Source: Flaccisagitta enflata (taxonomy: Eukaryota). From it: a DNA stretch of 64,000 nt. The notes under the pieces were generated by a model, which worked only from the letters and a program-made list of their open reading frames with translations, made no database searches and was not told the origin of the DNA. Every line of letters begins with the position of its first letter. Position 1 is the stretch's first letter. The stretch covers positions 13,330,001 through 13,394,000 of the forward strand of contig OZ231126.1 of the NCBI GenBank assembly GCA_965153355.1, read 5' to 3'. This document shows, piece after piece, positions 1 through 64,000 of this stretch. The position numbers were made by a program, and so were the translations under genes.

Positions 1-1558
1 AAGATTTTCATCATTACAATAATGTGTCATCCTAAAAGCATTTTCATCATAAAAACCATATTCATTGAGAAAAAAAAATTCCATCCAGAAAAAAATTTGT
101 TTGTATAGAAAGATTTTAATCTTGAAAACAATTGCAAAACTGCTAAATTTCACTTATTCTAATAAAAAAGTTTATCATGACAATTTTTTTATCACAGAAA
201 AAATGTTCATGATTAAAACCATTTCATTTAAATTTCTTTCAAACATTTTCAATCATTCATCTTAATAGTTATCATTTCCAACTATTTTTTATCATTTTCA
301 AGCTTTCATCTTAATTGATATATTCATTATGAAGACATATTTATTATGAAAGATCTTTTCAATGTGGAAAAAATAGTTCCTATGAAAAAATGCGTTCTTA
401 AAATGGTCAAAGAAAATTGTATAAAAAAATACAAAAAAAAATCATGTTACCATGATTGAATAGTACTTGGTGAGTAGAAGAGTATGGTCACCCTAACTTG
501 ATATTTTCTGTGTAGCTGAGGACTAGGGGGGGTTGGGTCACCCTAACTTGAACTTTTGACTGCTGTTTATAGCCATCGGCGCTGAGGCGGTTTCAAACGA
601 TAGATAAGAGCATTGTCGGTCAAACAAAATGACAACCCTTTTCCTTGCAGGGTGGTGCAAAGAAGTCCAATTGGTAGATAAATGTCATAAGTAACTGATC
701 AAGGCAAAAAAATGTGTTTTGACTTTCAAACTGGTAATTTTTCTCACTTTTTAGGTCAACGGCCATATAACAAAAAATAACAAGAAAATAGTGTTGAGTT
801 TTAGATTTGAAGCCTTTGTGAAAGTTTGTGTGCGTAGATGTTTCTCCAAAGCCCCTAATCAACTTGTACCACCATTGTGACCAAATTAGACAAGGAGGAA
901 GCTAATCCTATGACCAGTTTTTGCTGCAGCTATGGCGCTAGTACCATATGTGCAGGCCTTTTTTTAGTGATTTTTTTGGCATAGCCAACCGGGCTCTCTC
1001 CTCATAATTTTACAGAGCCCGACGGAAAAACAGCGAGCCCGGCAAAAAAACAATGCTGGATAAAAGGCTACCTAAGTCGTGTGAGGGTGGGCAGGGGTAA
1101 TGACGGACGGACGCATGAACAGATTGACGGACAGATGGATCGACCGATGGACAGACAAAACGAGGTGTAGAGTCGCGTGCTCGTCAAGCCTGGGATTTTC
1201 AGATTTTTTTTTTAGTAACATAGGAGAATTTTTCAAGGAAAAAGATGGAGATAAACAAGAAGAAAAAGAAAACAAAAAATAAGAAGAAGAAGGAGAAGAG
1301 GAAGAAGAAGAAGAAGATGAAGAAGAAGAAGAAGAAGAAGAAGAAGAAGAAGAAGAAGAAGAAGAACCTTGTCTATTGCGCATCTGCCTCGGTGACAGGT
1401 GCCCCTACGAGGCATAAAATAGTGGTGTTTAGTGCCTGCTTAAGCATTATTGGAATAAGAAGAAGAAGGAGAAGGATAAGAGGGAGAAGAAGAAGGAGAA
1501 GGAGATGAAGATGACAGAATAAAAGATTATGATGATGATCTGGAGGAATTCCAAGTTT

Positions 1559-1607
<49 letters not shown>

Positions 1608-1830
1608 TTGGATTAACGATGTCTCTAATTTCAGCCATGAGTACCAAATGCCACACCATAACTTTGAATCCCAGTCTTGAAGTTTAAATCCCAACCTTTT
1701 CACCCAAACATCATCTTTTTCCACAACCCCATGACAGATTGTGAACCGCAAGCTACAGCGGATAACAAGAGATCAAATAACTAATTATCCATGTTTTAGG
1801 CGGATTTCCATTTCTCTCATCAGAAAAAAT

Positions 1831-2237
1831 AACTGGTCGCCCAAGGACAATATGTGATCAGATATACCCGATGCCCTGCTTTGCATGGTTGTGAATCAGA
1901 ATGGGGGAAGCAGGGCAGCGGCGCCAAAGGGGACGGAGTCCAGTAGATCACAGGGGACTTCCATTCGTTTTTTCCATCCGTCCGCTCCCCAGGCCCTCTC
2001 AGCCCTGAAATCTGCCCTCTCAGGCCTGAATTCTGCCCTCTCAGGAAAGATTTAAGGCCTAAGAGGACTTATTTCAGGCTTGAGAGGGCAGATTCAAGGA
2101 CTGAGAGGGCAGATTTCAGGCCTGAGAGGACAGATTTCAGGCCTGAAAGGGCCTGGGCGGGCTGAATGAACGGATAAACAAACAGAAGTCCCCTGTGTTC
2201 TAAAGGACTTTGTCCCCTTTGGGGCCGCTGCCCAAAA
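1831..2237 (+). mobile_element. Family-A Helentron/HINE (DINE-1/pearl-like) non-autonomous element
   Basis: Starts AACTGGTCGCCCAAGG. About 50-bp internal inverted repeats (GGGCAGCGG..GGGGAC.AAGTCC..TAGA.CACAGGGGACT and its complement) flank opposed 21-bp arrays. Ends GCCGCTGCCCAAAA. Confidence 0.7.
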
Positions 2238-2399
2238 ATGGAATGAAATGGCATGATGGGACAAAAATCAAAATTCCGTTTCAGGCGGATTTCCGATCTT
2301 CTTGGGATGTATCTGTATTTACTTCTTTCTTATTCTTTCTTTCTTTCTTTCTTTCTATCTTTCTTTCTATCTTCCTTTCTTTCTTTAATTCTTTCTTTC

Positions 2400-2764
2400 T
2401 TTTTAGTCGCATGCACGCGACTCCACAACCCGCTTTGTCCGTCGGTCGGTGGGTTGGTTGGTTGGTTGGTCACACTTTACTTTTTTTATCACTTTTATTT
2501 CTTTAAGACATTTTTAGTCAGTCTATGTAATTTGAAGGCATTCTAAGTCATTCTAAGTCATTTTAAGTCATTTGAGGTCATTCTAAGTCATTTTTGGTCA
2601 TTAGGTCATTTTGTAATCTTATGTCCTTTTTGTTCATTTTAAGTTATTCGAAGTCATTTCAAGTCATTCTCAGGCATTTTAAGTCATTCTAAGTCATTCT
2701 AAGTCATTCTAAGTCATTCTAAGTCAGTATGTCTCGCATGCGACTTATAGGTGCTGGTCTTGTT
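2400..2764 (+). mobile_element. Family-B DINE-1/HINE-like element with an AAGTCATTCT 10-bp array
   Basis: TTTTAGTCGCATGCACGCGACT hairpin start, GTCG/GTTG microsatellite, subterminal GCATGCGACT, and end GGTCTTGTT. Confidence 0.7.
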
Positions 2765-2859
2765 TTCTTTCTTTTTATCTCTCATTTTTCTTTCTTTCCT
2801 TCTTTTTATTTTTCTATCTTTCTTTCTTCCTTTCTCTTTTTTTGTTTTCTTTTCTTCTC

Positions 2860-2923
<64 letters not shown>

Positions 2924-3270
2924 CGGAGAGAGAGGCGGAGAATCATAAAAACATGCACGGCTATCAAAAAATCATGCGCGCAAATTGAGAAATCATCTTT
3001 TTGCGTCTTGCGCGTCGTGGACACGTTCCCGCGCCCATTTGGAGGACGTACCGCGCGCGGGAACGTGTCAACGGCGTACGGAGGAGGATCACCCAGACTC
3101 GGAGGAGGAGGAGGAGGAGGAGGAGGAGGAGGAGGAGGAGGAGGAGGAGGAGAAGGTGGGGTAGGAGAAAGAAGAGGTGGAGAAGCTGAAGAGGAGGAAG
3201 ATCAAGACTAGGACCAATTGGATGAGGACCAAATGGGAGATGTTGTCGATCATAGACAAGTTGGAGGGAA

Positions 3271-3486
3271 AACAAGGCCAACACCTACAAGTCGCGTGCG
3301 AGACTTAGAAATTGACTTAGAATCACTTAGAATGACTTTAGAATGACTCAGTATACTCTCAAATGACTTAAAGAAATAAAATTGATAAAAAAAGTAAAAG
3401 TATGATGGACGGCTGACCGACCAACCAACGGACGGACAGACGGACAGACAAAGCGGGGTGTAGAGTCGCGTGCACGCGACTAAAAA
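3271..3486 (-). mobile_element. Family-B element, inverted relative to 2400-2764
   Basis: AACAAGGCC...AGTCGCGTGCG...GACAAAGCGGGGTGTAGAGTCGCGTGCACGCGACTAAAAA. Confidence 0.7.
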
Positions 3487-4014
3487 TGAGAAGAAGAAAA
3501 GTGACGAGCGATGGTTGTGAGAGATAACATTTTAGTCTCATTGGCATATTGCGGTTTGTGGACAAAAAGGGAATTTATGCAACTTATAAACAAAAGAAAT
3601 GTTTGAAACAAAGATGTGACTTTTTCAAGCGTCGTGACGTGGAGAGAAAGAGAGAAATTTCAAAATTATGACTGTAGCCTTTTCACTTCTCCAAAAAGAA
3701 AATGCGTTCCCATTAATGTTTTAAAAAGAACATGGCTTTCTTGATATCTCAGTTTACGATTGCGGGGGAAGTAGGCTCACTTAATGTTGCCCGTTCAAGA
3801 AAGAATTGTAGAATGACTGAAGATTTTGCGTTGCAGCCTAGATGCTAACTATTACCAAACATTATGAGAACATATCGACAAAAGACAAAAAGAGAGGAAA
3901 AAACTAGAAAAGGAATTTACGATCAAAATGAAAGTTCAAATTTTGACCTTTCAGATTATTTAGTCACATTTCTTGGCCAACTCTCCATCTTCAACTCTCT
4001 GACGATTTCCAATT

Positions 4015-4132
<118 letters not shown>

Positions 4133-4249
4133 GTAACCATGGTAGCGATCGTAAATGAGACATCACTTTGTGGCTCGTCGAGGGTTAGTAGAGCCTCATA
4201 AGTACGACGAGAGAAGAGAGGATGGAAAGGGGAGGGAGGAAGTGGAGGA

Positions 4250-4942
4250 AACAGGTCGCCCAAGGGCAATATGTGGTCAGTGATACCCGTTGCCCTGCTT
4301 TGAGTGATTGTGAATTGGAGTGAGGAGAAGCAGGGCAGCGGCCCCGAAGGGAACGAAGTCCTGTAGAACACAGGGGGACTTTTGTTTGTCCTACCTGAAG
4401 AAGTGGATGAGATGCTACAAAGGGCTGACTGAAGGTATTCAAGAGCCTAAACTGAGGTCTAAGAAGGCTGATATAAGGCCTGATCAGAATGCCAATTGGA
4501 AGCTTGAGAGGGCTGACTTGAGGCTTGAGAGAGCTGGATTAAGGCTTGAAAGGCAAGAGGACTGATTTGAAGCCAGGGAGCAATAAATTGAGATTTAGAT
4601 GGCTGATTTGAGGCCTGAGAGGCCTAATTTGAGGCATGAGAGGCCAGATTTGAGGCCTGAGAATTCGGATATGAGGCCTGAGAAGCCAGATTTGAGGCCT
4701 GAGAGGCCAGATTTGAGGCCTGAGAGGCCATGTTTGAGGCCTGAGAGGCCAGATTTGAGGCCTGAGAGGCCAGATTTGCTGCCTGGGAGGCTGGATTCGA
4801 GACCTGAGAGGCTGGATTTGAGGCCTGAGGGGTCTGATGAAGGGGGGGACTAACGGACGAACGAACGAACGAACGAACGGACAAACAAAAGTCCTCCTGT
4901 GTTCTACAGGACTTCGTCCCCTTCGGGGCCGCTGCCCAAAAA
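4250..4942 (+). mobile_element. Family-A element with an expanded 21-bp array (GAGGCCTGAGAGGCCAGATTT)
   Basis: Same ends as the other family-A copies. The array explains the DLRPERP / QIWPLRP heptad ORFs. Confidence 0.75.
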
Positions 4943-6026
4943 GGAAAGGAGAAGGAGGAAGCAGAAGTAGGAGGAGGAAGAGGAGAAAAGATCTTGTGTC
5001 TCTGTGGTCTTTTCTTTTCCGCTCGTCCGTTTTAAGGCCGGCCTTCGGCACGTGGCCCTGATTTAAGGCTGTCAATTAGCCATTTTTGGTTCACTTGCTT
5101 CTCTGTCTCTTCCTACTCCTCCTCCTTTTCCTCAACCTCCTCCTCTTTCTCCACCCATTACTTCTCCGCTTCACCGTTCACTTGTTCTACTGCAGCTTCA
5201 TCCCATCACAGTCCGTAATGACGACTATCATGAGACATTCTCTCTCTATCTCTTTCTCCTCAAACTCTTGTCATTTGTCCTCAGACTGCTCTCCCACCCT
5301 TAACCTTAAATCGATCAAACCTTCTGAGTCTTAGAGACGGTAACAATTAATAGCCCGAAGGCAAGCAGCTTAAATGGGTCAAGTAGAGGTTGGATTTGTC
5401 GTGGGTGACATGATATTTGGGGGAGACATTTGTGGACAGGAGGTGTTTGGGGGTTGTGAAAGATGTTTAGGGGTGATGGTAAGATAGACAGGTATTCCTA
5501 AAGGATCACTGAAAGTTGTCTTTAAAAGTATCACAAGATGGACGATTATGATTAAGAGTACTAGGTTGGCTTCACTAGGTTCAGATATATAGTTAGATGA
5601 GGAGATGAAATTTCGAACTAAGTTGTGAGAAAAAGCGTCCGAGGGTGATGAAGATGGGGTAGGGGAGTGGGGGTTGGTTGGCTAATGAGTAGCCTGAGGA
5701 TAGAAATGCTGTCTTCATGGCTGAAAGAAGAAATAGCACCAAGGAAGCAGATGATATCTGAATGGCTCGAAGAAGAAAGAGTTGTGGTCATTGATTCAAT
5801 TTTCAATTTTCTCTTTCTCGAAAGCGTTGTCATTCTGCCTGCTAATTCCATTCTGTCTGTCTGTCATTCTGTCTCTCTGTCATTCTGTCTGCTAATTCCA
5901 TTGGGAAGACAAGTCACTCCCTCTCGTTGTCGCTTTTCTCAGACTGTCTGTCTCTCTGTCTATCTGTCTGTCTGTCTGTCTCTGTCTCTCTGTCTCTCTG
6001 TCTCTCTGTCTCTCTGTCTCTCTGTC

Positions 6027-6165
<139 letters not shown>

Positions 6166-8349
6166 CTCTCCCTCTTTGAATAGGATTTCACGAGAGGGGA
6201 GAAATTCAATTTTCCGCTCTTTGAATATCATTCAAATAATCATTTTATTAATTAGATCAATTTCAATCCTATTCAACGTCGCATCTTTAAGCAATCATCT
6301 TTTCCCGTCTTTCTTTCTTTTTTTTTCTTCCATCCTCTTTTCATTCTTTCCTTTTCTTTCCCTTCTTTTTTCTTCTCTGTCCTTTCCAATTCTTATCAAG
6401 TAGGGCCATCTATCAGTTAAAGATCTCCTCGCGAGCGAGTTAGCTTCCAAAACAAAGGCAGCATTTTCAATGTCGCGGTTTCTCTCTCTTCTTTTTTTCT
6501 TTTTGCATTCTTAGTGAGCGTCACTTTCAGCGCTGCCCAAAAACTGTCTCCTCAAATTTTCACTTCTTGTACGTCGATTTTCTTCCGTGTTTTAATGGAC
6601 AATAAAAAAGTCAATATGTCCCTAAAATCACAGACACAAATTCAGAATATCCAACCATCCAGATTTATCCATTCCTCAAACTCCAACGAGCCTCTTCCAG
6701 AACTGGTTTTCTCATGACTTTTTTAAATCCTTAATTTACTCAACACATTTTTGGCATTTGATTTTGTGTCTATACACTATTAATTGACTTACGGTCTAAA
6801 TGATCAAAATTCAATATCAACTTCTCTCATTCATTTTGAAAAAAAAAAGACTCAGTAACTTATGAGCAGGCAAAAGATCCAATAAGAAAAGAGGTGAAAG
6901 AGAATGACGAGGAAATGGAGGAGAAGAAAGGAGAGGAGGAAGAAGAGGCAGAAGAAATATGGGAGGAAGAGGAGGAGGAGGAAGGAGAGGAGGAAGAGGA
7001 TCGAAGAAGGCGTGCAGCCCACTTGAAAGCAACACGACTTATGCAAACAAATAGAAACCGATAGAGAAGGAGATAAACCGTTTCCGAGACAATTAGAGAC
7101 GGCAAAGTTGAGGCATCCAATGGGGTAAAGAGGAAGAGGAAGAGGGAGAGGAAGGGGGAGAGGTAGGGGAAGAGGAAGGTGAAGAGGAAAGGAAAGAGGA
7201 AGAAGGGGAGTAGAGAAAGGGGAAAAGTAGGATAATGACTAAATACATGGGTGAATTTTGAAGTGGGACAAACGATTGAGGGATTGGCAAGAGGAGGTGA
7301 CGATGAAGTTTTGAAGTTTAAAAAAGAGAGATGAAGTTTAGGGAAGAGGGACGGAGGTGGGTTTTGCAAAGGGAAAGAGAATTAATATGGTGCACATTGG
7401 ACAATGATTGGGGTTCTTTTTACCCGGAGGAAAAGTGGAACCAAGAGAAAAGAATTTCTATAAAATTCTGATTTGTGAATGTAGTAAGAGTATCTTTTCA
7501 AACAAAAAAAAAAAGTTTAAGAAGTTAAGAATTCGCTCAATTTCATTAAATTATGAAAATTGTGCCGCTATCCACGCTCTGCCTATAAAACAATAAAGTT
7601 TTAAATGAAGAAAAAAAAGCAGAAATGAAATTGATAAATAAACCAAGATTCATAAACAATTTTTTTGAAAAAGTCAATTTTTTCTTTCATTCTTTGAAGC
7701 GGCGGGTGGCTAAGACCATTTCAATCGCAGGTGAAAATGCGCACTTCAAAAGAAGAAAGAAAAGAAACATCAAAAGTTGTTTTATTTTTCCTATTTTTTT
7801 TTACATTAACGACAAAAGTTAAGGAAAAGTAAAAAGAATAGAAGATTAAAGAAGAAGTTAAAAAAAACATGAAGTGATGGCGATTCGACGACAAGTCATG
7901 CCTTTGCACCTTTAGATGGCCAAGACCCGCAGCTGGCAACACTAAAAAATAAACAAATTCGATTTCCAATCTGTTTTTATTTCTTTTAAATCTTTTTATA
8001 CCTTTTAGATCTTTTTGATGCTGTATACTGCATTATTTCCTTTTTTTATCTTCTTTTTTTTTTCAAGAAAAAAAGTTTGTTTTTCTTACAAATCTTTTCT
8101 TTTAATGGATTTTTCCATGATTTTTCTTTCTTTGTTTTTTTTTCTGTGGCCAGAACACCTGCAGTTTTTGCCCATTATCATAGAATTTTCAATTTAACAC
8201 AATGTTTTTTTTTCTTATTTTCGGTGTCCCTTTTTTCTTTTTTTCTTGTGATGCTTTTCAGTTAACCAGAAACTCGTTTTATCACCTTTTAATATTCAAT
8301 CGGATCCCCACTTAAAAGTGCGAATGGAAATTATAACAGATATATTCTT

Positions 8350-8414
<65 letters not shown>

Positions 8415-9145
8415 ATATTTTACATTTACCAGGGGAATAGTTCGTGCCATTTTTATAAATGTGTTCATTTTGAAAAAAAAAAAAAAAACGAAAACAACAA
8501 AGACACGAATTCCCGAGTTTGTCAACAGCTTTTCCATTTCCACTTTTCCATTTAAACATTCACGATTTAAATCGTAAAGATTTTAACGAGTATGGATTTT
8601 GAATCACATTACGATGGTTCCACTTTCGATAGCCTTTCCTGAGTCATTGCTTCTACCTTCCCCCACCCCCAAGATTCCCTATGCCTCTCTTTTCATTATC
8701 CTTTTGGTTGATTTGCCTTTTCCCCGGCTGCCTGAACGCTTCATCCGTTCTCCCCAGCTCATTTCCCTTCTACTTTCTTTTTTGTCTACTTCCTTTTCCT
8801 TTCCTTATACCACTATTCCTCATCCTCCTCACGCGCTTCCTTGTACTTCCTCACACTTCCTCGCTCTTCTTTACACTTTCACGCACTTCATCGCACTTCC
8901 ATGCACTTCATCGTACTTCCACGCACTTCCTCGCAATTCCATGCACTCCATGCACTCCCTCGTACTTCCTCAAAATTCGTTTTGCTTCTTAGCATTTCCT
9001 GTTTGACTCCAGCCAAGCGCGAGATATGACGCATTGGTCTGAAAACGGCGAAAGGCATTTTCTCAGGCTTTCTCCCCTACATTGATCCATTTAGTGTTGA
9101 ATAAGCTCAAGATCCCATTTGCCGCTTTTTGTTCTCCCATCGACC

Positions 9146-9262
<117 letters not shown>

Positions 9263-9680
9263 GCCGGCACTTGATATTGACGTCTTTGTGACGTCATAAT
9301 GACGTTGGTTGACGTAAGTTGACATCCGCGTGGCGTAAGTTGACATCTGTGGCGCAAAAAGTTTTGGCAAATGTCAACCGCCAAAAATGGGAAGACAAAC
9401 TCAAAATGAGAAAAAGTCAACAAAGTTGAAAGAGTTGTTACTACAACAAAAAGAAAAAAAATCTTTCAAACCGATGTTTTTTTAGTAGTTAAAAAGTCGA
9501 CCAAAGCTTTATATGTTTGAATTGGTCTTACTTAATCATTGTGATTGGCCGTTTAAATGAAAGCCATTGTAGTCAAATAATAGCAGTCAAGGGATGCATA
9601 AATGGCCGATGCTTGAATACAGGATGAGAGGGGGTTTTATATATTCAGACAAGGCGGCGAGGGGGGAGTCTGGTGAGAAA

Positions 9681-9804
<124 letters not shown>

Positions 9805-9850
9805 CCTTAGCGGTGGCAAGGGATTTGAATTCAATTTGATTTTCATCGAG

Positions 9851-10112
9851 ATTTTGTCAGATTTGTCGCATCTTTTCCTCTCTTTTTTGTTCTCTTTCCA
9901 TTCCCATCGTTTCTTCTTCTTCTTCTCCTTCTCCTTCTCCTTCTCCTTCTCCCTCTCCTTCGTCTTCGTCTTCGTCTTCGTCTTCGTCTTCGTCTTCATC
10001 TTCTTTTTCTTTTTCTTTTTCTTTTTCTTTTTCTTTTTCTTTTTCTTTTTCTTCTTCTTCTTCTTCTTCTTCTTCTTCTTCTTCTTCTTCTTCTTCTTCT
10101 TCTTCTTCTTCT

Positions 10113-10159
<47 letters not shown>

Positions 10160-10830
10160 TTCTTCTTCTTCTTCTTCTTCTTCTTCTTCTTCTTCTTCTT
10201 CTTTATTTCTTCATCCTCTTCTTCTTCTTCTTCTTCTTCTTTTTCTTCTTCTTCTTCTTCTTCTTCTTCTTCTTCTTCTTCTTCTTCTTCTTCTTCTACT
10301 TCTATTCTCTCGCTGGAGCAATGCCCAAGCGGGGGTTTGCCACGCAATTTTGTCAGATTTGTCGCATCTTTTCCTCTCTTTTTTGTTCTCTTTCCATTCC
10401 CATCGTTTCTTCTTCTTCTTCTCCTTCTCCTTCTCCTTCGTCTTCGTCTTCGTCTTCGTCTTCGTCTTCGTCTTCGTCTTCGTCTTCATCTTCTTTTTCT
10501 TTTTCTTTTTCTTTTTCTTTTTCTTCTTCTTCTTCTTCTTCTTCTTCTTCTTCTTCTTCTTCTTCTTCTTCTCCTTCTTCTTCTTCTTCTTCTTCGTCTT
10601 CTTCTTCTTCCTCCTGTTCTTCTTCTTCTTCTTCTTCTTCTTCTTCTTCTTCTTTTTTTCTTCTTCTTCTTCTTCTTCTTCTTCTTCTTCTTCTTCTTCT
10701 TCTTCTTCTTCTTCTTCTTCTTCTTCTTCTTCTTCTTCTTCTTCTTCTTCTTCTTCTTCTTCTTCTTCTTCTTCTTCTTCTACTTCTATTCTCTCGCTGG
10801 AGCAATGCCCAAGCGGGGGTTTGCCACGCA
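9851..10830. repeat. Tandem duplication (496 + 484 bp) of a unit containing compound (CTT/CGT)n microsatellites
   Basis: Identical unique segments ATTTTGTCAGATTTGTCGCATC... at 9851 and 10347; both units end with ...CTGGAGCAATGCCCAAGCGGGGGTTTGCCACGCA. Confidence 0.9.
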
Positions 10831-11088
10831 ATTTTTTTTGCCTGTCCCTACTTCTCTCTTTTTCCTGTCATCTCAATCCAGTTTGGAAGATGTGATACTA
10901 TGAGGGCAAAAATGGAGATGGAAGGAGATACGAGGAGAGACGAGACAGAGACAGAGACAGATACAGAGACAGTGAGAAGGCAGTGAGACACACAAACAGG
11001 GAGGTAGACTTACACGGAGAAAGAGACAGAACAGTAATTTGGAAGGACACACTGACAAGAACCACAGAAAAAAAATATAACCCCCCAA

Positions 11089-11160
<72 letters not shown>

Positions 11161-12668
11161 AAAACGTTCTCCCCCATTCACCCCTTTACTTACTGAACTG
11201 GAGGAGGAGAAGGGAAATGGTAAAGCGGAAGAGGAAGGGAGGAAGGAAGGAAAAGTGTGAGAGAAAAGCTGAGACTGAGGCAGTGAGGCTGTTTTCAATA
11301 TTGAATAAGATGGAAACTTCTTTGTTGAGTTGATAGAACAATTTGATTTGGCTCAAGAGATATATGAGGAAGGAAAGAGGGACGGAAGGCAAGAGAGAGA
11401 GAGAGAGATTGAGACAGAGACAGAGACAGAGACTGAGACAGAGATAGTGAGAGATGGGTATATTGTGAGAAGGCTTTGAAGTAAGAAGTGAGGAGACTCG
11501 TTTTGAAATCAATTCTGACATCTTGCACTCACTTTAGCAGCAAGATCGCACAATTTGTTTGAGTTTGGGGGGTAATCTTTTTGGATTATTAAAAGCAGAG
11601 CGCCATTGAATTTCCATATCTGACACTGGCACATGGTTGCTTACCTACACGATGGTTCCAGAAGAGGTTGATGCCGTTTCTGATCAGCTTCCACTTGCCT
11701 CTTTTATGAAATCTCTTGTTTATTCTGTTGCTTGGATTTGTCAAGATGTGCTGATGTGCTTGATTTACTAGATGTTTCTTGCGGAATAACTGGCAGCACG
11801 CTTCACAGTCTATTTTGCATGTCTTGCAGCACATCTTGTAGCTTCTTTTGCAGCACATCTTGTAGCTTCTCTTGCTTCCAATCATGCAGCATTAATCTAT
11901 GAGAAAATAGCAGCTGTCTGGAGATTAACAGAATTGCGTGAAGATGAAAGAACATCTCCCACTGCCTCCTCCACCCCCCCTCCCGCCACCACTATCGCAG
12001 CCGCCCCCTGCGCTTAAGCTACCATAGCTGCAACAACCTCCTTCTCCTCCACTGCACCGCTCTTCTTTCCCCTTCCCGACACTCCCGTCTGCAATTTTCG
12101 ATATTTATTGAAACTGACAAAATGAAGAAACGCAAAAAGAAAATATAAAAGGATAATAAAGAGAAATATAAAGAGAAAAAAAGAAAGAAAAAAAAGCGGA
12201 TGTGATGGATTTTCTCTTCAGCTCCAGTTTATCAAATCATTTCTTTTTTTAAAGAATTTATCAAATAATGGAGTAACAAAGCTGGGCTTAGATTGCCCTT
12301 TAGGCACGTGTTGGCGCGTGTGTCATTTTGCGTGGAGGCAGTGCGTGTTCGCGAAGGACTTTTATTGCATGTGTGTTTATGGTCAAATATATATCTTTTT
12401 GTTGCGTTTAGATACACACTTTTAAGTATGTAAATGTGTTTGACTGTACGTGTGTTACTATCTTGGAAAAAATAAAAGTCCAAGCTGCATAAGAGAATGA
12501 TTTCAATTCAAATTTGATGGGATAATGACCATATTCATAAGCCTACTATTTGAAATAACTTTTTTAGAGTTTAGGAACTGCTTGTATCTTTAAGGGCATG
12601 CCTTAGTAAAGAGTATAATGCTATTTTGAAGTACAATCCCTCCACACAATTTTTTGAAAATTTCTGAG

Positions 12669-13002
12669 AATCAACATTTTCACTCTTTTTGATCTAGAAT
12701 CCAAACGAATAAAGCTAGGAGTCTCTACTTGGCGGCAATGGATAGCCCAGATCAAGAGCTTCAAAATGGTCACCAATTTTCCTTTCAAATTTTGCATATC
12801 AAAGCGACACTGTAACAAAACGTCATGCATTTATATTCTATTCAAATTTTTTGTCTATTTCCTGAAATCAACATTTTCGCTCATTTTGACATAAAATCTG
12901 AACAAACCCAGATATGAGCCTCAGCTTGGCGCCATTTGCTAGCCCTATTCATTAGCTTCATTTTGGTCACCAATTTTCATTTCAAATCATGTATATCAAA
13001 GC
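12669..13002. repeat. Diverged direct repeat, period about 197 bp
   Basis: AATCAACATTTT at 12669 and 12866; both copies carry TGGTCACCAATTTTC.TTTCAAAT...ATATCAAAGC. Confidence 0.75.
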
Positions 13003-13278
13003 TATAATATGACAAAACGTCCTGGACTTTTATTTTTTCCAAGATAGTACAGCTCGTTTTGATATCGGCTGCTGTCAGAACCACCGCGGCGCCGCAGGAG
13101 AGAACTACCACACTGCCTAAAGCGGCCAATTAGGAAACCAATGGTGACGGGCGATCGATTTATGAAAACAAAAGACCACTCGAGTCGACCAAACATTTCT
13201 TTCCACTGTTTCCCCTTCCTTCTGTCTCTCTTTCTCTCCTCTGCCTCTCTTCCCTCTGTCTCTCTTTCTTTCTTTTTT

Positions 13279-13421
<143 letters not shown>

Positions 13422-13948
13422 ATTTTTCTTTTTTTCTTTCTTTCTTTCTTTCTTTCTCTCCCCTTTCTACCTTCCCTTCTCAGACGCCATCACGTATTTC
13501 CTCCCCCCCCTCCTCCTACTCTTCTCTTGATACACGCGCATTTCCGATGCCCGTGTGCGCGCGCGGAAGTTTGCAATGTGCCTCTGATGGCTATCAAAAT
13601 GGCTTCACATGGCTGTCATTGTTATTTTTTGTTTTGGTTTTTCGGGGCCTTTGGAGATTTTATTTGTTGGTTTTTTTCATCTTCTCTTTCATTTCCTTCT
13701 TTTCATCGTTGAGCTGCCTTCAATTTCTGCTTATTAAGTCTGTCAGTCACTTTCACTCTGTCATGTTTTTTTGTTTTTTTTTTTTCCGTTTTTTTCTTTT
13801 GTTTTCTGATTTGGTTTCCTTCATCGTTTTGTATTTTTTCAAGTAACCAGAAAGAAAATGTTGCCCACTTGTTTATGAACTGATAAAAGCGTCTTTGAGG
13901 AACCACAAATACAAGATGGATTGTGCTGATATCAGACACACTCAGAAA

Positions 13949-14125
<177 letters not shown>

Positions 14126-14900
14126 CAGAATGACAAAGTACAGACACATACGAAACTCTGCGATAAAATATGTTTGAATGGCTTTATAAAAATAATGACT
14201 CCTTGATGAAACCATATCTTCATAAAGTATGAATTTCTCTCTTTATTACCACGTGGCTTCGCTCCCCAGTGCTGTGGTTATGTTGAGAGGGTTCCCGTTC
14301 TTTCTTCTCTCTTCCACCATGCCCATTGTCCAAGCTGCACAAAACAGATTATAACATGCTCATTGAACAATGAGTATTCACAAATTTGCACTTACGAGGC
14401 TCAGATGCTAAAAATGAGTCAAAATGTGCTCGAGCACGAGGCATGATTTTCTCTTTTCTGATTGAGAGGCTTGAACTATGTGCCCATGTATACAGTATGA
14501 ACTGATCTTCGATGCATGCATAGCTCCTCTCATCATCTCGATGATGTAACATACTTTTACTGTTCGAACTCTTTTCTACGAGTCCCATGGCGACGACGTG
14601 AAGAGGGGGAATGGAGTTCAGGACAGAGACGCGCCGAGATGAGAATTACAATGATGACATTTTGGAGAGAGTGTGACTTAGAGTGACGCCCTGACGCCCT
14701 GACGCCCAGACGCCCTGCAGGGAGTGACTGCTCTATATCATTTGAAACGAAAATATGGTCTATATTTGAAAATATAAAGAGAACATAAACATTCGTAAGT
14801 TGAAGAAATTAATAGTCCCTTTTTTTTCACCAGCTCTCGTTTGGAACTGGAAAAGTGCGAGTAGCCTCTGAATATTAATAACCGATTAGAGATTTACCAA

Positions 14901-14967
<67 letters not shown>

Positions 14968-15501
14968 ATTTCAAGTGGTGGTTATTCACCGCCACTCAGA
15001 GAGTCTCCTCATTTAAAAGTATTTCAGTACATTTCTATTTGGTTCTCATTGTCTTGCTTATGTCTCATCTCCTATTTCTCTCATCTTTGAGATGTAGATC
15101 TGGAAGCAGGTTTCTCCCCCTCTTTGATTTGTTTTTGTTTTGGGAGTTGATCGAGTTACATAGTTTTTACTTTGAAGCCATCTTGTCTGATTGTGAGTCG
15201 TTTCTTCGTGAAAATATTTCCCAAAAGTCCATTTTATTGTTTTTGTTTCGGGAGTAAATGGAGTTTAAAAGACAAGTATCAGTTTCACTCCATTCAGATA
15301 AAAGGATCTAAGCGTCAGAAAGAATTATAATGATGAGCGTTGATGCGCTGCATCACACTGGAGCTGGCGATAGAACTGACTTATAAAATGAACTTTGAAA
15401 ATGGCAAAAAAAAATAAAAGGATAGTTGAAGAAATGGTCAGAACAGTCCAAAAGTAGCGTTTAAGTGATGGCAAGCTCGATGACGTAAATGGGCAAAACA
15501 T

Positions 15502-15621
<120 letters not shown>

Positions 15622-16404
15622 CCCCCGTGTCCGTATTAATTCGCGTCAATTGTTCGAGATCTTGAATTTCTAAGAGGCTCTTAAGATGTTGACGATGACG
15701 ACGACGACGTCGACGACGACGGAGAATAACGAAGACGACGATGACGACGATGACGACGACGGTAACGAAGACCACGGAGACGGTGGTTGTGGTGATAGCG
15801 GTCCTGGTTCTGGCCAAGATTCCTAGTCTAAACAAATTCATGGGAATCTTGCCTTAATTGGCCCGTGACGACGCGATGATGAAGATGGGTGAAGAGGAAG
15901 AAGATAAAGATAAGGAAGAGGAAGAAAAAGAAAAAGAAAAAGAAAAAGAAAAAGAAAAAGAAAAAGAAGAAGAAGAAGAAGAAGAGGAAAAAGAGGAGGA
16001 AGGAAAAAGAGAAACAATATCAATATGCCTTCAAAAAGAAGAACACAAAAGTAAACGAAGACAGGGGCGATTTTCACTTAAAACAGTTCTTGAATTGACG
16101 TCACTGAACGGCGAAAAAGTGAGATAACACGTTTTATTTGTTTATTTTCATTTATTTGTTTTTTTATTTATTTATTTATCTTTTGCGGAAAGCGATTATC
16201 AACATTCTTGGGCCTGTTTTCTTTTTGAATCCCTCTCCCATTCTAGTCTGACTATCAGAGTAAATGCAGACCGACAGAAAATGGAAAGGATATGACACGA
16301 CATTTTGAATGACATGATGAAATTTCCTTTGAAATTGTCCTTAATGCGCTCACAGAAAAAAAGGTATTAACTAAAGAATTCAAAAATGGTCGAAATGGAG
16401 AGAA

Positions 16405-16650
16405 GCTGTATGGGGGGTGCAGATCTGTGACATATAAAACTGGTAAGGGGTGCAGGTTTATGAGAGAAACGCCGGATAAGGGTACAGGTCTATGACATGG
16501 ATGGTGGTTGAAGGGGGGAGGTGCAGGTCCGTGGCTTAAACGCCAGATAGGGGTGCAGGTCCGTGGCTTAAACACCCGATGGGGGTGCAGGTCCGTGTCA
16601 TAAAAGTTGGATGGGGGTGCATGACCGTGGCATAAACGCCGGATGGAATG
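16405..16650. repeat. About 33-bp minisatellite (GGGGTGCAGGTCCGTGGCTTAAACGCC.GAT)
   Basis: About seven diverged copies of GGGGTGCAG.TC.GTG. Confidence 0.75.
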
Positions 16651-16853
16651 CCGGTTTGTGAAATCTGTGCCGATTCTTTTGCCGGATGAAAAAGTCGGGT
16701 TTGATTATGGGGCCGGCAAAAGGCTCATTTGAAGCCAAATTTCACCAAAGAAATTCGACCATAAAAATGTCGAATCTGAAATTTGGAGCCGTTTATCTTT
16801 TGTTCATGAAAGGTTAAAAGAAGATGATGATGATGTCGATGATACTGATGTTA

Positions 16854-17257
<404 letters not shown>

Positions 17258-17577
17258 AACGATGCCTTTTCCATCTTTTCTTTCCTTTCATTCAGCCCCC
17301 TTATTGAGTTATTCGTGTCTCTCACACCCTCTCTCTCCTCGTATTTCCCTATCTCTTTACCTCTGTTCTTCTCCTCCTTTTGCATCTTCTCTCTTCCCTT
17401 CTTCTTCTCCTTCTCCTGTCTCTTGTTTCTTTGCCCTCTCCTTCTTCTTCTCCTCCTCTTCTTCTTCTTCTCCCCTTTCATCCACCCCGTTCATCGTGAT
17501 GATAAAAATGTCTCTTGTGCGCTTTCGGTTCATTCTTCACAAATTCCAGCGCCAAAACAAATCCACTGTAATGACGC

Positions 17578-17797
17578 CAACCGCCGAAGTGGTGGCAAAG
17601 GGGGGAGGGGGGGAGGTTAGCCACCGAAGTGGCGGTAGTGGTGGCAAGGAAGAAGGGGGGGGGCAGCCACCGACGAAGGCGGTAGTGGTGGCAAGGGGGG
17701 GGGGGGGCAGCCGCTAAAGTGGCGGTAGTGGTGGCAAGGGGGGCAGCCGCCGAAGTGGCAGTAGTGGTAGCAAGGGGGGGGGGGCAGCCGCCGAAGG
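17578..17797. repeat. G-rich minisatellite (GCC.CCGAAGTGGCGGTAGTGGTGGCAAGGGGGGG)
   Basis: Five or six copies with variable G-runs. Confidence 0.85.
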
Positions 17798-18054
17798 CCC
17801 GAATCCAGACTGTGGAATGGGTTTTTACTCCTTCGAGGGTGTAAAATGGATGTGAGAAATGGAGAAATGGAGAAGTCAGGGGGATGGGAGAGGAGGGGTA
17901 AATTACTTGACACAAATATATGGCAGAATGGGCGAGTCGTGGTGGTTGCACAAGATACGTAATAGAGACTTATGCGGGTTTATAGAAGCCCTATCCTTTC
18001 CCTCTTCCCTTTTACGTATCCGTCCTTTTCTCTTTTTACTTATCCTTTATCTTC

Positions 18055-18556
18055 TTTTTAGTCGCGTGCACGCGACTCTACACCTTGCCGTGTCGGTCGG
18101 TACTTCGGTATGTCGGTACGTCGGTCACGTTTTTGAAATTATGACTTTTTAGGTTTTTTTAAGGTATTTTAGGGTACTCTAGGGTATTTCAGGGTACTTT
18201 AGGGTACTTCAGGGTACTTTAGGGTACTTAATTTATTTTAGGTACATAAGGTATTTTAGGGTACTTTCAGATACTTTTAGTTTATTCAGGTATTTTTGAG
18301 TATTTTTGTGTGTTTTTAGGTGTTTTTGGGTGTTTTTGGGTGTTTTTGAGTATTTTTGGGTGTTATTGGGTATTTTTGGGTATTTTTGGGTATTTTGGGT
18401 ATTTTGGGTATTTTGTCAACTTTTTATTTGACAGTCGTTATTGGTTCAGAATGTAACTTTTTTTGAGACAGACGTTATGTAGTATAAAGTTGTGTTGTAT
18501 GAAGTTGTGTAATTGTGTGTAACGTAGCACGCGACTGTTGGCCTGTTTGGCTTGTT
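18055..18556 (+). mobile_element. Family-B element with AGGGTACTTT / GGGTATTTTT 10-bp arrays
   Basis: TTTTTAGTCGCGTGCACGCGACTCTACAC start; GCACGCGACTGTTGGCC...CTTGTT end. Confidence 0.7.
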
Positions 18557-19160
18557 CTTTTCCACCCAAGAATCGGATCTTTGAAGCAAAAAACTTGGAA
18601 AAAAAAGGATAAGTAACAGGAAGAGATGAAGAGGCTGCGCAGAAAAAGAAGAAGAAGAAGAAGAAGAAGAAGAAGAAGAAGAAGAAGAAAAAGAAGAAGA
18701 AGAAGAAAAGAAGAAGAAGAAGAAGAAGAAGAAGAAGAAGAAGAAGAAGAAGAAGAAGAAGAAGAAGAAGAAGAAGAAGAAGAAGAAAAGTAAAAGAAGT
18801 AGAAGTAGAGGAAGAGGACGGAAAAGAGAAAGGAGAAACGGAAGAAGAAGAAGAATGAGAAAAGGAAGGAGAAGTAAATGAAAAAAGAAACGAGTGAAAT
18901 AGTTGAACGACGTAATGATATCCAGAAGTTGATTCCAGTGGCCTCTGTCTGTTTTCGACTCAAGTTGCTAAACAGTTGACTTGGAAAGAAAAAAAGTTCT
19001 CCTTGACGAAAAACAGATCAAATCGAAATTTGCAAGTTCAACCCTTTGAGGCGAGGGGGTGTGGGGGAAATAGGAGGGTTGGGGGTTGGTGAAGAAAAAA
19101 AAACAGCGTTTTTGAATCGATGAACGCCAGTCGCGAGGGCTTGCACAAACATTTGGAGAG

Positions 19161-19350
<190 letters not shown>

Positions 19351-19658
19351 CTGTTCTCTTTGGTTGCCATTGCAGAAACACCATCAACATCTCTGACCGA
19401 TTTTTCAAGTGAGCCAATTTTCAATATCATTTAGCATCTAAGCTGGTTGGAGAAAGCTCGTCATCAGCATAAATCCAAACACCATGCATCTTAAAAGTGG
19501 GTGTGGTGGGTCCCAAGCATGTGTGGTTCTTTGGGATAATCCAACGAGTGTGGTGAGATCAATTACCACAGACTGATCAAGGTGACGTCTCAAAGAGATG
19601 AACATTATCCCATGCTAGTTTTGGTGGATATTACAGGTCAAACTTGTCAAGGCATGTA

Positions 19659-19830
19659 CAGTTGAACCTTGCAATTACGGATGTCACGGAACAAACAAAT
19701 AATATCTGTGACGGGTGGTTTTCTGTTACTGTCAATATACTAAAAGATAATACCGCAAAGAAAATTAAATATCACATCTGTTTTAGGCGGCTTTCCATTA
19801 CTCTCGGGTCTGTTATGGTGGGCGTAACTG
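19659..19830. mobile_element. Degenerate Tc1/mariner (pogo/Tigger-like) MITE
   Basis: TA|CAGTTGAACCTTGCAATTACGGA ... TCTGTTATGGTGGGCGTAACTG|TG: imperfect TIRs with a partly decayed TA TSD. Confidence 0.5.
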
Positions 19831-20640
19831 TGATTTAAAAAGAGAGTGATCTGATAACACACAATGTGGACATAAAAAGTGAGAAATTGCGCATCCTAAA
19901 TTTGATCAATCAGATGATATTGCACCAAGAGGATCTATAAAGTAAGAATATAGAAGCATCTTTCATCCAAAATATGAATTGATCATTCAGATAACATTGC
20001 AACAGAAGGACATTAAAACATGACAAACGAGCATTGAAAGTGAGTGAATCAGATCAATTGGATAACATTCACCAAAGGGACATTGAAACCATAACAAATG
20101 AGCATCAGAAGCAAGTGGGTCAAACCGAAGACGGAACTAGGTTAAAAGGCGTTAAGAAGCTTATCGTGTCCGTTATCTTTTCTTTTTTTATTTTTCCTCT
20201 ATGAGCATTTTCCGGGTAAAATGAGAGATGGAAAGTATAATTTTGTTATAGATTTACTTGTTAGAATTGAGCTCATTGTAGTTTTTTTTTTTCACGTCAC
20301 AAAAAAAAAAGAAAAAAAGCACAAATAAAGCATTTATCATGATCAAAAATCGCAAAACATGCTTGAACATCACCATTAACTGATATGGTTGTTACCATCA
20401 ACTTTTGAGTTGATCATCTGTTATCTTTTCAAAGAAACAAACACAGCGATACATCCTCCTCAATATATAATCGTTTAAACCCTGACAAATGCTCGTTTGA
20501 CTTTGCAATGAACCCACCTTGGGCAAAAGGCCATCGGCAATTTCACAAATCTTCCTCCCAGAAAAGATATAACCTCTAATTGAAATGAGAGACTGGCACC
20601 CATTTGCAGCCATTACTTCCTGAAACATGGGAGAAGAGAA

Positions 20641-20754
<114 letters not shown>

Positions 20755-21116
20755 TAGAGATGGAATAGATAGAGAATAGAGATAGCTTTCTACGATGAAA
20801 AGCAAATTCTTTCGGTTTTCTGCCGATCTAAAAGGGCAAAATCCGCTTCGGCATAATTTGCTGCCTAAGCGCAAATTCTATGAGCTCTCCTCACCTCCTC
20901 TGCCTCCTCCTCACCTCCTCTGCCTCCTCCTCACCTCCCTCCCTCTCATCCTCATCCTTCTCCTCCTCAGCCATGAGCTCTCCTCAGCTTTGTTCTGACG
21001 AAATCCTGTCCTCACTTTTGTTCTTCTCTGTCTCTATCTTCATTCTTACTGTCATTTATTTCTGTTTTACTCTGTCATTGTCTGTCTGTCTTCTGTTTCC
21101 TCTGTCTGTCTCTGTC

Positions 21117-21163
<47 letters not shown>

Positions 21164-21166
21164 GAC

Positions 21167-21201
<35 letters not shown>

Positions 21202-21232
21202 GTCTCTGTCTCTGTCTCTGTCTCTCTCTCTG

Positions 21233-21316
<84 letters not shown>

Positions 21317-22177
21317 TATTTTTCCTCAACTCCCCAGTATGAAAAAGAAAAGCTTTGCCTTTCACTTGAGCTGAAAACTCATTTCCATGCCGAGGTTCAA
21401 ATTCTATTCGACCTTCGAAGGGGAGAAAAAAAAAGGGGGAAATTTCTTTTAAAAAGAAAAACGAGAGAGAGCGAGAATAAGGAAACCTAATGAAAAGAGA
21501 GCAAAAAGAAACCTGAATATCAGCTACCGAGGATGGATAATGTGGGAGAAAAAATAACATAGAATAAATTGTTTCTGCATTTATCGCACATTTGATAACA
21601 TGAAATATCATCACTTTATTTGAACAAAATTGTCTTCAACAACAACGAAATGACATATCATGATAAAGAATGACATGTGATGGAAACGTTGTGTCACATG
21701 ACTACCGACCGACGCATGACTGTGACATATGACATATACAAAGTAGGGTTGAGTAGTAATGTTGTCCAACCTTCATATGACACATGACTGTGGTTAGTGA
21801 ATCCGAAGTCATACAAAACTGTGGCATTCATTCAAACTAAACGATGTGAAAATGTCAGCTCTATCAGACTGGACAAAAACCGTCCATTTGCATCACGCGC
21901 AGAGAACGCCTTTTTTGGATGTCGGAACGTCGGCGGGCAATCAAGTAGAACGGAAAGACGCGTGTAGGCATGTGACCGCCGTAAAAAAAGAAAAGACGCG
22001 TGTAGGCATGTGACCGCCGCGATGGACAAGGAAAAGACACGTGGCAGCGTGTGATTATTACAATAACATGGACAGCGGGAAGTGGCTAAGCAGTCATTGA
22101 AGGAATGAATATTGCCGAAAAGAACATTCTAGAAATGAGGGCGAAGGGTTGCTGGTTGAAAATTGTAATGGTAAAAG

Positions 22178-22296
22178 AACAAGGCCAAGTAGGCCAATAA
22201 GGTGCGCCGTGTAGATCGTCGAACGAATGCGTTACCAACAGACAGAAAGACCAACGGACACAGCCAGTTATAGAGGTGCTTTGGCGCACCTAAAAA
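22178..22296 (-). mobile_element. HINE-like element, related subfamily
   Basis: AACAAGGCC start, GACA-type core, and end TATAGAGGTGC..GCGCACCTAAAAA. Confidence 0.55.
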
Positions 22297-22681
22297 GCGA
22301 ACGGCGTATTATCAAAATGAAATGTTAAAGAATATGGTCAACATGAAAGTACTGATTGGAAGATATCGATGTGACGATGGGAGTGGAGTAATGGAAGAGA
22401 GAAAATACAAGAAAGTTCAGTACATAAAGAAGATTTTTTTATCGATTATTGAAAGTCTTTAAGGTCGAGGGGAGTAAAGGATTGTAGATGTAAAAACAGA
22501 AGTTGGGGGCAGCAGATGGGGAGCAGATGGAAGGGGAAGCAAAAAGCGGCAAAATAGAAAGATTGTTGATGACCTTTCGGCGAGCATCTCTAAAGTCCCT
22601 CTCGTCTCTTCAGTCCCTCTTGGCGCCGAAAATATGGTCACGTTCTCACACTTGAAGGAGAAAATCAACCGCGGCCCTTTT

Positions 22682-22800
<119 letters not shown>

Positions 22801-22870
22801 GTGATAGGGTAAAGCAAGAGGGAGAGAGACTGCATGTGATAGGGTAAAGCAAGAGGCAGAGAGAGCGAGC

Positions 22871-23002
<132 letters not shown>

Positions 23003-23287
23003 GGAGACAGCGAGACAGAGATACAGAGCCAAAAACAGACAGACAAGCAGACACACAAACAGAGACAGATGGATTGAAAAACATACAATGACTGACCGAA
23101 ACAGAGAGACACACAGATACCGATTAATGGGAAGTCCGACGGAGTTTGAGATAGAGACAGGAACCAAAGCTTGAGACACTGTGGTACAAAAAAGAAAGAA
23201 AAGGCAAAAGAAAAAAGCAACTGTCTCCTCCTTAGACAGAGACAGAGTGAGTCTATGGAAGGTCTCAGAGCGCTGACACAATTAGAA

Positions 23288-23326
<39 letters not shown>

Positions 23327-23929
23327 GTGTGTGTTCCGCCATATTTTTTCTTTTGTGTATGATTTCCTTTTCCTTTTATATTTCCACTCGTCGATGTGGC
23401 GCGAATGGGAGAACATAAACATATCCTCAACAAAAGGGCAATAGCAAAAGCTCACCCTCTCAGTAGATGACTCTGTCTCCGCCTGTCTTTCTTTCTCCAT
23501 GTCCTCAACAAAAGGGAGATAGCAAAAGCTCACCCTCTCACTAGATAACTCTGCTTCTGCCTTTCTATCTTTCTTCTCTTTAGGTGACTGACTGTGGATC
23601 TGTCCCTGTTTTCCCGCTCTGTGGCGTTGCCTTCTAGACAACTATGTATATGCTTTTGTGTGTGTTATGAATCAACCAAAGTTGTTTTCTATGCATCGCT
23701 TACCCCGGGGTTTTTGAAGTTGCTTATTGTTGCGTTGCTATCATTGAGGTGAAATATATTTTCCTCTATGTTCATGATTAAAGCGGATTTGCAAGGTTTC
23801 TTTGCAGTTAGATATTTTTTTCACTTTACTACGTTTTGATAATGGGGAAACAGTGTTGAGTCTCGGCCAATCATCTCCGAATTCCCAATCATGTGCGTCA
23901 TAATGCTCTTTCATAGATACCATCCTCTC

Positions 23930-24825
23930 AACTCCCATTCTCTCTCTCTCATGTGTTGTTTCAGCCTCAACTCCTATACACTCTCTCATGTGTTATTTCA
24001 TCCTCAACCCTCATATTCTCTCTCATGTGTTGTTTCATCCTCAACTACCATGTCCTACAACAAGTATGCCTTCATTCTTCCCTATATGCACCCATTTACT
24101 CTCTTATGTCCACCATTCTTCTCCTTTATCTGATATACATTATACTTCCTCCAAATGTTTCGTGTGTCCTCCTCCTTCCCTCAAAGTTCTTTCTCTTCCT
24201 CGCCCACATTAACCACTTTCCTTCCTCATGTGATCCCTCCTCCTCCCTCATGTGCACCCTCCTTCCTCATGTGCACCCTTCTCCTCCCTCCCTCCTCTGC
24301 ACCCACCACCTCCCTCCCCTGCTCTGCACCCTCCTCCTTTCTCATGTGCACCCTCCTCCTCCCTCATGTGCACCATTTGCCTCCCTCATGTGCACCCTTC
24401 TCTTCCCTCATGTGCACCCTCCTCCTTCCTCATGTGCACCCTCCTCCTTCCTTATGTGAGCCCCACTTCTCTCTCGTACGCACCCTCCCCCTTCCTCATG
24501 TGCACCCTCTTCCTCCCTCATGTGCACCCTCTTCCTCCCTCATGTGCACCCTCCTCCTCCCTCATGTGCACCCTCCTCCTTCCTCATGTGCACCCTCCTT
24601 CTACCTCATGTGCACCCTCCTCCTCCCTCATGTGCACCCTCTTCCTCCCTCATGTGCACCCTCCTCCTCCCTCATGTGCACCCTCCTTCTTCCTCATGTG
24701 CACCCTCCTCCTCCCTCATGTGCACCCTCCTCCTCCCTCATGTGCACCCTCCTCCTCCCTCATGTGCACCCTCCTCCTCCCTCATGTGCACCCTCTTCCT
24801 CCCTCATGTGCACCCTCTTCCTCCC
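23930..24825. repeat. 22-bp minisatellite CATGTGCACCCTCCTCCTCCCT
   Basis: About 25 clear copies from about 24225, with degenerate copies to the left. It gives 22-aa periodic ORFs in all three frames. Confidence 0.93.
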
Positions 24826-24942
24826 GGGGTCCCAAACTGCGAAAAGTCATCAAATTCACTGATCCTTTTTCCGCTTAGTTCATCCTCTCGTTAAACGGCT
24901 CTCTCGCTCCCTCTCTCGTCTGCTGCTGAAATAACTGTTATT

Positions 24943-25102
<160 letters not shown>

Positions 25103-26146
25103 CTTTTTTCTTGTGGTGCTTTGAGGTGCTTCAACTGAAATGGGCAACACAGTGTGGGAAGGAGTGGAACTCATTTCATTCAGCCACAAAAAAAAAAAAA
25201 GAAGAAAAAACAAAACAAAAACAAAATGATGAAAAATCATCAGAACCACTTTTGGATGATTTTTACAAGTTTTGTAACCACGCTCTACAAAATGCACGTG
25301 CCAAAAGTTCAATACAACTTTCTAAATCTGATCGCGGTAAATGGAAGTCTCCCAGCCTCTAAACCTCCATACGAACAAAGTGGGTGGTACTTGTTTAAAC
25401 CACCCATGACAAATTGCTGGTGGTGTGTTTTTTTTATACACTTTACAGAAAACGGGTGGTACATGATGAAAACACCCGCCAAGCTCTAGGTCGGGAGAGA
25501 AAAAAAAGAGCAAATAGAAAAGTGGAATGAAAAATGGGATTTAGTTTGATCTAGGGTTAATGATTTCGGTCACTCAGCAGTCCTACTGCTGTCAGAGAGG
25601 GAGAGGGAAGAAGGGTGAGAGGTGGTGGCAGAAACAGAAACAGGGGGACTAGTGAAGCTAGGGGGGAAATGGAAAAGAACCATAAAGGACGATAAAACAT
25701 TTTTTTCAATAGCAAGATGAGCTTCTAAGGTGAGACAATATCGAACTAAAAGTAACCTGGGCTTTAAATATTTGACACATATGAAATCACACAATTCTAC
25801 TTAAAAGTTCTCGAGACGATATACTGGACAAGGTGGTGATAAGTAAGCCGCTTCAGAGTGGATTTTAGATAACCAGATGCGGTTAAACAACGTCGTAACG
25901 ATAAAATCACCCAAAAGAATCTCTTGTCATTACATTTAGTTCATTCCATGTAGGACGTGACCTCTCTCTATATTCAGCCTCCTCTTTGCCTGTCAAAAGC
26001 CACAATGAAGCCGTTTTCTCGCGAAACGCTGACACCGTAGCACCTCAAAAAAGGCGAGGAGCACCAAAAAGGCGAGGAGCACCGCGCCTCTGCACTTGGC
26101 GCTTAAAATGGAGCTTACTGAAGGACATATAAATGAGAAGGGAAGC

Positions 26147-26201
<55 letters not shown>

Positions 26202-26357
26202 TAAAGCACTATTTCGTTTTTACTATTTCTTTCTCTCTCACCATGGGCACCATGAGCACCATGAGCTCTGGGCTTACAGGCGTCATTTCGATGACGATCC
26301 GCCCTTTTGGATGCTCTGGCCAAAAACTCATCAAAATTCTCTCGTCAAAATGATCTA

Positions 26358-26427
<70 letters not shown>

Positions 26428-26466
26428 CTGCTGGTGGTAGGATATTGGCGATCATCCGGATGCTTT

Positions 26467-26558
<92 letters not shown>

Positions 26559-27228
26559 TTATACACACACAGACTGAAAATTACCATGCCTTACCTTATG
26601 CACATATCAAGCGGCTACTCCTCAGACAAACAGACAAACAGACACGCTAATTGTCTGATAAAAAAAAATCACTGTTCAATGAACAGACCGACTAGCTAAT
26701 AGCAAGAATTAGTAGAATAACAGACCAACAAGCTCACTGTTAGTCCCGTTCTGACATCCAGGCGAAATTGGAAAATTCGAAAAGCCACAGCTGCCGATAA
26801 AAATCTTTACAAGTCACCAAATCCTCGCCAGACTTTGCAGCTGTGTCGAAAACCGGAACAGCAGCAGCAACAGCATCTGCAGCAGCCACAGCGGGAGCAG
26901 TCAATTCCGAGAAACCGCCGCCTCGACCGCTCAGAGGCAGCAGAGGCTGTGTCTGCTGCGGCGTTTTGGACTTGGAGAGGGGAGGAAGTATTAGGTGGAT
27001 TGGCGGTGGTGGGGTGGGGGAGGGGGGGGGAAAGGAGGAGGGAAATGAGATGATATGGAGGAGTACAATGGTGAGAGATTGGTAGGGACAGCATACGAGG
27101 TCAGAGGGAGGGGGAAAGGGAACTGCTGCTACTGTTGCTGTTGCTGCTGCTGCTGGCGTTGTGCTGTTTTTGCGGTGGCGAATTTGGGGGGCGCGGCCGA
27201 CCGTGAAAAGGTTTCCTGAAAGGAAACT

Positions 27229-27284
<56 letters not shown>

Positions 27285-27908
27285 GACAGACAGAGAGAGA
27301 GAGAGAGAGAGACAGAGAAAAGCAAGAAGTTGAGCTAATTTTTATGAGGCGATGGCTTGAGAAGAAAAGAAAAAATTTGGGGGTGAGTTTGGTAAGTAGA
27401 GGGTAGGGAAAAGGATCGTCGAGCTAAGGTGCGGACTGGTAATTGGGGCAGACTTGTGAAGAAAGGTGTGTATGGTGGTCTCAGGGTGGGAAGGTGGTGG
27501 TAATAGGGTGATGCAAAGGTAAGGTCTTGGTTGCAAAAACGAGCTTTAGTAGGACAGAAGTTTTACGGGACAAACTCATTGTAAAGATGATGCTGAATTA
27601 GCTGAACCAGCCAAAACTGAAACAAAACTGAGTGAACAATGGGAGCATGACAATAAAGGGAGATAATTTTAAAAATAAAACCTAAATGGAAGAAGCCAAA
27701 AAGACATTGAAAATAGAAAAAAAAGCTAAAAAAAAAACGCAATCTTAAAGAATAGACTAAGTGGCATGGGAGAAATATATGTTGCGAACGGAGACAAAGA
27801 AACATGGAATTGGTAGAACAGTACGAAGTGAAAATCATGGAGTGAAGGAAAAGATAGAAAAAAAAAAATAGGGTAGAAAAAAAAAACAAATGCAAAAAGC
27901 AACAAGAA

Positions 27909-28482
27909 AACAGGTCGCCCAAGGGCAATATGTGGTCAGCGATACCCGTTGCCCTGCTTTGCATGGTTGTAAATCGGAATGAGAGGCAGGGCAGCGGCCC
28001 CGAAGGGGACGAAGTCCTGTAGAACACAGGGGACTTTCGTTCATTTGTCCGTCCGTTCGTTTGTCCGTCCGCCCCCCCCAGGCCCTCTCAGGCCTGAAAT
28101 CTGCCTGTCAGGCCTAAAATCTGCCCTCTCAGGCCTCAAATTTGCCCTCTCAGGCCTTATCTGAGAGGGCAGATTTCAGGCCTGAGAGGGCAGATCTAAA
28201 GCCTGACAGGCAGATTTTAGGCCTGAAAGGGCAAATCTCAGGCCTGAGAGGGCAGATTCAAGGCCTGAAAGGGCAGATTTCAGGCCTGAGAGGGCAAATT
28301 TCAGGCCTGAGAGGGCAGATTCAAGGCCTGAGAGGGCAGATTTCAGGCCTGAGGGGACAGATTTTAAGCCTGAGAGGGCCGGGGGGGGGGGGGATGAACG
28401 AACGAACGAACGGACGGACAAACAAACGAAAGTCCCCTGTGTTCTACAGGACTTCGTCCCCTTCGGGGCCGCTGCCCTAAAA
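27909..28482 (+). mobile_element. Family-A element, most complete copy
   Basis: AACAGGTCGCCCAAGGGCAATATGTGGTCAG... start; inverted repeats at about 27989-28041 and 28425-28477; GTCC/GAAC microsatellites; opposed 21-bp arrays meeting near 28160. Confidence 0.78.
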
Positions 28483-28627
28483 GGAAAAGCGTAAGAGAGT
28501 GAAGGAGACGAAAAAGGAAAAACTGAGATAGAGAAAGGAAAAGAGAGGAAAATCTAAATCCTGGATCTTGACCGCGGGATTTCACCTTCGTCACTTTAGT
28601 GACATTTCCTCAGACAGACCGGTCACT

Positions 28628-28893
<266 letters not shown>

Positions 28894-29127
28894 CTCTTCC
28901 TTCATCATTTTTCTGCCCATGAATTACAATCAATCTTTTCTTCAGGTTTCTGAATATGAAAGATGTTGTACACGTTTTCATACCGTCTTCTTTCTTTTTC
29001 TTTCCCTCCTCTTATCAACCTCTCCAGGATTTCTCTTGCTTGGTGTCCTCGCACTATTATGGATCTATCCTATCATTTTACCCTTAAGAGATGTTTTTTT
29101 TTCAACAGAAGATGTATGGATCAATTA

Positions 29128-29221
29128 ATGAATGAATGAATGAATGAATGAATGAATGAGTGAATGAATGAATGAATGAATGAATGAATGAATGAATGAA
29201 TGAATGAATGAATAAATGAAT
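29128..29221. repeat. (GAAT)n microsatellite
   Basis: Direct reading. Confidence 0.95.
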
Positions 29222-29796
29222 CGAGAATAACGAATGGCGTAAAAAGCCTTTATGGTTCTCAATAGCGTATATCTCATAATGAACAAATCATCTTCTAACC
29301 GTTTCTCTGCTTCCCTGTCTATCTACCTCTATTCTTGTTTCGTCAGACTGATATATACTTTCCTTCTTTTTTCTCTCTCTTACTCACTTCCTCTCTCATG
29401 TGGTAATAATTATTACAGGTCGTTCAATAATCCTGCTCACGAGGCAAAAAAGGTAATCTGGGCGGCAATTTTGTCTGATATGGAGCCATTTCCACCTCCA
29501 TTTACCACCTCATCTCCTCTTCCTCTTCCTTCTTCTTCTTCTTCTTCTTCTCCTCCTCCACCTTCTTCTCCTCCTCAAACTCTTCCTCCTTTTCCTCTTC
29601 TTCCTCTCCTTCCTCCTCCACTTTCCCTATCTTTGCCACCTTGGTTTTCTCCTTAGGTAAAAAAAGAAATGAAAAAAAGAAACGATGAAAGAATATCAGG
29701 GAGGGAGGGTGGATGGGGGGAGAACGATGGAAAAACTCATCAGTAGGAATCTAGAACCTTTAACTTTTCCCCATTCATCTTGACTATCTGTGTGTT

Positions 29797-29908
<112 letters not shown>

Positions 29909-29912
29909 TGTG

Positions 29913-30023
<111 letters not shown>

Positions 30024-30662
30024 TTCTTCGCCGCTCGCCCATGAGGGAGGAGGTTCCCCCTTAGTCTAGGCGCAGGCGATACAACCTTTCACATCTCTCA
30101 CTCCCAGACATAATCAATCCGCACCATTTCACAGGGATAATGTTAGCACATTTGCTTCGGAGCCATAGGGGAACGCGCGATGAGGAGGAGGAAGAAGAGG
30201 AAAATGGGGAGGAGGTTGAGGAGGAATGAGAGGAAGATGAAGAAGCTCTACAGGTCGTTGAAGAGCACGCGCAAGGGTAGGAGGCATCCGTGGTGAGGTT
30301 AAAAATGAAACTAGGAAATAGTTGATGATAGAGGTAATGTTTTTTTTTTTCTAATTGCGCTTTTGGATTGTTCGCGTGTTTTGTGTGTATTGAATGTCAG
30401 TGTGCATATCATGCCACTAAGTTTGTATTCAAACTTATTTGTCTTCATTTGTTAAATAACCGATTGTGTTTAATGTTAAGAGTTTCTAGAATAGTATCCT
30501 GTTGGCTATCTGCAATCTTACTTGGTATACAACTCAGTTTAATCTCCCCACCATGCTCTACAGCTCCATCCTTTCTCTCTCTTTCTCTCTTTCGTTTTCT
30601 TGCCTCTGTGTCGTTATCTTCTGAACTGCCTTCATCATCATAATCGGTCCGTTGAGCTGCAC

Positions 30663-30715
<53 letters not shown>

Positions 30716-30997
30716 TTTCTTCCGGGGGGAAAGAATGACCGGAAGCGGAAGTCCAGTGCGTGCGCGTTTCGCGTGTGCGAACGCGCGTAGGAGCGCGCAC
30801 ATGAATGTGCACATAAATGTGCATACTCACGTGCTGTGTTAGGTGCGTCGTCAGCTACTCGTCGCTTTAGAGAATGAGAGAGTGACTGCGCCATAATCAT
30901 CGGTTTTCACGAAGATATGGTTTGCGCACACGCAGTAGGGCGGGCATGATAGTGAGCGGGTTGGCATATTGGTAATTTTAAGTGACGGCACTGGATT

Positions 30998-31212
<215 letters not shown>

Positions 31213-31222
31213 AATATATATA

Positions 31223-31986
<764 letters not shown>

Positions 31987-32003
31987 TATATATATATATA
32001 TAT

Positions 32004-32113
<110 letters not shown>

Positions 32114-34590
32114 ACTGACTCCATGATTCACTGACTCCATGACTTGAGGGTAGAGGCGGAGGGTTAGGCTGAGGGGCGTGGCGGTAGGGCGTATTTGATG
32201 GGCGGGCGACGATGGAGGACCATAAATGGAGACACATTGCTGGCTGTAAGGGCGTAGCTGAAAGTGATCAAAGGCTGGTTTGGGCGTGGATTTGGGCGTC
32301 TTTGATTGCTCTTCTGGGCGTGTTTCTCTGACTAGTTTTATTTACCAGATTGGTGCGAGTGTTTAATGGGCGTGCTAAGTGGACGCATTCATTGGACGTA
32401 TTTCTTGGACACGTTACTTATTTATTATACAATTTCAGTGAATGAAAACAATATTTCGTATTCATTTTTCGCGTACCCATGAAGCCCATTAACCATTCCA
32501 GCTCGTACATAAAAGGAATGGATAAACTGCAACGACACACTACGTTTGTTTAAGATCATCCCATGCATGCAGTATTTTCATTTGCCACTGGGTGTGACAA
32601 CTTATTCCTCTACTCAAATCTACTGCACTGCACTCAGCCAGCAAACTAGTGTGCGTGAGCGAGCGCATCTCATAACGCACATGCCCACTGCCTAGGCATG
32701 CACATTTGCTTGTACAAGCAGTCATCTCTTTATGTACAAGCGCAGGTATGCATGTATGAGCGCACATGCATATACAGTACATGCACACATCTCTTGATTC
32801 GAGGCACAGGTATGCATGTATATGCGCACATGCATATACAAGCACACGTCCGCGTGCACGAAGACCTTTTCGAAGCCAAGCGTGCGCAAAGGAGGCACCG
32901 ACAGAATCCTTAATTGATTTCCCGTCTCTCTCTCTCTCTCTCTCTCTCATTGGCTGGTTTAATGTTCACTCCTATTCCAAATTTACATCACCACATTTTT
33001 CTGTCGGCTTTTTAGCTGTGATCTACACGACTCTATCGGTCGTCTATGCGTCTGTTGTGACTGTGTCTGTGGATCACATTTTGGTGATATAGCTTGATTT
33101 TGCATTTCTACTCCTACCCAAGGGCCTAAATGGCTCATCCCGTTGTGCTACCCCTGATTACTAAGCTGGCAGAACCAGCGCGCGACAAAGGTGAAACTCA
33201 TAAGGATTGAAAGCCCGGATTCCTATGCTGATTATTAAATACTGAATAAGAAAAGATCTTTGTTGTGCAAAGAAAATTTTTATTATAAAATCATTTGACA
33301 TGCACAAAAGTGTTATTAAACCAGTTGGCGGGAGCAGTGCTGGAGAAGGTCACCAGAGTATTTGGGCGGACTAGTAGACTCGAAAAGCTTAAAAACGCCA
33401 AAAAAGTAAAATGGGGACCAACTGACTAACCAACCAACTAACCAACTAACCAATTGACTGCCGTACCGACACAGCGTGGTCAAGAGTTGTGTAGCAAGCA
33501 ACCAAAAATTATCTGACCTATTGCTGATGAATAAAAGAATTGGCTGCCGTTTCAAATGATGTATCTGGCCTTGTCTTTTTGTTCTTAGCAATAGCGTCTT
33601 TTTTTGGTGTTGATATCGTGGTATTGCAATATTTTCAATACATAAGCACTAAACTTGCATAAAAATAAAAGTAGGAAAGAAGAAGGTATAGGAAAATTTG
33701 CAGAAAAAGAAGATGATAGAAATCCAGATGAAGAAGAGAAGGAGGAAGAGTGAGGAGGAGGAGGAGGTAAAGGAGTAAGGAGGAGGAGAAAAAGTCTGTT
33801 GACGGCATGAAAGAGCTGAAATTTTGCTAATTCATCACCAAGAGTTGGTTTGTTATTGAAAAGGGCATCCAGAGAAACCGATAGAGGAGGAAAGGGAATG
33901 GAACGAGGAGGAAGTGATGGAGGAGGAGGAAAAGGAAAAAGAGGAAGAGGAGGAAAAGATGGAAGAAAATGGATAAAAAAGAAGAGCAGAAAGGACTTTT
34001 CCCAGTTGTCTTCGTTGCCAATGCTCTTCCGATTCTTAGCTTGGGGTGAATGAGGGGGAGGAGGAGGAGGAAGAGGAAGAGGAAGAGAAGGAAGAGGAAG
34101 AGGAGCGTGGGGTGAATGGGGTGTCTTCATAGATCTTTCCAGATAGAAGAAAAATAAAATATTCGAAAATTCGGCTGGAAAATGCCAAAATTTGTGAAAG
34201 ACCAAAATATTTATCCTTTCTTAGTTCTTACCCACAACCTCATCATCCAAAACCAATCAGTGCTAAATCAGGACCATTTTTATCGCAGATAATTCAGTAC
34301 TTCTTCCCTTACCCACTCTCCCATCAACCAAATCCGGTCTGTGAATGCTTACCATTTCAATGCTTAATTTTTATCATTGCAAAAGTGCACACTATTTTTT
34401 GCGCGACTATTTCAAAACCAAGCCTGTATTCTATTCTATCAACAATCTCATTGATATGGTTCTTTTATTCTATAGGTTTTTCTTCCCACTGTATTAGTTC
34501 TGCATTGGTGTATCCATTCTTCCATTCTCTTATATGTTAGTATGTCAGTGTCCTTTTGCCATTTTGTCTGTCACTGTATCTTAATTCCTA

Positions 34591-34639
<49 letters not shown>

Positions 34640-36548
34640 ATCTCTCTGTTGGTGGTTTTCTTGTTGACATCAATGGTTCTAGGATTTCTTGCGTTTAGAT
34701 CGACAACAGAATCCTCAGAGAATTGAATTGAAAGGAAACGATGGGAAATTTGAACGCCAAGCTTGCCTGAAGAGATGGTTGGGAAGAGTGGTGATGGAGA
34801 GATGAGGGTGGTTGGCAGAAAAAATGGGATTGAACGCCAGGCGTGCCGGGAGAGATATGGAGAATATGCTGAAGGAGGGATGAGGGTGGTTGACATGAAG
34901 GATAGGATTGAAGGCCAACTGTGCCTGGACTCTGGAGGAATGGTTAGGAAAAAGTTGGGTGAGATTATGCGTGGTTGGTTTGAGGAAGGGAATTGCCATG
35001 TTTGACTAAGGAGCAATATGGTCTACAGGTCTAGAGAAGAAAGAACGAACAACAGATACTGATCTGGAACTGAAGGAAAAACAAAGAAACAAAAGCATCA
35101 ACAGATTCGACTCACAAGTGAGATATCTATAAAGGTTTTGTTGAAAAAGAGTTCTTATTTTACTGTTTTGGCGGCGATTTAACATACAAATATAATCATT
35201 TCGACGGTTAGAGACGCGGAATCGGACTTCAAGCCGATTGGAGAGCCGGTTTCAAAGTTCCTTATGATGCGTTTTGTGAGTTGGAGAAGGAGATGAAGGT
35301 GTAAATAATCTTGAATTGGTCTCTGGAGGTGAGACAGGCCAGAGGCAGGGCTTATTTAGTCTTGGGTTACATTGTGGGGGAGAGGGGGGGCTGACAAAGT
35401 GGAGAAAGGGAAATCGATGCGGAAATAGCGACGGGTCCTATCACTCCTATGTTACATCGGGGTGTTGGGATGGACAGATTAAAGAATAGGTCAAGGGCAT
35501 TGAACCAGTGGGGCTGCATTGCGGGTGGAGAATGGGAAGATGGCGGGTTGGTGTAAGTGGTCCTGTGTTCCATTGTGGGTGGGAGAGTGGAAAGAAGGCA
35601 AGTCGTGTGTTGTGTTGCGGGCAGAGAGTGGGGAGACGGCAAGTCGGTGTAAGTGTTCCTGTGTTGCGTTGTGGACCTCGTGAACCATAACTCACATCAT
35701 TATTCACGTCATTAAACCATCGCAAATCCCATTTCATCCAAAACAAATGAAACACTCGAAGATCAACGGACAAAAGTATGCTATGGAAAGAACAGATGAA
35801 AAACAGTCCCGAGCCACCCCACACGCGCACGTGCGCTATGTGCACGCGCTGAGTGCAAACATGTAAATATGAACATTGAGTGGAGCGTTTGCGTGCATGC
35901 GGGTATTTGTTTACGTGAATATAAGTAAACGTGGACATTCACAATGTGCATGCGATGGTATGATGCAAACGCAAGTGATGCATACGGACTTAAAATTGTC
36001 TAAATTTCTGTTTTAACATGCAAACGTGAGCAATTACTTATAGATCTCAGATGCATTGGTAACGCTTTACGAGTATGTTATTTGAAATGAAATGAATTAG
36101 ACCCATGTTTTGTGACAAAATAAAGCATACTGCATGCACAATAATGACACGATGATTCGTTACTATGCATTTCACACAACGTAATTCCGGCTTAAGTAAA
36201 CAATGAAAACCTTTACGTGTAGATTGAATATCATTACGTGTAGACGACTTTGTCGCCCTTTATGCTGACGAAATTAATGAACAGTTTTTTTACAATCCGG
36301 GACATAACCGGAAAACATATGCGCGCGCGCATACTCTGGATGTTACCCATTTACACACACTCGAATGTAAGCAGCTCCGAGTGAGGGAAAGCAAATAAAT
36401 TCCGTCTCCAGTTTTGGAATTAGATAAATTTTGGGAGCTTTTGAATGACGGCAAAGATAATAAAAATGAATTTGAGAGTTGTTTAAAATCCGTTTGGAGT
36501 TGACTTGAATGAGTCTGGTTTACTGGCGTGAAATTCCTCCAAACAGTT

Positions 36549-36596
<48 letters not shown>

Positions 36597-37600
36597 CATC
36601 TTTTCAAAGGCCGCGGTGCCGAGAACCAAATAAATTTTCAACTTTTCAACTTTTCCAAATATCTTCATTGATCATCGCCGAATATTTTTTTTCCCTCTTT
36701 CAAAAAATATGAGCTTCCAAAATTGGACAAAAATTTCTTTTTACAAAGTTTTACGTTGATTTTATCCGCTCTAGAATTCCTTTAAATTTGTGTAGAATTG
36801 GAATTAAAATTTACATTCGCAATTAGAATTAATGTTCGCATGCTACTACTAATTTGAATGTAAGTCTCTCTCTAGATGCTGCCATTGCGTTAGTAATTGT
36901 GGTTGTATTTGCAAATCAAATTTTAGGGTTTTTTTTTCAATTGATAGTAGAGGTTGTTTAAATCGTTATTGTGGGGAGAGATTGTCTTGTTTTTTTCAAA
37001 ACTGAGGACATGCTGTCATCCACGTTTCAGAATGTTTTCTTTAAAATCCCATGGAATCATCTAACTTCAACATTTTTTTCTTCTTTGTTTTTATCCTTGT
37101 CTAAGCCTTCTTGCCCAAAGGCGAATAACTTTCTTTAAACCGCAGCTCATTTCATAAAAGACATGCCTCACATTAACTCCCTCTCCCTCATACCTCTAAT
37201 CTATTTTTTTTCTCGCCGTCTCTGTCTCTGTATCTGTCTCCATCCTTGTGTCTACCACGCCTTTTATGTCAGCCTTTTTGCCTGTCTTTTTCCCCTCTAT
37301 ATGCTCTTTTCTTTTTCTGTCCCCTTTCTCTTTCGTGCTGTCTATCTCTCTTGCCTTGTCTTTTTGTTTTTGTTATTCCACTCTTGACCCTTGGTTTTAC
37401 TGATGACGTATGGAGCGCTGTTGTTGCATCCAAATCAAGATTCTTATCTTCTTTTCATTCCGTTGTTCTTCTGTTTGCTGTCATTTTGTTTTCATCCTTC
37501 TTAGTACCGCCGCCTTTTGGGCTTTTTTTATGCAAAGTTAAACTTTGACCCTCTCTTTCATCTTCCTCTGTCTGTCTGTCTGTCTCTCTGTCTCTCTGTC

Positions 37601-37651
<51 letters not shown>

Positions 37652-37891
37652 CATTTCTTTTTCATCCCCTCTTCTCCAAAAAAGAAAAAAAAACCATGAG
37701 AAGATACGCTTACTTCCTCCATCATTGCCCCTTGCATACTTTCTATGTAGTAAATCTTCCGCCAAAAACAAAAGAATGGGCGCATTTTGCCTTATATGGC
37801 CTATGAGCTTTGGAATGTGGCCTTAAATATGTCCAGTGCAAATTTTCTATTTCTGTCATTTTCCCACTTCTCACCTCTGCTAGCAACCCTC

Positions 37892-37935
<44 letters not shown>

Positions 37936-38986
37936 TTTCATTTTGGGAAGGGGATTTCAGAGTCCATCTTTCCTCCTCTTCGCGCTCTGCCGCGGTTGAG
38001 TTATGTGACAAATAAACGTTCGCGCACGCTCGCGCCCTTACTTGTGCATGCGCGTGTTCTTACTTGTACGCGGACACACCCTTTCTATATACGTACGCTA
38101 CCTTACTTTTGCACGCACTTTTATGCACGTACACTCCCTTGTTTGCACTCACGCGCCTTTACTAATACATACACGCATCCTTATTTATGAGCTCTTGCAT
38201 TTGATTATGCACAAGCGTATTCTTTCATGCAGACACATGATCACCTCTCGCGCACACATGTGCACATACGCCGTAAATTGTAGCTAAAAAACTCGAGAAG
38301 GTAGAGAGTTTATTGCCTAAAATCTAACCGGAAGCTAAATGCAGATTAATACCACGTCTATTCCAAGTGTTTAAAGCGTCATGTGACGTTTATGTAAATT
38401 GTACAAATGACAATCAAGAGGTGCTTTAATCAGGGTGATAAAAAGATTCTCACGACGACAACATGTAAAAGAAAAGATTTTGTCGCTGGTCGACCCTTTT
38501 TCCGCGCCATGGGGACTCACCTCTTCAGCGCACCTGCCACCACTCTAGTTTCTTCACCAGTAAAGTACTTGCTCCGAACATATCTCAATGGGATATTTCT
38601 TAGCCTAAACAATAATGCAAGCAAGCAAGCAAGGCAGTCAAATCCTCTCTCTAAGCCATTTTGAAATGAGAACTTACCAACAACAAATCTAACCTCAACC
38701 ATGTTTCGCAGCAAGCAAACCAGTCACGCTCGCACTCTCAAAGCCATATCAAATTGGAGACTTACCGCATTGGTAAAGCCGGGATCGGTGTAACATAAAC
38801 AAGGCGTGAATTGCATGGTTTTGGCAAATTCCCTCTTTCCTTTATCTGTGCCTCTCATCTGAAGGTTTTAGCCTCCATTTCCTCATTCTCCATCTCTTTC
38901 TTTTTTTGACTGTCTTGTTCTTTCTTTTTCTTTTTCTTTCTTTCTTTCTTTCTTTCTTTTTTTCTTTCTTTCTTTCATTCCTTATT

Positions 38987-39114
<128 letters not shown>

Positions 39115-39417
39115 CATCCGTGGGATAAACATAAACAATTTCCGCTGTACAAGTGCATGACACGCCGTATATGGGGAAAGGTCTCAGCCTCTCGCCTCTG
39201 GACGTGAGCTGGTTGTATTCCTTAATCAACCCCCACTCCATCTCTGTCTACTTTACGCCTGCATTTATCTCTCTCTCTCTCTCTCTCACACACGTATATA
39301 TAGCGGGAGGATTACTCCAGAAAATTGCCTTCAATTTTTCGTCGAATCTTTTTTTTTCTCGGCCACCAAATTTCCACCCCAAAACATTCCTTTGACCTTT
39401 GACACCTCCCGAAAACT

Positions 39418-39460
<43 letters not shown>

Positions 39461-39608
39461 CCCCAGCCACAACACTCGTATGTTATTGCGGCGGCCGGTG
39501 ATGGCGCTGTAGTGCGTGAAACAGCTCACGTCTACGCCTTAACGTTCTTTTTTTTTCCTTTTCTAAACTCAAACTAGCGATAGAAAAAAATAAAACAGGA
39601 AGAGTAAG

Positions 39609-39857
39609 AACAAGGCCAAAAGAAGACTGATAGATCCGTCCTCTTTCGATACAAGACTATGTAGGAGAAAAGCAATGAAAAAGTAGAGAAAACCCCGAAG
39701 ATCGCGCCGGAAATTCTTGCGTCGCCTCCTACTTGATTGCCTACCTAACTATAACTACCTACCTACTTACCTACCTACCTATCTACCTACCTACCTACCT
39801 ACCTACCTACTTACGGACACACCCCCTTGAATAGAGATGCGAGTGCGCATCTAAAAA
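39609..39857 (-). mobile_element. HINE-like element with a (CTAC)n core
   Basis: AACAAGGCC start; end TAGAGATGCGAGTGCGCATCTAAAAA. Confidence 0.55.
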
Positions 39858-40424
39858 CGTATTTTTACTGGGGAATTCTGCAATGTGTTTTTGCCATTTT
39901 CCAGCCTTTATGTAAAGTGCTCTCAAGTTTAGTCTGTCGCACTAACTCCGGGAGAGAAAAATACTGAATGTTTCTTTTTTTTAACAGAATAGTGAACTGA
40001 GGACTTTTTTTAGGGGAGGGGAGGGGGGCGGTGAATGATACACAGCAAAAAACAACCGTAAAAGAAAATTGAAGAAATGATTCAAGGATCGGCAGAAAAT
40101 GGCAGAAATGGCAAAATGGTGAATTACTCTCTTAGTGGTTAATAAGAAAAAGAAAAAAAAAAAGAATTAGAAAATGACTTAAATCGAAGAAGGAAAATAG
40201 CCGAGAAGAGACAAATGAGATGAGAAAGAAAAGGAAAGAAAGAGAAAGAAAAATACACAAAGAAAATTAGATTTTGATTTAAATTAATCACTTCCGATCT
40301 TATATGGACAAAAACAAGATGAAGAGAAACATATGAAAAACAGATTCCAATCTTCTTGGATGCTATGAGAGTTAAGCAGAGGCAAATTAGTTCTAGTACA
40401 AGCAGATATTTGAAACCGGCCGCG

Positions 40425-40590
<166 letters not shown>

Positions 40591-41130
40591 CAAGGGCCGC
40601 CGCCGTCTGACGCCTGACGTCCGAAACGAAGAAAGATGACAAAAGTTGCCTAATTTTTACCGAGAAAGAAAAAAAACGAGATTTGAGAGAGAGAAAGATG
40701 TAATCTGGTAGAACAAATGGTGCACACCATGATGGGTTTTTCAGATTGGGGGTGGATACGCTTAATGACGGTTATCATTATACGTTATTAAGCTTGGTCT
40801 TTCTTTACTTTGATTGGACTTAGATGAATAGAGCAAAGGCAGTGAGAGGACGGAGCGAATGGAACTCAACGGGGGCGGGGGGGGGGGGTTCCCTGGAGGA
40901 AAGTTTGAAATATGATGTGTCTAGAGGATTATTCAAATGAATATGATGATGGGGTTGAAGTACATGTACAAGTTGGGACATGTGTTAAAATGAAAGTTGA
41001 AATGGGGTTGAATTGCATTGCGAGGACGTCGGAAAGAGTGGGGGTTGCGAGTTGCGACCCATCCATCACATCGTGACCGACCAAAACCGGTCCATAACAA
41101 AAACTTCCCCACCAAACTATAGAAAAAAAA

Positions 41131-41161
<31 letters not shown>

Positions 41162-42057
41162 TACACTCATGTATTACTGTGTAAAAGAGAGGCCGCACCT
41201 TGTCTATCTGCATTACGCGACAAAAACTTCTGAACCAGCGCATTTTGTAGTCTCATGTCAGGTTCAGTTTTTGTTGGATCAAATTGTGATCTTCAATCCT
41301 GTTATGCATCCCATTCCAATCTGTCTTTCAAATCGCTTGTGCCACGATGTGTAACCAGAACGCAGAAAAAATTGATTTTTCCATCAAAGAATAACGTGTA
41401 TTCATTGAGATGATGAGATTTCTAGGTCACTATCATGATCACTATCAATTCTTCTGTACTGTGATAGTTTTCTGCCAATTTGCCTCTATGCTTTGTTGAA
41501 GTATGATTCACCTCAAAGTGGGCCGCGCCATCGGCAACCGACAACGTCGGTGTGGGGGCGTTTCTAGTCAAAGACGATCGCGTTTTGAAAGGGCCACTTG
41601 GTCGCTCGCTACGTTCGTTCGCTCGCACCGCTCACTCCGCTCACTCGCTCCGCAGCGCTCCGCTTCGCTCGCTCGCTCCATTCACAGGCTCGCTCACTCA
41701 CTTCGTTCACTCCCTTGTCACTGCATGGCCTAACGGTAGTTACTCGGAAAAAATGCCTCGGCATAGCGACCCATACTGGGGGGTAGTATGGACCCTCCCC
41801 ATCACATCTATACCAAGAGCCAAATGTTCTACTTGGAAATTAGGCCAAAATGGCCTCATATGGCCATTTCTTAGGTCATTTTAGCTCTACTATGGAATTC
41901 ACGTTTTTTTTTTCATTTGAGTGAATTTTTTTTTTGGAACTGATGACAACGTTTATTTTGTTACCTTTGCGTACATGCCGGGCGGAGGCAAGAAGAAAAT
42001 CTGGTCAAATTGACCTTATGTGGCCTGATTTAAGGCCAAAAAATCCATTTCAGAAAG

Positions 42058-43682
42058 TAATAGTCGCAAAAGCGTTACATGATCAGCGGTACCCAATGCC
42101 CCTAAGCCCCTGAGTGTATGTGGGAATGAGATGATGAGAGGATCAGCCGCCCTGGAGGGGCCGACAACCCATGATTCCGCATAGGACAATTTTCTCTGGT
42201 TTTAGAAGCTGGTTTGGGGATCTGAGATGCTTGATTTAGGGTCTGAAAGACCTGATTTGAGGTCTGAGGGGTCTAATTTGGGGCCTGAAAGGCCTTATTT
42301 GGGGTCTGAGAGGCCTGATTTGGTGTCTCAGAGATCTAATTTGGGGTCTGAGAGGCCTGATTTTTGGTCTAGAGGTCTGATTTGGGGTCTAGAGGTCTGA
42401 TTTGGGGTCTGAGAGGCCTGATTTGGGGTCTGAGAGGCCTGATTTGGGGTCGGAGACACCTAATTTGAGGTCTGAAAGGCCTGATTTGGGATCTGAGAGG
42501 CCTGATTTGGGGTCTGATAACGGTGGCAAAAATAAAAACGGAACAAATGCTTCTTTTGCTTTTAAATCCTCTATAACTTGACCAATCTGTCTGAAAATTT
42601 TACTGAAGTTAATTCCTAATATCATTACGTTTTGCTGAAAAAATTGATAAAGTGGCTCAATTAGTTTAGGAATTGCATGAGATTTTGTAGTATTGGTTAC
42701 AGGTCGGAAAATCAAAGTTGAATATCTGTTAAGCAACTACTAAAATTTCAAAAAATGATACTGAATCATGTCCAATTTTGATGAAATTTGGCATGGTGGT
42801 AGTCCTTAATATTGACTAGCTATGTTTCAAAATTTGTGATGATGCTTCAAATACTTTAGCAGGAATACTGATTTTTCTGTTTCTGGTTTTAGTCAGGTTA
42901 GATGACTAAATTGTCGAGCATGCAATATTAAATACAAACTAATACTACAGGCTGAGTTTTTGAGCTATGTACATAATATTTGAACTGGTAATACTGGTAG
43001 GTATGAATGACCTCTGGTAAGATTTTTATGAAGATCCAAGCACTTTTGATATGCTGAATTAGTCATACAGTTATATGAGCAATAAATTCTTTTAAATCTT
43101 TTATGTGCAAACATTAGATCATTATCTACCCCCCAAGATGACATCCTAATATCACAAAATTTGGCCTGTAAATAGTCAATAGTATCATTAGGCTACATTT
43201 AAAAAATCATCAAAAAACTCGAAGTAGTTTTGGAGCTACACTGATTTTACTTCAGAATTGATATTCATGGTATCAGAAAATATTGCTACTTGAGCATTCC
43301 TACTGATAGGGTACTTCAGAAAAAATACGATTTTGGGCTAAATAGTTGATGGATTGCAATGAAATTTGAACCTGATATTATTCAAACTGTATACATCATT
43401 GACCTAAAATTTCATCGAAATCGGATATCATCTTCTTAGGTTTTTGCAACCTCAAAAATTTGTCCCGTTTTTTGTTTGCCACTGTTAAGCCTGATTTGGG
43501 GTCTGTAAGAATGGTTTTGAGTCTGAGAGGCCTTGTTTGGGGTCAAAAGGGCTTCATTTGCAATCTGGGAAACCTGTTTTGAGGCGGGGGGGGGGGGGGG
43601 GATGGACAGACAGATGGAAACCACAGAAAATTGCCCTATGTGGAATCAAAGATCATCGACTCTCTGGGGCTGCTGCCCAAAA
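42058..43682 (+). mobile_element. Diverged family-A Helentron/HINE-like element with a 21-bp repeat array, split by a TIR element
   Basis: 5' part resembles family A (GTCGC...GATCAGCGGTACCCAATGCCC). Array of GGTCTGAGAGGCCTGATTTGG units at 42220-42517, resuming at about 43488. Ends GCTGCTGCCCAAAA. Confidence 0.65.
42521..43484. mobile_element. About 960-bp non-autonomous TIR element, superfamily uncertain (Tc1/mariner-like ends)
   Basis: Left end CGGTGGCAAAAATAAAAACGGAACAAA versus reverse complement of right end CAGTGGCAAACAAAAAACGGGACAAA. Flanks are ATAA and TTAA. AT-rich interior with repeated GAAATTT/AAAATTTCA motifs. Confidence 0.7.
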
Positions 43683-44930
43683 GGTTTGAAAACATTTAGC
43701 TAAGCTAAATGTTTAAAAGTCGATAAAATGGATTTCTGGCCTGAAAAATGCTTAGATCAGGCCATAGTAAGTCAATTTGACCTGATTTTTTTCTTGCTTT
43801 GGCCTGGCATGTATCCATAGGGTAATGAAATACCTGTTGGCATCATTTCTAGAAAAAAAAGTCAGTCATATGAAAAAAAAACAAAAATCCCATGAAAGAG
43901 CAGAAATGACCTGAGAAATGGCTACATTAGGCCATTTTGGCCTAATTTCCAAGTAGAACATTTGGCTCTTGGTATGGATGTGATGGGGAAGGTCCATACT
44001 ACCCCCCAGTATGGTCCGCTATGCCGAGGCATTTTTTCCGAGTAACTAACATTAGGCCATACAGTGTTGTGGGACAGTTGAAATTCTTGAATATGTGTTC
44101 CACGCTGTTATCGCGTTTCGCCGTTCATAACGCGTTTTTATAGCCTACTAGAAACACGTCTTGTGTTTGTAGGCATCGTTTATAATGTGGTAACAGGAGT
44201 CGAAGCTGGTTTCAGGCAGTATATAGCCAATGCTAAGAAGAATGGAAAGATGCTGTAAAGTTGTGAAGGAGAAAAAGTTTTATGGCCAAAACTCGAAATG
44301 CTATTTTGATATGTAATTAGCTAATTCAAAAAGGATAGCAGAGGTGTAAGGAGGTAGAAAATAATGAATTGGCCTTACTTATAGATAGATAGATTATTTT
44401 TTTTCTGCCTCTTATCTCTCTCTATATTTATCTCTCTTCTTCTCCATTGCTTTCATTTCTTTCTATAATCATATTTTCCCTTCTTTAAATCTCGCCAAAG
44501 AATGGATTACTTATGGGAAAGATAATTGGAAAATTCTATTAGCTCATTAAGCTTATGACTTATTCTCTTTATTTCTTCATTGCTTCTTCTGTCTTTCATT
44601 CTGCACTTCATCCTATCTCACTAACTTTTTCCTAAAATGCTCAGTATTGCTTTTTCATCACTCTAAGGCAGTATATAATACGGGAGAATACTGCTGTTGT
44701 GAGGCTGTCGGTATTTATCTTTCGGAAAAAAAAAGATGCTTCAAAAGAACGAAAGAAACAAAAAAATTGAAAAGGAAAATCAGAAAAGAGAAAATAAAAA
44801 GTAAAAACACCTTGGAGAGCTTCATCAAAAGGAAGTTTTTAGGCAGTAGACAGACGAAATGGAGCCCTGACAATGGAGCTTAGGCACGAGAAAAATGTGT
44901 TAGCGAGAACCAGAGACAGGCAGACAGACC

Positions 44931-45000
<70 letters not shown>

Positions 45001-46185
45001 AAAATGTCAATATTCAAAACAGCTATCTGTAGGGATAGATTTTTTTTCTCGGTATTTCAATACAGGTTCATGAACTTCACTTGGCGTGAATTTACATTTC
45101 ACATTAAACAAGATCTTATGTTAATGACACAAATTTTAAGAATTAGGGTAAGAACTCGCTATAATAGTAAAACCTGGTTCTTTAGAGAGTAACCCATTTA
45201 GTGAGGCGCTCAAGAGACAACTGTTGAATGGGGAGAATAGAGCAAGGGTGAGGGGGGGGTGGGGGGCGGGGCAAGAAACGTGATTAATGGTGGACGTTTT
45301 TGTTGCTCCCAATTGCAATTTTCAAGATGAGACTTAAGAAATCGCTCTCTCTCTCTCTCTCTCTCGTCGTAGCCGCTCATGCAATAAACGCCCAGACCTT
45401 ATTAATTGATATTAATTTCCGCTGTCGTCTTATTTACAAATAGATGTAACTTTCCAACTGGAGAGAGAGATAAATCCTTTGAATCAGATATATCTCGCTA
45501 TTTCTTTTTCAATCTGTTTCCTCTCTGATCTTGATCTATTCTTTTTTCATCGGCGAAGTTGCAATGAGCTAAATTTGTGATTCCTGTATCTCTGAATTAA
45601 TTGATTTCTTGCTTTTAACATTCGTTTTCCTTCCTTTGTTTTTGTACCTGTTTTTAATCCTGCTTTTTTGTTAACGTCTTATCTTCTCTCCTCTTTCTTT
45701 TCCTTTCTCTTTCTCTTTCTCATTTTTTCTTTTTCTCTTTCTTTTACTTTTCCTTTTCTCTAATATCTTCTTCTCTCTCTCTCTCTTCTTCTCTTCTTCT
45801 CTTCTTCTATCTTCTCTTCTTCTCTCTTCTCTTCTTCTCTCTTCTCTCTTCTCCTTTCCAATATCTTTTCTGTCTTCTTCTTCTTCTTCTTCTTCTTCTT
45901 CTTCTTCTTCTTCTTCTTCTTCTTCTTCTTCTCCTTCTTTGGCGCTAACGAGAGACGCTTCGCTTTGAGAGACACTCCCACCTTTCGCCTCCTTTCCCTC
46001 TTCCTCCCCTTCCTCTTCTACCGCTTCCTTCTCCTCTTCTTCTTCTCCTCTTCTCCTTCTTCCTCCTCCTCTTCCTCCTCCTCCGCCTCCACCTTTTGTG
46101 TCCCTTCAGTTCATTTTTCTCTCCAGTTCATGATTTATGACACCTATTATTCTTTTCATTATGAAGTGGCGCTGTATGTAGATGG

Positions 46186-46297
<112 letters not shown>

Positions 46298-46593
46298 AAT
46301 TTCAATTTGACTGTTGTCAGTTAAGTTTTTAACAGTTAAGCGATTGCATCGATCGATTATATGAATTCTAGAAGTGTCAAACAATTCATATGAAAGTTTT
46401 TAAAATAATTAAGTTTGTTTTATCTATTCTATTTTTCTGCCAAACGAAAATCTATTCTATTCTTCGGTCCAACGAAAAAAAAAATCCAGCATGGAGACTT
46501 TAGTTTTTGTGTTGTAATTTTTACCCCAACACTGTCATTGAGATAATTAGTCTGTAATTTTCGAGAAAATGATTAAGGAAATGATGTTTTTTG

Positions 46594-46677
<84 letters not shown>

Positions 46678-46967
46678 CGACAGACAGACAGACAGACAGA
46701 CCGACAGAAAAAGAAGGACTGACACACAGAGAGACAGAGAGACCGACAGGCAGATAGACAGGCAAACACCGACTGACGGACAGACAGACAGCAAAAGCGA
46801 ACGTTAACTTGACTCCGACTCATGCCCCTTTCAGTAAGGGAATACTTTCTAGTAAAGGAATACCTTTATGTAAGGGAATCCCTTTCAGTAAAGGAATGAT
46901 GCGACGAATAAAGTTTTCCCTCTTTTATTTGGTTGCGTTAACGGGATAATCGTCCTCTCACGCGTGT

Positions 46968-47068
<101 letters not shown>

Positions 47069-47110
47069 GGCAAAGATACGCACGGACGACACGTTTACGT
47101 TCAACGGAAT

Positions 47111-47216
<106 letters not shown>

Positions 47217-47220
47217 CACA

Positions 47221-47376
<156 letters not shown>

Positions 47377-48814
47377 AGAAAACACACACATTCACACTCA
47401 CATCAACATTCTCTTTAATTTGTCTGGTTTGTTCTGTACACACTCGTTATTACTGACATGAAGGATGATCATAGCTAAAGGCGGCACATAAGAACGTGAG
47501 CTTGTGTGTGTGTGTGTTTGTGCGCATTTCCGCTTGCACGTTTATTTGTGAGCGTGCGCGCGTTTGCGTGCGCACATGTGGTGAAAACATTCAGTGAACC
47601 TCATTACCACATTTCAGTGCGGACGGAGGAAGCAGTCAATGGCGATGGCGGCGGCGGCGGCAGAGGAGGCGAGGCTGGTGGAAGTCGTGGTGGTGGCAGC
47701 GGCGAGGAGGAGGAAGAGGTGGAGGAGGAGGCGGAGGAGGTGTCGGAAGAGGCAAGCGTGGCGCCGTCACGAGGGCTGGAAAGAATTTATGAGACCAAAA
47801 CAAATGAACACCACCGCCACACTTGAAAGCCAGTGTGAGAAGGAAGAAGAGGAGGAGGAGGAAGAAGAGAGGGAAGAAGAGAAGGAGGAGGAAGGAGAGG
47901 AAGAAAAGAGAGAAGAGAAAGATGAGAAAGAAGGGAAAGAAGAGAGTAGGAGATCATTGACAGCTCAAAGTATTGTAAAGGGAGTTGGGGTTGTCGAAAG
48001 ATGGTGAGAAAAGGGCATTCAAGAATCAAAAGAGTACAGAAAATATGAATGAATGATTTGATAAATGAAAGATTTTTTGAATACACGGGTTTTAATGTTT
48101 ACAAGAAATGAGTGAATGATTGAACAACTGGGTCGTTATTAAAACTTCCTCACAAGACGTAGTGCCTTATTATGATGCCAAACTTCATAATCGCGGTTCG
48201 GTTTGTTTTCAAAAGTGGTCTTCTTTTTTGCCCGTTTGTCTATCCCGCTCAGTGCCTCTGCCTCTTTCTCTGTCTATCCTTACCTCTCTATTCTGTCACT
48301 TGTTTTGCTGTCGTCCTTTTCAGGTGTGTGTCTCTGTCGCCGTCTGTCCCCGTCACTGTCTCTGTCTCCGTCTCTGTCTCTGTCTCACCACGCCGTCCAT
48401 TCGATGTCTCTTTCCCTGCCGTAGGAATTTTTCTCAATTTAACAACGTAACGCGTTTCCGCTCTCAGAGCTCTTGACAAAAGAATATCACAGCGAGAAAG
48501 AAGAGAAAAAAGGACGATAGAAAAAAAAAGAAACATGTGCAAAGGAAATGTTACTGAACCAGAAGGAGAGAAAGAAAAAAAAGGAGAAGGAAACAAAGAA
48601 AGCATGAGAAAAAAAAAGAAAGGCAAAAAAAAAAAAAAAAAGAAAAAAAAAAGAAAAGGGTAAAAAGGAAAAAAATCACGAGGGGGAGAAAACTCATCAA
48701 AAGGAAGGAAAGAAAATGAGGAAGGAGGAAAAGATGACAGAACAGGGAAAATGAGTTCATCATATAATGAATGAACTTGGAAAAGGCTTGATTACCATAA
48801 TGATGTCATTAAAA

Positions 48815-48917
<103 letters not shown>

Positions 48918-49361
48918 TAAAAAGAGAAAACATGGGAGGGAGCGAGGAAACTATAGACTGAAAAGCAGCGATAGAATGAAATCAAATGACTGATTAGATG
49001 GTTGATACGTATCCATTGAAGTCCTGAGATATGTTGCACATGGAACGTTTCATGTCCACAAAGTCAAGGATTCGCATTCATCGGAAATAATGGAGCTCAT
49101 TTTGTCACTTTTTTATACAGAAATCATGCTTTCGCAAATGAAACATTTCAATATCAATTTCCTCTTTCTTGTGCCCATCCTCAACATATTCAATGAGACG
49201 CCCTTTCCACAACTACAACCTCTGAATGGCGCTGGCGCTCTATTTTGAATGCGCTTGCCATCCCGAATCTTTTTTGAAACCATATGTGTTCTCCCCCCCC
49301 TTTTTTTTTCCTTTCACAGACGAATCTTTGAAATAACCATATGTTTTATCTCCTTTCACAG

Positions 49362-49463
49362 ACGAATGTTCCCGACCTTGAGGGTGTCTTTCTCTGGAAT
49401 CGACTTTGACCAAAAGTACATCGTTTTCATGGACATCGTTCCCGTCGATAACAAAAGATACAG
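49362..49463 (+). CDS. Tbx20: T-box transcription factor Tbx20/H15/midline-type, internal coding exon (R)[33 protein letters not shown](R)
   Basis: Acceptor ttcacAG ends at 49361 and donor GTacat starts at 49464. The exon is 102 nt, phase 2 to phase 2. RMFP...[11 protein letters not shown] is a classic T-box segment. Confidence 0.93.
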
Positions 49464-49569
49464 GTACATAGTTTTTTTTTTACAGGTACATAGTTCTCTA
49501 TGAATGTTTTTTTTTCTAATGTCCTCTGCCACTCAGATACGCAAAGAACCATAGCCTTTGAGGTACTGA

Positions 49570-49815
49570 TGTCCAACTCGATGATGTCTTTTGTTTTACT
49601 AACTTTCTAAGCGGGTTATTATTTAGGGTTAGGGGTAGGGTTAGAGTTAGGGTTAGGGCTCGGGGTGGTTTTAGGGTTAGGGTTAGCGTCAGGACTAGCG
49701 TTGGGGGCTAGGTGAGAGCTGGGTTAAACACATTTCAACTCAAATCTACTCGAATTAAAGCTTCGCCCAAACGGGGAAACCCGATAAAAACAAAAGATCA
49801 GTATCGTCTCGGACA
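49570..49815. mobile_element. MITE-like intronic element with a degenerate TTAGGG core; related copy at about 50140-50350
   Basis: Imperfect TIRs TGTCC..GAT..GTCTTTTGTTTT and AAAACAAAAGATC..ATC..GGACA. Both introns share ATTAAAGCTTCGCCCAA and GTTAGG runs. Confidence 0.55.
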
Positions 49816-49884
49816 TTTCTTCCAGTTTTTGATTGGCCGCTCGCACCATCTTAACTCATACCGTCTTTATCCTCATTAACTCAG

Positions 49885-50056
49885 ATACGCGTATCACCGC
49901 AGTTCGTGGTTGGTAGCCGGTAAAGCTGACCCTCCTCTGCCAACGCGTCTTTACATGCACCCGGACTCGCCCTTCAGCGGGGAACAGCTCAAGAAACAAA
50001 TGGTCTCTTTCGAAAAACTCAAACTCACCAACAATGAAATGGACAAGCATGGACAC
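49885..50056 (+). CDS. Tbx20: Tbx20-type exon [57 protein letters not shown]
   Basis: Acceptor actcAG ends at 49884 and donor GTgagt starts at 50057. The exon is 172 nt and keeps frame with the previous exon. [17 protein letters not shown] is typical of Tbx20/H15/mid. Confidence 0.95.
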
Positions 50057-50424
50057 GTGAGTTTATTGAAACCCTCTTCAGTGGATGATTGTGATCGAAA
50101 CTAAGAGACTCTTGGCAATTAATAAAGCAATAGGTATTCTCCGAAGAATATTTGACGTCTTTTGTTTTCAAGTCTTATTTTATGCTCCCTTTTATCAGGG
50201 TTAGGGATGAGGTTAGGGTTTGGGATGGGCAAGATGATGGTGTTAGGGTTTGGGTTAGGGATAGGGCTAGCTAGGGGAGGATTGGGTTTCATCCATTACT
50301 GCCGGAATACACTAATATTAAAGCTTCGCCCAAGCGGGATATTCGAAAAAAAATTTCTTCTTATGGTTTCCTTAGTTTTTGTTAACCCTTTCAATTCAAA
50401 TGATATATCCACATTATTCAACAG

Positions 50425-50643
50425 ATCATCCTAAACAGTATGCACAAATACCAGCCTCGAATTCACATCGCCAAAAAACGGGATCAGAATCACGCTTCAA
50501 ATGGCGGAAGCGGAAGCGGAAGCGGAAGCGGTGGCGCCAACGGAGCGCCGCTCGTCGATGTCGTAGAACTCGGAAGCGACTTCAAGACTTTCGTCTTTCC
50601 GGAAACAATCTTCATCGCTGTCACTGCCTATCAAAACCAACTG
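50425..50643 (+). CDS. Tbx20: Tbx20-type exon [18 protein letters not shown]...(GS-rich loop)...[21 protein letters not shown]
   Basis: Acceptor caacAG ends at 50424 and donor GTgagt starts at 50644. The exon is 219 nt, phase 0 to phase 0, and carries the T-box motifs [10 protein letters not shown] and [13 protein letters not shown]. Confidence 0.95.
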
Positions 50644-51058
50644 GTGAGTACCAAAACATGGGTATGGACGAGTATGAACCTTATCAATCGTTATTATTGA
50701 CTAACCAGTAACCGTCGACTAATGTCTTTTCTTGCATTTTCCCTCAGTCTCATCTCATATAAGATACTGTCTTTGTCATCAGCTGCTTCCTCCATCTTTT
50801 CTTGGACCCGTTTTCTTCTTTCTTTAAATTCTCTCTCATTTTCTGTGTCTGACACTCGTAATTAGATAAAGGGAGGCGTTTGACCAATTCATTCAATTGT
50901 GTTGTCTGGCCTTTCAACTGAACGTTGGTTCCGAAATCCGAATTACTCCGCAAATCTGTATTCATTTTCTCTTTAATTATGAATTACCCCGTCAGACTTT
51001 ATTCATTTTACTCCTTTGATTTGAATTGCTACATTCTCAACTGTTATTGCTGGAAGCT

Positions 51059-51091
<33 letters not shown>

Positions 51092-51214
51092 ATATCTCTC
51101 TCTCTCTCTCTCTCTCTCTCTTCCTTTCCTTTTGCCATGGTCGTTAACGAGGTTTTAGATGCGGATCATTTTGTCTGATCATTTTGGTTCGTCTTGAGGG
51201 AAAATCGTTACCAC

Positions 51215-51415
51215 TTTTAGTTGCGGACTCGCGTCTCTAAAAGAGGCTTGATCCGTCCGTCTGTCTGGCTGTAATGATTGAATCGAGACGAGAATAGAAA
51301 CGCGTATTATTGCCTCTGCATGTGAGTGTGTGTAGAAAGGAGGTGCGGAGGTGGGGTATTGTACGACCCTGCCCACCCGTTCGCGAAGATATTGAGACCC
51401 CGCGTTACATGGTTT
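51215..51415 (+). mobile_element. HINE-like element, diverged
   Basis: TTTTAGTTGCGGACTCGCGTCTCTA start, GTCC core, and CCCTGCCCACCCG motif shared with 63145-63156 and 52146-52200. Confidence 0.5.
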
Positions 51416-51958
51416 CTTATTTCCCCCATTTTCTTCCCATTTTCTTACCATTTCCTTCTCATTTTCCTCTCATTTTCTTTCCTCTTTTTTCTCCATTTCT
51501 CGGCTTTTCAGCGTCAATCAACGGGAAGTGGGGAAGTGGGGAAATGGTAAAGGAAGAGAAAGAGGAAAATGAGTAAAAAGATGAAAATGAATAAAAAGAT
51601 GAAAATGAATAAAAAGATGATGAGGAGAAAGAGAGAAAGCCGGAAGGTAGAGGAAGTAGAAAAAAATGAGTCTGAAGATGAAATGGGACAGTGAAACACG
51701 TTGACGAAAGCAGTCACTACTCACGACCCAATCGTCTTTCTTCTTCAAACATTCTGTCTATCCTTTACTTCATTCCCTCTTTTTTTCTTTGAGTCGCCAT
51801 TGTGCCATTTTTGTGCCATTTTTGCGCCGAAAAATGAATTTCTTTTTGCCAACTTTGACAATAGGAATTAACTTTTTCCTCTCTCTCTCTCTTTTCACCC
51901 TCTCTCCTTTTTTGGTTCCTTTATTCTGTAGCCTGGAATCAGTCTCTCTCTTTTTTCT

Positions 51959-52367
51959 TTTTTGCCATTTCATCCTCTTTGCCCTTTACTGCCGAAATGC
52001 TTTATTTCCTCAAAGAAGTTTCTTATGCACAGTTTGGGCCATTGTGAAAGTTTATGGGGTGGGTGGGTGCGTGTGTGTGTGTGCGTGCGTGCGTGTGTTT
52101 GTTTTGTTTGTGTGTGTTTGTGTGTGTGCCCACCTAAAATACAGCCCCTGCCCAATAACTGACTGCCCCTGCCCCTCAGTATACTGCCCCTGCCCACCTG
52201 CCAGCGACTGCTTATTGGCCGCGTATCCGGCCTTGTTTCTTTTTTTTTTGCCATTTCATCCTCTTTGCCCTTTACTGCCGAAATGCTTTATTTCCTCAAA
52301 GAAGTTTCTTGTGCACAGTTTGGGCCATTGTGAAAGTTTATGGGGTGGGTGCGTGCGTGCGTGTGTG

Positions 52368-52420
<53 letters not shown>
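51959..52420. repeat. Direct duplication of about 105 bp of unique sequence plus a GT tract, period 286 bp
   Basis: GCCATTTCATCCTCTTTGCCC...GTTTATGGGGTGGGTG at 51964 and 52250, one mismatch. Confidence 0.9.
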
Positions 52421-52872
52421 CATTCTGCGTATTTGTCTTTTCATCATCGATTTTATTTGTTTGTTTGTCTCCTTTTTCGGCCGTTTGTTTGTTTGCTTGT
52501 TTTCCGTTTAATTGTTTATTTGTTTGTATTTGTCAATTTGTGCGCTAGTTGTTGTTGTTGTTGTTGTTGTTGTTTTTTGTTTGTTTTTCTTTGTTTAATT
52601 GGAGGTGTGTCTAAGATTGTTTCCCTTCCCTAATTTTTGTTGCTTTGGATTCTTTTTTGTCAATTTTTGTCTCTACTTTTTTTTTCTTTTCTTTTTTTTT
52701 TGCTTTCTTTGCAATTTTGCGAAAATTGGGCTGTCGGCAGAATCAGAGGCAGAGACTCTCGGAAAGATTCCATCCATGATTTGTTGTCGTTAAATTATCT
52801 TCTGTATCTATCTTTCTGTCTGTATGCTTTTCTGTCTGTCTCTCTGTCTGTCTGTCTCTTTGTCTGTCTCTT

Positions 52873-52955
<83 letters not shown>

Positions 52956-53084
52956 GTTGTACTAATCTGGGCGTCAATCTCAGCCGTGAGCTCTCTTCAA
53001 CTTGAATCCATTAATCATCATCATAAACGCTGACTTTTGTTCATGGGATGACAGAGAGTGCTTCATGCTCTTGCCGCCAAACGT

Positions 53085-53620
53085 CACTGCCACAACATGA
53101 CACTTCCTCTTACTCATCCTTTTGTCTGCACATCTCTTTCATTCTTTTGTCTGTATCATCACAACATGACAACTGCTCTTACATATCCATTTGTCCGTAC
53201 ATCTCTTTCATCCTTTTGTCTGCATTACCACAACATGGCACTTGCTCTTATTCGTTCGGTTGTCTGCACATCTCTTTCATTCTTTTGTCTGCATAATCAC
53301 AACATGATACTTGCTTTTACGTATCCTTTTGTCTGCTCATCATTTTCATTCGTCTGCATTTCCACAACATGACACTAGCTCTTATTTTTCCGTTTGTCTG
53401 CACATCTCTTTTTTCCTTGCATTACCACATTTTGTCACTTTCTCTTATCCTTAGGGATTTTCTTTTCATCTTGTGTTTATTGCTTAAACATGAGTTTCTT
53501 TCACTTACCTTTTTGTCTGTACTTCCATAACATAAGACTTTTTTCATTCTTTTTGTCTGTATTGCCACTAGCAAAACATGCCTCTCACTTCCTCTCACTC
53601 ATCCCTTGTCTGCACTGTAT
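53085..53620. repeat. 69-bp minisatellite
   Basis: CACAACATG at 53091, 53160, 53229 and 53298, then decaying copies. Confidence 0.88.
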
Positions 53621-55208
53621 GGTTAAGTGTGTAACATTAAGATTATGTGTGTATCATCATATATGATGGTGGGGCATAATTGTTCATGTCTTAAAATGTT
53701 TGGTAGCGTCATGTTGAATGTGGTACAATGATTGGTTACATCAAAGTAGGGGACGATTGTTGATGTGGTACAAAAGTTGCTATCTTCAAAGTAGGGGATG
53801 ATTGTTGATGCTGTGGTAAATTTCTGTTTGTTGATATTCATCTCTCTTCTCTTTGGTCGGCTGTCCTCGGTTCCAGATTGAAGCCTTCGATAACAACAGA
53901 GTTCAGATCCTCCTTCAAGAATCGCAAAATCCAAATTCGGAAACCAATACTCAGCCAAATGTAATATGATTTAGTCTGATTTCACAAGTTATCGTCATGG
54001 AAAATTTAAACTTGGATAGTAGATGGGACAATAAAACTTTTTTTTCGTCCAAGAAAGAATGGCATCGGTGAAAAGTTTACTTTTTATGTCTAGTTTTAGA
54101 TAAAAAAAAGTTTGTGCCCTTTTTCCCAAATCTCCCTTCCCAGGAGCCCAAATAGTGAACCCCCCTTTTAGGGGGTTTGAGCCACCACCAGAAAAAGGCC
54201 AAATTCATGCTTTTTCACCTTGTTATTTTTATATCTTCTTTTTGGATTGATATAAAACCTTAAGATTGGTCTTGTTTGAAGGATATTTAGTAGTAGTATA
54301 TGTTATAATAAGAAATAGATGACAGTGGTCCCCAGGGGTCCCTCCAGGGGCCCCCAAATGGCCCCTAAAGGGGGAAAAATCAGAAAATCACCTATATAAT
54401 GAGCTTTTTTTTGCTTTTTCTCTTTCGAGATGTTAGAGATTTGTATTTTATGTAAATATACCCTCAACTAGTGATGGGGTGCACAAACAAAGCTTGGGAC
54501 CCCTCAGGGGGGCTCATTTGGGGGCCACAAAATAGGTAAAATGGCCAAAAATGACCAAAACTTGACATTTTTGAATTTTTTCAAAAATCTAAGCAAATCC
54601 AGGGCCGAAGAATCTGTTCAGACACTGTCATATAGTGCAGGAGAGCTACAAGTTAACAAAGGTTATGGCTTAAGACCCTTGAGGGGCCTTTCTGAAGGGC
54701 GCAAAGAACCCGAAATGGCAAAAATTATCAAAATCTTGAGTTTTTCTACATTTATTTGCTTCAAAGCTGATAGACGCGTTTATAACATCTGCACATTGTT
54801 AATAAAGTCATCCTTCCATTCATTCATTCACCCGGTCTTCCAGTTGTTGGTTTATTCATTCATTCATCCATTCATTCATTCGTTCACTTATACATTCAAT
54901 GTTTCACTGATTGATGAAAAATTGGCTGTTGCTCACACTTATAATCTCAGACTTGCAACTGGCACTGAACAAAAATTTGATACAGCTTTACAGTTTAACA
55001 GCTTTTTTTTTTGTTTTTTTTTATTTTTTTTTGTTTTGTTTTTGTTTTTTGTTTTTTTTTTTTGTTTTTTTTGTTTCTTTTTTTAACAATCTAACAGCAT
55101 AACCAAAAGGGAATAAAGGGACAAAAAAAAAAAAAAGAATGGGACGGAATGAAAAAGAAGTTAGGCGAGGATCAAACCCGTTCACTCAGCACTAACTTAA
55201 TTGGATGC

Positions 55209-55716
55209 CTACTCCAGTGCCTTGAAAAAGGATGCCTTCGTGTGACACCGACCAGAGTCCATTCTAGATAACAGCTTCTGTCTTATTAAGCCATCACGAG
55301 CTTCTTCCCCAATGACTGCTGATGCTCCCTCGCTTACTACCTTTATTCCACGTTCAACTGCTTGAGTGTGGCAAGGATATCGGAGCAGCTTGAGAGGGGT
55401 GAGAATGAAACCTCTTATTTCATCATCAGACAATTTCATCGTGAGTGGAGGCTCCAAAAATTTGGCAGTTTTCCAGTCAAAGAGCTCTGTGTAGTCATTT
55501 GCTTTGAAAATGAATTTGGGGATGACAAATTTTCGAATTGAAGTTGATTTGATCGCCATTTCTTCTTCAAAGCTTAAAGAAAGAAGAGTGAGTGGATCGA
55601 TCTTTTCTTTCTTTGACTTTTTGGACTTTTTCCCTCATCTTTTTTTTTCTTGTCTCTTTCCCACTGACCTGACAGCTGTTTTTTTTTCCTTTTTGATGTT
55701 GTGAACACAGTTAATC
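55209..55716 (-). pseudogene. C-terminal remnant of a hAT (hATm-like) DDE transposase
   Basis: ORF 55209-55559 reads RKFVIPKFIFKANDYTELFDW...EPPLT...YPCHTQAVERGIKVVSE...RDGLIRQ. PCHTQAVER matches the motif I recall around the catalytic Glu of hATm-type transposases. In-frame stop at 55635-55637; interrupted by an insertion at 55717; N-terminal part absent. Confidence 0.75.
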
Positions 55717-56197
55717 AACAGGTCGCCCAAGGGCAATATGTGGTCAGTGATACCCGTTGCCCTGCTTTGCACAATTTTGAATTGGAGTGAGAGAAAGCAG
55801 GGCAGCGGCCCCAAAGGGGTCGAAGTCCTGTACAACACAGGGGGACGTTTGTTCGTTCATTCGTCCATCCATCCATCCGTCTCCTTAGACACTCTCAGAC
55901 CTGAAATCTGCCCTATCAGGCCTGATATCCCCCCTTTCAGGCCTGAAATCTGCCCTCTCAGGCCTGAAATTGGCCCTCTCAAGCCTTGAATCTGCCTGAG
56001 AGGGTATATATAAGGCCTGAGAGTATAGATTGCAAACCTGAGGGCAATTCTTAGGCCTGAGAGGGCAGATTCAAGGCTTGAGAGGGCAGATTTCAGGACA
56101 GAGAAGGCAGAATACAGGCCTGAGAGGGCCTGGGGGGGACGGATGAACAGACGAACGAACGAATGAACAAAAGTCCCCCTGTGTTCTACAGGACTTC
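55717..56197 (+). mobile_element. Family-A element nested in the hAT transposase, right end truncated
   Basis: Same 5' end as the other copies. It stops at CAGGACTTC and lacks the final GTCCCCTTCGGGGCCGCTGCCCAAAA. Confidence 0.78.
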
Positions 56198-56229
56198 CTT
56201 GTCGACATTTTTACCTGAAAGAACGAGCT

Positions 56230-57034
56230 ATGGTCAGAGAATTTTGGTTGGCTGAGAAAGAAGCAGAAGCAAAGAAAAAGGTGGATGCAAAGTGGGGGGA
56301 AGATGAGGAGAAAAGAAAGCTGCCATCAGAAATCAAATTGTTTGATCCAAATAGCCCCCTATTTGATGTGTATTTGGCCATGGAAGAGAACTTTTGCTGC
56401 AAATTTGGTGTTGCACTTGCAATGACACCTCGTCAACAGCCAAAAACTAACTTGATCATGCTGAGTAAAAGGTTGGTTAAGCTGCTTCGATGGGATTTGC
56501 CTGCTTCCGAGATCCCATACAATCTGTATGATGGCTCTGCCTCATTGTGACCAGATACCTAAGAGCTGATGAGTCTGAAATCGAGATGGCCATTTCAGAT
56601 GGAAGCGAGAAACCAAGATTATGTCTCTTCCAGTTAGGCAATGAAGGGAGAGCGCAAGATATATGCACTTGGGACATGGGTTTCCAGTCCTCTCTCCCAC
56701 GGGGAACTGGCCAATTTCAAAAGTGTCAGTCGCATCTTACCCCATTCTTGTTCATGAAACTGCATCGGGTGAAAAAATCAAAGAATCAGGCTTCATTTTA
56801 TCCATGGATCGCTTTGGCGGAGTAAATCATATCAAAGGGTGCCGTGGAGGGAACCAAAATCAGGCAAATCACTTGGTAAAAATTTAAGCAAAAAACTTAG
56901 TTTTGGCCATTTACCTCAATTGGGAATTTTTTGAGAACAGGTTCACCGGCCTTGTTTTTGGTGCCGAAAAATGGATCAATGACGGCTGGGATGGAATAAT
57001 TCCTGAGAGCTTCCCGGAAATGGTGTCAATTTGA
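56230..57034 (+). pseudogene. Degenerate Tpt1/KptA-like gene (RNA 2'-phosphotransferase, ART fold) inside the transposon
   Basis: Joining frames gives, in order: LSKRLVKLLRWDL..DG / EIEMAISDGSEKPRL / ERKIYALG-GHGF / PILVHET..EKIKESGFILSMDRFGGVN / HLVKI*AKNL...WEFFENRFTGLVFG...WDGIIPESF. This is colinear with Tpt1 motifs LSK.LS..LRH, K.RF, IRA.QGHS, HGT..I...GL..M.R..VH and F..S.NGV.L...DG.IP..YF. It needs frameshifts near 56546, 56648 and 56672 and read-through of a stop at 56885-56887. Confidence 0.65.
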
Positions 57035-58147
57035 GAGTATTAGAATTTTCTCATTTTTTGAAAAAAAAAAAAAAAAAAACAAAAAACAAAAACTAAAAAC
57101 AAAAACAAAAACAAGAAAAGAAGCTGTTAAATCACCATTGCACATCATATTGGACAATGTCAAGTTGCAAGTCTTGTTTTAAGTGAGCAGGAGCTGCTTA
57201 TAAATCTATTGTTATCTAATCAATATTCAATAATGAACGAATGAATGAGTGAATGAGTGAATGAACAAATGATTGAATGAATGAATGAATGAATGCGTGA
57301 ATGAATGCATGAACAAATTAATCATTCTTTGAACAGTATGCAGGTTTGATGATTGAATGAACCGACATAAAAGCAAAAGACGTTAAAAACTCAAGTTTTG
57401 GTCATTTTTTTTGCCATTTTACCTATTTTGGGGCCCCTAAATGAGCCCCTCAAGGGGCCCCCAAGCTTTGTTTGTATACCCCACCACTAGATGAGGGTAA
57501 ATAAAATAAAAAATACAAATCTCCAACATCTTGAAAGAGAAAAAGCAAAAAAAAGCTCATTATTTAGGTGATTTTTCTGATTTTTTGCCCTTTGGGGGCC
57601 ATTTAGGGGCCCCTGGAGGGACCCCTTGTGGCCACTGTCATCTATTTATTATTATAAGATATACTACTACTAAATATCCTTCAAACAGGACTAATCCCAA
57701 GGTTTTATATCGATCCAAAAAGAAAATATAAAAAAAAAACAAGGTGAAAAAGCATGAATTTGGCCTTTTTCTGGTGGTGGCTCGAACCCCCTAAAAGGGG
57801 GGTCACTATATGGGCTCCTGGGAAGGGAGATTTGGGAAAAAGGGCACAAACTTTTTTTTATCTCAAACTAGACATAAAAAGTAAACTTTTCACCGATGCC
57901 ATTCTTTCTAGGACGAAAAAAAAGTTTTATTGTCCCATCTATTGGATAGTACCTGACTTGGTAATCCAGTTCTTTATCGTTTTCCGTTACTCATACACTC
58001 TTTGTCGCTAAGGCTGTTTGTCATACTGTCAATCTATCTCTCTGTGCTATCTAGCTGTCTGTCTCTGTCTGTCTCTTTGCCTCTCTATTTCTTTGCCTCT
58101 TTCACATGGTCTCTGCCTCAGTCTGTCTGTCCGTAATGCATTCTTCA

Positions 58148-58194
<47 letters not shown>

Positions 58195-58477
58195 TAAAGA
58201 TGCTTCTAAATCGGAGTTCTTGCCATTCTATCAATCTCCAATATCAGGCATTATCATGACCCAACTCACTCATATTTCCTTCTTCCTAATCTTCCTTCTC
58301 TCTCTCTCTCTCTCTCTTTGTCTCTGATTTCTTGTTCTCCTAAGCCATAGCATGATCAATGGATGTTGGTTTGGTGCCAAGCATTTTAGTAGTTGTCTTC
58401 CACTAAGGCCTCATGAGGGTCAGTCGGTGTGTCTTTAACCACTTTCACTTACCTTACGTAAATAGGATACTGCAATG

Positions 58478-58524
<47 letters not shown>

Positions 58525-58646
58525 GTCGTGTGTGCGTCTTTCTCGCTCAATAACTCTTTCAACCACTTAAACAGCATTTTGGCATCCATTGTTTTTAAAT
58601 GTCAATTTCCTTTTGTAGACTGCCGCGCTCACGAGCTTCTCAGAGA

Positions 58647-58744
<98 letters not shown>

Positions 58745-59886
58745 GTCTTTCAACTTGTTTGTTGGTTCTTGTTTCTTTTTCCGCAATTCTTTGTTGTAGA
58801 CTGTGACAAATGACCTGTCGTTGTTTTACCTTCATGTTCCTTTTGGGGGTCTGTTTGTTTGTTTATTTTTTCATGGTTTCCTTTTTTGTTGGTTAATTCT
58901 ATTTATTCTGCTCTGTTTGTAGTTTCTCCTCAACTTTTACGAGAAACCTTTCGTACTATTGACATTAGTATTGTGCCCACTAACCTGATGCTCGTTTCTT
59001 TCGTTTCATCATCTTCTTAGTTGTATTCTTCTCTCATGTTGTTACGGCTTTCTCTCAGAGTTGTTGTTGTTATTGATGTTGTTGAGTTGTTGTGATTGTT
59101 GTTGCCAAGGTTCTCTCCAGAGAGTCGTTATCATCATCGAGAAAACTATCAACCCGGTATTAGCAAACTGCGAGAAGATAAGGCAGAAAGAAGGGATGTA
59201 AAAAAGAGGCATCGAATACCACAGGTGAAGCAGCCTCACCGCGCACCAAGCATCCGCACCACCAACACTTTTTCATAAGACGTGGGGGTGGTCCATTTAT
59301 CCACCCCCTTCTGACCCCCTCGCAACATTCTTCCCCTCCCCCTCCAGACCGCTCTGCTCTCCTGAAGCGCTGGTTTGTTGTAGTAGTCCGTCTGGAGTCC
59401 GCACAAGTTTTTGAGTTTGACATTTTGAGGACTTTTGTTTTTACTATCATCGGTTTTGAGAGGCCATCTATAGGCCACTTCATGAGGCTTCGGCGGTGCC
59501 AACTGAAAAACGTGATTTATGTCAACTTTCACTCGCTCAAATTTGCGCAGAGTTTTCAAAGTCGGACGGGGGGGGGGGGTCGAGAGCTTGGGGGAAGGGG
59601 GGCAGGGTTAAAGGGAAGATTAAAACGGCCATGTTTTGCTCTTTTGTTCCTTTTGTCATTCTTCTTGTTTTCATTCTTCTCCATTTTTTTTATTTTCAAA
59701 ATTGCTCCCAACCGACATGCAACACTTTGGCCTGGGTAAGGCGATGAGAGGGCAACTGAGCTTGTAACACAGCAACCTTGTATTGGGGAAAGCTCGAAAG
59801 TCATATAATTGAGACATCGAAACAAAGACAAAAGAAAAATACATATAATTGAGACATTTTTTCCTTTCCTTTTTGCCTTTTCTCAG

Positions 59887-59963
59887 ATCACGAAATTGAA
59901 AATCGACTCAAATCCTTTTGCCAAAGGTTTCCGCGACTCTTCGCGTCTCACCGACATCGAAAG
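59887..59963 (+). CDS. Tbx20: Tbx20-type exon ITKLKIDSNPFAKGFRDSSRLTDIE(R), end of the T-box
   Basis: Long polypyrimidine tract then tctcAG ending at 59886; donor GTaagc at 59964; 77 nt. The tail DSSRLTDIER after NPFAKGFRD is characteristic of Tbx20. Confidence 0.95.
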
Positions 59964-59969
59964 GTAAGC

Positions 59970-60200
59970 AAACAAACAAACAACCAAGCAGCAGAGAAAC
60001 CAAAGAAACAAACAAGCAAATGCGCAAAGAAAAGGAAACCAGCATACAGCAACAACAAAAATACAAACAAATAAACAAACAAACAAACAACCAAGCAGCA
60101 GAGAAAACAAGGAAACAAACAAGCAGATACGCAAGAAAAAGGAAACCAGCATGCAGCAACATGAAAAATACAAACAAACAAACAAACAAACAGACAGACA
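59970..60200. repeat. 107-bp direct repeat at the start of the intron
   Basis: CCAAGCAGCAGAGAAA at 59984 and 60091. Confidence 0.8.
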
Positions 60201-60284
60201 AACAAACAAATAACGGTCGGCATTGCCATCAACGTCACTTTGACCTCAAGTCCATAATGTTAGCCATTTCAAAAAGTTTCCTTA

Positions 60285-61090
60285 CGGGTCAGCTGTCAAC
60301 ATCACCTTTACCATCACCATCACCTTCATCATCACCATCACCTTCACTATCACTATCACCTCTAGACAATTATGTTCGTCATCTTGATGTGGCTCCTTGA
60401 GAATCGTTGCGAACCAGTGTCGTCATTGTTACCTCCATCATCACCGTTACTATCATCGTAGTTGCATCATCCTAAAATGTGTCCTTGCGAGTCAGCTGTC
60501 ATGTCACCATCACCTTCATCGTCGTTGTCATCATCACCGTCATCAGCACCGTCGTTCTCATCGTCACCTTCATCATCACCGTCACTCTCACCATACTAGG
60601 TCCATCATGTTCGTCATCTTGAAATGTCTCCATGCGAGTCAGCTGTCACCATCACCTTCACCATCGTTGTCATCATCATCATCACCATCACCGTCGTCGT
60701 CACCGTCACCTTCATCATCACCTTCATCATCACTGTCACTCTCAACATACTAGGTCCATCATGTTCGTCATCTTGAAATGTCTCCATGCGAGTCAGCTGT
60801 CACCATCACATCACCATCACCATCACCGTCGTCGTCACCGTCACCTTCATCATCACCTTCATCATCACCGTCACTCTCACCATACTAGGTCCATCATGTT
60901 CGTCATCTTGAAATGTCTCCATGCGAGTCAGCTGTCACCATCACTATCACCGTCGTTTTCATCATCACCATCACCATCACCGTCGTCGTCACCGTCACCT
61001 TCATCATCACCTTCATCATCACCGTCACTCTCACCATACTAGGTCCATCATGTTCGTCATCTAGAAATGTCTCCTTGCCACCGTCATCGC
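60285..61090. repeat. 135-154-bp tandem repeat with a (TCA/CCA/CCG)n core
   Basis: CATACTAGGTCCATCATGTTCGTCATCT at 60592, 60746, 60881 and 61035, with decayed copies to the left. Confidence 0.9.
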
Positions 61091-61183
61091 ATTAACGGCT
61101 CAAAAGCCAGTCACCGACAGTTTGGCCTTTATCTCTTCTCTCTCTCAGTTCAAGACTTTCCTTTTCCTCTCTCAATCTCATAG

Positions 61184-61225
<42 letters not shown>

Positions 61226-63007
61226 AAGATCCTCTGAATACCAAAAGACTTAACGACTAGTTGACATTTCAAGAAACGAGCTGACGACACAACAACAACA
61301 ACAACAACAAAATAAAAAACAATAACAATAAAACAATAACAATAACATAAATAACAACAACAATAACAATAATAACAATAATAAATAATAAATAACAACA
61401 ATAACACAACAATAAATAACAAATAACACAATAACAACAACAACAACAGAACAACAATAATAACAATAAATAAATAAATAAAATAACAATAACAATAAAA
61501 CAACAATAACAACAACAATAACAAACAACAAAAATAACAACAACAACAAAACAATAAAATAATAAATAAATAAATTACAATAACAACAGCAAAAAACAAC
61601 AATAATAACAAAACAATAACAATAACAAAAATCAAATAAATAACGGTTTACAACAACAACAACAACAACAACAACAGCAACAGCAACAACAACAACAACA
61701 ACAACAACGGAGGGGGTCGTTGAGGAGAAAGAGACGCGTCAAAGAGAAGATAGATAGAAACCCGGACATTTCCTCTTATCTGGTTTTGGTTGGCAAATTA
61801 GCACATGAGTCTTCTTTTGGTCGTTTTTAGCCTCCAATCACTTCCTCTTCTTCTTCCGCTTCTTCTTCTTTTCCTACTTTTTTTTTTTGTTCTTCTTCTT
61901 CTTCTTCCTCTTTTTTTTCTTCATCTTCATCTTCATCTTCATCTTCATCTTCATCTTCATTTTCTTTTTCTTTTTCTTTTTCTTTTTCTTTTTCTTTTTC
62001 TTTTTCTGTTCCTTTTTCTTTTTCTTTTTTTTTTTTTTTTTTTTTTTTTTAGGGTCATCTTGATGGTTCCAAAGGTCAACGGTTTTATTCTCAACCAGGG
62101 TCAACCACCATCGGTTTCCTCTCTCTCTATCGACATGCTATGATAATTACCATACCTTGAACACTGACATGCTAAAATCACCTTTCTGGCTTATACACCG
62201 GCATGCTCTGGATCACCACTTTGCCTATTACTATGCCATGATCACTGAGATGCTGAAATCGACACTTTGCCATGAACTAATGACACGCTACATAAATAAC
62301 TACGCCATGACCACTTACATGATCACTACTATGCCACGAACAGCGCCTTGCCATGATCTCTGTTAAGCTATGATTACCAATATCACAACTTTCACCACTA
62401 AAAGGCGGATATTAAGTTGAGGATTTTAGCTGAATGCTAACACCACTGCTTGGCCAAAACAATCACCCTGCACTCATCAATCTTGCAAAAATCATCATCA
62501 TGCCTTCCCCACTTCCATGCTAGTAACTCCACCATGCTGCTAACTCTTCCTTGCAAAGAGGAGGAGGGGGGGAAATTGACAGTAAGGCAAGAGGTAGGTA
62601 AGGGGGCAGGGAAATCTTGCACGGCGGTTTGTTGTGTAAATGAAGCCAGAAAAAGAGACAAAAAAGCTTAGACGAATTTTCGATGACTAATCAAGAAATT
62701 TACGCCTTTGCTCGTGTTGTGTCCTCATTCTAACATTTCTTATCTTTTCTCTTTTAAAAGAAAAAAAGTTGCAAAAAAGAAGAAAAAAATAGTTGCAAAA
62801 AAAGAGGAAAAAAAAAACAGCTTTGATTTCAAAAGAAAGCAGACATAATTTAATCGAGACGGTGGCCAAAACCGATAAGATTTGCAATTCGCTTTTCCCT
62901 CGATGTCGTCTCATCTTTCACCCAAGTATGTCAAAATGTTATCACTTCCCCCTTCTTTTCTATCATACTTTCTCTTTTTCCTTCTTTTTCTTTCCTTCTT
63001 TCTTTCA

Positions 63008-63190
63008 TTTTTGGTCGCGTGCTACGCGACTCTACACCCCGCTTTGTCGGTCCGTCCGTCGGTCCGTCACACTTTTTCGGCGTTTTTAGGGTTTTTGGCC
63101 TAACTGCTCCGGCCCAAATGCTCTGGTGACCTCAAATATGGCCCTTGCCCACCCGCACGCGACTGGAGTAGCCGTGTATCCAGCCTTGTT
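63008..63190 (+). mobile_element. Family-B element, short
   Basis: TTTTTGGTCGCGTGCTACGCGACTCTACACCCCGCTTTGTC start; GCACGCGACT...CCTTGTT end. Confidence 0.7.
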
Positions 63191-63539
63191 TTTTTCATTC
63201 CTTCTTCCTCATTTTCTATCCTGTTTTTCTGCAGTTCATTCTCCTCCTCCAACCTCTTACCCCTGCTCGATTTCTCCTCCTTCTTCTCCTACTTCTTCTT
63301 CTTCCTCTTCTTCTTCCTTTTCCTCTTCTTCTTCTTCTTCTTCTTCTTCTTTTTCTTTTTCTTCTTCTTCTTCTTCTTCCCCTATCCCCATCACCGCCTC
63401 CATATTCTTCTTTTTTCTTCTCTTTTCCACTAAAAAGTTCTTCCTGACGATTCTTCGCGTCAGCAAAAAAATACGTGAGGTCTCACTTAAAAGGAGAGAA
63501 AAGAAAAGGATAACATCAACGATGACGGAAACCACGAAA

Positions 63540-63622
63540 GCGACAACAACAACAACAACAACAACAACGAGAACAACAACAACAACAGCAACACCAACAA
63601 CAACAACAACAACAACACCACC

Positions 63623-63696
<74 letters not shown>

Positions 63697-63718
63697 CTAC
63701 AACAACAACAAAAACAAT

Positions 63719-63782
<64 letters not shown>

Positions 63783-64000
63783 GCAACAGGAACAACCACA
63801 ACAATAACAACAAATAAACAAAACAATAACAACAATAACAATGACGACAATAAACAAAAACTGCAATAACAACAACAACAATGACAACAATAACAAGAAT
63901 ATAACAACAGTAACCAAAACAAAAACAACGACGACGACAACAACAAATAACAACAATAAATAAATAAATAAAATAAATAAATAACAACAATAAACAACAA
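63540..64000. repeat. (AAC)n / (AAT)n compound microsatellite; similar tract at 61290-61710
   Basis: Direct reading. Confidence 0.95.

Follow-up and report, generated by a model that had tools for sequence, protein, structure and literature searches.

What is a Tpt1-like gene doing with tryptophan at the position of the tetrad histidine: does it belong to a clade with altered chemistry, or is it a single copy in decay? A preliminary description of the locus left this choice open, and our analyses indicate that there is truth on both sides: the replacements that it had singled out, Trp for His, HET for HGT and a changed QGHS motif, are not decay of this copy, while the copy has decayed as well, which had escaped notice. 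As a whole, our best explanation, to which we give a probability of roughly 0.6, is that the sequence sits in an old, internally deleted, non-autonomous and now dead copy of a hAT-like DNA transposon, which carried a gene of a divergent Tpt1 family whose proteins would cap terminal phosphates. The window, by which we mean the whole stretch of 64,000 nucleotides that was analysed, is eukaryotic, microsatellite-rich DNA with a GC content of 41%, and the Tpt1-like reading at 56440-57034 is genuine. Four of the motifs named earlier (LLRW, KPRL, HET and MDRF) are present in the DNA where they had been placed; the fifth, GGHG, is not there literally, and the motifs do not lie in one frame.

The window's Tpt1-like gene is a pseudogene: its reading is shifted three times and broken by one in-frame TAA, and its N-terminus is truncated. 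Its motifs are spread over three reading frames, no single frame being open throughout, and the reading path runs in frame 1 to 56547, in frame 0 over about 56541-56648, in frame 1 over 56650-56673 and in frame 2 over about 56669-56884, where it meets the TAA at 56885-56887 and then continues, again in frame 2, over 56888-57031 to the stop codon at 57032-57034. Its parts are as follows.

56200..56547, forward strand, frame 1: segment 1, truncated N-terminal region and first RNA-lobe helix, placed by tblastn of P0132, P0133, P0137, P0076 and P0148
56541..56648, forward strand, frame 0: segment 2, LIVTRY...SEKPRL...QLGNEG, placed by comparison with intact P0132
56650..56673, forward strand, frame 1: segment 3, ERKIYALG, where P0132 has KRKICALGGHGFPV
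56669..56884, forward strand, frame 2: segment 4, NAD+ lobe, HGFPV...LVHET...SMDRFGGVNH...CRGGNQNQ
56885..56887, forward strand: in-frame TAA, by comparison with relatives, which carry Gln there (VKIQAKN)
56888..57034, forward strand, frame 2: segment 5, AKNLVL...ENRFTGLVFG...MVSI, ending in the stop codon; P0133 is 86% identical over 120 aa

The first frameshift falls at about 56541-56547, at the start of segment 2, the second at about 56648-56650 and the third at about 56669-56675, within a G run. The motif LSKRLVKLLRW of segment 1 spans 56461-56493, with the Arg codon at 56488-56490 and the Trp codon TGG at 56491-56493, and SEKPRL of segment 2 spans 56604-56621, with KPRL at 56610-56621 and the Lys-x-Arg of the phosphate clamp at 56610-56618 (Arg 56616-56618). 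Segment 4 holds the His-x-Thr, the fourth tetrad Arg and an Asn instead of the second ART His; LVHET is found at 56747-56761 (HET at 56753-56761), SMDRFGGVNH at 56801-56830 and, within it, MDRF at 56804-56815, with the tetrad Arg at 56810-56812. A conserved Tyr-Arg is missing from the window copy, which reads GGNQNQ against GGYRNQ in the relatives. The literal GGHG is interrupted by the third frameshift, the window having ALG before it and HGFPV after it where intact P0132 has ALGGHGFPV, and GGHG itself is carried by the near-identical intact relatives P0071 and P0131-P0133. The G-run lesion is common to sequence-distinct copies, as P0134, P0070 and P0072 start in the window's shifted frame (MKGSARY...). 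The N-terminal extension that had been noticed at 56230-56440 is homologous to the N-terminal region of the family, but the ATG at 56230 is not the family start: the frame is open back to 56200, where it is cut by a repeat at 55717-56197, and nothing upstream of 56200 corresponds to the conserved N-terminus of the family (MAE..., then a stretch rich in K/R, then ...RVE.REKW).

Searches of Pfam with the window's own pieces and open reading frames gave no match (0/9, even at E<=10), nor did a PDB sequence search with the window pieces, and the Tpt1 assignment therefore rests on relatives. A search of 1.84 billion representatives with the C-terminal reading of 129 aa, with X at the TAA, gave 61 unnamed proteins at E<=0.001, of which three are unrelated repeat proteins; the closest, P0071 (88%) and P0070 (81%), and the cluster mates P0131-P0135 are all near-copies, and full-length family members have 256-365 aa. 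Eleven of the 18 family members scanned matched PF01885 at E<=1, a rate far above chance, and nine of the 18 reached its gathering score of 26 bits; P0089 gave the best match (1.8e-12, 48 bits), and P0071, the closest relative scanned, gave none. A profile of 19 family members, compared with the PDB, found yeast Tpt1 (7yw4) with an E value of 2.9e-12 and the TRPT1 proteins of mouse (0.028) and human (0.18), and its register on 7yw4 sets LLRw on LLRH, gKrr on DKQRF, AlGGH on ATQGH, lvHeT on LIHGT and samkR on SPMSR. The residues that the preliminary description had placed at the active site are by this alignment indeed at catalytic positions of the yeast enzyme, which by chain numbering we take to be R23-H24 and R138. 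An hhalign comparison with E. coli KptA (the K-12 record) gave E 1.6e-5 and the same register, with the family's [VI]-N on the V-H of KptA. Identity to human and mouse TRPT1 is 19-20%, which fits the earlier view that the gene is too divergent to be a recent copy of the host TRPT1.

For the structure we let P0137, a relative 44-47% identical to the window reading, stand in for the broken window gene. Its AlphaFold (AF2) model, built from an alignment of 29 sequences, has a mean pLDDT of 86.5, and in a Foldseek comparison with the PDB all 19 rows listed among ranks 1-21 are Tpt1, KptA or TRPT1, with TMt 0.62-0.74 in 17 of them and 0.40 and 0.43 for two TkoKptA rows. The alignments extend over 206-223 columns in 18 of these 19 rows, and most cover both lobes; the identity of the model's matches to solved structures is 15-23%. 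The predicted protein has the two-lobe fold, a winged-helix RNA lobe and an ADP-ribosyltransferase-type NAD+ lobe, and profile and model together argue that the window homologue belongs to a Tpt1/KptA family that is very divergent and uncatalogued, with an architecture of about 260-365 aa in which a basic, NLS-like N-terminal region precedes both Tpt1 lobes. With the reference set of Tpt1/KptA/TRPT1 (PF01885; 7yw4 from yeast, 7yw3 from human, 9ld6 for Thermococcus KptA and 6ede for Clostridium thermocellum Tpt1), the family shares the fold in both its lobes, three of the four residues of the tetrad and the motif order LS[KR]..LR, K-x-R, GH, H-x-T, M-x-R and arch Arg. Unlike the reference set, it has W at the tetrad His in the window clade (other family members have H, D or K), GGH[GSF] for QGHS, H-[ENKRAG]-T for HGT, and R-x-G-G-[VI]-N for R-x-x-V-H, the second His of the H-H-h triad becoming Asn; it also differs in being carried by a transposon and in its N-terminal region of about 90-190 aa, which is basic and conserved.

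How firmly the residues are held was counted in an alignment of all 120 proteins hit by the family HMM at E<=1e-5; the counts, given below in P0137 numbering, include near-duplicates.

R103, first Arg: kept in 61/62
K147, Lys: kept in 73/73
R149, second Arg: kept in 63/75
H171, His of GGH: kept in 82/96
H197, His of H-x-T: kept in 101/105
T199, Thr of H-x-T: kept in 100/105
R216, Arg of M-x-R: kept in 89/104
Asn221: kept in 99/104
R231, arch Arg: kept in 85/103
Asn258: kept in 82/84

The Arg-His-Arg-Arg tetrad is incomplete in the window, its three Arg being present and its His replaced by Trp; among the 61 proteins that cover this site, the residue is W in 34, H in 24, D in two and K in one. 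The His-x-Thr of the NAD+ lobe, the counterpart of the HGT whose His and Thr bind the adenosine ribose in Tpt1, is kept family-wide. The replacement of HGT by HET that had been described is true of the window, but in the family the motif is H-x-T with E, N, K, R, A or G in the middle (E 81, N 9, R 7, K 4, A 2, G 1 and D 1). The H-H-h triad is incomplete too, the first His being kept and the second aligning, in the hhalign register on E. coli KptA, with Asn in 99/104; at the Gln/Tyr position of QGHS, 89 of 94 family proteins have Gly.

Trp for His, HET and GGH are common to the near-identical P0071, P0131, P0132 and P0135 and to lineages 35-55% identical, so that LRH and HGT, whose return in other copies would have pointed to decay, are not restored in the close copies. 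Removing 78 fragments and 16 near-duplicates from the 120 proteins left a non-redundant, domain-complete set of 26, in which the 12 W-type proteins keep the key residues as fully as the 10 H-type ones; because of this, the Trp at the tetrad His site is best seen as a constrained trait of a subfamily and not as decay of the window copy. The residue five positions upstream of the His/Trp covaries with it: nine of 10 H-types have Ser or Thr there, and 10 of the 12 W-types have Val. H-E-T with M-x-R marks a derived clade, and H-N-T with Q-x-R marks basal H-type lineages.

Trp is a clade trait, and to that extent the ancestral difference proposed earlier stands, but it is not the product of a single event, since H and W (also D and K) alternate within the family. 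In a tree of the 26 non-redundant rows and E. coli KptA, whose root rests on one long, unreliable outgroup branch (4.63), all W, D and K forms fall into one supported clade (91/94), outside which the H-only lineages branch, and within the window's own W subgroup an H pair, P0174 and P0148, is nested with support of 99/97. Because the H pair nests inside the W clade, His and Trp were exchanged at least twice in the family, despite codons, CAY and TGG, that share no base at any position. Lobe-level recombination as the source of the nested pair is ruled out by separate N-lobe and C-lobe trees, which agree in leaving P0174 and P0148 with their W-type neighbours. One possible cause of the switch is a short conversion tract between co-resident elements.

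What such a protein might do can be approached through the roles of the residues that are kept and those that are given up. In the passages of PMC6333775 and PMC12170183 cited here, the 2'-PO4 is gripped in Tpt1 by the first and second Arg and the Lys, the residues that also drive catalysis, and the tetrad His contacts only the neighbouring splice-junction 3'-PO4; the cited part of PMC6333775 also reports that a His-to-Ala mutant of RslTpt1 is slowed only threefold in step 2. For the 5'-AMP complex of PhoTpt1, the cited part of PMC12170183 describes a 5'-PO4 held by Arg14, Lys60, Arg62, Tyr74 and Arg133, without the His, and it cites Munir 2018 and Munnur 2019 for the capping of 5'-phosphates with ADP-ribose by Tpt1/TRPT1 orthologues. 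Concerning the H-H-h triad (Sc His117-His142-Val187), the cited part of PMC10415124 states that H-H-V only binds NAD+. The family has retained the NAD+ lobe, where His-x-Thr, the M-x-R Arg and the Tyr-Arg arch are all in place and Asn stands for the second His of H-H-h, and it has retained the phosphate clamp of the RNA lobe, the Arg of LR and Lys-x-Arg; it has given up two contacts, the tetrad His (H, W, D or K) and the Gln/Tyr of QGHS (Gly). Such a protein would bind NAD+ and a nucleic-acid phosphate and would transfer ADP-ribose to a terminal monophosphate, capping the 5'-phosphate of DNA or RNA; it would not remove internal 2'-phosphates of tRNA, and its basic N-terminus would take it to the nucleus, where it may act as an accessory protein of the transposon. 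The proposal is made by analogy with 5'-capping Tpt1, of which the family conserves the 5'-PO4-holding first Arg, Lys, second Arg and arch Arg; unlike in PhoTpt1, the residue corresponding to Tyr74 is Gly in the family, and the 5'-phosphate mode, too, would therefore be altered. An NAD+-dependent, nucleus-targeted ADP-ribosyltransferase acting on terminal nucleic-acid phosphates is thus a tentative assignment, for which we would offer somewhat less than even odds.

The same residues bear on two other functional readings. The W, D and K forms may be pseudo-enzymes that keep the fold, and perhaps the binding of NAD+ or nucleic acid, and have a binding or regulatory role for the transposon with no transfer; this would suit the change at both phosphate contacts (the His, and the Gln/Tyr to Gly) and at the second ART His (to Asn), and the His belongs to a tetrad that the cited passages report as essential. 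We nevertheless consider it unlikely, as lineages only 28-55% identical agree in keeping (at 83-100%) the three tetrad Arg, the Lys, the His-x-Thr, the arch Arg and Asn221, which is unexpected if the chemistry has been lost, and members with the full R-H-R-R are found in the same family, even inside the W clade. A return to familiar ground would be that the canonical two-step chemistry, by which internal RNA 2'-phosphates are removed, persists in the family and that Trp replaces a dispensable contact. The residues that hold the 2'-PO4 and serve both steps (the first and second Arg, the Lys and the fourth Arg) are kept, and the small effect of the His-to-Ala change in RslTpt1 is in accord with a dispensable His; against this, H, W, D and K all occur at the drifting His site, in 89 of the 94 proteins Gly stands in place of the Gln/Tyr that touches the 2'-PO4, and the host is expected to have a TRPT1 of its own. 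Nor are animals known to need Tpt1 for tRNA splicing, and canonical removal seems to us improbable. Terminal-phosphate transfer by a family with a retained NAD+ site and phosphate clamp is the reading that we carry forward.

The Tpt1-like gene lies inside a unit of 3.9 kb, 54020-57941, with sharp inverted ends, whose features other than the gene itself are the following.

54012..54019, no strand: left target-site duplication TTGGATAG, an identical 8-mer flanking both termini
54020..55089, no strand: left inverted arm with a sharp start, TAGATGGGACAATAAAAC, complementary to the right arm
55212..55634, reverse strand: remnant of a transposase gene, the C-terminal ~140 aa of a protein of ~800 aa, with 69 longer relatives at E<=0.001
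55717..56197, no strand: palindromic MITE-like repeat, self-complementary at 55822-56197
57055..57941, no strand: right inverted arm, with an A-rich tract just past the stop codon, ending ...GTTTTATTGTCCCATCTA, complementary to the left arm
57942..57949, no strand: right target-site duplication TTGGATAG, an 8-mer identical to the left one

The transposon termini are TAGATGGGAC. The outer parts of the arms (54020-54571 and 57385-57941) match as reverse complements at 91% over 558 nt, the similarity beginning at the first base, and the inner parts, 54808-55089 and 57055-57312, are about 70-88% complementary. The sharp inverted termini and the identical 8-bp flanks lead us to regard 54020-57941 as a cut-and-paste insertion. 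The transposase remnant aligns to residues ~676-818 of proteins of 800-823 aa; its named relatives, from beetles, moths, a fly and a leech, bear the name hypothetical protein. Both the transposase and the Tpt1-like gene lack their 5' parts, which in the transposase amounts to ~660 codons, and the MITE-like repeat, of which the window has other copies at 1831-2233, 4250-4937 and 27909-28478, occupies the junction.

Placing the carrier among known transposons is less straightforward. A hAT transposase has an RNase-H-like DDE core, an insertion domain and a C-terminal dimerisation domain. Six of the transposase relatives were searched for Pfam domains, hAT or other, and none was found (0/6), and a PDB sequence search with a profile of the transposase family gave no match. 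The Atlas's own model of the transposase falls with RNase-H-like clusters of hAT/FAM200 type (TM 0.43/0.51), and for the model made here (pLDDT 72) Hermes chains are eight of the 10 best Foldseek rows, at TMt 0.37-0.42 and with weak E values (1.4e-3 to 4.9e-2 for the Hermes rows, 1.4e-3 to 1.4e-2 for the top six rows). These Hermes-like models and the target-site duplication of 8 bp, which with terminal inverted repeats recalls hAT elements and Hermes, are the grounds for a hAT-like reading; they point to a distant hAT-like element, the assignment to hAT being weak. The terminal repeats of hAT elements have the consensus YARNG, and the start of those in the window, TAGAT, fits only four of its five positions. 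Unlike in hAT elements, the inverted arms in the window are very long, ~0.9-1.1 kb.

Linkage of the Tpt1-like gene with a transposase was seen in one decayed copy, the window's, and the only other hint of it is that P0175, a Tpt1-like protein, and P0007, the transposase relative most similar to the window remnant (55%), both list a longest contig of 4087 nt. No Tpt1-like gene was found at four metagenome loci of more distant transposase relatives, reached through P0046 (0/4), no relatives of P0156 were found in metagenome contigs, and no NCBI or UniRef name occurs among 25 hits of the family profile (0/25). A fused Tpt1-transposase form was looked for among the longer proteins and not found, which is weak evidence. 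From the four loci and the 25 hits, the gene looks like a lineage-specific acquisition, which fits the term cargo, and the family is apparently carried by a hAT-like transposon. That the sequence is no functional transposon gene, and instead a transduplicated host fragment or part of a host multigene family beside transposon debris, would accord with a dead window copy, a linkage seen once and a transposase family that elsewhere lacks the gene (the same four loci, and the 25 profile hits, none with an NCBI or UniRef name), but it is highly improbable given a gene within the boundaries of inverted repeats and target-site duplications, many intact ORFs of 256-365 aa with a conserved N-terminal region, conserved catalytic residues and deep divergence, and a G-run frameshift that P0134, P0070 and P0072 have in common, as expected of a repeated mobile unit.

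Marine metagenome runs, runs of one organism and four metatranscriptome runs contain words sampled from 56200-57060. Some of these words are present in 20 of the 24 listed runs (11 studies), and none of the runs has half or more; the shares in the four metatranscriptome runs are 0.24-0.39, and the small-share runs, X17-X20, count as no evidence. Contigs in ENA may be DNA and hence do not show expression.

The finding is more interesting at the level of the family than at the locus in the window, which alone gives a modest result, a dead copy. The family would be a natural experiment, a gene on a selfish element that has kept the NAD+ site and the phosphate clamp and freely exchanged the one tetrad residue that reads the neighbouring 3'-phosphate, and its paired natural H-type and W-type proteins make the question of what else the fold can do in animals directly testable. 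Elements of the hAT type are not known to carry a second, enzyme-coding gene, and a conserved second gene for the modification of nucleic acids would be unusual in a hAT-like element; in the open-access literature searched, we found no description of a transposon-borne eukaryotic Tpt1. A bolder proposal, and frankly a long shot, is that hAT-like transposons of marine animals recruited a Tpt1-derived enzyme and retuned it from the removal of internal 2'-phosphates to the ADP-ribose capping of 5'-phosphates, for use on excised DNA ends or on small-RNA precursors. If true, capping of the transposon's own excised DNA ends would shield them from end-processing by the host, and capping of small-RNA precursors with a 5'-monophosphate would block their loading into Argonaute/PIWI, making the protein a transposon-encoded counter-silencing enzyme; in that case, the site that once contacted the 3'-phosphate would have switched repeatedly among His, Trp, Asp and Lys as the enzyme was retuned to its substrate or in the course of an arms race.

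A parallel comes from viruses. Viral Tpt1-like proteins in BFVD, from Neodiprion sertifer nucleopolyhedrovirus, Hyperionvirus and Bodo saltans virus, have the same predicted fold as the P0137 model (E 5.5e-9 to 8.3e-6) at 13-19% identity, and mobile or selfish eukaryotic genomes thus do carry Tpt1-type enzymes. The P0137 model matches viral Tpt1-like proteins (E 5.5e-9) and cellular TRPT1 (E 8.9e-9) equally well.

The change at the tetrad His position goes together with a change close by: in the family alignment, the position five residues before the His/Trp site carries Ser or Thr in 9 of the 10 sequences with His and Val in 10 of the 12 with Trp. The window has Val there (56476-56478), and canonical E. 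coli KptA has Ser five residues before its tetrad His, pairing as in the family's His-type. The two positions, which lie in the first helix of the RNA lobe, have changed together, Ser/Thr with His and Val with Trp.

The G-run frameshift is common to the window and P0134, P0070, P0072 and P0081, unnamed relatives of 56645-57031 that differ in sequence, since these proteins begin in the window's shifted frame with MKGSARY... The broken Tpt1-like gene thus exists in more than a single copy or genome, suggesting a spread of elements that were already dead.

The transposase-like family of about 800 aa contains no Pfam domains at all, and a Cys/His cluster (..DICSCKC...C...C...H..C.C..) is invariant in its N-terminal third in the A2 alignment of these relatives; these proteins appear to form an animal transposase family not yet catalogued. 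In the window, the following features were located:

55717-56197, palindromic MITE-like repeat at the transposon's internal deletion junction
1831-2233, 4250-4937 and 27909-28478, further copies of this repeat
57055-57120 and 55000-55089, A-rich tract (T-rich on the other strand) with C/G interruptions
57230-57320 and 54808-54915, GAATGAATG-type microsatellite following the tract in each arm

The palindromic repeat, about 400-500 bp long with at least four copies within the 64-kb window, contains arrayed 21-bp units (cctgaaatctgccctctcagg-like). The A-rich/T-rich tract starts each inverted arm, adjoining the gene that the arm follows.

The ORFs of at least 130 aa across the whole window revealed no clear protein-coding gene of the host. 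The microsatellite load is extreme throughout, with (CT)n, (CA)n, (GAA)n and runs coding poly-D/poly-K, and long arrays with a 9-12-bp period lie near 61800-63860.
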